NCBI GenBank assembly: GCA_951406725.2
Contig: OX597816.1
Coordinates: 114,018,001-114,082,000 of the forward strand
Direction of reading: 5' to 3'
DNA from: Octopus vulgaris
Lineage: Eukaryota
Length of the DNA stretch: 64,000 nt
Part shown: positions 1 through 64,000 of the stretch, piece by piece
How positions within the stretch are numbered: position 1 is the stretch's first letter
Layout: the number at the start of each line of letters is the position of its first letter
Program-made: the position numbers and the translations under genes
Notes under the pieces: model-generated
What the model was told of the DNA's origin: nothing
The model's input: only the letters and a program-made list of their open reading frames with translations
Database searches by the model: none

Positions 1-1110
1 ACAAAACACTGAGTCAGCAAATATGTGGATATGGATGTGTTTATTATCAGTCATAGTAACAGAAAGTAGTTTATCACCCAGCTGATTAAAGAAAACAACT
101 ACATTTTCAAATCAACATCACAAAATACTTCGTGGTTTTGGGGCTGAAATCCATAATAAATTACTCAAGAAACATCCAAAATGATTTTAGTACAACATAC
201 CCATTCAGTTTAAATGCTATACTTCCATGTAGGATCAATTCTGTCACCTTGAAAGACCTGAATTCGATAAAGTCTGGTTCTTCCAAAAGTCCTGCCGGCA
301 TGCAGCAATACTATCTCAAAATTTAGTCAATGATGCACATAATAAACAAGGTACAAAACTTGTAAAATCATACAAAATTATCATTGATCTCGAAGAGTAC
401 TGGACTGGACTTTAGTGATGGCAAGTAGGATGACCTCTTTTCCATATATGTCAAGTCACTCAGTGCTGTTGCTGACATTTTGGAAGCTGTGATCCATCCA
501 TCAAGTGCTGTGACAAGGGTTAGGGAAAGAAAGCAAGTGGCTAAAACATGTATCACTGCAAGACATATCTATCTTGGAATTGGTGATAGTAGAAACAATT
601 AGAGTTGCTGTAAATCAACAAAGGTTTTTATCAACATCATCAGATTGTTGGAGATATCTGAAGTGACAGGCAAAGTGGGCTCTACTTCATAACTATGGCA
701 GTGAATTGGTTTGGCAATCATCCATGGTAATGTTCTATGTGGCGGTGTGTTGCTGGATAGTCAGAAACAATTAAGACAAATTTCAAATCTGACCCTGTTA
801 AATCCAATCACATATAGCTTACAATGAACGTTTTTAGAGGTATTGATTTTCTTTTAAATATTATGAATGATATTAAAACTACCAATATTTATTAATCATT
901 GTTTGAGGTATTTTGTTAATAATTCATTAGATTTTATTCCCTTCTGAAAATGGGTTTTTCATTTTAACCTTTTTTTTTTTCGTTTTAGGTATTAGGGACT
1001 ATATATATAAAATGCATTATTTTTTAGAAGAGCTATGATCACCATTTAGAATACATGTGTAGCATTGTATTTGCTTATGTCTTATTTCTTGGTAGTACAG
1101 TACTGTATGC

Positions 1111-1682
1111 TAGTGCTCCACAACCTTTTTTTGCATATGGTACACTTATCTTCTTTTCGAAATTCAGCAGCACAGCTAGACTAGAAATATAACTAAAAAT
1201 GTTCTTTTATTCTTTTACTTGTTTCAGTCATTTGACTGTGGCCACGCTGGAGCACCACCTATAATCGAACCAACCAACCTCAGGACTTATTCTTTGTAAG
1301 CCTAGTACTTATTCTGTCAGTGTCTTTTGCTGAACTGCTAAGTTACGGGGATGTAAACACACCAACATCGGTTGTCAAGTGATGGTGGGGGAACAAACAC
1401 AGACACAAATACATACATACATATATATATATATATATGACGGGCTTCTTTCAGTTTCTGTTCACCAAATCCACTCACAAGGCTTTGGTTGGCCTTAGGA
1501 TATATTTGAAGATACTTGCCCAAGGTGTCATGCAGTGGGACTGAACCCAGAACCATGTGGTTGAGAAGCAAGCTTCTTACCACACAGTCACTCCTGCACA
1601 AGGAAAAAAATTATATTCCAGTTACATTAGCACTGTCTTGTGGCACACCAATGTGCCACAGCATACCAGTTGTGGAGCACTG
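1111..1682. mobile_element. hAT-type MITE interrupted by a SINE
   Basis: Terminal inverted repeats TAGTGCTCCACAAC / GTTGTGGAGCACTG; exact 8-bp TSD CTGTATGC at 1103-1110 and 1683-1690 (8-bp TSD is typical of hAT). Confidence 0.85.
1202..1599 (-). mobile_element. tRNA-derived SINE family A, full length
   Basis: On minus strand: tRNA-like head (GGAGTGACTGTGTGGTAAG...GGTTCAGTCCC), internal (TA)/(TG) microsatellite, AAGTAAAAGA tail; many similar copies in the window. Confidence 0.9.
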
Positions 1683-2409
1683 CTGTATGCTATAAAGCAG
1701 TAGTCAGTAGTCTATGGCCCTTGGATTGAGTCTGGTCTGTTGTATCCAGACAAAGTGAAGTGCTGGTTGATTTGAGTGAGATATTTTGCTCATTACTGCA
1801 ATAATTAAAACATTACACCATTACCTAAATACACTTGCTTTTATTTTTCTCTGTATGCTTTTTTTATACTGTAATATTTACCTGATTTACAGCTAAGTTT
1901 AAACAATATTTCAATATTCCATACTGTACAAGATCAATCCAGAATATTTTAGATTCACAGTGCTACCTTATTTAAGGAAAACCATTTAGAGTCAATGACT
2001 TTCACTGTCAGGAACCTATCAATTGAAATGTGTTGTCTAATAGCTCTGAACAAATGACATATATATATTCTAGTTATCATCCTCATCATCACCACCACTA
2101 CCACCACCATCATCATCGTCATCATCATCATCATCACCATTTATAGTCCACTTTTTCATGCTTGCATAGGTCAAACAAAATTTGTCGAGACAGATTTTTT
2201 TGTAGTCATATGTCCTTCTTTTTGCCAGCCTTCACCTGTTTTCAAACAAAGTAATATTCCCCGTGGCCAGATATGTTTTCCAGTGATGACTGTAAAAGAA
2301 CATCTCTTGTATGATGTTGATACTCATTTACAATTATTACATGGTTTCAAGCAAAGTTACACACACACACATACAGATATACGTACATGCATACTTCTCT
2401 CTCTCTCCC

Positions 2410-2812
<403 letters not shown>

Positions 2813-2969
2813 TGATGGGCTTCTTTTAGTTTCCATCTCTGCTATTTACAAGGCTTTGGTTAGCCTGGGGTTATAGTAGAAGACACTTGCCTGAAGTGCC
2901 ACATAGTGGAACTGAACTTAAAACCACACAGTTGGGAAGCAAGCTTCTTATCTACACAGCCATACCAGC
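2813..2969 (-). mobile_element. SINE family A, 5' half
   Basis: Matches the head half of 1202-1599. Confidence 0.8.
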
Positions 2970-3340
2970 TTTGAAGGTTATGTTTTTTAATAACATTAAA
3001 CTTTTAAATAGTTTTATCAGCTGGAAGAAATAGCAGCATTCTCTAAGAGAATAAGAACATGAATCTTATAGAATTTCATGTTTGTAAATGGCTTTCAGGC
3101 CTGGCAATTATTGTGGATTAACAACTAATTTAAAGAATTTGAATTTGCATCTTCAAGGAAAATTCAGCTGATACATATACTGGTGATGTGTATTTGCCTT
3201 TGAAACAAACCTATGACTGTGAGAATGCCAGCTGGGGAGATCAAATGAGACTTGTTCCTTTACACTTGGAGAGACCAAATCTACAAACAGCAACATATTT
3301 GTGATGTGATATTTAACTTTAAAATATATATATTTTTTTT

Positions 3341-3757
3341 TACTCCTTTACTCTTTTACTCTTTTACTTGTTTCAGTCATTTGACAGCGGTCATGCTGGA
3401 GATCCACCTTTTAGTCGAGCAAATCAACTCCAGGACTTATTTTTTGTAAGCATAGTACTTATTCTATCGGTCTCTTTTGCCGAACCGCTAAGTTACGGGG
3501 ACGTAAACACACCAGCATCGGTTGTCAAGCGATGTTGGGGGAACAAACACAGACACTCAAACATATACACACACATAAATATATATATATACATATATAC
3601 AATCGGATTCTTTCAGTTTCCATCTACCAAATCCACTCACAAGGCTTTGGTCGACCCAAGGTTATAGTAGAAGACACTTGCCCAAGGTGCCATGCAGTGG
3701 GACTGAACCCGGAACCATGTGGTTGGCAAGCAAGCTGCTTACCACATAGCCACTCCC
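3341..3757 (-). mobile_element. SINE family A, full length
   Basis: Head, internal microsatellite and repeated tail all present. Confidence 0.9.
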
Positions 3758-4166
3758 CAGTTTTGCTGCCATTCACTCATACACAATCCAAATAATGATC
3801 AAATGGAATTTGTTGAGATATAACGTGTTTATCTATTAAGATGAAAATTTTATGTACAGTTGTACAGAAAATAATATCTTAAACCTGTACATTATTCCTG
3901 ACAGATCATGCAAAAATATAACATTAATATTTTGGCAGCACTCATACATGTGAGGAACAATTTTCAAAAATGAAATACATGAAAAGCAAATTAACAATAC
4001 TCATTGGGAAACGTCGTAGTTCTGACTTCAGTCAGAGTTGAAACACTTTTGAGTGCCAAACATCGTCAATAGTCATGCTAATCATGTCCTTTACAACATT
4101 AATGTCAAGTTGAATAAAATAAACTTAAACCATATTTCTTTTGTCTTTGTTATTATTATCGTCATT

Positions 4167-4385
4167 AAAGGCAGTGAATTGGTAGAATTGTAAGCATGCT
4201 GGACCAAATCCTTAGGGGTATTTCATCTGTTCCTATGTTCTGAGTTCAAATTCCACTGATGTTGACTGCCTTTCATCCTTTCAGGGGTTGATAAATTAAG
4301 TACCAGTCAAGCACTGGGGTCGATATAATCAGCTTCCCCTTTACTTTAAAAACTACTGGCTCTGTGTCAAAATTTGAAACCATTA
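4167..4385 (+). mobile_element. SINE family B (central GCCTTTCATCCTTTC..GGGGTCGATAAATTAAGTACCAG domain, Meta/MESC-SINE-like)
   Basis: tRNA-like head with B-box GAGTTCAAATTCC, conserved central domain, (ATT)n tail. Superfamily name is from recall. Confidence 0.85.
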
Positions 4386-5579
4386 TTATTATCTTCATTT
4401 ATTAGTTATTAAGTATAATAGCTCAATAGATAAATATGGCTGCCCATCAACCCACATAATTTACTCCTGCCCTGTGAGCAGGAAAGGCAGCCGACTCCTG
4501 GTATTATGTGTCAAAATGATTTGTCTTACATCTATGACCTGATCATTAGCAATACCACTGCATCTGTAATATTGGAGTACTTTTAAACATTGGTTTCCTT
4601 TAATTTATTCCCTTTCATTTTGAATATGCAGGCAAAGTGGCTACACTGTTAATTATGTAAATGTTAAAAGTTATTCAAAAAAAACATTTGTGAAACAAAA
4701 ACATCAGACATTTTAACAGTTCCCCCAAGATCTTTACTTTATCAACTATTAGAAAATATGATCTCTATTATACAGAAAATTATCACTAGCCAAACACTTT
4801 GTATGAGACCATTAGTTTGAAATTAGTACAAAAATAAAAAATTACTTTCTCTCTCTTCAGAAAAATTTAAAGTGGCAAATAAGCTTCTTTAAATAATAAA
4901 ACAACAGCTTTTATCATAGTTTACCATAATACTTAACTGGATTTTTAAAAAAATTCTTGAATGAATTCAAATGATGTTATTTTGACACAGATTTGTGTTA
5001 TCAGCAAGCAACACAAGAAATAGTTTAGATTTAATGGTGTCCATAGAAATACCATTAGTAATGGCTAGATCTCTCTCACTTAAGTGTATGCCAGTATAGG
5101 CTTGTTGATTTGTTACTCAAAGATGAAATCTATGAAATATAATCGATTTTCATTGAAAAACATTCATCAAAATTTTAGATATGTTTAACCTGAGTTTTTG
5201 TCATTTATGTTGTTGTTATAGTTTTAATGTTTTTCAATGTTATGCTCAGATTATTATTATTATTATATTTTTTTTTGTCATCCTTCAAGTCTTGACATAG
5301 ATAGTTTATAGAAGACCTTTTTTTGAAACTAATGTTTTTATTTTTAATTTTGAAGAATTCATCAAAAAGTTTGGTAATCTAAGAGAAGTTTATTCAATTA
5401 ATGGTCAGTCTAGTGGAGAAATAAATGCCTGATGGCAATCTGTGTTTATTTAAGAAATATTTTATATATTTCTATACATGAGTGTGTGCATGACTTAGTG
5501 TTTAGTGAAGGTAAGATAGTCTATAATATCTCATATCACTTTGTTAACTTTAATTTCAGCATAAAAATTAATCTTGCTA

Positions 5580-5800
5580 TAATACTGGTTTCAAATTTTA
5601 GTACAAGACCAGAAATTCTGGGATAGGAGGTAAGTCAACTTCATTGACTCTAGAACTCAATTGGTACTTATTTAATCAACCCCGAAAGGATGAGAAGCAA
5701 AGTCGACCTCTGTGGAATTTGAACTCAGAGCGTAATGGCAGATGAAATGCTGCTAAGCATTTTGCTTGGCATGCTAATGATTCTGCCAGCTTGCTGCCTT
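5580..5800 (-). mobile_element. SINE family B
   Basis: Reverse complement of the 4167-4385 family. Confidence 0.85.
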
Positions 5801-6444
5801 GTTTTGAAAGCTAAGTTGATCTCAGTGAGATTCGATCTTAGAATGTACAGAGCTGCTGGAGAAAATACCACAAGGCATTTTGTGAAATGCTCTATTCATT
5901 CTGCCAAACCAACAGCCTATTGATCTTGCATTAACATTGATTTCTAACATAGGCACAAGGTATCAGATATGTTTGCCTACTGTCAATTATATTAACCAAG
6001 TAACTGACTGATAGTTTCTTTTATTGATATCCAGGAGTATGAAAGACAAAGTTAACCTCATCAGTATTTAATACAAAATGCAAAAAGAAATAATTAAATA
6101 CTATAATGCATTTTGTCCATTGCTCTATCATTTCTACTAATTTACAACAATTTTGGTCATCATCATCATCATCATCACTGCTGCCGTGGCCACCGTCTTC
6201 AAAATCACACCTGCCAGACAGAATTTAGAGTTTTGATGCTTGCACACCTACATACATATGCATACACACACACACACACACATACATACAGTGGAAGTAT
6301 ATGTATAATCGAAAGTCTAGGGAAAAGAGAAAATTTATGGCGAATTAATGTAGAACTTATAGCTCTTGTACCCTGACTATGTTTTCTCATTTGTACTGAC
6401 TAATCATACGTGTATTAGGTTATGCACCAACAAATTTGCACAGA

Positions 6445-6935
6445 ACCCCAGTTCTTAACTGGTACCTATTTTATTGACCCCAAAAGAATGAAAGGCAAAG
6501 ATGATCTCGGCAGAATTTGAACTCAGAATGTAAGGACGAACAAGATGCCGTTAAACAACATTTTGCCTGGCATGCTAATGATTCTGTCAGCTCACTGCCT
6601 TCACTCCTTCAGTAATATTTAGCATCGTTTATCTTTTGTATCTTTTACTTGTTTCAGTCATTTGAATGCGGCCATGCTGGGGCACCAACCTTGAATGGTT
6701 TCAATTAAACAAACTGATCCTAGGACTTATTTTTTCAAGCCTAGTACTTATTTAATTGGTCTCTTTTGTTGAACTGCTAAGTTATGGGAATATAAACACA
6801 CCAACACCGGTTGTCAAATGGTGGTTGGGGACAATCACAGACACAAAGACACACACATAAATATATATATATAGATATGCGATGGGCTTCTTTTAGTTTC
6901 CATCTACAAATCTACTAACAAGGCATTGGTTGATA
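6445..6935 (-). mobile_element. Partial SINE B (6445-6602) followed by partial SINE A (6630-6935)
   Basis: Similarity to other copies in the window. Confidence 0.8.
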
Positions 6936-6993
6936 CAGAAAATTTCTAATTGTTATGTTTATCAAACATTGTTCCATTAATTTATTGGACATA

Positions 6994-7174
6994 GGCACAG
7001 GAGTGGCTGTGTGATAAGTAGCTTGCTTACCAACCACATACTTCTGGGTTCAGTCCCACTGCATGGCACCTTGGGCAAGTGTCTTCTACTATAGCCTCAA
7101 GCTGACCATAGCCTTGTGAGTGGATTTGGTAGACAGATACTGAAAGAAGCCCGTCATATATATGTGTGTATATA

Positions 7175-7205
<31 letters not shown>

Positions 7206-8395
7206 GTGTGTATATGGTTGTGTGTCTGTGTTTGTCCCCCAACATCGCTTAACACCCGGTGCTGGTGTGTTTACGTCCCCATAACTTAGCGCTTCAGCAA
7301 AAGAGACTGATAGAATAAGTACTAGGCTTACAATGAATAAGTCCTGGGTCGATTTCTTCGATTAAAGGCGGTGCTCCAGCATGGCTACAGTCAAATGACT
7401 GAAACAAGTAAAAGAGTAAAAGAGTAAAGAGTATACAGTTGTAAATATAAATGATGATTATTAATAAGATATTTGAAATTAATTAAACATTTGTGTGGTC
7501 ATTGACTTCACACACAACCTATCTAACATTGTGAACCACTAATGAAGAATATATGACTAACTATATAGGTGCAAGTATGGCTGTGTGGTGAGAAATTTGC
7601 TTTCTAACCATATGATGCCAAGTTCAGTCCCACTGCATGGCACCTTGTCTTCTTCTATAGCCCTGGGCCGACCAAAGCCTTGTGAGTGGATTTCATGGAT
7701 GGAAACTGAAAGAAGCTCATCATATATACACATATATATCTATGTGTGTGTGAGTCTTAGCTTCTGTGCTTGTGTGTCCCCACTGCCACTGCTTGACAAC
7801 TGGTTTTGATGTGCTTATGTCCCCATAACTTAGCAGTTCAGTTAAAGGGGCTGATTGAATAAGTATTAAGCTTAAAAGAAAGCATTGGGTTCGATTTCTT
7901 TGACTAGATTTCTTCAAGGCAGTGCCCCGGCAAGGCCTCAATTTAATGACTGAAACAAATAAAAGATAAAAGATAACCATAACACTGGATAATTAAAAAA
8001 CAACAAAACATTTCAATGAACAGGCATGGCTACATAGTAAGAAGTTTGTTTCCCAACCACTTGGATCTGGGTTCAGTCCTACTGTGTGGCATCTTGATCA
8101 AGTATCTTCTGTCATAGCCTTGGGCCAACCAATTCCTTGTGAGTGGATTTGATAGATGGAAACTGAAAGAAGCCCCCCATGTATGTGTGTCTGTGCATGT
8201 GTGTGTGTGTGTGTCTTTGTGTCTGTGTTTGTCCCCTGTCACCATAGCAGTTTAGCAAAAGAGATTGAGAAAATAAGTACCTAGGTTAAAAAAAAATAAG
8301 TACTGGGTCAATTTGTTTGACTAAAATTCTTCAAAGCAGTGCCCCAGCATGGCCACAGTCTAATGACTGAAACAAGTAAAAAATAAATGATAAAA
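6994..8395 (+). mobile_element. Three head-to-tail SINE A copies (6994-7431, 7568-7974, 8021-8395)
   Basis: Each has the tRNA-like head, internal TA/TG repeat and ACTGAAACAA.TAAAA tail. Confidence 0.9.
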
Positions 8396-9804
8396 TATAA
8401 CCAATATTTAAAGACAATAACATTGTGAGTTATTACACTAGAAGCACTGTATATTCAGCTGAAATAGTCTTCTCTATATATCTTTATTATCAGCTTTATT
8501 TTCAACTTGACTAATGATGCTTGGTAGTCTTTTATTTTCATTTTTGCTTTTTTTTGTTTTTATTCATTTGCTTTAATTTGTTGATTAGTTATTAAAATCA
8601 TTATCAAGTTTTTGGAAATTTGTATGAATGATTTAATATAATGAACTATAATTAGGAATATAATAATTTATATTTGTCATTTGCCGAAATAAATTAGTAG
8701 TTTGTAATTTAAAACCATTTAATACAATTACTGAGTGATAATAAACCCCTCAACTTTACCCTGTTATTCAGGCATGATAAGTCACTAGCATATTAACCTT
8801 ATAAATTCTAACCAAAATAATTAAAAAATTTGTGAAAGTAGTTAAAATGGTTTTGTTTAATTTCTCTATTAGTTGATAAACTAAAGTAATTTTAATAGGC
8901 TATATCAACTACAAAAATCATACATATAATGTAAGGCTTCATTTTCACTATCAACAGAGATAAAACATAAACAAGATGCACATTGCTGATATAAAGATTA
9001 ATGTATATTGGTGTTTATCTACGTTACTGTGCTTGAAGAGTGAAAAAGTATAGAGTTGTAAGGATCTCACTTGGCCTTGCCTGTGATTTGAAACTGCATC
9101 CACTCACTTGTTACTTATCAAGCAATTCTCAAATTTCTTTGTCTTTGCATCTTCACACTGGATAATGTATAATAAACGCTTGATCTACGGCCTTTTTCCT
9201 GTCACCAAGAGGTCAGTCCTTTGTTTCAGATGTGATCTACTTCCTGGCTGTCTGCTATATAATGGAGAATCCTGTTTCTCTGCTCTTTTTGACTTTCCAA
9301 AGAGCACCTTTTGTCTGAACTTTTACCCTCTCTGTCAGTGAGGTGCATTCCCTACTCTTTCTCTCTCTACTAAGATGTAAATAAAGATGTAAATAATATT
9401 CCTTCCTTTTTCATGGTATTCTTCGATGTTCTTCACTGGTATCTCCATCATGAGGACCTCACATCAACAAGCGTTATATACAAGTGTTACATCTACACAC
9501 TACATCTGGTAGACAGCTACATAGATAACTCTAATGAATGCATACGTTAACCTGCTACAGAATACTTATATAAAAGCTTCAGCCACATTTTACCAATGGT
9601 ACATAGTTTAGTACTTTTAGTTACAAAAAGTTTGGGTATTTGAACTCTACTGTTTGGAGGTATGATCATTGAGCTGGTCACTGTTCTGCATAGTGGGCTG
9701 TTGGTAAAGACTATCTAAACTGATGATCTCATAACTAGTCTTCTGTCTATTGCTACTATGTCTTGATATTTCATAGTCTGTTGTTCATTGATGCTATGAA
9801 TAAT

Positions 9805-10017
9805 CTTTTCTACTCTAGACACACGGCCCGAAATTTTGTGGGAGGGAGCCAGTCAATTAAATCAACCCCAGTATGCAACTGATATTTAACTTATCAACCC
9901 TGAAAGAATGAAAGGCAAAGTTGACCTTGATGGAATTTGAACTCAGAATATAAAGACAGATGAAATATTGATATGCATTTTGCCTGGTGTGCTAATGTTT
10001 CTGCCAGCTCTCTGCCT
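9805..10017 (-). mobile_element. SINE family B with 17-bp TSD
   Basis: Flanked by identical TTGATGCTATGAATAAT at 9788-9804 and 10018-10034. Confidence 0.92.
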
Positions 10018-11129
10018 TTGATGCTATGAATAATATTTCAAGACTGGTCCTCTGTCTACCACTGCTGTGTCTGCTATAACTACCTCTACTATGACGACAG
10101 CTAAAAACACTATGTCTACTGGTACTTGTGCTGTGTCAGCTGGTACATTGTAAATTATTTCTGATTCTCTGGATGATTAAATTGATTGGCACTGCCATTT
10201 GGGTGTAGAATGCAGTAGATAACTTTCTAGTTTTCCTAACTTGGATCCCCACTTCACATGATTTCCAAATTAATGCTATAGTTTATGACTGAGCCGAATC
10301 ACTAGAGTGTTGGTTAAAATGCATTGTGGTATTGGGTTATATCCCTTTATTTTGAAGTAGAATTCAGCCAAGATTAACTTTGCCTTTTATTCTTCCTAAA
10401 TGAGTAAAATAAATCATTCAAATCCTTGAAGTTATCATGTGCATTCCAGTTTTAGGACAGAAACACTTGTAATCTAAACAGGATGAGTGGTGGGCAAGAG
10501 CAACTCTGCTGTTGAAATTCTAGACTTCAATGAAGATCAACTGAACAGTCAGTTCTGAAGGACTTTTAGCTCCAAGATTCTGGACAGTTTCAAGAAAATA
10601 GCGCCAAGGTTTTCTTCAAACAGGAAGCATTACTTGATTGTGATAAACTTTGTAAGTAAGGTAGCTCTGTTACCTGGGCTTCTCTGAAATATTGTTGAGC
10701 ACTAAAAGCATTCTGATTGCACTTGTTCATTGTTTGATTGAACATATAGAGTTATGTCTAACAGCTATTTGTGCATGAATGACAGATCTGGGAAAGACAA
10801 GGAGGTTTCTGACTGCTGCCTATGACATAAGAAATTGTATGATTAAAAAGGAAATGATAAATACTTTAATCTTCAAGTTCTTCCTTTAAATTCTTCCTTC
10901 CATTTACTGAGAGGTAACTATTAGTGGCAAGAATGGTTTGTGTAAACAGGCCACCTTTCAGCACATACCTATCAGATGGAGGTCTCAGCTTGGAGAGGGC
11001 ACTTACTTGACAGTCAGAGTAATACTAGATTTTTAGGGCTTTTTTCATAGGCCCTAGATAACTGTCCTTCTTTTGGAAGATCTCATTTAATTCCTTTTCT
11101 ATGTTGTTGTTTTCCATGTCTGTTTTTCA

Positions 11130-11315
11130 TGCTATGTTAAAAGCACCCAGAACACTCTATAAAGTGGTGGGTATTAGAAGGGCATCCAACTGTAGAAATC
11201 CTGCCAAAACAGACAATGGAGCCTGGTGTGACCCCTAGTCCTACCAGCTCAAGTCAAACTGCCCAACTCATGCCAGCATGGAAAACAGACATTAAATGAT
11301 GATGATGATGATGAG
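11130..11315 (+). mobile_element. SINE family C 3' part (RTE-type tail)
   Basis: CATGCCAGCATGGAAAACAGACATTAAA(TGA)n tail shared with 49544-50045. Confidence 0.75.
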
Positions 11316-12674
11316 TTCTTTGTAAAAACCTATCATTTTTGTAATTTCTCTCCTTGTAATGTACTCTCATCAATTGTCTTTGGGACAAGTAAAGCAATTA
11401 TAATTATTCTTTTTCAAAAGTCTTACTTTCTATTGCATTCTCTCATTGCACAACTAAGCATGGTTCTGTGTGCCTTAGCTACATGCATAAGTGCACAGTG
11501 TCTGGTAATACTATGTTCTGCAAGTTGTATATATGTGTAAATCCTGTGGTATTGGCTAAATATTTGTCATCAGCTTTTTAATAACTCCCAAACCAGCCAC
11601 TTTTATTCTAGTGATTGCTTCTGTTGTATTAATATTATTATTGTCGTTTTTGTTATTTTTATCAAAAAGCACTACTGTAGGTCATTTCCTCTTATGAAGT
11701 AGCTTGCATGTAAGCTTATTTTCCTATTTACATTTGTTACAGTGGCTATACTGTCATAATACAAACAAAAACATAAGCATATTCAGTGACATCTAGCTAA
11801 ACAATTGAAATTAAAGTACATAGGTTAGTATATCTAAGAAAAATAACAACATCAGAAATTGTGATCACTGTTCACAGATTCAATGTTATAAAATATATAA
11901 AATATATAAAATAGAATAGAGTTTAACTAAACTCAATTTAAAAAGCCATGTCTGTTCTTCAAATGAAAGAATTATGTTTTTCTACTTCAAAGAAACTTAG
12001 AATTACAGAAAAGGAAGAATGCTTTTTAAAACAGCAATAATGGTTGAGTCACTGTCATTCAGAAAAATTATAGTGTACTTAAAAATGCATCAACTGTGTA
12101 CCTTAAAAATGGTAAAACCTGGATAATAGAGGAAAAAAACATTTACTTTTATCAAATGAAACCAAAATGGAAAATTGTATTCTATTGTTGCCTATATTTT
12201 AAAAAGGATTTTTATATTACATCTATTATTCATTCAAATCTAAACCAGCTGTAACCATCAGTTTTCAATAAAAACATTAATTAAATTTAAAAAAAATCAT
12301 GTAATCTTTATGCATTATACACACATATGCCGGCATGTGCATATGCACATTCGTAAATATCAATATACCTGTATATATTTTCCATTTATGGGTGGAGTTC
12401 CTTACAATTTTTGATAAAGACAACATTAATACACTTGCAGAAATAAAAGACATAAATAATAAAAAAATAAGTCAGAAAAAAATAAACCAAGTTTATTTAT
12501 AAAGAGTATATCAATCCATTATCAAACACTATTTACTTAGCATCAAATGGACTAAGTAGGCAAGTACAATGAAGTCTGAAAGATTGCAAAAGACTAAATC
12601 TATCTTTCTATTGCTCTCTCCTATGTCTCTACATATACCCTCCTCCCTTCTCTCTTTCGCATATGATATAAATG

Positions 12675-12760
<86 letters not shown>

Positions 12761-13043
12761 CACACACATACTCATATATATGTATGTATACAGTGTAATT
12801 GTGTACATATATGCATAGAAGCATACACACATATGAACCAAAATATCAACTCCATATTCTCTGTTATATGTAATTTTATGCTTTGGATTTTGCAATTTTT
12901 CTATGGAAGTACAACAAATGCTTGTGTTCAAATGCATGTTCATAATTTTTGCGTGCATCATATTATCTGTGTCAGTTATGCTGGAATGACGGGCTCTTTT
13001 TAAAATTTTATTTTACCAAAGAATTCTAGATTATCGTGACAAA

Positions 13044-13045
<2 letters not shown>

Positions 13046-13087
<42 letters not shown>

Positions 13088-13253
13088 GTTTCAAATAGTA
13101 ATAATAATAGTAATAATAATAATAATACACCAGTAATAACTGGTACTTATATTGATAATAATAATAATCGACCTCAGTGGATTTTGAATCAGAATGTACC
13201 AACAGGCGAAATATCGCTAAGCATTTCATCCAGTGCATTCTGTCAGCTCACCA

Positions 13254-13305
<52 letters not shown>

Positions 13306-13451
13306 TATAATAATAATATTTTATTGACCCTGAAAGGATGAAAGATAAAGTCGACTTCAGTGGATTTTGAACTCAGAATGTATCGCTAAGCATTTCATCC
13401 AGTGCATTAACAGTTCTGTCAGCTCACCACCTGAATAATAATAATAATAAC

Positions 13452-13503
<52 letters not shown>

Positions 13504-15017
13504 GCCCTGATGCAGTACCAGGCAGTGGCTCTCATGGCTTCTGATCTTAACTGATTGGAAGTGTTATCATGTACATTGTTTTGTCTTGGTATAAAAGATG
13601 GGCTACAGCAAATATTCTGCTCAATACCACAGATTTGCTTGTCAGTTGTTTGACCTTAACCAGTTGAGCATGTCCCTTAGTGGCTGACGATATGTGCATC
13701 TCTGATCACGAGCAGAAGTAGTGGGGGAGCATCATAGCCATGTGTTGAGAGGGATTCTTTGGGGTTTGAATAGTTCACCTCTGGAAACATCGGTGGTTCT
13801 TTCAACATCCTTAAACAACCCTTATTCAGGGACCTTTTGAGCGGGATGGGCTACTCAACCTGAAGAAAATTCTAACTGGGCCCCACCTGCAAGGTCATGT
13901 GCTGTTTATCTTGATATGAGATCACCATGTCGCGCACATATGGTTGTGATGCATGTGCCTGGTGTACCTTTATCAGACGAGTAGTCATGATGGGTATATT
14001 GGGCTTCGTATATTTTACCCCAGTGTCACTTTGATGGCATGAACTGCTCTCTCACTCAATAATAATAATAATAATAATAATAATAATTATAATTATAATA
14101 ACCCTATTTTACTATAGGCACAAGGCCTGATATTTTGAAGGGAAGAATAAGTCAATAGCATTAACCCCAGTGCTCAACTGGTACTTATTTTATCAATCTT
14201 GAAAGGATCAAAGGCAGAGTTAACCACAGTGGAATTTTAACTCAGAATGTAAGGATAGAGGAAATGGCAATAAGCATTTTGCCTGGTGTGCTAATGATTT
14301 AGCCACCTTGCTGCCTTAATGATAATTACACTCCTTTCTTCTATTGGTACAAGGCCTGAAATTTTGGGTGAGGAGTCTAGCTGATTTATATCGACCCCAG
14401 TGCTTGATAAGTACCTAATTCATTTACTCTAAAAGGATGAAAGGCAAAGCCAGTCCTAATGGGATTTGAACTCAGAATGTAAAGACAGACAAAATACTGC
14501 AAAGCAGTTTGTCCAGTGTGCTAATGATTCTGTGAACTCACTGCTTTAACATCAACAACAACAACAACAACAATAATAAGAACAATAATAATAATAATAA
14601 TAATAATAACAACAACAATAGTTTCTACTAAAGGCATAAGGCCTGAAATTTGGTGGCACAGGACTAGCTGATTACATTTACCCCAGTGTTTCACTGGTAC
14701 TTAATTTATAAACCCTGAAAAGATGAAAGGCAAAGTCGACCGCGGCAGATTTTGAACTCAGAACATAGCACCAGGTGAAATACTGCTAAGCATTTTGCCT
14801 AGAGTGCTAACAAAATAATAATAATTCTTTCTACTGGAAGCACAAGGCTTCAAATTTGGAGGAAGGGAATAAGTTGAGTATATTGACCCCAGTGTGTAAC
14901 TGGTACTAGCTTAACTGACTCCGAAAGGATGAAAGGCAAAGCTGACCTTGGCAGAAATTGAACTCAGAACATAGCATCCAACAAAATGTTGCTTAGTATT
15001 TTGCCCAGTGTGCTAAC

Positions 15018-15051
<34 letters not shown>

Positions 15052-15120
15052 TAATAATAATAAGAAGAAGAAGAAGAAGAATAACAACAAAAATAATAGC
15101 AGTAACAACAACAAATGATA
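13046..15120 (-). repeat. Array of about six same-orientation SINE B copies separated by (AAT)n/(AAC)n
   Basis: Copies at about 13085-13258, 13320-13433, 14100-14317, 14335-14548, 14620-14812, 14825-15018. Confidence 0.85.
13504..14057 (+). mobile_element. 554-bp non-coding element inserted in (AAT)n (family D), copy 1
   Basis: Closely similar to reverse complements of 57577-58105, 58121-58336 and 59884-60443; (AAT)n on both sides; strand label is relative. Confidence 0.9.
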
Positions 15121-15699
15121 ATAATGTTGATGCTAATGCTGATGATGCTGATGATGCTGAGGAGGAGATGACAACCTCCATGATCACCACCACTACCATC
15201 GCCACTACCGCTGCTACCACCACCGCTACCACCACCACCACCACCACCTCTCCACCATCATTATCATCATCAATCTTTCTTTTTTCAGATTTGTTCCCAT
15301 TTCTTACTGAGTGACTTCCCAATACCCAGGCAAAGAAACTCACTGTCTGTATTGATAGGCCATTAAAATAAACATACCAGATTGCTCATTTACAAAATCA
15401 ATAAAATTTTAAAATAATTAAATGAGTGAGAATCATTCTTACAGCGACAATGCTCTTTTCAATGTGTGTGTAACATAACAGTTAAAACAATCTTATGTAC
15501 TTCTTACCTGGATGGTAAGCCAGGAATCATTCTCAAATAATTTTCACTTCCTGTTTTGATAATTCTAAGTGCTCCTACAATCACTAGTATTGTAAGCCAC
15601 CATGCTCAGTTTCAATGAGCAAATCTTTATATTTTCTGAGTTTATTTTCTTTTGCTGAGATATTATGATCACAAAGTATGCTCATATTGACCAATAAAC

Positions 15700-15975
15700 A
15701 GACTTTATTATTTTAATATCTTACAACAATATCTGGTTTATTAGCTTCGGTGGTTCTGTCTGTATGTACTGGAGAGTTCCAGAGAATCATTACATTTCTT
15801 CCATCTGTTACAACCTCAGGATGGTGCTTATACCACTTGTCAATTTTTGATTTTATAATACTGACATATTAACCAGTGTACAGTAGATATTGGCCAACTC
15901 TGTCATGTCTTGATTAATACTCCACTGGTGCTAAAACTTTGCATTCAGAGGTTGGGGGTGGGCCACTGTTTCAGT
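15700..15975 (-). pseudogene. R4/Dong-clade non-LTR retrotransposon fragment (restriction-like endonuclease region)
   Basis: Minus-strand translation across frameshifts: RHDRVGQY...KWYKHHPEVVTDGRNVMILWNSPVHTDRTTEANKPDIVVKD (RHD and KPD motifs). Confidence 0.8.
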
Positions 15976-16269
15976 CTCACCATTGCTTAGTCAGAGTCAG
16001 GGAAGGGTGCTACTCATAACATTTTACAGTGTGCCCAAAGTGAGCATGAAGAAAAGAGAAAAAGTAGTGTCCACAATCTTTTCCAAAGCCTCCACAATTG
16101 CTAGGAGGTAAAGAGAAGAGTATCTGCAAGCCAGACACCTGACCATTCTATTTAAAATAGCTGGTGAGGATTTAAAATTTGATTGTGGACAAAATTTTGC
16201 CTACAGCTCAGGGTTTCCTTCTCCCTTGTTAAACATTGTACTATAACAAATGCTTATTTGTTATGCAAG

Positions 16270-16870
16270 AGAGTAAAAGGATCTTTTATAATACAAAGGG
16301 CAGCTAGATATATCTAAGGAGCAATCTAGTGTGTACCACTAAACTGGGTTTGTAACTGAAGTACTGAAATAAATCATAATGACATTTCAGTAAAATAACA
16401 AGGTAAAGGAAAAGATATGGAAGTGTCACAGTAAAAGGTCAAGTAGTATGAATGGAGTAAAGAAGAATCAACTCCCTAGGGAGCAAATGAGGATTGCAGT
16501 AGAGATTAGCTGTAAGATGATGATTAAATTAAGTACAGATATAAAGACAAGGGAGAGCTGAAGATCTTTGAAAGATATTTCTAAGATGTTGTAAGCACCA
16601 GGGTGGTTGGCTATTTCACTAGTTACATTCTTAGATAATAATATTGTACTAAACAGCATGATTGTTGATGAGGGATAGATCAGCAATAACTTCAACATCT
16701 TTCAAGGTATAGAATAGGGAACTGAGAAAGGAAATAACTAAGTAGTCGAATTAATGAAGCTAAGTACAAATAAAATACAATGTCATAACAAGATAGGCTG
16801 GATATGATAGAGTTTGAACCACAGCTGTTATGATTCTGTGGGTAAGTGGGTGCCAGCTTATTTAATGTAT
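16270..16870 (-). pseudogene. Highly decayed LINE fragment, possibly CR1-like
   Basis: Purine-skewed coding-like composition resembling 18440-18980; no clean motif. Confidence 0.3.
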
Positions 16871-16944
16871 GGAGTGCTTAAAAGTTAAAGTAAGACAAAA
16901 AAAAACTATTACTGTTAAGTTCTCGATACCAATATATTTTTCAA

Positions 16945-17409
16945 TTCTTTTATTCTTTTACTTGTTTCAGTCATTTGACTATGGCCATGGTGGATCACTG
17001 CCTTTAGTCAAACAAACTGACCCCAGGACTTATTCTTTGTAAACCTAGTACTTAATCTATCAGCCTCTTTTGCTGAACTGCTAAGTTACAGGGACATAAA
17101 CACACCAACATTAGTTGTCAAGTGATGGTGGGGTGATAAGCACAGACACACAAATACATACATATGTATATATATATGACAGGCTTCTTTCAGTTTTCAC
17201 CTACCAAATCTACTCACAAGGCTTTTGTTGGCCTGCGGCTATAGTAGAAGACACTTGCCCAAGGTGCCACACAATGGGACTGAACCCGGAACCGTCTGGT
17301 CGGGAAGCAAGCTTCTTACCACACAGCCACTCCTGTGCCTATATATCTTACCATACAGCCACTCCTGTGCCTATATATCTTACCATACAGCCACTCCTGC
17401 ACCTATGTA
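16945..17409 (-). mobile_element. SINE family A with triplicated 5' end
   Basis: Full SINE A; 32-bp unit TCTTACCATACAGCCACTCCTGTGCCTATATA x3 at 17314-17409. Confidence 0.9.
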
Positions 17410-17519
17410 TACTTCTTCGTATTTACTTCATTTGCTAACATTTTAAAGGCAAGTTATGCAGAGGTTACATTGTCAGTAGAAACATGTTCAGAGTTGCTTC
17501 CTGACTTGACAGAATTCTA

Positions 17520-17700
17520 TAAAAGTTTTGGCTTCAAATTTTAGCACAAGGCCAGCAGTTTTGGGGGAGGGGCCAAGTTGATTACATCGACCCCAGTGCT
17601 CAATTGGCTCTTATTTTATTGATCCCAAAAGGATGAAAGACAAAGTTACCATGGCAGAATTTGGACTCAGAAGATAAAGATGAATGAAAGGCTGCTAACT
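17520..17700 (-). mobile_element. SINE family B
   Basis: Central domain and B-box present in reverse complement. Confidence 0.8.
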
Positions 17701-18059
17701 TTAAAAAAAATATTTGCAACTGATTTATATTTTTTCACCATGAATTTTCTCTTTTTAATACCATATGATTTAAATGCATTGATATCAAATTATACAGTTA
17801 TATTTCTAGTTAGTTAAGAACAAACAATTATGTCTTGCAAGAGATTACCTTTGACAGGGTCTCCATATTCCCATACCAAATATATTCATGAGAAACAACT
17901 ACAAATGCAGAACATAAGCATGTGATGTAAGATAATAAATCCCCTGAGTCCTGTACTGTGGGTAGTTATCACATGTTACTAATTACTGGTTGTGATTTAA
18001 GGCATATTTGGAAGTAATTAATATTTAATCCTTTTTACTAAAAGTAAAGTTACCTTTTT

Positions 18060-18250
18060 GAGTCATACTGGCTGGTTTCCTGGTGGTTTCATGGCATATA
18101 CATTCCCCACCTGGATGAGATACTGGGACTGGAGCAACGTGAAATGAAATGTTTTGCTCAAGAACAAAGCATTGCCCATTCCAGGAATCAAACCCACAAT
18201 CTTATGATCATGAGTCCAACACCTTGAGCACTAAAGCTATGCACGTCCGC
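18060..18250 (-). mobile_element. tRNA-derived SINE (V-SINE-like head)
   Basis: Minus strand has A/B-box-like head then TTGAGCAAAACATTTCATTTCAC; similar to head at 48405-48516. Confidence 0.6.
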
Positions 18251-18439
18251 ATCCTTTTACTGGCTCTAGCTAACTGGCCATATTTAATACTTATTATTGG
18301 GGGATATATTGGAAGTTGTATAAAGGGTCTGCAGTATTGATGTGCCCAAGAAGTAAAGAAGCAAAGAAGAGTTGCAGCTAACTTTTTAACTTGTACTCAA
18401 CTAAGCACAAAATTTCTCTTTCTCTATTTCCAGTTCAGA

Positions 18440-18980
18440 CACTACTTAGAAGCCCCTATTACATAGTTTGAATTACTTGACATTGATCTCATTGATTTTC
18501 AGCTTGAATTTTTTTCAGACTGATGCCTATGGTGACAGTGTGGAATGGGTGAGATGTCTAGACATGGAAAAGAAGGATTGGGGTGGGTGTTCAATATGTG
18601 GTTTGAGATATGAAGTGGAGAATTAGGAGAGAGGATCAGGTAATAATGATTCATCTGTTAGTTCAGAGCAGTCAGAACCATTGTTGCTACAGGGGTGTGT
18701 CAGAAAAGGAGGAACAAAATGTCATCGATGGGGTTGTGATTGTACAGTGTCAGTAAGTGATGGTTTACTAATAAGTTGGATAACCTCTTTTGCAGAAGTG
18801 TACTATGGAATGTTCGTATGTAATAGTAATTGCTCCATCCCTGACATGTGGTTCATGCTGGTGCTTTGCAGATGACAGTAACTGTTCAGAGATGAAAAAT
18901 TTTCTATCTCTGAAAAGGAGCCTTAGACTTTCAGAAGCTGTTTGTTGTGCTTCTGATATATGGTTATCATGAGAGGGCAT
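18440..18980 (-). pseudogene. Decayed CR1/Jockey-like LINE ORF2 C-terminal fragment
   Basis: Translation HISEAQQTASESLRLLFRDRKFFISEQLL resembles the post-RT segment 'HI..I...AS..LG.L.R.RKFF..EQLL'. Confidence 0.6.
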
Positions 18981-20825
18981 TAGAAACTGTAAATTATAAA
19001 TGTTGCCTTTATATTGATTTCTTCCTACAAATTAGAGGAACAATTTTCATGAGTGTGATATAATTGATTGCATCAACACTAGTATATTACTGGCATAGAT
19101 TTTAATATTTATCAATCTCAGTGGGATAGGGATCAGTATGAACATTGGTGTGGTCTGAACTAGAATGCATAGGAACAAACTTAAAAACTATAAGATATTC
19201 CATCACTTCTGTGAACTCATTGCACTACATTTCATAATGCTAAAGAAATAATATTTGTTTACTAAAATGACCAGCTAAATAATACCATTATCATTATTTC
19301 TATTGTTGATTTCTTATACATTTATCTATTCAGAGATAGGTCTATATCCAATTAACCTTACCTCGCATCGACTCTATAGCTGCATCTAACATTTAAATTC
19401 ACATAACATGTACTATTCAAATATATTACTTGAAATTTCATTCAGCTTCTCCATTACAAAACTTATGTCTATTATTTAGAAAATAAAAGAAATTTAGAGA
19501 ATATTTTTCATTGCTTTGTATTTTTTCTTATATATGTGTGCGCATGTGTTAGTTTTCTTTATTGCACCTTTAATTTTATATACAATATTCAAAAATATTT
19601 GCAAATCAAATATCTTAGCATGAAACTCTATGTTATGAACATTTTTTTGTTTATTTATATTTTTACCATCATTAAAATCCAATATGTACTTTGAAATTGT
19701 AATTTAAAATACGGCATTGAATATGCACTGAATAAATACATAAAAATTGATCTTGACAAATGTTTTCAAATAGTGAGTGGTATGAAATATAAAAAAGTAA
19801 ATGAATAAAATATATAAAATAATGCCAAATTATTTGTGTTAATAAATAAATTAATAAATTCTAGTTTCGTTATTTTTTCTGTACCTTGTAAAACAATTAA
19901 TGACAGCTTTTAATACTTTATGACATGACTTTTGAAATCAGGGATTATTAGTGTCTTGATAATTCCTGTAAGTTGAGTATTTGCATAACTACATTTTCTT
20001 CCAGAATTACGTCAACACAGAAGAAGTAGTAAGATAGAATTTAATGAAAATATCTCTTCAACCCTAACTCCATGTGTAGAAAGTTTGTCTGAAAATGTCA
20101 CTTTTATCTTCTCTTGGAGTGCTGCTTGACAAGTGCTGTTAACAGAACATTCCCAAAGGTTAGTAACTCAAAATTGCTAGAAACATCTTGATATCATCTG
20201 CACGTCATCATAACAGGAAAAATTAGTCTGTTCTCTGTCAAGTAGCATATTCCTTGAAATGGATAATATGCTGATATTTGAAGATCACAGACATCAAATT
20301 TTTGGTTACAGTATCAACTATTAAGAAATCCTAAGCTATTAAGTGAACCAAATCAGGTGTTTCAAAGAATTCATTAAATATAGGAAACTAAATCTATACC
20401 ATGAAGACTGGTTTTAAGCTAGATGTACTGAAATATTATGAAAGATTACACATCAGCTCAAAAATCATAAATTATTGATACCTGAAAGTAGGTTTAATCG
20501 TTCTTAAAGGATTACTGCCACTTAATCTATAAGTGATTAATGTTCCAACCATATCTGTTTGGGTTCTTGTTCATTCACTTTTCAAACAGTCTAAACTTCC
20601 ACCAGCATTGGTTTTTCTGACACTTCCTGGCTTGCATCAACCTCTAACACTGGCAGCAATAATACACTGTTTCTAGCTATTCGGTTTTGCCTGAAATTTG
20701 ACTGAATGACCTAATGACTGGATACCCTTTTATAATCAGTTGTATATTTGTTGTGGAACGAGATTTCCATATTAAGTTTACTTCATATTGACTCCTGCTT
20801 CTTTCAGAAAGAAAGAGTTGTTTTG

Positions 20826-20861
20826 TACATACATACATACATACATACATACATACATACA

Positions 20862-20895
<34 letters not shown>

Positions 20896-20900
20896 CATAC
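20826..20900. repeat. (TACA)n microsatellite
   Basis: Direct reading. Confidence 0.97.
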
Positions 20901-20924
20901 ATGCATCCATTGTCTGGTTTTTAC

Positions 20925-21395
20925 ATTTCATGTCATTTACATCTCCTATCCTGGATAAACACTCCCTCTGGCAGGTTCCGCAGATGTAGCGAAGACTTTG
21001 CCTGGCTGGTTGTTCTATCTGCCACTTTATACAACAGCATTGAAGTGTCCTCTCCAGTTCCCTCCAGTTTTGCACTGGCCTGGGCTAGATGTAAGAAAAT
21101 CCTGGGTAGCCCAATCATTAGGATTCCTCCCTCAACCTTGCTGATGTAGTCCAAAGGAGTGCAGATCATTACGTTTGGCACCAGCTGGGTTGCAGGAGCT
21201 GCCAGAAGAGTATCGAGTCAAACACTAAACTGCCTATGGGGGTCCACTCCAGATTTCTTTGAAGGTTGTCTCCTTTCCATAACCCTGGATAGGGCCCACA
21301 TCAGATGCTGTCAGCCAGAGCCAACTGAGCCTGGAACTCATGTCAAGCAGGGTCATCACTCCTTGAAGTAGTGAAGAAAATCGCTCCCCACTACC
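20925..21395 (-). pseudogene. Decayed RTE-clade LINE 3' fragment
   Basis: YICGTCQRECLSRIG resembles the RTE C-terminal C-x2-C-x3-C-x-SRIG motif, followed by a microsatellite tail. Confidence 0.7.
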
Positions 21396-21396
21396 C

Positions 21397-21806
<410 letters not shown>

Positions 21807-22239
21807 TCACAATGAGATTATTCAAACCTCTTATAGGGATATGTATCTAAGATGCACTGGTTTAATACATTATATATTGAAGAGATATTTCTTTAATGAA
21901 TATATTATATAAAATGTCTTAAAAATAGCAAACATTATCATCGAATTAGAAAGCAGAGAGATCTAATGGATACAAATCAATTTTTTAATTAATCAACATA
22001 CACACATAATAAACATGTCTATATATTCTGAGTATTCTAAACATATCCTAATGTAATCATTATTGTCCTTCATATACCCTGATAATTTTCCATAAAGGTA
22101 TTTAAAATGCAATATTATATATTTATATATGTTTTCTGATTTTAATTTCGTTTATGAAATGAAACAAGTCTAGGTGAATATGTTGATTAATTAATAAATT
22201 AATTTGTATCCATTAAACCTCTGTTTTCTAACTTGATAG

Positions 22240-22481
22240 TCATCATCATCATTGTTTAACGTCTGCTTTCCATGCTGGCATGGGTTGGATGGTTTGACTG
22301 AGGACTGGTGAGCCAGAGGCTGCACCAGGCTCAATCTGATCTGGCAATGCCCTTGCTCAAAAGGTGTTTTTTACATGCTACCTGCAGGGAGCCAGTCTGG
22401 CAGCAGTACTGGCAATGACCATACTTGAATATTGTTTTTCATGTGCCACCAGTATATGTGCTGGTAAGGCAACACTGGCAG
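22240..22481 (-). mobile_element. SINE family C 3' part
   Basis: CATCATTGTTTAACGTCTGCTTTCCATGCTGGCATGGGTTGGA is the reverse complement of the family C tail; further partial copies at about 31250-31355, 35090-35272 and (plus strand) 47850-47975. Confidence 0.8.
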
Positions 22482-22488
22482 GATATAT

Positions 22489-22535
<47 letters not shown>

Positions 22536-22539
<4 letters not shown>

Positions 22540-22880
22540 TAAAAGGAATTCCAACCTTGTCTGATTTTCATGCTTTATTTACAATCTTATAATGATATAA
22601 TATAAGATAAGATAATATAATAAAATAAAATAAAATAAAATAATAGAATGTTAAATGTTCATTCTGATTGAACTAGTACTTTCATGCATTAAATTATGCA
22701 ATCTTCAGGTTCATGTAGTAGTGGTGACAGTCATGCTCCACAATTTTTGACTGTAGCGAGATGGTTAAATCTGTGCCTTAAATACACCTGTGTAGGCTCC
22801 AGATTGCTAGGTTTTGCAAACTGTATTCTGACCAATCAGTGTGTAACATCACTCAATTACTTAAGCTGATTGGTTTAGGC
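22536..22880 (-). mobile_element. Non-coding hammerhead-bearing repeat abutting (TA)n; probable Penelope-like pseudo-LTR/retrozyme
   Basis: Intact hammerhead at 22669-22713, downstream AATAAA on minus strand (about 22573-22578), ends in (TA)n. Confidence 0.55.
22669..22713 (-). ncRNA. Type-I hammerhead ribozyme, intact core
   Basis: Minus strand TGAAC-CTGAAGA-T-TGCAT-AATTTA-ATGCA-T-GAAA-GTAC-TA-GTTCA: stem I TGAAC/GTTCA, stem II TGCAT/ATGCA with U.U at 10.1/11.1, palindromic stem III AGTACT, CUA cleavage triplet. Confidence 0.85.
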
Positions 22881-25309
22881 TTGATAAATTGGGGTTGATA
22901 AAATAAGTATCAGTCATCCTAATGTTGACTTTATCAACTTCTCCCTCCAACAAAAACTACTGGTTCTGTACCAAGATTTGAAACCATAGTTAGATTTGAA
23001 TTTACATTAGGTTTTCTAATACAACTTGTACATAAATATATATTAATTATTTAATTCTACCCTAATAAATGCATGATACCAATTTGCATGATAATAATAC
23101 ATTGATGTCATTTTTCTTGTATCTTGATTCAGAAAGGGGTTCAGGTATGTTATCTAACCTTAAATTTATTAAAGATTAAACCTGTATACATCTTAGTAGA
23201 ATTTGGTGCTTTTATCTCACATTTAAATACTATGTTGTAGGCCATATGATTATTTTTCAAAGAATAATTTGCTGGTTTTATACAGTCAGAAATGGTTTCA
23301 TTTCCAACTACTGTATTTTGTTTCTTTGAATTTACTATGTTGGAGACATAATGTTCTCCATTAAGTGTATGGAGCAAGATAGATTTACACTTATTTTTAC
23401 ATGAGTATACCAGTTTCTCAAGTACCAGGATCAACAACCAAAAGGACTGCCTGAATGTTGGTAAAAAAAAAAAGAAAAAAAACAGGCACATGCAATTTGC
23501 TCCCATTGAATTCAAATCACAGCTGTAAAGCAACAAGTGTCTGCTGTATTTCCTTTTAAATGAATCTTTTAAACAATTTTGTCAGTTTTAAGAACAACAA
23601 TAAGATTAGTTTCAGTTCTAACAGAAAATATTTCTCTAATTGAGTCAATTTGCAAGTGAAAAAATATAGACATTATAATAGAAATTATATATAAAGCTTC
23701 CATTCTCTCATTGATTATCTACAAATAAAAAAGTAAGTTGTATCATTATTTACTTTGTCCCTTTTATTTTATCATAAAGTTTATGTTCACATATAATCAA
23801 ATATTTAGTTAATCAAAAATTACAGAGTAATGGACATATCTCACAAGTTTTCTTTCTTTTTCTTTTCTTTTATTTTTCTTCATGTAAAACTGGCTGAAAT
23901 TAAAGACTGAGTATTCTTAAGATAGTTCTTGTAAGAAACAAGGCTTAGTTAAGCTAGACAAATAATTGGTTATCAACAACTTAAATAATAATGATATTTC
24001 CCTTTGCAGCTCTTCCTTTGTACTACAGTTAAATTTCTTCATCATATGTAAAATTACTACCTGTTAAATTGGTATATTTGAGTACAAACAGCTTTATTTC
24101 TTGCCAATTAATTTGTTTAACTGTGTTCAACAAAACTAATTTCATTATTTGTTTCAGTTCCTGTTAAGAAATTGCTATTTTTTTTTTTTTTTTTCATTCA
24201 TCATTTTGGTTTATCAGGCACATTGCAAAATCATGAACTCCAAGTGTTGGGTGTTATGCATTGCATTATCATGCTTAATAAAACTGTTTGATTTTATCTA
24301 CATTTTAAATAAACCAAATTCTTCATGGAGATAGGGAAAATACTACACTTCAGTCTTTCAAGTGCATGTCTCTAAAGATTGCTGTTTTAGCAAACACTAA
24401 TTCCAGAGAAGATATCAGAGTATAAGATACTGGATTATAAAAATCAATGCTATACATGTTACTGCTTAGGTACTGATCATCCTGGATCCAGCAGACTTAT
24501 GAACAAAGGTACCCCAGCCTAGATTATCCCATCTTTTATTCATATACCATGTCACAAGAACTACAATAGCTAATGTAACCTTGTAAAAAAGACTGTAAGA
24601 GGTGATTTGAGCAGGATTTAGCTAGTACTTCAAGCTTGTCAAGCTATCTTGTAGAGGTTTCCTCACTGGCTCAGCGAAAGAATCAAAAGCCTGCTTAGTT
24701 TCTTCTCTCTGTAATCAAATTAATTGCTTGGTGAGCAAGCAGAATCAGATAAAATGTTAAGCAGCATTTTTTGCAGCTCTTTATGCTGCAAGTTCAGATC
24801 CTGCTGAGGTCAGCTTTATCATTCACTCCTTTGAAGACGAAAAAATTAATGTAAATACTAATTAAAATGCCAATAAAAGTAAATGCCAATTTACCAGACT
24901 TATACTTTCACATATTCCTCAATAAAATTGGAATAAATTTTTTATTATCAAACTCTACCACCAGAAACATTCTACAAATAAGAAAAATAAGTTTGATGTA
25001 TTAATGTCCAATATTGCTTACAGAAGAAAAAAAGGAATGTTAAAAAACCAATCCTAAGAAGGTGGTGCATTTTTTTGAAGGATGAAAACTAGAAGAAAGG
25101 TTCAAAAACTTTAGTCAGTTAAATTCTCATAGGATTAGATTTATATTTTACAAAATACTGGATTATAGGTATTTTTGTTTCCAGTTTAAAAATGAAACTA
25201 GTTTATATAAATAAGTGGGGGATAAATATTACCTTATGGTATCAATATTGCTTCTGTCACTATTATTTTTTTAAAAGCCTGTTGGCTATTTGTGACACCA
25301 GTCCCTGGA

Positions 25310-25612
25310 TGGACACAGAGATTCTATATACCAGTGATGGGGAAATTGGCTGCTATGTCTAGCTGGACGTCTGTCACTGACAAGTCCGAGGAAGGGTCAA
25401 ATCACATGATATGGCAGTTCTGGCAGTCATAACAAGGTTATTGCCTGACAGTGTTATAAACAGGAGTCCCTTTATGCACCACAAATCATTATGAGAGGTT
25501 GTCTCCTGGTAAATAATGCAGTATTCTGTGTTCTAACACAACAACCACTTTAAGTGGGTGATTTCGTATTAATATGGATTCTGTTACTATTAATTATTTT
25601 ATAAATAAAAAG
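25310..25612 (+). mobile_element. Hammerhead-bearing repeat family H, copy 1
   Basis: Aligns by eye to the reverse complement of 53870-54130, e.g. GGTAAATAATGCAGTATTCTGTGTTCTAACACAACAACCA vs GGTAAACAATGCAGTATTCTGTATTCTAACTCAACAACCA; AATAAA near 25603. Confidence 0.75.
25371..25417 (+). ncRNA. Degenerate type-I hammerhead ribozyme motif
   Basis: CTGTCA-CTGACAA-GTCC-GAGGAA-GGGT-CAAA-TCACATGA-TA-TGGCAG; stems I and II pair, G8 and G12 mutated; same position as the intact motif in the 54-kb copy. Confidence 0.65.
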
Positions 25613-28186
25613 TTTTTACATCTGGAGTAACACATGAAATTAAAAACACTTTCTGAGATAATCTTATCTCAGACAGATTTTCTACATCCTCAGTAATTGT
25701 TCTAATTCAGTTCTGTGTATCAAGCTAACATTCAAACATTCATTGGCTGGTAATCATTTTGAAAATTTAAGATGAACTTCAAAAACACGCTGAATAAATA
25801 ACAGGAACCAAGGACTCTTGATGTGAATATTCTTACGGCAAGAAATGCTAGCCACATTTCATTTAAATTACACCTTATTTTTTTCTTAAAGGAATTGCAC
25901 ATTGAATAATATAGTCCTAAATACACTATGTCTACGAAAAAGTTAGCATTGTCAAAGCTGTAACCTCTTTGAATGTAGGTTTGTACATTCAGGGTTAGAC
26001 TAAATAACAAGCAGGCTTTTATACCATTTTAGTGTCATCATTGGTCTTAAGATTTTTGGTCCCAGTATCTTGTTCATACACATTGCATCTATAATTTAAT
26101 AATTACATTTCATGTCAACTTCCTTTATTATTATTCCTTGTCTCTTTCCTACAACCAAGAATATGCTACTCACTTTTTGTATTTTATAACCTGCTGTAAT
26201 TTCAATAAACAACACATTTTCCTTACTTATTCTCTCTAGGGGCACATTTTCTGTACACCATCTGTTCTTTCATAACTTGAAATGAAAACAAATATATAAT
26301 TTGGTGACAAGCTATTTTGGTTAGATACAAAGTAAGCAATACAAACAGGTCAAAGTAAAAACATAATGTAGTATATGGTAAAATATTTAAAAGCCATTTT
26401 TTTTTCACATTTTGTACGAAACATTTAGAAATATTTTATTTTGAAGTAGATGATAATGTATGATATATTTGTCTAATTACTTTAAATTTATATGCAAACA
26501 GGGATGTTTTCTAGAACTTTTCTTTGGAAAAGTTGATGTATTTTATAAGTTGCAAAACTTTGCCAACTTGATAATAACTAAAGTAATCTTTCCAAATTGA
26601 AAAGAAAATTCCTACTTGTATGGTTTCCAGATAGTACTTTGCTTCTGTTTCCACAGACAAGGTTTATACAAATGTTCTTATCATTTATCTAAGCATAGGT
26701 TCATTAATCAGTAGTAGTTAATATTTTTACTTAATTTGATTAATTAGCTACCATTTAAAATATTACATACATTAGTGGTTGTTTTTTTTAATTTTTTAAC
26801 TAATTAAAGGTCTCATTGTTATTAGTGTTTTGTAAAATTTCTATTAGTGTTTTGTTGTTTTAAAACTGGAAATAAGTAAGCAATCAGGATAATGAATAAA
26901 TATTTGTTTATTTTCTGCATATAAGTCAGTGACAAAATGTAGAAACAGACATACAAAATAAAACTGCTATAATTGAAATCTCAAGAGTTAGTATAAACTA
27001 CTGATTTTCATTACCACAAAAATATTTGCCAAGAAAAGGAAGCAAGCATTTATCAAAACAATATTCTACAACAGATATTTTTTTTCACTCCATCTCATCA
27101 AAGACCTTTACAAACTACTACTACATAAAAGTCAACTGTAATCCTCATCCCAACCCTAATAATTTATCAACAAAGTAATTTTACATCCTAAAATTGAAAA
27201 CTTACCTTCAAAGTCATTTTCTAGTGTGGAACTGTTGAAATATTTGGGTGTGTTCAAATTAATTTCAATTCAATGAAGTATTTAGATTATCAATATGGCT
27301 TCAGAAACACTTTTCATATTAAATCACAAAAATTTATCTCTGTTTGATATCAAAAACTTAATAGAAAATGTTAAATTAATAACTGTTTTTACTGGATTAT
27401 TGATACTTTCTTTAGAGCCATCATAAAATTTAATTATTCTGCTAAAGTATTAATCTTGAAAATTACGAATATTTTTTTCCCCAAATACCATTGGATTTGA
27501 ATATTCTAAAAATTTTGATAACTTAGAATTTACCAGTGAACTCTTAGTGTTTTCTTTTATTTTTATAAACTAAAGATTTCTATATTTTTCCCACTAATTT
27601 GTGAAAAGTTTTATTCTGTGTTGATCCTGTATCTAGGTCATTTGCTTTGGCCAATGATTAATAAAGTATTGAAATATCTATCAGAAGGAAAGAAGCCATT
27701 TAACAAAAATATATTTCACTTTTCATTGCATTAGTATACAATGACTATAAAAGGAATTCAATTGATACAAATTATTTATGGTGTTGTTTGAGATATATAC
27801 CATCTCTCTCTTTTTCCCACTTATGTAGCACATGGTTGGTTGCTTTATTGTGTGTGTGTGCACATGCACACACACACACACATTGATGGTGAAAGTTATC
27901 TTTATTTATTCTTCATCTGTTCAACTTCACAACTAGTGCATAGTTGACTATGCTTTACAAATTTATCTCACTACCACAATGTTCTGGGTTCAATTCCATT
28001 ATGTGGTACCTTGTATTATACCCTAGGGTTGACCAACCCTTATGAATAGAATTTTATAGTCAGAAACTGTATATCCATCCACTTTCTGGCTTCCTAGTTC
28101 AGCACAGGTATCTTTTATACATAGAGTATTTATAATATATTAATAACAATACCTCATGGATGAAACTTTTATTTTGTTATTTATGC

Positions 28187-28322
28187 ATTGCTATATATGT
28201 TTTGGCATGACATGTATTTTTACGGACCTATTCACCACATCAATATGATATTATTAAATGTTATAATATCCATGGACCCTATAGGAGTCCATTAATTCGA
28301 CATGAATACTCCTTCAGGCAAT
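28187..28322 (-). ncRNA. Degenerate hammerhead-like motif with about 105-nt multibranched stem II
   Basis: Minus strand ATTGC-CTGAAGG-[insert with hairpins ATGGAC/GTCCAT and GATATTAT/ATAATATC]-AAAA-CATATA-TA-GCAAT; stem I ATTGC/GCAAT; AATAAA just downstream. Confidence 0.45.
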
Positions 28323-29489
28323 TTTTGCATATTGTATGTATGTGTGCATCTTTCATTGATGTCTATTGATAAAAAATGTAAACATCAGTGAAAATTTAGT
28401 GTAACAAGGTCCACTGCAATGAATTATAGAATCTCTGCAACTCTTGTCCACAAAAATGCAGAATTAAAGACTGGTTCATTAGACACATATTACCATTAAT
28501 GTTATTTTTCAGTATTTTGTGATATAAGATAACATGTTAAAACATTAACTTGTATGCTACTATATGTAAAACGGTTTACTGCTTTAAACATATAAAAACT
28601 AAAAGGATTTGCTTCAAATAGAATATTTAAACTTTAAGCAATATTAAATATTTGATTTTCATCTAGATTTTCCTTTTGTGCACATAGAAAATCCTCTAAA
28701 CTTTTATCAGAATGTGTAAACTGGTATATATAAATTTTAGGAAAACATAATTCAATTACGAAATATTTTTCTAAGTAATTAATTTTTTAATTCCTCTTCA
28801 TTAAAGAAAGATTACAATGTAATTACATTTACTGTTAACCAGTTCAAAAACAGATATCTGCTAAGCAATTCTTTCAGATTAAGAAAATTTGAAGAAAATA
28901 CCTAAATCTTCCAATCTATTAAATTTTCTCTGTGTATATACCTGGGCAATTCATTAAGATGGTTATGTTTGGCTCTGTGACACTTGGTTATCATGTTGTA
29001 GGTATTGTATGAATTATCTGATTTGCTGGCCTATGATGCAAAATAACAACCTTATATTTACTAATATAAGCAAGGTTGTTTCTTGCAAGGACATATCTAT
29101 AACAAACTTAATAATACTCTTCTCTTAACAAATATATATTTATATATATATATATATATATAATTGACTACAAAGAGAAATTCATATACATACATATTTG
29201 CTATATTATACATATATACACATATATAAGCTGGACTTTTATTACCTCCCTTGTGTCTCCAAGCAATCTACAAGCTCTGAGCACATGGTCTATTCTGTTT
29301 AAAAATCAGGATGCTGATACATGAGAAATCATGAGAAAAAACAAGAAGGCTGATGAAAAAAGTGGATGGGGGAATATAAATAGAAAAGAACATAAAACAA
29401 ATAAAATTAGATTTACGTCCCCTTTGATGATAAAAGCCATAATTAAGCTAGTCCTTGTAGAATAATTCAGCAGAGAGGGGTCCAAAGTT

Positions 29490-29706
29490 TGTTAAGTGAT
29501 CGTAGTGGTGGGGGACAAACACAGACAGACACATACACATATACAATGGGTTTCTTTCTGTTCCCGTCTACCAAATTCACTCACAAGGCTTTGGTTGGCC
29601 TGAAGTTATAGTAGAAGACACTTGCCCAAGGTGCCACACAGTGGGACTGAACCCAGAAATATGTGGTTGGGATGCAAGCTTCCTACCACACAATCATGCC
29701 TGCACC

Positions 29707-29707
<1 letters not shown>
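29490..29707 (-). mobile_element. SINE family A, 5' part
   Basis: Similarity to other copies. Confidence 0.85.
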
Positions 29708-29765
<58 letters not shown>

Positions 29766-30859
29766 ATATATTTATTTATTTATATAGCATAAAGTACACA
29801 TGTATAACATGATATGTATAATATTTAATACATATACATAAATAGACAGATAGATTGATGATGATGTGTGTATGTATGTATGTATATATGTATATTTATG
29901 TATATCAAATTAAAAGAGGAAATTTTTTTATTACTAAGGAAATTGAATAAAAGATTAGATCTGAAATTGGAGTCTTTCCATTTGCATTCTTTCACTTTAA
30001 CATATTTGAATAACTAGCATTATTTATTTATTCAATTGCTTCACCCTAACCAATAGGGCATAACATCACAATTTAACTAATATAATTTTTGATATATAAG
30101 ATCACATTTTTATTTTCTTTTGGAAAATGGTTTAGTTTTTCCTATATTTCAAAACTATTCATTTAAGGAACTAGGAATGAAAGCTACATAAATAACGAAT
30201 TAAAAACTAATTTACTATTATTGAGTACCCACATGGAAAAATTCAGAAGTATATATCAAAGAAATCGTGAAATTACATAATCAATAGAATAATTTTTAAA
30301 AAATTAATTTGGTTATCTTTAATAATTTTCAAAATATTTTTTTTTTACCAGTCTCTGCTTGCTAACCTCTTATAAATAGTATTCTAATTTATTTTTAAAT
30401 ATACTGATACATTTTCTGATTTGTTTCTATATTTTTAATCACTAATTTATTACTAAATAGATTATAAGAAAGAAAGAGAGAAAGAATGAAAGAAAAAAAA
30501 GAAAGAATGAGTAATTATTTTCTACTAATTCAGTTCATTAAAGTTCATATCAAAATTCATCGTTTAAATAAGATAGAAATAATCAGTAAGAGACTAAAAT
30601 GATGTTTTATTTTCTTCTTTTTTCACAGTTAAGTAAAGAACTACTACTATATCTACTTCAGTGTTCCATTTATTCCCTGTATACAAGATTAGGTCATCAT
30701 AAAGACCAACTTGACATGACTGTATGATCTACTGCTGTTGAGGCATTTCAGATCATAGTTACTTTAGTATTTCATTGTCATTTAGTTATGTACTGAACAC
30801 CGTTTTTGATTTGGTCACCTACATTCTTTATGTACTGCAAGTACCTAAATTAGGTTGAG

Positions 30860-31065
30860 TCCCCATCATCCTGACAGGTTCTTGGTCAAACCTGTGGCAG
30901 TGGAGACTCCTAGCATTCTTGGTCCCTGGACCATATCTCTGCTCACCACTATCTAGGCAGAGATGGCTGTCTGCAAAAGTGAGCCTTGTGAGTCAGAGTG
31001 GCTGTTCCAGTGCATCTCCCTTGCCTTCCCCCAGGGCAACACCTTTCCAATTTTGTGTGCTGAGG
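30860..31065 (+). pseudogene. CRE-clade non-LTR retrotransposon C-terminal fragment
   Basis: Translation PVAVETPSILGPWTISLL...EPCESEWLFQCISLAFPQGN resembles the CRE end motif 'P.AVET.G..GP....FL...EP.E...LFQRIS.A.QRGN'. Confidence 0.75.
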
Positions 31066-31507
31066 CCATGAGGTAGTCTGACTTACATGAAATTATACAT
31101 TTCACTCTTCAATGTTAAGTCAAGTGAGGTTAGGGAGATAAATAGCAGCAATGTACATATGTAGGGGTATATGCTCATGTGGGGAGTGTGAAGACAGAAA
31201 GAATCAGATGAAGGCAGAATGAAATATATATATATATATATATATATATCATCATCATCATCATCGTTTAACGTCCGCTTTCAATGCTAGCTTGGGTTGG
31301 ACGATTTTGCCTGAAGGCTGGTGAACCAGATGGTTGCACCAGGCTCCAATCTTGATATCTATATATAAAATTGTGATGAACCATAACCTTAGATCCTGTC
31401 ATAAGAATACTTGGAGGTCTTCACTAATCTAAACAATATTGTTAGTCTGGTGTACCAACAGAGAGCTTATGAAGTGGTTTGCCTGGATTGATAATCCCTT
31501 ACTATTA

Positions 31508-31510
31508 GCT

Positions 31511-31591
<81 letters not shown>

Positions 31592-31606
31592 TAAATATAT
31601 ATATAG

Positions 31607-31660
<54 letters not shown>
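31508..31660. repeat. (CA)n(TA)n microsatellite
   Basis: Direct reading. Confidence 0.95.
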
Positions 31661-31664
<4 letters not shown>

Positions 31665-31925
31665 CAGGAAAGAGAATAAATTTCAAAGGTCAGTTTTCAT
31701 ATTCACTCAATATATTTCAAAGCATTGGAATACTCCACAGCATACATAAGTGCATTCATTTAGATAAGATATAATATAAAAATTCATAATTATCTAAATA
31801 TATAAAAATACATAAATGTACTTGCGAGGTTGTATGTCCGTATTAAAATCAATGAGGATATTAAAATATGCAGATGGTGAATGTATAGCGGTAATCCAAA
31901 TAGATGAGAAAGTTGGTATAAAACA

Positions 31926-32827
31926 TATAAACTTTACCTTACTATGGTTTCCTGAATATTCATGATTTCAGTTATTTAACTCGAAAAGACAATTAGACAG
32001 ATCTCCATCCACAATTATACCACACCAAAAAAATAGAAAGAAAGAAAGAAAAATTCACCAGAAAGAAATTATTAATTAAAGCACTGAGGGGTTGTTTTGA
32101 ACTGCATGAGAAAATCAAAAATTACCAGTTGTAGTATATATATATATATATATTCTTTTTACTCTTTACTCTTTATATATATATATATATAAATTTACTC
32201 TATATACTTTACTCTATATATATATATATATATATATAAATTTAAAATGAGGGTGAGAAATTGGATATTAATTTAATTAACATCAATTTCTCACCAGTGG
32301 TCTGGCATATAAAAATCTGAAGGTTCAGTAAATTGTATTATATACATATGAGAGGGATGACCACTATGTGAACAATCCTTATGCTAGAAGTAGATCCACA
32401 ATGGTCTTAACACTAAGAAATGTTCTCAAGAAAAATTTAACAAACACCAGAATGTAAGCAAGCAAGAGAAATGAAAAGCAACAAAAATATAGATTATTCA
32501 CATACATGTTTCACTATTAACAGATTACATAATTTTACTTACGCAATTTGTCCATAGATCTTCGGTGTGACTGTCCATACAGATATAATTTGCAGAACTA
32601 TATACTAGGACACCCACACAAAGTCGGGCTTATATATAGTTCTACCTATTACACTCATGGTTACAATCTATATTTTTGTTACTTTTCATTTGTCTTGCTT
32701 GCTTACATTCTGGTGTTTGCTGAATTTTTCTTGAGAACATTCTTAGTGGTAAGACCATAGCAGATCTACTTCTAACATAAGGGTTGTCCACATAGTGGTC
32801 ATCTCTCACATATGTATACAATACATA

Positions 32828-32883
<56 letters not shown>

Positions 32884-33059
32884 CCCTCAGTTCTTTAATT
32901 AATAATTTCTTCCAGGTGTTTTTTTCCTTTCTTTGCTTTTTCTTTTGTTTTTTGTTTTTTGGTGGTATAGTTGTGAGTGGAGATCTGTCTAATTGTCATT
33001 TTGAGTAAAATAGCTGAAATCACGAATATTCAGTAAACCAAAGTAAGGTAAAGTTTATA
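31926..33059. repeat. Nested inverted repeats: outer arms 31926-32093/32881-33059, inner arms 32334-32495/32665-32825
   Basis: Arms are reverse-complementary with scattered mismatches; (TA)n arrays lie between outer and inner arms. Confidence 0.9.
32498..32570 (-). ncRNA. Type-I hammerhead motif with long stem II and U4C change
   Basis: Minus strand TCACA-CCGAAGA-T-CTATGGACAAATTGCGTAA-GTAAAA-TTATGTAATCTGTTAATAG-T-GAAA-CATG-TA-TGTGA; stem I 5 bp, stem II about 19 bp imperfect, palindromic stem III ACATGT, GUA triplet. Confidence 0.75.
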
Positions 33060-35614
33060 CAATATTCCAAATTCACTTTCCTGGCAAACAGATTATGATC
33101 AAAGTCAAGCAAACTGTATATATAAGCTTTAGATTTACATTCTCTGTGTCATAAAACTCTATCAACACAGTTATAACAAATATATCTGACATTTAAATAC
33201 ATATCAGTCCTGCCATATCAACTATATGAACAGAAAAACATAAATTTCAAAATAAATAATTTAAATTCAATAAAAACAATGGTTTAAAGAATTTGTGAGT
33301 ATAAGCAGGTTATTTATTTAGTTTTATCATTTTTCATGTAAGGGAGGATTGAGGATGTAAGAATTATTCATCGAAAATTTTTTTTATTTTATTCAAACTT
33401 ACTGTTTTATGTGACTTACAATGTCATATTGTTTATACATTTAATACATTGCAGGAACTGTGAACATTTTGCATTTTATAAATATTTTAACTTTCATTTT
33501 GATGTATAAATTTATATATCTTTATAAGAGTTTCTCATGATATTAAAGATTGGCACGATACTCTGAAATTTGTTGTTTTACATTCTGAGGGGCTATGATT
33601 TTCTATACATTAGGTATTTCAACATTTGGTGCCTTGTTTGTTATTGTTGTTGTTGCCTAGTGCGAAGGCAACCATGATCAAATTTTTTGAACAATAAATA
33701 TGCCAGCTCTTTTCTAGGACTAATCTATCCAGAATGTCCTAACATTTTAAAGACTATGCCTGAAAAAAAGTCAGGAGAGTCATAGCTGGAATGCTTAATC
33801 AGAGCTGACTTAGAAATACACAACAATATCAAAGAAGGCACCTAATATTTAGATATCCAGTAATAACTGACAAGGGCATGTGTAAAAGTGGTGAAATCTG
33901 ATCTCAGGTTACTAAGTCATGAGTGACGGCTACAAGGGGTGTTACATTGCATAGGAGAAAATCTGCCCCATCTTTGCATGCAGAGAAAAAGTAGAGCTAA
34001 AGTAATGATGATGATGATGATGATGATGATGCAATGCTGATGCAATGATGTAGAGTGTGGTTGAGGGATATATATTAGAAGTGTCTTCTTCGACTTGCCA
34101 TCTTGTATGCATTGATGAAAGATAAGAGTGAGAAGAAATTAATTCGTTTTTGAAACAAATTCTTAATCCATAAGTTACTTAAAACATTTAGAGATACATT
34201 TCTATAATTTTAGTAAAAATTAGATCTGAAAAACACTATTTTTTAAACAGTACAATACTTCTATAAGCATTTCTGGCTAAAATGTCAAATATATTGAAAA
34301 ACTCAACTGTTTCTGAGCACAACTATAATATTTAGTAACTTTGCATCTATTCAACATTTTCTTAGAATGTATAACAGATAGCTTTGATATCATTCTAAAT
34401 AAAGAACTCGTGTCTTCTTCAGCAGAAACTGTGAGTGAATGCATGTTATTTGTCATTCATATTATTCAGAAGAAATAGCTAGAGTATGATGGCATTTTCC
34501 TTTTAATTTAATGAAAAATAAAAGTGTCACGGTTCTTGAGCACCAGAGAATTTATTAGTTATTAGTCTTTGGAGAGCCTTGCCTTTAATGATAAATCCAT
34601 CTCATTGGAATATTTTTACCAAACGTGGATAAAATATAGTTGATATACAACTTTTAACTAATAGGTTGCAACATTTTTGCCATTTATATCTGCCAAGAGA
34701 AAGGATAATTGGCCCTTTAAAAATCGATATTTTTAAAATGATGTATTTCCTATGGTTATATATTTCAAATATCTCTCTCTATATATTTATTATTACCAAA
34801 GTGCAAAATGCCTGTGGTGTTGTTCTGCTTCTCAAATAAACTAAAAACAGTTTCTGTTTTTTTTAATTAGGAAATATTACTGCTTATTGTCAATAGGAGG
34901 AAACATGAAAATCGGTAAAATTGCTGTTGCTGGCAAATTCTAAAATTACTTGAATTTTTTAATTACTTTCCTGATCTCTCTGAAGAATGTGTTTACATTT
35001 TCTGATTCCAAAACGCTAAAATGATAAGTGAGTGATGTTTCATTATGTAGATCTCTGTACTATATTCCTTGGATCTGTTTTTCTTAGATTCATCATCATC
35101 ATCATCGTTTAACGTCTGCTTTCTATGCTAGCATGGATTGGACGATTTGACTGAGGTCTGGCAAACCAGATGGCTGCACTAGATTTCAATCTGATCTGGC
35201 AGAGTTTCTACAGCTGGATACTCTTCCTAATGCCAACCACTCCGAGAGTGTAGTGGGTGCTTTTACGTGCCAATTATTAGTATTAATTCCATGTACCTAC
35301 AGATGCAGAAGGAATTTTTCATACTTCCTCTGTAAAAAAAATTAAATTAAATTAAATGAATCTAATGATAATGATGCTCTTTTTGTATCATACTTAAAGG
35401 GGAATGAAACTTCAATAGTTTTAGAGTAAAGAAAATACTTGAAAGTGATTTAACTTCAATCAACTGATATGAAAGAAATGTGTAGGCTACCTGATGCAAA
35501 GAAATAATTAAACAAAGGAAATCTCAGAATATTTGGTGATAGGTATAGACTTTTTGAATATATATCAGTATATAAATATCTGGGTATATTGTCAATAAAG
35601 ACCAATAACTTAAA

Positions 35615-35832
35615 TAATCCTTCCTACTATAGGCACAAGGCCTGAAATTTGTGGGGAGGGGTTAAGTCGATTACATCGACTCCAGTACTCAACTGGTATT
35701 TAATTTATCAGCTCCAAAAGGATTAAAAACAAAGTCAACCTCAGCAGAATTTGAACTCATAATGTAGCTGTACGCAAAATACCACTAAACATTTCACCCA
35801 GCATGCTAACGATTCTGCCACCTCGCCACCTT
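35615..35832 (-). mobile_element. SINE family B
   Basis: Full-length match to family. Confidence 0.85.
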
Positions 35833-35866
35833 CAAACTCATAAATAATGTTTCAAAGCCATTAATG

Positions 35867-36175
35867 CAGAAGTTCTCAACTATTTTTTTTATCTATGGAC
35901 CCATTTGATTACTATTATATTCTGGTGGACCTTCATAGGCAGTCAATGTTTAAAAACTACTGTTTTTGTTTTTGAACATTAACTTGGGTAGGTTGAACTT
36001 TGTGAAGTGTTAGAAATAGAAACCTAGCTGTTTCTTGCAATACATACCAATACATACAACTGTAGCAAAATTTTTTGAGGGGCCCTTGAAGCATTATTGT
36101 GGATCCCCAATTTACTATTTTGTTGCATAAACCCTCCAAAAAATTGTATTTGGGCCCTCAGGTTGAGAATTACTG
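35867..36175. mobile_element. hAT-type MITE
   Basis: TIRs CAGAAGTTCTCAAC / GTTGAGAATTACTG; 8-bp TSD CATTAATG / CACTAATG with one mismatch; right end locally duplicated at about 36188-36217. Confidence 0.75.
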
Positions 36176-36314
36176 CACTAATGTTACCCTGGTTGAGAAT
36201 TACTGTACTAATGTTACTGAATTAATATACTAAGAACTGAAGCAACTTATCAGTTGACCTGTAAATCTTAGTCATACTAGTTGCCATTTTAACATATTCT
36301 TTTTATGCTTTATT

Positions 36315-36542
36315 AAGGCAGCAAGCTGGTAGAAACCAGCCGGGCGAAATGTATAATGGTATTTCGTCTGTCTTTATGTTCTGAGTTCAAATTCCGCCAA
36401 GGTCGACTTTGCCTTTCATCCTTTCGGGGTCAATTAAATAAGTACCAGTTACGCACTGGAGTCGATGTAATCGACTTAATCTCTTTGTCTGTCCTTGTTT
36501 GTTCCCTCTATGTTTAACCTCTTGTGGGCAATAAAGAGATTA
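36315..36542 (+). mobile_element. SINE family B, alternative-tail variant
   Basis: Same head and central domain, but 3' end TTTGTCTGTCCTTGTTTG...GGGCAATAAAG; same variant on minus at about 55637-55782. Confidence 0.85.
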
Positions 36543-37466
36543 ATATTCTTTTTATGCTAGCATAAGTTGAACAAGGTTTGTTATACATTTTTTCCAAGAC
36601 TCTGGGATTTTCTCTCTCTGTTAAAAACCAGGAGCCTTCATCCTCGTAATTTCATATATCATTGTCAAAATCTGCAAGCATTCCCGTGTAGACATCCTGA
36701 TGTTTTCCGATATCATCATTGGAATCTACAGCTCCAATAAGTTTGTTCCAAATTGTCTGGAATAAATAGAAATCATAGAATCTTTTGCATGGAATATCCA
36801 GACATCTACTTACTATTCTGCTGAGTATACACCCACACATGTATCTTAATTGTCAACTCCTCACCAAAGAACTTGGATTTACACTCTATACCTATGTGTT
36901 TGGCTGGAGCCTATTTCTATCTTGTATGCAGCACACATTCACTGTCTTCTGATATCAGACATCTCAATGAATTCATCACATCTTTCACTCTGACAGCGTT
37001 AAATGCCAAGTTTAAAATTAAAGACCAAAAGTAACAACAACTACTACTACTAATAATAATAATCTTTTCTACTAAAGGCACAAGGATGTGAGGATTTGCC
37101 TTCAATATAATTTATGGTACCATTTTTTGGTGTATTTGGGTTACAACTTAGAATGACCATGAGTTTCCTTAATTTGTCCAGTTCCCTAGACAAATTGCTT
37201 TAAAGAAGTTAATAAAGTTAGAGCCAAGATTAAGTGACCAGCTAGGTGGACAGGTCATATAATAAAGTAAAATCAAGATTGTATTTCAGGTTTGTTATTT
37301 GTTAGTTTAAATAAATTCTGACATGCTTTCAAAGAAGATAAAAACATGTTATTAGGACTATGGCAAAATTAAAATTAAAACTAGAATTAACGATAATTTT
37401 CCTGATAATAAATTGTTTTGCTTCAATAAAAAATTTGGCATTTTGTGAGACAGTAAAGAATTTATA

Positions 37467-37620
37467 TAATGCTTAAATAAAATGGAAGAAAAATATATAA
37501 GTAGTAATGCTTAAATAAAATGGAAGAAAAATATATAAGTAGTAATGCTTAAATAAAATGGAAGAAAAATATATAAGTAGTAATGCTTAAATAAAATGGA
37601 AGAAAAACATATAAGTAGTA
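37467..37620. repeat. 38-bp minisatellite x4
   Basis: TAATGCTTAAATAAAATGGAAGAAAAATATATAAGTAG repeated four times with one substitution. Confidence 0.95.
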
Positions 37621-38820
37621 TAGAAATATATATTCCAGGTTTCAAACCCAGCTGCTAATCATTTGCATGAGATATATTTGATCTAGAATTAATTATACAT
37701 CTATTGTTGTTTGCATTAAGGTTTCATGGATCAGCTGGCATAATCTTTACTTTTATTGTAAGTAATTTAGACAAAAACAAATTACTATTTTTTACTTCAA
37801 TATTAGGAAATACAAGAAATCATTACAACAGCTTTTATTTTTTTCATTTTTTGATATTGAAGTACGGATTGTGGGATATAGATTTTAAAGTTTTATACAC
37901 CTAATATTGACTAAAATATTAATGAATTGTTAGACTTATTGAAAACTTGAGAAACTTGATGAAAGCAATATGTGCCACTTTATTGAATTCTGATAACCTA
38001 AAGGTGACTTGTTAGACGATAATATTTTTTACCTATATTTACTTATTTATTTGTAATTCCAAATGCCAGAAAATTCAATTCACACCCAATTTTTAATATA
38101 CCATGAATGAAAATATTTATTCTTTAATTTGATGTAGAAAGTAACAAATGCTCAATTTTTAAGATCTTTGGTCAAAAACAAAAAGAGAAAAAAAATCAAA
38201 AATGCAAAATACTTCAGTCAAATCTTTTTTAGTAACTAAATAACTAAATAAGTTGTCTGTTGAGTGCATGCATCAATATTTATACAACATAAGGAATTTT
38301 GAGAACAGGAGCTACTTGGCAGAATCGCTAGCATCCCTGACAACATGTTAAGCAGCATTTTGTCTGTCTGAGTTCAAATGTTGCTGAGGTCAACTTCACC
38401 TTCCATCCTTTTTGGGGTCAATAAAATAAGTACCAGTTAAACACTGGAGTTGATGTAATTGACTTTCCCTCTTTTCTCAAATTTCAGGTCTCATGCTTTT
38501 AGTAGAAAAGATTATTACTGTTATTTTGCATCAGTATAAAACCTTTCCTCTTTTTATATTATCATTCTTTGTTACTTCTTAAATCAACAAGGAAAATCTA
38601 ATTATGGTAAAACCAGCAGATGATTCATGGTTTCAACAGCTCAATCCTTACAGAAATGATTTCACATCTTAACTATGTTTTATATTGGTTTCTCTGGTTA
38701 GCTTGAATCTAACATGGAATCTAATATGGAATAGATGTATAATTACTACCAGACCAAATATATCCCATGTAAATGATTAGCAACTGGGTTTGAAACCTGG
38801 AATATATATTTCTATACTAT
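37616..38820. repeat. About 90-bp inverted repeat pair (37616-37706 / 38730-38820) enclosing about 1 kb including a SINE B (38310-38515)
   Basis: TAGTATAGAAATATATATTCCAGGTTTCAAACCCAG...TAATTATACATCTATT is mirrored with few mismatches. Confidence 0.85.
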
Positions 38821-40260
38821 TTGTCAAGAACTCTTAGTTCCATCTTTATCTCTAATATTGGTGGAAATTAGACCAAGTCTCCTTCTGCAATTGTATGTGG
38901 GCTGGTTGACTCTTTGGAAATATCTGGAACATTGGATATTATGAAACTTTTTGTCAGTGATGTTTTGACTTGAATATTTAAAGGAAAAAGGATGAAAGAA
39001 AGAACTCATGTAGAAGGAAAGAACTTTGTTTCATACAAGAGAAGGAGTAATGAAAGATAAGCTAGTGAGTATCTTAGTCTGTAAAGATATATTAATAACA
39101 GAGATTTCTGAGCTAAAGAATGATGAGTAGTGGTATTTGGTAAAATTGGAACAGATCATTGCTTAATGACACAGTGAAAGATGCTGCCAAGGATTGAACT
39201 CAGAACCACATGGTTTTGAAGCAAATTTCTGAATCACATGGCCATGCCTTTGTTGAATAGATTTAAGTTAATTTAACTATTTGGTTCAATAATGATTATC
39301 TATATTGGCATGAAGCAATACATTTGTAGAGATTAAATATAAAGTTCATAGAAATGTTCTTTGTACATCACTGGTATTTAATTTATTGATTCTAGAAAGA
39401 GATAGAAGTGAATACTGGAAGGATTTGAAATTAAAATCTAAACAACAGTAACTAAATATACAACTTATATGCATGTATTCCAGTTGTCTAATCACAATAA
39501 TATACATGTTTGATCTTATTTTATATCAAAATATTTTCAGCAAGTTCTACTTGTCTCTCTTTTTGAGTATCTACCTTAACTTGAGGGCAACATGAGTTAA
39601 TATATCCTATTCTCACAAAGAGCCACCTCTCTGGCCTTGCCAACCACTGATCTGTTGTTCTTATTTTGTTTATGGTAGCATTATTATGGTATTAAATTAA
39701 CAGAGTCTTTATCCTGATGGACAGAATGCACTGTGACATTTGTTCAAGCTCTCTGTACACTGAGTTCAAATCCTGCCATTGGTTCACTTTGCTTTTCATC
39801 TCTTCAAGATTGCTAAATAAATAAAGTACCAATTACTGGAGTCACTTAAATGATGGGTTATAAAGGAGTGTTTAGGCTGGGCCTTACCCTTTCACTTCTA
39901 CTCTATGGATGAACATGACATCACAAGCAAGCATTATATTCACTTCCAAAACTCAATGGTGATGGTGACATAAACATTAATCATCTCCATTTCCTTCATC
40001 TTCATATCAATAACAATTAGTAAAAACTAAACCCACTGGTGGCATTTTCATCATTACACATGAGCTGTCTTTTCTTAAGGAATTTACTACAAAGCATTCA
40101 TCCATATCTAACAATGTTGACCATCAATGGATTTTACCTATCTTCAGCTTTCAGATTGAAACTTACCTGCCAGACTGTTCTTCACCGGAATTGAAATTAT
40201 GTTTCTGGTCACCTTTTTAAACCAATACTGACACATTGGTAAATAGATCGTCAAGCTTAA

Positions 40261-40481
40261 CTCTTTTATTACAATATTTGTGTTGAGATGCTCTTTGTTT
40301 CTTTCAATTACTTTAAATATAACAAAGAATTTAGTAAAATAACTTAGTAATCATTAAGCTAGTGTTAGGAACATAAATCGTGACTAAAGTTTGGTGGAAG
40401 ATTTTAATTCAAAACTTTTGAAAACAAGACGTTTGTACTACAAATCCAGAAGCAGTTTCGGCCAGGTTGGTAATGAAAGAG
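40261..40481. mobile_element. piggyBac-type MITE
   Basis: TTAA on both sides (40257-40260, 40482-40485); TIRs CTCTTTTATTAC / GTAATGAAAGAG. Confidence 0.8.
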
Positions 40482-42009
40482 TTAAACATCAACTGCATGA
40501 ATTTTCACAATTTGAAAGGGCTAATTATGAACTAAACTATAATCTAAAACAAATATTAACATTCAGCCATTCAGCCTTGCCAATAAGTTTACATCACATA
40601 AAAATATACATTTCCATTGATAACATAAAGAAAGCACAATCAAAATTCATCTTAACTGTGAAAGTTCTGGTCTTTCTTCATAACTTTTTACTATTGGATC
40701 AATTTTATACATTTGGAATTATGGATTACAAGACCAATTGGATGCTATGATATCAAAATTACTAAGAGTGGTTCATTTATCTAAAATACAGTTATATATA
40801 AAATATGTTTAGATGTTAGCAATTGCAAAGGAGTTGATTTCTGTAATAGTTATAATCAGATCTTTGGAAGTTTTTGTTATGTTGATGATACCCAAACTAT
40901 TTATAGATTCTAACAAAAGAGCAAATTGCTTTGAGAAACTTTGAAGCTATTGTATTCAAAGTCTGTTCAAAAAGAAACTAACCCATTAAAACAGCTCACC
41001 AGCCACCAAACACAGCATGAGTGCACCTATGATATTGTGTAGGGATAAAATTAACCTTCATTCCAATAATGGTAATGTCACAGTTGTTGAGGGAGTGTTG
41101 TATATGTAATATAGAAATAAAATAAGTAAAACCTGAAAAGTATTTTGTTCTTTTCTTAATGTTTCTTTAATTTCATTATTGTTTTGCCTTCTTTTACTTA
41201 TTTCTTTCTTGGATATATACCTATGTCACAATAAAGTAACATATTACTTATACCAGGCATAAAATATTTACAAGTCTATCTAAGATGATGTAAACAATAG
41301 TAGTCTCCTCTTACAGCACTTTAAATTGCTTTCCCCTTCAATAATCTCCAATTCCATGAGCCAGACACACTGAAGATCCATGTCATACTAGTATTATGAT
41401 AATGATAAATGTTATATCAAAAAATATATTTATTTGTTAATTCTGTAAACTGTACACCACATACTGTATGGTATCTTCCATTTTGTAACATGTCCTCAAA
41501 GATCCAGCAATTTGAAGAATATAAATCTTCAAGGAAAATATTTTCTCAGTGAAATATAAAGTATTAATAAATGACTAATATATATTATGCATTGATTAAA
41601 ATAGATTCCAGGCATATGCTTCACAAGTTTGTAACATTTTAATAAGTATATTAAATCTAAATGCAGAAAATATAAAAACATGTTTTAAGAAATATGACAT
41701 TTACGGTATGAGGAAATCTTTTCATCTATTATAAAAATAAAAACATCATTAAAAGCAAATTTTATCCTAGCTTACATTTTCTGCAGATTTTTTTTTTCTC
41801 TCTTTTAATATTCTTTGTATAACTTCAAACAGACTGCATAAAGGGATACCCTATTACTGTAGGATAACAAAGATATAAATTTAAGCCTTTTCACCCTCAG
41901 TTCAAATGACTCTGGGTCTTTGGAAAAAGAAGTATTGAAGCAGAAAATAGATTCAAGAAAGAAAAGATTGAAGGGATAACGAAAAAAAAAAAAGAAGATA
42001 TTTGAAAAC

Positions 42010-42570
42010 ATGGAGAAATGTCAGGTTGGCTGATTGATTAGCAATTTATCGCCAGTTTCAGAGGGAGCTGATTTCTTCTCTATTGGCAGTTAAGCTTTGA
42101 TTTTCCTGACTTAGCTGCTGCCAATTTGTGTTTTAGAATTGAAGTGCTATAAAATCACTCAGTTGATTCAGTGACTTAAGCCTTACATCATTGACTTTAT
42201 GTCGGCTTGTTAAGAAACAGCATGACAGAAGAGGAATCTGCTAGAAGCATATATATATATATATATATACTGATTCATTAATATAATATACACAGTATCT
42301 GAATGAGTGAAAATAATATATTGAAGAAATTCTTTAAATATTTCAAATGATACCATTATGGCTTAAAATCTAAATTGATAGCTGGTGTGTGTGTATGTGT
42401 GTGGAGGAAGCTATTTAGGTTTAGAATGAAAGGATCTTAAATGATGTATGTCTACATATTTTATTTCTGTTTTATTCCAGACAACAAGTACGTTTGATAA
42501 AATATGTTTTCCTTTTAGAATTGAGATATAGAATTAATTTTTTTTTCTTTTCTTAATCAGAAAGGTAAGA
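42010..42570 (+). promoter_or_regulatory. Candidate cis-regulatory island / internal promoter with downstream splice signals
   Basis: Non-repeat, relatively GC-richer 230-bp island with ATTGG/CCAAT and TGA(C/T)T(C/T)A motifs, followed by AG/GT splice-like pairs at 42480-42488 and 42560-42565. Inference only. Confidence 0.35.
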
Positions 42571-42900
42571 ATCAGTGTTGTGAAATTGTTAGATATACTA
42601 GAAATTCTCTGATAAATTAATTATATTAATGCTATTTGATAATGGTACATATTTTAAAATCTAGAAATTCTGAACCCAAAAGGGAAGTTATTATATAAAT
42701 TCAATGTACAATATTGAGGTTTTTACTTTAAAATTTAATAACTATGTCATTACTACATTCAGAAATAACTTCAATAAACTGCTATATTAGTTTGTTAAAA
42801 ATTACAATACTGAAGCATCATGTGAAGGAGTTTACTGACAGCAACACAAGTTGTTAAAAACAATCTCTTAAAGTTAGTTTAGCCAAGTGACATTTCATCA

Positions 42901-43116
42901 TAAACCTCTTGATCTGTTCTTTACATTAATCTATTTATAAAATATCTGTTCTGTTTGTTAGTTGTACTGTCATCATCATCATCATCATCACTATCATCAT
43001 TTAATGTCTGCTTTAAACGATGATGATGACGGTGATGATGATGATGAAAGCACAACTAACAAACAGAATAGATATGTTATAAATAGATTAATGTAAAGAA
43101 CAGCTCAAGAGGTTTA
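42901..43116. repeat. Fold-back inverted duplication (long hairpin)
   Basis: 42901-42965 vs 43052-43116 are reverse complements with 3 differences in 65 nt, continued inward by (CAT)n/(ATG)n. Confidence 0.95.
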
Positions 43117-43864
43117 GCTATTATAAATGAATCCAGTTGCTCTAGGTTTTGAGAGTGTTATACTGTAAGGCATCACAGGAAACCATTTTCCTCCATTTAT
43201 TATTAAAGCTTGTTAGGAAGATGGTACAGTCAGGCTAACTAACATACTTAATGAAGTGAGCTACAAGAAAAAATTAATTAATTGAAATTATATCCATATT
43301 GATGAAGCAAATATCCCATTAACTTAACGATTAACTCTGGTCAAGAAAGATAGCAAAGAAACTTCAGTTATAATTAAAAATAGAATGCTGTGGGAAGTGA
43401 GTCTGATCTTAGCTGTTGAGTGGGACATCTTTTTTCTTTTATTAAACCTTTTCATTGAAGCATGGAGCATAGAACATTCTGCTGAATCTTTTGATTAAGT
43501 TTTTGTTAGTGTTTTTAAAGGTTTCCATACATTCCAATTAGAAATTTGTTTCAATTATTATATTTAGCCTTACTTTGTCCCCATTGATATTATTACTATC
43601 ATCTTCATTCTCAATGTTCTGTAGTAATGTCTATTTTCCCATGCTATCATGGGTTGGATATGTCTTCAAATCAGAACCCCTCTTTATTATCTAACATTTG
43701 AAACACAGCAGTTTCAAGGCTTACCTGATTTGCTTTACCTGAATCTTCATTGATCTTCTAACTGAAATGTCCCCTGTTATAGACTCAGAGTTCTTTGTCC
43801 TCCACTCCCTCAACATAACCAGTCAATGTCACATGGTAAACATTTTTATTAATGAATGCTGTTA

Positions 43865-44070
43865 AGGCAGCAGGCTGGAAGAATCATTAGCATTTCTTTT
43901 GGACCTTTACATTTTGAGTTCAAATACTGCTGAGGTCAATTTCACCTTTAGAGCTAATAAAATAAAATACCAGTCATGAACTGGTGACAATGTAGTTGAC
44001 TACCCTCTCCCCAATTGTTTGACTCCCCTCTTCCCAATTGAGGATCTTGTGCCAAAATTCCAAACAATTA
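43865..44070 (+). mobile_element. SINE family B, degraded
   Basis: Head and B-box recognisable. Confidence 0.7.
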
Positions 44071-46074
44071 ATGTGTAATTTCTTCAATTCACTTCCACTT
44101 TTCTTGTATTCAGATGTACTTCCATGGAATCTGCAATGATGATTTGATGATAGATCCAGTTGTCAACTCATGTCCTGGCTGACCACATGCCTATGAGCCT
44201 AGCAGAAATCTTTAAGTTGATCTGAAAGGCAAAACGGGATTGCTTGTAATCATCCAAGTTCTTTTCTTGCAACTGCTCCATAAAAACTACTGTTGTACCA
44301 TTGTTTGCAAAATCTGTTGAGTAGTTCTAGTCAGTTCTATTTAACCATAACAGACTGTATTCTTGGTATGCCTGGGGAATTTCATGTATTTCACTACAAT
44401 GAATTAATGATATAACAGGAATGGGTAAACCCCTGTTAGAACTAGGTCAAACTAAAAATAAATCAGCAATTTAGAATAAAGATTTGTTATGAGTGTAGAA
44501 TAAATTTGTTTACTTAGAATTATTTTTAAGATTTTTTTTTTTACCATTAAGTGGTATATAAGTCAACATATATAGTTGAGTTTTATGTTTTGATGTATAA
44601 TTAAAATGCTTGTAGGTCAATGTATAATAGTTCTGGGTCTGTTGGTGGTCACAGTAAGAAACGTGTAAACATGTAGTATTTATGCTAGATCTAACACAGT
44701 AGTTCTTTATGCATGAACAAAATAAAAGTAAATAATAACAGGTTGATGTATAATATGCACATTAAGAAATGTTATTTTTTGCAATATTAGGATGTACAAA
44801 AGGACCTTATTATTTTGAAAATAGGCCTGTTGCTGTGTTCAGTCTGTTTATGCTGTAAGCATTTATGACTTATTACAAAATGAGTGGTTAATTATAAAGA
44901 GTTAAAATTGTACAACATTAACGCTTTGAAAATTGTCACAGCAAAGCTTAATATTCTAATTAAAGCAATTGAATTGTGCAGCTATTTTCCTCCTGGTCAG
45001 CTTGATGGGCTCTGCAGCATGTAAATTTTGTGTCATAGATATATACAAACATACTTTCAAATAACTTAAGACTGAGGTATTTGATCATTTAAACAATTTT
45101 TATTAACATTAGGAATATTTACGTAACAATACCAGTTACCAGTCAGTGTTTTCTCATCATGGTCAGTGGCTTGTAATGAAAAATTGGATTCCTCCAATTA
45201 ATATGGTGCGATATGTTGGAGATCATTGTTAGTATCATCAATAGCTGACTCTTCAAAAGACAAACGAAGGCCAATATCCACTCAAGAAATCGACAACATG
45301 CTCTTGTCGCCTGTGTTGGCCATTTTGAAACTGATATGTTGTGATGTCATGCACCAATTTTGCTATTTACAATTAAACCAGAAATTGTGTTGATTGTTTT
45401 TGGATAGATGCAGAAATCGTTAACTTTAACAATGAATATCTCACTTATTAATGCGCATTTGTTTAGAATTTTTTTTATTAACCAATTTTATTCATTTCAA
45501 AGTACAAAATAACACCAACATATATTATGGGTTCCTGGACACTGTAAGACATTATTTATACTTAACATATTGCAGCTTCCTTTATTTTCCTGGCTGTTTT
45601 ATTTAATATCTCAATACAGCTTCTTTATTAGTTCTTCCAAACATTGTTAATGAGGTGACCCCAGTAGAACAGTCACTTAATAAAACAATTTGAAACACTG
45701 GGAGTAAAAAATCTCTTTTTATCAATCCATGTTATCCGTTATAATTGCCAAAGAGGCTTTGTATATTGATTTGAAACAAATTGTGTTGAAACAATTTGAA
45801 ACAAATAGTGTTGAAATGCATAAGGAAAAAACCCTTAGTGTGTAATGAAATAAAGATAGTTTGATGGTGTCTATGACAGATCTGACTCCTATATGGAGAG
45901 ATGCTGAATAGAAAAACAAACTTAAGCAAAAAAACACCTAGAAAATTGAGTACCATTATCTCTATTACAATATTGGAAGTGATAAGCTAGTTGCAAAAAA
46001 TATCAGAGAAGTTGCTTTTCTTTGGGAAGGGAATGTTATTTGTTTTTGTGTATTAGGTTGGATAACAGCATGGA

Positions 46075-46700
46075 GAGAAAGCATGAAAAAATAGATGTTG
46101 ATAGAAACCAACTCAGGATACAACGTTGGATAGCAGGTCAGGTGTGGGGACATGTACTGTTGCAGTGCAAAATGGCATTCACTATTTTTTGGTATATAGC
46201 TGGGTTCTCTCAGACAACCTGTTGAAAAGAGTCCCAGTCAGTTCCCATCTCTCCTCATCTGCCATGACTATGTGGCATGTGGTCAACCAACACGAGCTGT
46301 CAACCAGATCTTCAATGAAGAGAACATAGTAAGTAGGGTTTAATTTGGAAAATCGAGCATCATGGCTAAACAGTCTGAGATGGTGCTCCTGAATCATACA
46401 GCAACAGGTTGCATCCTGGTTTCTGAGTAGAGTTGTTGGTGGATGTGAAATGTAATCAATAGTAACCCATAATTATGCAAAGTATCCTGATACTAAAAGA
46501 GTTCAAGTAGCTCCTAATGGCTTTGGATAGTGTCCAAATCTCACAACTATAGAGTGGGACTGGAAGGACCAGGGACTTAATGACCTGAAATTTTGTTCTC
46601 TTGCTCAGATATTGGCAGTGCCAAATAGCCTCGCTCAGTGAGTCCACAACTGCAGCACCAGCTTACCCAAGTCTTTTTTAGGACTTCAGACTTGCAACTA
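46075..46700 (-). pseudogene. Decayed RTE (BovB-like) LINE ORF C-terminal fragment
   Basis: IWHCQYLSKRTKFQVIKSLVLPVPLYSCEIWTL and IQEHHLRLFSHDAR resemble RTE motifs 'TK......LV.PVLLYG.E.WTL' and 'R.LR.FGHVAR'. Confidence 0.85.
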
Positions 46701-47988
46701 ATAATGCTATGAATCTCACTGCTGAATTAAATGAGGCAGTCAACAACTTCAACAGGATACAAGAACTCAGGTATTTCATAGAGCTGGAATAACTACAAAA
46801 GTTTCCATACTTTGTAAACACATACACAAAGTGGTGAGGCAACAAGTTGGGATTAGTTTTGTGAGTGTGTGTGTGTGTGTGTGTGTTAGGAAGAAAAGAG
46901 TGGATTAGAAAGAAAATTAGGCTGTGAGTCTTTTATATTTGGATGATATTTTTATCTCTTATTCCAACACTTCACATTCAGTTGTATCAGATTTTACAAG
47001 ATTTTGTAGAGAGGATTAATATTTAAGAAATATCTATTTAAACCGACTGTCCAATTACATTGTTGGTTTTTAAGTATTTAAATAAAGAATAATTTTTCAG
47101 TGATGTGCTTAGTACGATTTTAAGATATCCTTTTCAGTTGCAGTAGTTTTGCAAGTTTGCTTTTATCTACTTCAACAAACAAATTAAAATTTTTTTTGTT
47201 TCTATTTTTTTCTTTCTTTCATTGTAATTCTTTCAAAATATATAATATCTTAACATTCAGTTTCTCTGCCAAATCAATTAGCTTCAGAAGAATAAATAAA
47301 ATTTTCAAAAATTTTACTAAGTAAAAAATAACTTCAGAAGAAATTGTTGTGGTGTTTTCTTAACATATAACAAATAAATTGTTGTATTTTGTATTTTTAT
47401 GACACTTGTTTGCAATTAAAAACATCGGTTTCAATTGCTAAGAAAGGAATAAAAGTTGATAAAAATTATGTTTCTATTGTCTCCATTTCTTAGAAAATAG
47501 TGAGATATATTTTAAGCTGTATTATTGTGAAAAAATAATATTTTTATATTATAACTGAATAAATTCATGATTAATAATCAGTAGATAAATTATTGAAGTT
47601 TTAATGCTTTTTTCTTTCATATCAAACTTAGTTTTAACCTTGAGAAATAAAATGTTTAAGAAAATGCAACAATTTAAATTTTCAATCATTATTTAAAGTA
47701 GAAAATGCGTAGAATGTTTGAATGTTTTTAGACAATGCAATGTGAATTGAAAAGCACCCATTTTGTGTATGTATGTAAGTGAATGTTTGTTTCCCCTTGT
47801 GTTGACGTTGTGTAAGGTTGGTAAATGAGGTCTCCTTCATGTCTGCTATTCCAAGAAAATGTGTCTGGCTATGAAGAAAGATTTCCTTGCATGGAAACAG
47901 GTGAAGCCTGGTGACAAGAAGGACATAGAAAATCTGCATCAAGTAAGCATGGAAAAAATGGACATTAAGATAGTAGAGGTGGTGGTGA

Positions 47989-48026
<38 letters not shown>

Positions 48027-48034
48027 TCTTCTTT

Positions 48035-48516
48035 TTCTTCTTCCAATCAGGACTCACGCCATTACCCACAAAGAATAATTTCTAATTCAAGCCTACTCTA
48101 AGCTACTAAGAATGTGCGTGGCAACATGAAGATCCACCTACCAAACACGATAGACTGGCGGTCGCACGGGCACGAAAGCTACGTTGTTATCCTCATTCTG
48201 TAAATGGTGGCTTTTAACGGGTAAGGAGCTGAACCATCTTGAAGTACAGAGGATTCGCAATCTAGACTAGGGTCTGAAAGTTTACCACACCATAGTGGGT
48301 TACACCATGGTTCCTCTGCTTTATGGCAGAAGTAGGAAGAAAGCGTGAGAGAAAGTTGTGGTGAAAGAGTATAGCGGCCCCCTCCCCGCCCCGGAGCCTC
48401 GTGGATCTTAGGTGTTTTTGCTCAATAAACACCCACAATGCCCGGACCGGGAACTGAAACCGCGTTCTTACGACCGTGAGTCTGCTGCCCTAACCACCGG
48501 GCCATTGTGCCTCCAC
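48035..48516 (-). mobile_element. CpG-rich tRNA-derived SINE (distinct family)
   Basis: Minus-strand head GTGGAGGCACAATGGCCCGGTGGTTAGGGCAGCAGACTCACGGTCG...GGTTTCAGTTCCC with A/B-like boxes; flanked by trinucleotide repeats. Confidence 0.75.
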
Positions 48517-48679
48517 TTGTTGCTGTTGGTGTTACTGCCACTTCTGCTGCTGCTGCTGCTGCTGATGATGATGATGATAATAATGATCTGTTTTCTTTGT
48601 GGATACTTCAGAAATTCAATTTCTAGAAATTTAAGTGAAGTGATTTTGAAAATTACTAATTTTTCAAATGCGGTATTGA

Positions 48680-48880
48680 TCTCTAATTGTAAAGGGAACA
48701 TGTGGCAAGGGTAGACCCAGGAAAACATGGGACGAAGTGGTGAAAAAGGATCTACAGACGTTGGGACTCACAGAGGGGATGACAGAGGACCAAGTCTCTT
48801 CAGGTGGTCAGCTCCTGTCAAACCATGTAACCGATGCCAGCATGGAAAATGGACGATAAATGACGATGATGATAATGATG
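48680..48880 (+). pseudogene. RTE-clade LINE extreme 3' end with (GAT)n tail
   Basis: GRPRKTWDEVVKKDLQTLGLTEGMTEDQ then GCCAGCATGGAAAATGGACGATAAATGACGATGAT. Confidence 0.8.
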
Positions 48881-49512
48881 TTTTAATAGCTATTGACTGA
48901 AACATCCAAGTCTGATATGTGCAATATCATCACAGTTTTACTCAAGTTAATGAAGAATGTATTTTAGGGATGTTTTTTACATTTTACAGTTCAAATTAAG
49001 AGAAAGATTTTTACATCCTCAATAGCAGTATTTCAGATTAAAATTTTGTGGATAAAATTTTAGAGTAGAAAAATCAAAAAAATAAATACATTGTTAATAA
49101 AATTATTTGCTTATAATTTTTATCAAACTTATTGTAGAAGGGAAATTTCATCCTCTATATTCAGAGATAGCTCAGTACAAATGTTTCCATCAACAAATCC
49201 ACATTTGAAAGATGGCCATTAAAAAAAAAAATTGTTTATTTTTTAATGAATTTGGATATTTGATACTGAGTTATTCGGATCTATATTCTGAATATATATA
49301 TTTGCAAATCTGTATGAGTTAATAGCAATTAATCTGTTATAATAAAACTAATGTTTGCTTAGTGCATGAAGAACTTCAAACATTGTTTATTCACAATTTT
49401 AATTCAAGTAATTCCTCTGAAGAAAAACACTCTGGTCAGAAAATTAGATGGAATTTGTCAAGATAACCATACTACTATGTTTAAATATGCAATTAAAGTT
49501 TTTGGCATTATA

Positions 49513-49543
<31 letters not shown>

Positions 49544-50041
49544 CCGTGCCGGTGACACATAAAAGCACCGTCCACTCGTGGCCGTTTGCCAGCTCTGTCT
49601 GGCAACCGTGTCGGTGGCACGTAAAAGCACCATCCGTTCGCGTCCATTGCCAGCCTCGGCTGGCCCCCGTGCCGGTGACACGTAAAAGCACCGTCCGTTC
49701 GTGGCCAGTTGCCAGCTCTGTCTGGCCCCGTGTCGGTGGCACGTAAAAGCACCATCCGTTCGTGTCCGTTGCCAGCATCGCCTGGCCCCGTGCCGGTGAC
49801 ACGTAAAAGCACCATCCGTTCGTGGCCGTTCGCCAGCTCTGTCTGGCACCTGTGCAGGTGGCACGTAAAAAACACCCACTACACTCGCGGAGTGGTTGGC
49901 GTTAGGAAGGGCATCCAGCCGTAGAAACACTGCCAGATCTGACTGGGCCTGACGAAGCCTTCCAGCTTCACAGACCCCAGTTGACCCGTCCAACCCATGC
50001 TAGCATGGAAAACGGACGCTAAACGATGATGATAATGATGA

Positions 50042-50045
<4 letters not shown>
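49544..50045 (+). mobile_element. Young SINE family C copy with internal about 61-bp tandem repeats
   Basis: Five alternating units CCGTG(C/T)CGGTG(A/G)CACGTAAAAGCACC... at 49544-49870, CpGs largely retained, then RTE-type tail. Confidence 0.85.
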
Positions 50046-50090
<45 letters not shown>

Positions 50091-50111
50091 TATATATATA
50101 TATGTACGTAT

Positions 50112-50151
<40 letters not shown>

Positions 50152-50224
50152 TATAACATATATGCATATATACATATACATATATATATATATATATGTA
50201 CATATAACATATATGCATATATAC

Positions 50225-50286
<62 letters not shown>
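50045..50286. repeat. Compound (TA)n microsatellite with higher-order duplicated interruptions
   Basis: GTACATATAACATATATGCATATATACATATAC block repeated. Confidence 0.95.
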
Positions 50287-50289
<3 letters not shown>

Positions 50290-50847
50290 AGCATAATAAC
50301 TTTGTACATTGTTATTTGAATTTAATTCTGTTAATTATAAACAGATTTTTCATGCTGAAATTTCCAGTGATTTGAACTTCATCACTATTGTAGGCTCCCT
50401 CTGCCACTGGGACAGGAGAGTTGCCAGATAACTGAATTTTCCAGATATCTGATCATCACTTTTTAAATTTACACAGCACCTAGCAAAACTCATTAAAATT
50501 TTCTATATACATCAGGATTATCATTAATATTTTGAATGTAGTAAAAATGCGAGACATAGAAAGAAATAAAAGAAATATTTAAGTAAAAAACGAGTTTTAT
50601 TAACCTAACAAAATTACAGGTGCTTTCAATGCAGTGAAATAAAATACTGTTCTGCACTTTAGGAAGAAATGGCCTACTCAGATACAATAGAAACTTTGTT
50701 TTAATGACAATTAACTGATGCGAATTAACAGAAAGTCTTTTGACTTTAAAAAACACCCATTTTCTGGGTGCTGATTGCTTGGGAGTTATGGTTATTTGAG
50801 TACTGTATCTATATCTTTTCAAATGTTTAAATTTTATTTTCATCAGT

Positions 50848-50882
<35 letters not shown>

Positions 50883-52064
50883 TCTAAGGATATTATTTTG
50901 CATGCACCATGTGTATAAGGTAGATGTATGTTGACGATTATGTTAATACCTAAGTCAAAACAATTCTCAGGGCTTTAAAATTGAGTAAATTATAGTATTT
51001 ACTGTAAAATATGTTTTCATAATAGTTCTTATCAGATGAGACATGAGCTAGTTGCATGTTTACTTTAGATCAGAAATTTCAAAAGGCATTACACCAGATC
51101 TGTTGTTGCCTGCCAGTAAATATTTTTTTATTGCTTCATTTTTCAATAAATATTGTTTCACTGTGGCACTTGAATACATTCCTGCAACCTTGGCCCTTCC
51201 TTTAATCTAAAACAAAAGCATCCCAAATTATAAAAAAAAATTAACTTTCTTATAATTTTCCTACCAAGAAAGCTAGTATTTTTATCCTTATAATTTAATT
51301 AAATTCAGCATTTGCCTTAAATCATTATCTTAATGTTTGATTATGAATTTAAAAAACGAAATAAAATAAAATAACAAAAACGAAAAGATATTTTAATTTG
51401 ATTTGGATTTTTATCTTCCCAGCCCTATATTTTGAATTTGTACAGCTATAAGCAGAATTGTAACTACTTTCTAAAATATTTTTGCTCAATATGGTTTCAT
51501 TGTTTACCCACAGAGTTCTTGCAAGCAATAATTCACTTAATGTTAATTATTTAATTGGTTTTATTTTGTAATTAAATAGAAAAAAATTAACCATTAATTG
51601 CATATTTAGCAATGTTTAAAACGGTTTTCACATTTATTTATATTTCTTAAACAAATTACTTATAGAGAAATTAATTGGTTCATAAGCAGATCTGTGGGTA
51701 AATATTTATAAATTGCTATTTAGAGACTTTCACAACTTTTTTAAAAGATTGTTGTACATTTGTTAATATATTACTATTTAGTGATATCCAAAGGCAAATG
51801 AATGTGCGATATTAGAAATAGATAATCTGTTCAGGAACAGACTAGATTTTATTCACTAAGGGAAGTTTTCTAAATTACTTTTGGATTTAGAAGTTATTCA
51901 AAGAAAATTAGTATCAAGCATAAACAATTATTGGTACAATAATTGTTTTCTTGATTTGCTATTAACAAATCAAGAAAACTTAGTTAATATTTTGATGTAA
52001 TTAATGCCACTGATGTTGAAAAAGAAAAAAAATGTGAATGGTCAACAAGACTTTTAAAATTGTC

Positions 52065-52104
<40 letters not shown>

Positions 52105-52632
52105 CCATTTAATTTTCGTGTTCCATGGGTGGGATTTCAGACAACTTTGTATCTCCAATATAATTTGTAAGTTTTAAATGTTGCTTATTGTACTTTGGTT
52201 TAAAAAATAAAATATTCTCTATAATGTATCCTAACATGACAGTGTGATTATAGAGGAGATAACTAAAGTTTAAAATGAATAACCCGGCATATAATGTTAA
52301 TTATAATTAATCAGCTTTCTGAAGCAGTAGTTGTCAATGTAAATAGCACTAAGGTAGAGGCTGATTTTTAGTTGGGCATTTCTTGTTATTTGTTATTTTA
52401 AAGACCACAGTCTCAGTTCAGAATAAAGGAGATTAAATAACTTACCAGTAGGCTGGTTGTGATACCAGTAATGCATAGAACCAAAGAAAGTACTCAAGTA
52501 TGATAAATGTCTTGCAGGCTGGGTATAGTATGTGTGTATCATCACTTCTGTGGTGCAGTGGACAACATTTTTTTATAGTGATTTTGCCAAACCAGGTGAG
52601 ACAGTTTGTAACAATCAACTGAATCATACAAT

Positions 52633-53020
52633 ACTCTTTACTCTTTTCTCTTTTCACTTGTTTCAGTCATTTGACTGCGGCTATGCTGGGGCACTGCCTT
52701 TAGTCGAGCAAATCGACCCCAGGACTTTTTCTTTGTAAACCTAGTACTATCAGTCTCTTTTGCCAAACCACTAAGTTACAGGGACATAAACATCGGTTGT
52801 CAAGACACACAAACATACACACACACGTACATATATATATATATATACATATATACGTCGGGCTTCTTTCAGTTTCTATCTACCAAATCCACTCACAAGG
52901 CTTTGGTCGGCCCGAGGCTATAGTAGAAGACACTTGCCCAAGGTGCCACGCAGTGGGACTGAACCTGGAACCATGTGGTTCGTAAGCAAGCTACTTACCA
53001 CACAGCCACTCCTACACCTA
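52633..53020 (-). mobile_element. SINE family A, full length
   Basis: Head, internal microsatellite and tail. Confidence 0.9.
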
Positions 53021-53869
53021 TGGTTAAAATTCTTTAAAATATTACAGAATAATCTGAATTTCGTTAACTTCCAGAAATAAAGATATCTGGGATTTCCTTC
53101 AGTACATAAATTATCAGAATATGAAAGGTTTGTCTGATATTTAGTCAGCCATAAATTTGAAATTGTGCAACTCCTCTACATCTTTCAGTTGAATGTTAAC
53201 GAGACTATACTTTCTTGTCTGCTTTCTGGTGTTAGCAATAATTTTTTTAGGTTTTTTTTTTTTACCTTGATGTCTAAGTCAATGTTATTGATCATGTCTG
53301 CTTCTCCTTGATTGTGTAGACCTGATCAAAGGAATTTCAAGCATGGCAGCTCTGTCCCTTTTTTTTTCAAGAATAGTGTACTTTGGATTACATTATCCTA
53401 TGTGTCCTTTCTCAAGACAGTAGAGTGTTGTTTTGGGGAGATATAGCTGCTATTTGTAGCAGGTTGAGCAACCATGTAGAGGTTGCTGTTACTTTGTAGC
53501 TTTTATTATTGTTTTGTTTGATGATCAATCGGGATACTATTTCTATTGTAAAACTCATTACAGAAGGTCAACAACAATTGTTTGCAAACTTTATTATATG
53601 ATGGAAATCAAAGAAATTACTGCAATTATTATGTACATGCAGTGAAAACATAATAACAGACTCAAAACACAGCTGTAGCTATGTTGAGAACAATATGTGA
53701 CTTCAAAACAAAATGATTTATGATAAAGTTGGAGCCCACATGTAAATGGAATTATCCAGTCTCAAATCTTAAGGTTTCAGCACCATCCTTACGATATTAA
53801 GAAATAAGGTGTTGTCTACAAAAAAACATACATAAATAATTAATGGTGACAAAAAAACAGTATTTGTAA

Positions 53870-54130
53870 TAAAAAGCAATCTTTATTTCCAACTTTACTT
53901 GGTTGTTGAGTTAGAATACAGAATACTGCATTGTTTACCTTGAGAGGACTACTCATAGGAACTCATGGAGCATAAAAGCGCTCATATTTATATGATTGGC
54001 AGATGAGAACCATCTGCTACAGCTGCTGGAATCGTCAGATCATGTAATTTCACCCTGTTTTGGGCTCTTCAGTGACAGGAACCCAGTAGCAATATAACAC
54101 CTCCCATCAATGATTTATAAAATATCATTG
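53870..54130 (-). mobile_element. Hammerhead-bearing repeat family H, copy 2
   Basis: Homologous to 25310-25612; minus-strand AATAAA at about 53882-53887. Confidence 0.75.
54034..54076 (-). ncRNA. Type-I hammerhead ribozyme, intact core
   Basis: Minus strand GTCA-CTGAAGA-GCCC-AAAACA-GGGT-GAAA-TTACATGA-TC-TGAC: stem I GTCA/TGAC, stem II GCCC/GGGT, near-palindromic stem III, AUC triplet. Confidence 0.8.
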
Positions 54131-54134
54131 ACTA

Positions 54135-56200
54135 TTCAGGAACTGATATCACAAATAGCCTGTGGGCTTATTGCTGTAAACCTACATATTGCTGTTTCAG
54201 GAACAGCTAGATCTGAAGTTATGTAGATTTTCTGAAATAAAGATGGTAATTTAATGGTTCAGGACATGAATGTTAGTGAAGATGATTGTGGTATCTTTTG
54301 GCTAATGACCATTTATGCCTCAACAGGAGCCCAAAGCTGGATTTCTTTAGACATCTAGAAGCATTTTTAGGAAAATCTCACTTATTAGTATCAGTGGATA
54401 ATTAGAATAAAATCTTGGTTATTCACAGAGATTGCTTACATTCAAGATGCAATTCTAAGCATCTGTTGTTCTGATAGGAAAGGGAAAGTGTAAAAGCTTC
54501 AAAAACTTGTTTAGACAGTTCTAAATCTTTGCCTTAATTTCCTTAATGCACTGACGTGAATTTGAATAAATAGTCATTAAACGTAGCATAAGGTACTCAT
54601 ACTTTCAGGCAGTTGCCTACCAAAAACATTAATGATGTGTTCAGTCAACTTAGATGAAGCTAATAGGCAAAGGCCCACTTACTGGAAGCTGAACAGCTAT
54701 TTCCTACTATGGAATGGTTTCAGGACGTGTATTAGTGAATTAGTTAAATAGGCATTGATAGGAGTGAGAGCATCATCAATGACAGGTGGTAGGTTTTACT
54801 AGGAAGAAAAACAAGAGCAGCATGTATTCTCTTTTGAAAAGAAGCAACAGAAAATAGTAAGCATGAGCTAGAAAATCAACAAGAAGAGGTACGAAGAAGA
54901 TGCTTTGCAAATAAGGAGTAAAGGAGAGAGATGGTCTCTTGATCATTTTTTCAAAGTGAAACACAAAATATGAATTGTTCATGCCTGAATTCATGCACTG
55001 AAAATAAGAGCATGAAAGCCATTTGAAAGGACTGACTGGTAGAGGGACAGCATGACATCAAGGCCACTCTTTGATCTCTGATGAATTGCAAGGGGGCCTG
55101 TGCTCCCCAACTCTATGTAGATACATGCCATTTTTCATCAGTAATGACTTTATGGGGAAGATGAAATTTGATGCTTAACTTGGTGGTTTACCATGACTTT
55201 TGACCAAAAATGAAGAGTATTGCACAAAGCTTATTTCAGCAGATGAAGTGTCAGTTATGTACCAAAAGTAAACTGATGTGATTGAATGGCCTGTTGTATG
55301 AGTTTTATTGTTACATGCTAGAGTTGTCTGATATAACCTTGGCAGCTGTCTACTGAAGTTGCTAGTGAACTAGGAAATTCCTAGTTGCATGAAGCAGGGA
55401 ATAGTGACTTTGTTAAGGAAGGACCTGAACAATGTAAATGTAATAGACAATTTCAAGCCTATTATTCTGAATTAAAGATTTTGGTAAAGTTACTCATCAA
55501 AAAGTTGGTGCTTGACAATGGTAATGTCATTAGAAATGCAAAAACTTGTGCAATATCCAGCAGATTTATATACAACAAATGCTATCTCATATGGTACGTT
55601 GCAAACCAGGTTAATGGGAGTTTCAACAGTTTGTTATTTCTTTATTGCTCACAAGGGGCTAAACATAGAGGGGACAAACAAGGACAGACAAAGGGATTAA
55701 ATCGATTATATCAACCCCAGTGCATAACTGGTACTTAATTTATCGATCCCAAAAAGATGAAAGGTAAAGTGGACCTCGGCAGCCATCCTAAGAGCAATCT
55801 GTTTTGGTCCTATCTTCCATGGCTGGATCATTACAATGTGTAGTAGCATCTGTCTAGTTGCTAAACTAAATGCCACTTATCAAAATCACTTTGCATTGAA
55901 GGTTTTGTCTATCAGAGATTCCTTGTCACCTTTTTTCTATGTGTTTTGGTTCAGGAGTCATTATTGTGATGGCCAGGCAGAGGTAGCTATTACCTACACT
56001 ATACTTGGATGGGTACCACTCCTTGAACATTGTGTCTTGTCTCATTAAATACCTGATCAGACTGGAGAATGAGCTATTTTGCTTCTTATGGAAGAGACAG
56101 GTTGTGCTGGTCAGAAAATCCATTTGTTGCTAACTGGCCCTTATGAGTTGACATAACTCAAAAAGCTAACTTTACCTTTACAATGCTTTGGTCTGCCTGG
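54135..56200 (+). pseudogene. Decayed L1/Tx1-clade LINE ORF2 (APE and RT remnants), interrupted by SINE B at about 55637-55782
   Basis: GNLMVQDMNV...FWLMTIYASTGA and DFFRHLEAFLGKSHLLVSVDN (APE-like); SELKILVKLLIKKL (RT 'ELKILAKVLA.RL'); many stops and frameshifts. Confidence 0.7.
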
Positions 56201-56210
56201 AACAGTAATA

Positions 56211-56690
56211 CAGGGTGTTCAAAAAGTCTCTCTGCAGTGATTTTTTTTTAGCAATTTCGAGAAAGCTTATTGTAGGACCGATATTTTTTTAAGACACCGA
56301 GAGATGTTGCTCAAATATTGTCAATCCATTTGTAGGCCAGTCACTGAAAGTGAAATTAATAATGTATACTTTCAGCAAGATTGAGTTACAGCACATACTT
56401 CATGCATCACCATGGTGCTACTTCAAGAGTTTTTCAGTGAATGGATTATTTCGAAGGGACTTTGGCCACTAAGATCACCTGATTTAATACTATCAGGTAT
56501 TTTTTTTCTGAGGAGCAAGCAAAGGATCAGTGTACAAGAATCACCCGAAAACCATTAATGAGCTAAAAGATGCAATCATAACCTTCACACAGTCCACACC
56601 GCATCAGACTCTCCAAGATGTATTTCAGAACATGTGTAGAAGAGTCAACTTATGCATCGAAAATGAAGGATGACACTTTCAACATCTCTG
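56211..56690 (+). mobile_element. Tc1/mariner transposon remnant (internally deleted)
   Basis: TA|CAGGGTGTTC terminus; YFQQD*VTAHT...IISKGLWPLRSPDL...VYKNHPKTINELKDAII...RRVNLCIENEG*HFQHL is the DDD catalytic C-terminus. Confidence 0.9.
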
Positions 56691-57314
56691 TAGAAGATTC
56701 TTCCCCAAGTTTCCAAGCAGTAGGACTGAACCCTGAACCATATGGTTGGGAAGGAAGCTTCTTAACTACACATCCATTCTATTCCTATGGCTATGTCTGC
56801 ACCTATTACATGCACATATATTTAAAATGTGTGCAATATTCTGTGTTTTTCTTTTCGTTTGACATTTGAATTACTACTAATTTACTGTGAGGGACTTCTT
56901 TATAGGCCGTGCAACTTGTTATTGTATGAAGATTGCCTTTCACAGCATATATAATGTGTGCATTTTGCTATTGTTATTCAATGGTTTTGTATACACTATG
57001 TGTAATGGTCTTATTCTTGTCCTTTTATATTTATCAAACATAGTGCACCAACAATTAATAGTATTATCATTTTGTGCTGTCATTCACTATCTGCACATTC
57101 TTTCTATTTCAAGGACATTGTACTTTGATTAGTTTTCTATCTTTTGGAAGCTACAGTATTGATTTCTTCAAAACATTTTTTTTAGATACATTATCATTCA
57201 ACCTTTACACAAATTCTATTGTATCCTCTTCCTCTTCCTTCTGTCCCCTCCTCTTCTGTTCCCTCCTCCTCCTGAACAAAACACCCATTATTATTATTAT
57301 TATCATCATATTTA

Positions 57315-57348
<34 letters not shown>

Positions 57349-57576
57349 GGCACTGAGCCGTCAGAATCATTAGCATGCCTGGCAAAATGCTTAGGGGCAT
57401 TTCATCCATTCTTATATTCTGAGTTCAAATTCTGCTGAGGTCACCTTTGCCATTCATCTTTTTGGGGTTGACAAATTAGGTACCAGTTGAGTACTGGAGT
57501 CATGTAATACATTAGTCCCCTCCCCAAAATTTCAGGCCTTGTGCCTTTAGTAGAAAGGATTATTATTACTATTATT

Positions 57577-58105
57577 GAGGGAGAGAGTAGTGCATGCCAT
57601 CAAAGTGACACTGGGGTAAACACATACAAAACCCAGTATACCCATCATGACTACCTGTCTGATAAGGGTACACTAGGCATATGCATCACAACCATATGTG
57701 TGTGATAATAAACAATGCATGACCTTGCAGGTGGGGCCCAGTTAGAATTTTCTTCTGGTTGAGTAGCCCATCCCACTCAAAAGGTCCTTGAATATGAGTT
57801 GTTTAAGGATGTTGAACGAAATACCTATGTTTCCAGGGATGAATTATTCAAACTCCAAAGAATTCCCCTCAACACATGGCTATGATGCTCCTCTACTACT
57901 TCTGCTCATGATCAGAGATGCACATATCATCAGCCACTAAGGGACATGCTCAACTGATTGAGGTCAAACAACAGACAAGCAAATCTGAGCAGAATATTTG
58001 CTGTAGCCCATCTTTTAAACCAAGACAAATCAATGTACATGATAACACTTCCAATCACTTAAGATCAGGAGCCATGAGATCCACTGTCTGGTACTGCATA
58101 AGGGC
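57577..58105 (-). mobile_element. Family D element, copy 2
   Basis: Reverse complement of 13504-14057 with small deletions; (ATT)n flanks. Confidence 0.9.
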
Positions 58106-58120
58106 ATTATTATTATTATT

Positions 58121-58336
58121 GAGTGAGAGAGCAGTTCATGCCATCAAAGTGACACTGGGGTAAAATATACGAAGCCCAATATACCCATCATGACTACCCG
58201 TCTGATAAGGGCACACCAGGCACATGCATCACAGCCATATGTGCACGACATGATCTCATATCAAGATAAACTGCACATGACCTTGCAGGTGGGGCCCAGT
58301 TAGAATTTTCTTCAGGTTGAGTAGCCCATCCTGCTC
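58121..58336 (-). mobile_element. Family D element, copy 3 (truncated, retains the CTCTCTCACTC end)
   Basis: Matches the last about 215 bp of 13504-14057. Confidence 0.9.
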
Positions 58337-58390
<54 letters not shown>

Positions 58391-59084
58391 CAGTATTATT
58401 ATTATTATCATCATTTTGTCACTGAGCTGGCAGACTAATTAGCACATTAGACAAGATGCTTAGCTGCATTCCTTCCAGCTTTTTACATTCTGAGTTCAAG
58501 TTCTGCTGAAGCCAACTTCTTTTTTCATTCTTTCAGGGCTGATAAAATAAGTATCAATTATGCCTTGGGGTTGATACATCTGACTTACACTCTGCCTTAA
58601 GTTGTTGGTCTTGTGCTAAATTTAGAAAGAATTATTACTATTACTAAGGTAGCAAGCTGGCAGAATTATAGGAATGTTGGACAAAATGCTTTGTGACATT
58701 TTTTCTGGATCGTTATGTTCTGAATTCAAATCTTTGCTTTTCATCCTAAATTATTGGCCTTGTGCCAAATTTTGAAATCTTTATTATTATTATTATTAAG
58801 GCAGTGAGCTAGCAGAATTGTTAGCATGCCAGGTGAAATGCTTAATGGTGTTTAGTCTGTCTTCATGTTATGTGTTCAAATTCTGCCGCAGTTGTCTTTA
58901 CCTTTCAGCTTTTCGGGGTTGATAAATTAAGTAACGGTGGAACACTGGGGTCGACGTAATCGATCAGCTCCCTCCCCCAAAATTTCAGGCCTTGCACCTA
59001 TAGTAGAAAGGATTATTATTATCATTATTATCATAGAAGAAATCATTATCATTTTTATTATGTTTTGGTTTTGCTTTAATTTAT

Positions 59085-59835
59085 ATGAGTTGTACCCAAG
59101 TCTCAACCAGAGATGTTGAGGTACAACAAGGTTTTGCATCTGAAGATGCTAATAGGTGAGGTGTCATACAGCTGCTGTACTTCCATCATGCTGTTCAACC
59201 TGGGTATTATGCATAAACTTACTTGAAAATTTTTTTCTCTCCTTCATAACAGAGTGAAGCTTCTTACATCCTTCATGGTTTTCAACGAGCTTTAGCATCC
59301 AGTCATTAGATACTTTCAAGATACTTTGCCAGTCCAGTTGTGGTGGTTTTGTAGGAGATTTCAAATTGGATTAAGCCTCGACCTCCTTGAGCTCTGGGTA
59401 GGTAAAGACAATCTGCATCTGCCTTTGGGTGGTGCATCTATTTTGCAAGTCAGCAGCTCACAGATTTTCCTGTCAATCTTCCTTATTTTACTCATATTCC
59501 AGTTCAACACATTGAAATTGTAAATAACAACCAGGATTGCTAAGGAATCTATTGCTAACACCTTGTTATATGCATTTAACTCAAATCTTAGGATTGCTCG
59601 AACTCACCTGTAATATCCCTTCCTGATCTTCTCTTTCATACTTGCATGCTGAATGCCAGAGTCCTCATTTATTCTGAGGTATTTGTAAGTTTATTCCAGC
59701 ACGAGTTCTTTTATGACTGTGTCAACATTAAACACCACTGAATGTGAGGTCTTCTATTTCCTTTTCTGGAAAGCAGCCATGACACATTTATCAAGACCAC
59801 ATTCCATCCCAATGCCATCACAATGCTTTCACAGT
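59085..59835 (-). pseudogene. R4/Dong-clade retrotransposon RT C-terminal fragment
   Basis: YKYLRI; LAIDSLAILVVIYNFNVLNWNMSKIRKIDRKICELLT resembles 'AIN..A.PV..YSF....W...E...LDRK.RKLLT'. Confidence 0.8.
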
Positions 59836-59883
59836 ATGTATGTATGTATTATTATTATCATTATTATTATTATCATTATTATA

Positions 59884-60443
59884 GAGTGAGAGAGCAGTGC
59901 ATAACATCAAAGTGACACTTGGGTAAAATATACGAAGCCCAGTATACCCATCATGACTATCCATCTGATAAGGGTACACCAGGCACATGAATCACAACCA
60001 TATGTGCATGATATGGTGATCTCATATCAAGATAAACAGCACATGTCCTTGCAGGTGGGGCCCAGTTAGAATTTTCTTCTGGTTGAGTTGCCCATCCCAC
60101 TCAAAAGGTCCCTAAATAAGGATTGTTTAAGGATGTTGAATGAACCACCCATGTTTCCAGAGGTGAATTATCCAAACCCCAAAGAATTCTACTCAACACA
60201 CGGCTATGATGCTCCCCCACTACTTCTGCTTGTGCTCGTGATCAGAGATGTACATATTGTCAGCCACCAAGGGACATGCTCAACTGGTTAAGGTCAAACA
60301 ACTGACAAGCAAATCTGTGGTATTGAGCAGAATATTTGCTGTGCCCCATCTTTTATACCAAGACAAAACAATGTACTTGATAACACTTCCAATCAGTTAA
60401 GATCAGAAGCCATGAGAGCCACTGCATGGTACTGCATCAGGGC
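59884..60443 (-). mobile_element. Family D element, copy 4
   Basis: Full-length reverse complement of 13504-14057, ATT-rich flanks. Confidence 0.9.
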
Positions 60444-60479
60444 ATTTTAATAATAATTATTATTTATTATTATATGCTA

Positions 60480-61400
60480 TATCAGTTAGCAGGAATGTTG
60501 TCATGAGGTTTGTGGATGACAAATTTTCTCAGATTTCAAGGATCTTAGGATTCTTGCAAAAAAAAAAAAAAGGATTGCACTTTACTGCAGGTCAACAATA
60601 TGATTCTCAGTTCCAACAGCTTTCATTTAAGGTGTTGTGTCAAGTGCACCAATTACTACAAGGTTAATTGTCATTTTAGCCTTCTACAATCTCTTCATCT
60701 CTGTAGGATTTTCAATTTCCTTGATAGCAACTCTATTATCTATTTATTATGATATTGTAAAACAAAATCTGTGATCTTACATTGTTCGTTTCTTTTGTCC
60801 TCTGCAATAATATCTGGTTTTCTTGCTTCATTTATTTGATTAGTCTTGATGAGGAAATCCCATAAAATCCTTGTAACTCTTCTTCTCTGTCACAGCCTCT
60901 GGCTTATGTTCATACTATTTTACTGCTACTTCGAATCCACATGCTCACCTGACATACTTATGCACTCTTTTACCAACACAGTCATATCTGTGTTTGCTTC
61001 CTAAGTTTTAGCAATCTTTACTGATAATATTCTGTCTTCCCTACATACAACAGAGTTTTCAAACCCAATATCAAAGTACTAACTGTGTTTTATGCTTCAA
61101 GCAATCCTCTGCTCACTTCCTTTCATTGAGGTAGAACCTGTCAGTATTACTTTTAGTGTTGTGTGCCTTGTGAGCAGCTTCTAGTTCTATCTAAATTCTG
61201 TAGCCCTGCATTTGTCTATTTTAGAAAAAAGAGCAGAGTATCTTAATACTGGCATGACCCATGTATTCATTGCTCTGATAATATTCCGTCCATTTAATTT
61301 AGCTTCAAGCACCTTCCTAATTCTTCTCTCATACTCTTTGGAGATTTTCTCTCTCATTTGACTTTCCATTATCCTATCATTTTGCAGCATCCCTCTGCAA
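60480..61400 (-). pseudogene. Second R4/Dong-clade fragment (RT C-terminus plus endonuclease region, deleted)
   Basis: MREKISKEYERRIRKVLEAKLNGRNIIRAMNTWVMPVLRYSA; YEHKPEAVTE, ILWDFLIKT, EARKPDIIAEDKR. Confidence 0.8.
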
Positions 61401-61429
61401 TCTAATGATATTGAGGTAATTTTATACCA

Positions 61430-61600
61430 GCAGAGCTGGCAGAATCATTATCACACAGAACAAAATGCTTAATAGCATTGTTTTCCATCTTTACATTCTG
61501 AATTTAAATTCTACCATGGTTGACTTTTCCTTTTACTCGTTCAAGGTTAACTGACTAAGTTCCATTCAGGTACTAGAGTTGATGTTATTGACTAGGCTCT
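61430..61600 (+). mobile_element. SINE family B, degraded
   Basis: GAGCTGGCAGAATCATTA head and decayed central domain. Confidence 0.65.
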
Positions 61601-64000
61601 CCATTAAACTTTACAAGCAGGACCCATAAATATTTCATGGAACTCATGGTAAAATTATTGGGTTATTTCTGAAAACTTTGTCCAAAAGACCTGGAAGCAT
61701 AGCCTGCATTGTGCATAATGTAATATTGTTGACATAACTATATTTCTCCTCAAAAAATCTTATACCAATGTTAAAGATCCTTATTGTTGGCATCATCTTT
61801 CTTGCTGGTTATTTTCTTTCTGGGACTCTCTCTTTTAAGTTCATTGACAAACAGTACAAGAAGACATTCTTCAATTGTGTTTTCTTCTCGTGATTATTTT
61901 TTCAAAATGTTCTTTTTTAAAAGAGATATAATTACATACCTAAAACTTTCCTACTTCCTTTTTCTTTTAACATTTCACTGTGATGAGTCAAATGCATTCA
62001 CTTCCAATAAATGCAACTCCTGGTCGTTACTGCACATGTTTGTTGAATATTTTCAAAGTATTTTTACCAAAGTATTCTTTTAAATACTCTGTCACTGAAT
62101 ACTTTGTTAATGAAGAATCAATAAACAAACCTTTTGGAGCTTACTCAATCTGTTCGAGACAGCAGTCAGCTTGCCTGAAAATCACATCCTACCATTTTAA
62201 AAAACTGATGTATAAGGTAAAGTACTCTGGAGGACAATATGCCTCAAAAGAAAAAACTAAAGAAAAAAAAAACCAATGCCTTTCATATGTTTGCTCAGTC
62301 AAAGCTGTTCCGGGGTCAAATGAGTTACTGTTTTATATCAAGTAGCTATGGGCTTGTACCTTTCCATGTACAGGCAATGTGTATATGTGTCAACTGGATA
62401 ACAAAAAGTTTTAAGCCTCAGCTGCAAAGATAAATTGTATATAGTTTGTTAACTTAATAGCAATATTTTGATTTTAATGTAAATATAGTTTTCCCAAAAG
62501 CTTACAACTAAAAAGTTATTTTACAGTTGATACAATCTTAACAGGTGGAGCCACTGTCACAGATAATTTTGCTTGACAGTGTTATACTTAAAAGCGTGTG
62601 TAGGTGGCGTTTCTTCAGTGACGTCCAAGAAGCTTCATACTGCAAGTAACAATAAAGGGGATAACTACTTAAGAATACAACTTGTATTAGTGTGATGAAG
62701 AGGGAACTTTAGAATCTTGCCAATATCAAATACACAAAATGAGTGTGTGCATGAGAAAGGGGACAGAGAGAGAAAAAGAGGGAGAAAGAGAGAAATTTGT
62801 GTTCATAATATCAGGATATACAAATTCTTATATATCTTGATATCACAGTTATATTGGTATTCAATACATAATACAAAGAATGATTAATCAGGTGAGAGAG
62901 AAAAGCTAAGAAGCTCCGTTTTTCTCTTATTCACAGCACGATGGAACCTCCTCCTCTAACATTCAAATAAATAAGTAAACATGATAAATTGTAGCTTGAA
63001 GGAAATGTGTTTTATTATTAAAGTTGATTTGCCATCAATTTAGAAGTAAAATCTGTGAACATGATTCACTTTCTCCTCTTTTTAATCAATATGTTTTAGT
63101 CTAACTTTGTCTCCATATTGATTGATCTGATAGATATGCTTTCGTATGTTTTCAGTTAATGGCTTGTTGTCAAGATCATACTTTGTTTGGAAACAATTCT
63201 GAATCTATAATAACTTGCTTGTATTGGATGTCTTAATAAACAAAAAGAAACATGTCCATAATTAAAGTAGAAAATTATTTTCTTTTATGCCTTTCTATAA
63301 ATTATGCTGCATTCCTTACAGATTCAATAATAGAAAATAAATTTTCTCAACACTAAAATATTTGTTTTAAAAAACACTCAAAAAGCTTTTCTGTAGTCAG
63401 GAGGTTGATGCGAGTTTAATTTCCTATATTTTTCACTATAACAAATGTATATTTTAAATGGAAGTAACAATTATGGTTTCTTCTTCTTGAAGTACTTGTA
63501 CAGCTGATGTAAAATATATATTCTGGATGTGACTAAGAATCTGCAAATAATATCAAATTAGATTTAAGAGAAATGCCCTTCAGAAGTGAGGGGACACAGA
63601 AATTCTTTAATATTCCAAACAAAACTATTTTATAAGAATTTCATATGTATGCTGTGATTCTTGGTAAAAATTTGAGAAAAGGGATATTAAAATTTCGTCT
63701 ATGTGATATTTAGATATTTCTTGGATTAAAAGTAATTGCTCTGTATTATTTCTGATAGTTTAGTTACATTAAAATGCAGAAAATTGTACTGCTCATTTTT
63801 TCAGAAAAATTTTGATGATTAATAAAGCCAAGAGAAGGAACATGATACTGTTAAAAATGAATTCCTTTAAACAAACATTCTGTAAATTACATGACTTACA
63901 TTTACAAAATCTGGTGCATAAATTAAGTGTGTGAGATAGGAAGACAGAACAAAATAAAAAAATGATGCAGTTTTGGAGAAAAAAATTTAATTCCTAGAAT

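Follow-up and report, generated by a model that had tools for sequence, protein, structure and literature searches.

A nested inverted repeat in Octopus vulgaris whose inner unit probably descends from a single old Penelope-like insertion

The insertion unit of endonuclease-bearing (EN+) Penelope-like elements (PLEs), as described in the available text of PMC8557442, combines 5′ truncation, an inverted truncated copy and a one-sided tail of 30–40 nt with (TA)n targets; the same text notes that these inversions trouble genome assemblies. File S2 of that paper contains a CUGAnGAU...UGAA pattern in 14 of 26 Hydra-clade rows, and in 14 of 34 rows overall. In Adineta vaga, Penelope copies have head-to-head pLTRs with palindromes at the inverted junction, and self-priming has been proposed for PLEs (PMC3846280). 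In vitro, the protein of a lizard PLE makes nicks in both strands of AT-rich DNA and extends from them, and two reverse transcription (RT) start sites on the RNA of the lizard element explain its tails (PMC11167929). The minimal hammerheads of PLEs have a long helix II, a short helix I and a palindromic helix III, and in metazoans they occur mostly as single motifs in truncated copies (PMC4209133). Known natural variants of the hammerhead include U4C, which reduces activity in vitro, and U10.1.U11.1 (PMC3088659). Finally, animal non-LTR retrozymes have been proposed to derive from PLE pLTRs (bioRxiv 10.64898/2026.07.22.740005).

We analysed a locus within a 64-kb stretch of Octopus vulgaris DNA (the window), which is AT-rich, animal-type and dense in microsatellites, with a GC content of 0.25–0.42 per 2 kb and 64 tandem-repeat rows. 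An earlier note had described two nested inverted pairs at this locus, with (TA)n between them and the potential to form a fold-back of about 1.1 kb, and this arrangement was borne out by BLAST, by the tandem-repeat listing and by folding. When 31000–34000 was compared with the window, the inner arms (32334–32495 and 32665–32825) matched in inverted orientation at 90.7% over 162 columns (E 5e-59) and the outer arms (31926–32093 and 32881–33059) at 83.8% over 179 columns (E 3e-48). Tandem (TA)n tracts occupy 32135–32238 (interrupted) and 32810–32879. The plus strand of 31926–33059 is predicted to fold at −521 kcal/mol, with 150 of 162 inner-arm bases and 153 of 168 outer-arm bases paired with the partner arm. 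Considering substitutions only, the inner arms differ at 15 of 166 columns and the outer arms, counted without their A-rich middle, at 15 of 139, a difference that is indistinguishable (Fisher p 0.70).

Read from left to right, the locus begins with the outer left arm (31926–32093, plus strand), followed by 41 nt (32094–32134, plus strand) that have no match in the right outer arm in the alignment and by the interrupted (TA)n tract (32135–32238), which would be the left side of the target site. A long copy of a hammerhead-bearing family occupies 32240–32664 on the minus strand, with its 3′ end facing the left (TA)n; it is 5′-truncated or ends at about 32664. Abutting it is a short inverted copy (32665–32825, plus strand), equivalent to 32495–32334, that lacks the tail and has its 3′ end facing the right (TA)n. 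The remaining (TA)n (32826–32879) would be the right side of the target site, and the outer right arm (32881–33059, minus strand) is the inverted partner of 31926–32093. Each left arm thus has an unpaired extension beside (TA)n, of 94 nt (32240–32333) in the inner pair and of 41 nt in the outer pair.

The long copy contains a type I minimal hammerhead motif on the minus strand (32498–32570), with a predicted cut after 32503; both these coordinates and the start of the inverted match about 7 nt downstream of the cut agree with the earlier note. Read from 32570 to 32498, the motif comprises a 5-bp stem I, the core CCGAAGA (the U4C variant), a long stem II with U.U at its base and, in GAAA-C-AU-G-UA, a palindromic stem III; 46 nt of stem II lie between CUGAnGA and GAAA. 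It follows the CUGAnGAU...UGAA pattern known from File S2 of PMC8557442. The conserved core and the three helices of a type I hammerhead are therefore all present, with the U4C and U10.1.U11.1 variants. A stricter descriptor, composed after the motif had been seen, gave two matches in the window (this motif and 22708–22674) and none in 200 block-wise dinucleotide shuffles. No Rfam hammerhead reached the gathering score across the whole window, and none was among the 16 matches up to E 10 in 31500–33500, which were microsatellite-driven or far below the gathering score. In the contigs described below, the canonical U4 makes up 60–72% of the depth in three runs where this copy has C, and the family majority letter at 32529 converts a G.U pair of stem II to G-C, so that judged by its letters the hammerhead of this copy looks decayed, or its subfamily weaker.

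Two further structured elements were found in the long copy. An imperfect hairpin of about 88 nt (32575–32661, minus strand) lies just 5′ of the ribozyme, at the head-to-head pivot, with z-scores of −5.4 as RNA and −2.4 as DNA. Among the family letters listed, three of its pairs are restored and one pair is changed on both sides, indicating that the hairpin is a conserved family feature. The 94-nt one-sided 3′ extension (the tail; 32240–32333, minus strand) includes a hairpin at 32252–32295 with a z-score of −6.1 as RNA. We also observed a hydrophobic frame of 42 codons (32382–32507, minus strand) whose ATG lies in ribozyme loop III and would be removed by the predicted cut; a search with these 42 residues gave six candidate relatives, none at E 0.01, and no longer relative. 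A possible splice donor lies near the end of the right inner arm.

The inner sequence belongs to a many-copy family. We aligned four sets of DNA contigs (X4, X5, X7 and X12, from four organisms, of 24 runs) to 31661–32664 at 80% likeness, leaving out 32023–32252, and drew on the 40 of 364 letter rows, 15 of 25 joints, 24 of 741 loose ends and 32 of 4342 pieces that were listed. The numbers of aligned contigs were 1624, 1367, 876 and 386 in the four runs; contig depth is not copy number, and contigs are not copies and cannot show the ends of molecules. In X4, X5 and X7, the majority letter was carried by 63–104 contigs per run at the five sites listed between 32371 and 32410, by 28–57 at 32468/32479, by 40–53 at 32529, by 23–39 at 32554/32572/32582 and by 11–15 at 32612/32613/32628/32632; cover in X12 stops at 32544. 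This drop toward the 5′ side fits 5′-truncated copies with their 3′ end on the left. It was seen in three runs, and is a rough indication of dispersed copies because contigs are not copies. Summed depth just 5′ of the cut was 0.74 of that in the 32477–32510 bin, falling to 0.01–0.05 beyond 32613, and summed depth of the tail was 0.35–0.52 of that of the body; this measure is unsuited to ranking parts, and we used contig counts instead. Scans with family motif patterns found no loci in metagenome contigs, viral contigs or prokaryote genomes. An 18-letter pattern did occur at 34 loci in prokaryote genomes, against 34.7 expected by chance, and we rejected these matches, none of which extends beyond 30 columns.

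The contigs also show two 3′ ends for the family. Loose ends pass into (TA)n at 32339 in at least 17 records in X5 and at least four in X12, and judged from these contig sequences 32334–32339 or thereabouts is the family's native short 3′ end, followed by (TA)n. Contig pieces covering 32269–32437 and 32310–32493 show the tail sequence contiguous with the family body. A short 3′ end at 32339 in some copies, with others running into 32240–32333, amounts to a one-sided tail. The predicted cut sits 170 and 263 nt from these two 3′ ends. At the 14 sites of substitution between the inner arms, the right-arm letter equals the family majority at eight (83–100% of X4 depth), the other six lying outside the letter rows listed. 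The majority letters in the right arm indicate that both inner arms were derived from a family-like template and decayed separately.

We consider it likely that the inner unit (32240–32825) arose from a single old Penelope-like insertion, with the outer arms a separate local duplication. A PLE, or a non-autonomous derivative of one, is the most likely identity of the inner element, given how the insertion is built, what type of ribozyme it carries and how the family behaves in the contigs. In these three respects the likeness to inverted PLE pseudo-LTRs drawn in the earlier note held; the proposal attached to it, that cleavage set the 5′ end, is not shown by the data. Both 3′ ends at the locus adjoin (TA)n, as do the loose ends listed at 32339; a truncated copy is joined head to head at the locus; and a type I minimal hammerhead lies near the 3′ end, as in EN+ PLEs. 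No target-site duplication was readable within (TA)n. There was no RT or GIY-YIG ORF in the window, either among the 139 open frames compared with Pfam or in the search with the 42-residue frame. None of the 139 frames reached a Pfam cut-off, and of the two sub-threshold matches neither lies close to the locus. The absence of an ORF is expected because the inner pieces are 3′ stubs. Given that no RT-endonuclease ORF is linked and that the tail is overlong, we infer PLE membership rather than observe it. Six short words were looked for in the consensus sequences that accompany PMC8557442, as available, and none was found; line breaks and divergence can mask matches there.

[quoted passage not shown] The two start sites, one for each end, would have lain 94 nt apart, so that the tail was copied in one case and left out in the other. 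Synthesis of the long cDNA would have ended at about 32661–32664, where the hairpin 5′ of the ribozyme has its outer end, and that of the short cDNA at 32495, the 3′ boundary of stem I, both stops probably being due to RNA structure. The 5′ ends of the two cDNAs would then have been joined head to head, after which the arms would have decayed independently to a difference of about 9%. With decay to this extent, the inner copy is probably dead.

The abundance of the family, together with the 9% difference between the arms, could also reflect two independent insertions that came to lie side by side by chance in opposite orientation. We regard this as very improbable. No host sequence separates the abutting 5′ ends of the arms, (TA)n lies next to both 3′ ends, and the rest of the 64-kb window yielded no further copy of the inner-arm family. 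Opposite-strand joints also occur at other family loci, accounting for four of the 15 joints listed (25 in all): 32289/32409, 32297/32374, 32370/32444 and, in X5, 32416/32496. The recurrence of inverted arrangements that the earlier note had raised is thus seen for opposite-strand joints, whose geometry is not given, and the head-to-head form is established at this locus. In three of the four joints the break points are 74–80 nt apart.

The earlier note had further proposed that self-cleavage set the start of the inverted arm. In that case the short arm would have been copied from the 3′ product of hammerhead cleavage, with its 5′ end fixed at 32503/32502 and 5–7 nt lost at the junction. The inverted copy does begin to match at 32495, with only 7 nt (32502–32496) between the match and the predicted cut, and a start placed uniformly would lie no more than 10 nt downstream of the cut in about 3% of cases, by a criterion chosen after the fact. 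Moreover, one of the four listed opposite-strand joints, 32416/32496 in X5, breaks 1 nt from the arm start; the chance that one break of eight falls within 3 nt of a fixed place is about 12%. However, the other three joints break elsewhere, family contigs continue 5′ of the cut in about equal numbers (40–53 at 32529, 5′ of it, against 28–57 at 32468/32479, 3′ of it), and the long arm of the inner unit spans the entire ribozyme. No pile-up of ends at the cut was seen among the loose ends listed, although contigs are a poor test of molecule ends. The arm begins at the stem I boundary and not at the cut, and what it lacks is seven nucleotides that form the 3′ strand of that stem; an RT stop at the folded motif therefore fits equally well. 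The available text of PMC11167929 reports that cleavage was dispensable for insertion of the lizard element and that no RNA-seq reads started or ended at the cut, and metazoan minimal hammerheads failed to cleave as monomers in vitro (PMC4209133). We found no published link between the starts of inverted arms and the hammerhead cut, subscription literature being outside the scope of our search. Overall, it is unlikely that the cut defined the arm, and a single Penelope-like insertion with structure-induced stops accommodates its start.

A broader version of this idea, which we put forward tentatively and consider doubtful, is that, in the family's head-to-head insertions, short arms start preferentially at the 3′ boundary of stem I, which is 32495 at this locus and 32496 in one joint from X5. 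RT would end at the ribozyme, whether self-cleaved or folded and protein-bound, and the long arm would end at the conserved 88-nt hairpin. If true, genomic copies would record ribozyme-defined template ends in vivo, unlike the lizard element in vitro.

The outer arms differ from the inner sequence in copy number. A piece of a third, many-copy repeat family occupies 31661–31923, ending 2 nt before the outer left arm; a (TA)n tract (31533–31660) in the tandem-repeat listing lies to its left. This third family was present in all four runs, with 10–39 contigs per listed site and run, and behind 31923 one shared other continuation was found in 22, 18, 14 and 12 records in the four runs. By contrast, on the outer left arm (31933–32022) X4 and X5 each had one contig with other letters per listed site, and X12 had 1–3 contigs with mixed letters, with three at 31987; these counts rest on X4, X5 and X12, X7 having shown no cover there, and copies less than 80% alike are invisible to them. 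The X4 and X5 contigs carry the letters of the right outer arm at five of five listed sites, and a second X4 contig carries those of the left. With 1–3 contigs against 10–39 for the neighbouring family, the outer arms are low-copy DNA. Of the two unrelated repeats claimed in the earlier note, the inner is indeed a many-copy family, and the outer pair is low-copy DNA, with no second family. Among copies at least 80% alike, the same 1–3 contigs per listed site led us to reject a fold-back or MITE-type DNA transposon with the outer arms as its ends, for which many copies would be expected.

These contigs also bear on the possibility of an assembly artefact, a fold-back chimera. PLE inversions do trouble assemblies (PMC8557442), and among the contig pieces listed none spans the junction 32664/32665, which lies at the edge of the aligned stretch. 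Nevertheless, a chimera should have near-identical arms, whereas the arms differ by 9–16%, and right outer-arm letters recur in the independent X4 and X5 runs, with left-arm letters in the second X4 contig. The difference between the arms and the recurrence in independent runs indicate that the locus is no such chimera, an explanation we find scarcely credible.

Local duplication, separate from the inner insertion and of about the same age, is the probable origin of the outer arms. In the simplest version of this proposal, whose first step is the least certain, copying would have taken place at the third repeat (31661–31923), with its 5′ junction as the site of an inverted templated copy and self-complementary (TA)n as the return point, and the inner unit would subsequently have inserted into the central (TA)n of the outer pair. 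Local duplication requires an extra deletion to explain the 41-nt asymmetry of the outer pair. That asymmetry has another possible source: the outer arms could be two copies of an old, low-copy PLE-like family, tail to tail at (TA)n, with the left copy carrying a 41-nt tail and the inner unit arriving later. Both outer arms face (TA)n, a one-sided extension of 41 nt is close to the published tails of 30–40 nt (PMC8557442), and X12 had its three contigs at 31987. However, the single contig with other letters per listed site in each of X4 and X5 carries the right arm's own letters, and no hammerhead was found in either outer arm. We therefore doubt this account, while noting that copies less than 80% alike escape the contig search.

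Both pairs could alternatively have formed in one DNA-level fold-back: a strand ending at 32664 would have folded and copied 32495 to 31926, with (TA)n and host flank included, and the copy would afterwards have shed 94 and 41 nt next to the (TA)n. Colinearity and equal divergence of the pairs (Fisher p 0.70) agree with this, the outer arm is low-copy DNA, and self-priming has already been proposed for PLEs (PMC3846280). Against this, the end of the right copy is the point at which (TA)n natively begins in other copies of the family, so that no deletion has to be assumed there, whereas a single fold-back requires two separate losses. In addition, microhomology at the pivot is no longer than about 2 nt, and such a fold-back gives no reason for the outer arm to terminate where the third family is cut off. 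A single fold-back is therefore a rather improbable origin, and we favour an inner Penelope-like insertion into a locally duplicated outer pair.

Several other features of the window deserve mention. A second minimal hammerhead, of the same CUGAAGAU...UGAA type but unrelated in sequence to the motif at 32498–32570, lies at 22674–22713 on the minus strand, with (TA)n near 22536, about 140 nt downstream; it is probably the 3′ stub of another Penelope-like family. A looser scan listed a hammerhead-like motif at 54038–54077 on the minus strand, with a non-palindromic stem III; as a hammerhead, 54072–54038 failed the stricter descriptor and was rejected. Several inverted copies with 91–97% identity, about 44–46 kb apart, lie beside (AAT)n at 13500–14093 and 57708–60447, and represent a younger repeat family. 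A GC-richer tandem array with periods of 61 and 122, flanked by TA tracts, occupies 49544–49870, and a 38-nt unit is repeated four times, near-perfectly (99% matches), at 37467–37620.

Inverted repeat pairs are common editing substrates in animals, and the 1.1-kb fold-back described here would, if transcribed, yield a long double-stranded RNA. In its own right, the locus is a decayed insertion of known shape, ordinary transposon debris. The available text of PMC8557442 states that the role of hammerheads in PLEs is unclear. The inverted arms give a weak hint of ending at the ribozyme edge, and an abundant family with many inversion junctions would permit a direct count of arm starts against the cut site.

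How the inner unit compares with described systems can be summarised from the available parts of the papers concerned. It shares with animal non-LTR retrozymes the form of a short non-coding repeat with a type I hammerhead (bioRxiv 10.64898/2026.07.22.740005); we rejected this class because, as described there, it needs at least two tandem ribozyme-bearing units, whereas the locus has one ribozyme in an inverted layout. In common with the minimal hammerheads of metazoan PLEs (PMC4209133), the motif is of type I with a short helix I, a long helix II and a palindromic helix III that is predicted to require a dimer; it differs in carrying U4C and in having U10.1.U11.1 where G-C is usual, and there is one ribozyme here, whereas the inverted pairs reported in that paper have two motifs. 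Adineta vaga Penelope (PMC3846280) likewise has head-to-head inverted copies, an optional tail on one of them and a palindrome at the junction, although the palindrome is about 88 nt and imperfect here and 18–38 bp there, and the present locus is without an ORF or a readable target-site duplication. With Poseidon PAc of Anolis carolinensis (PMC11167929) the inner unit has in common two 3′ ends downstream of the ribozyme and an AT-rich target. In both, an ATG falls within the ribozyme; at this locus it is the one in loop III, opening only 42 codons. The mechanism we propose is borrowed from PAc. EN+ PLEs (PMC8557442) similarly show 5′ truncation, a truncated inverted copy joined at the 5′ end, a one-sided tail and (TA)n targets, and their hammerhead, too, sits close to the 3′ end and has, in 14 of 26 Hydra-clade rows, U.U at the foot of stem II; the tail here is 94 nt where theirs are 30–40 nt, and stem II is much longer here. 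With its unusually long tail and stem II, the inner family would be an unnamed member of a class of element that is already known.
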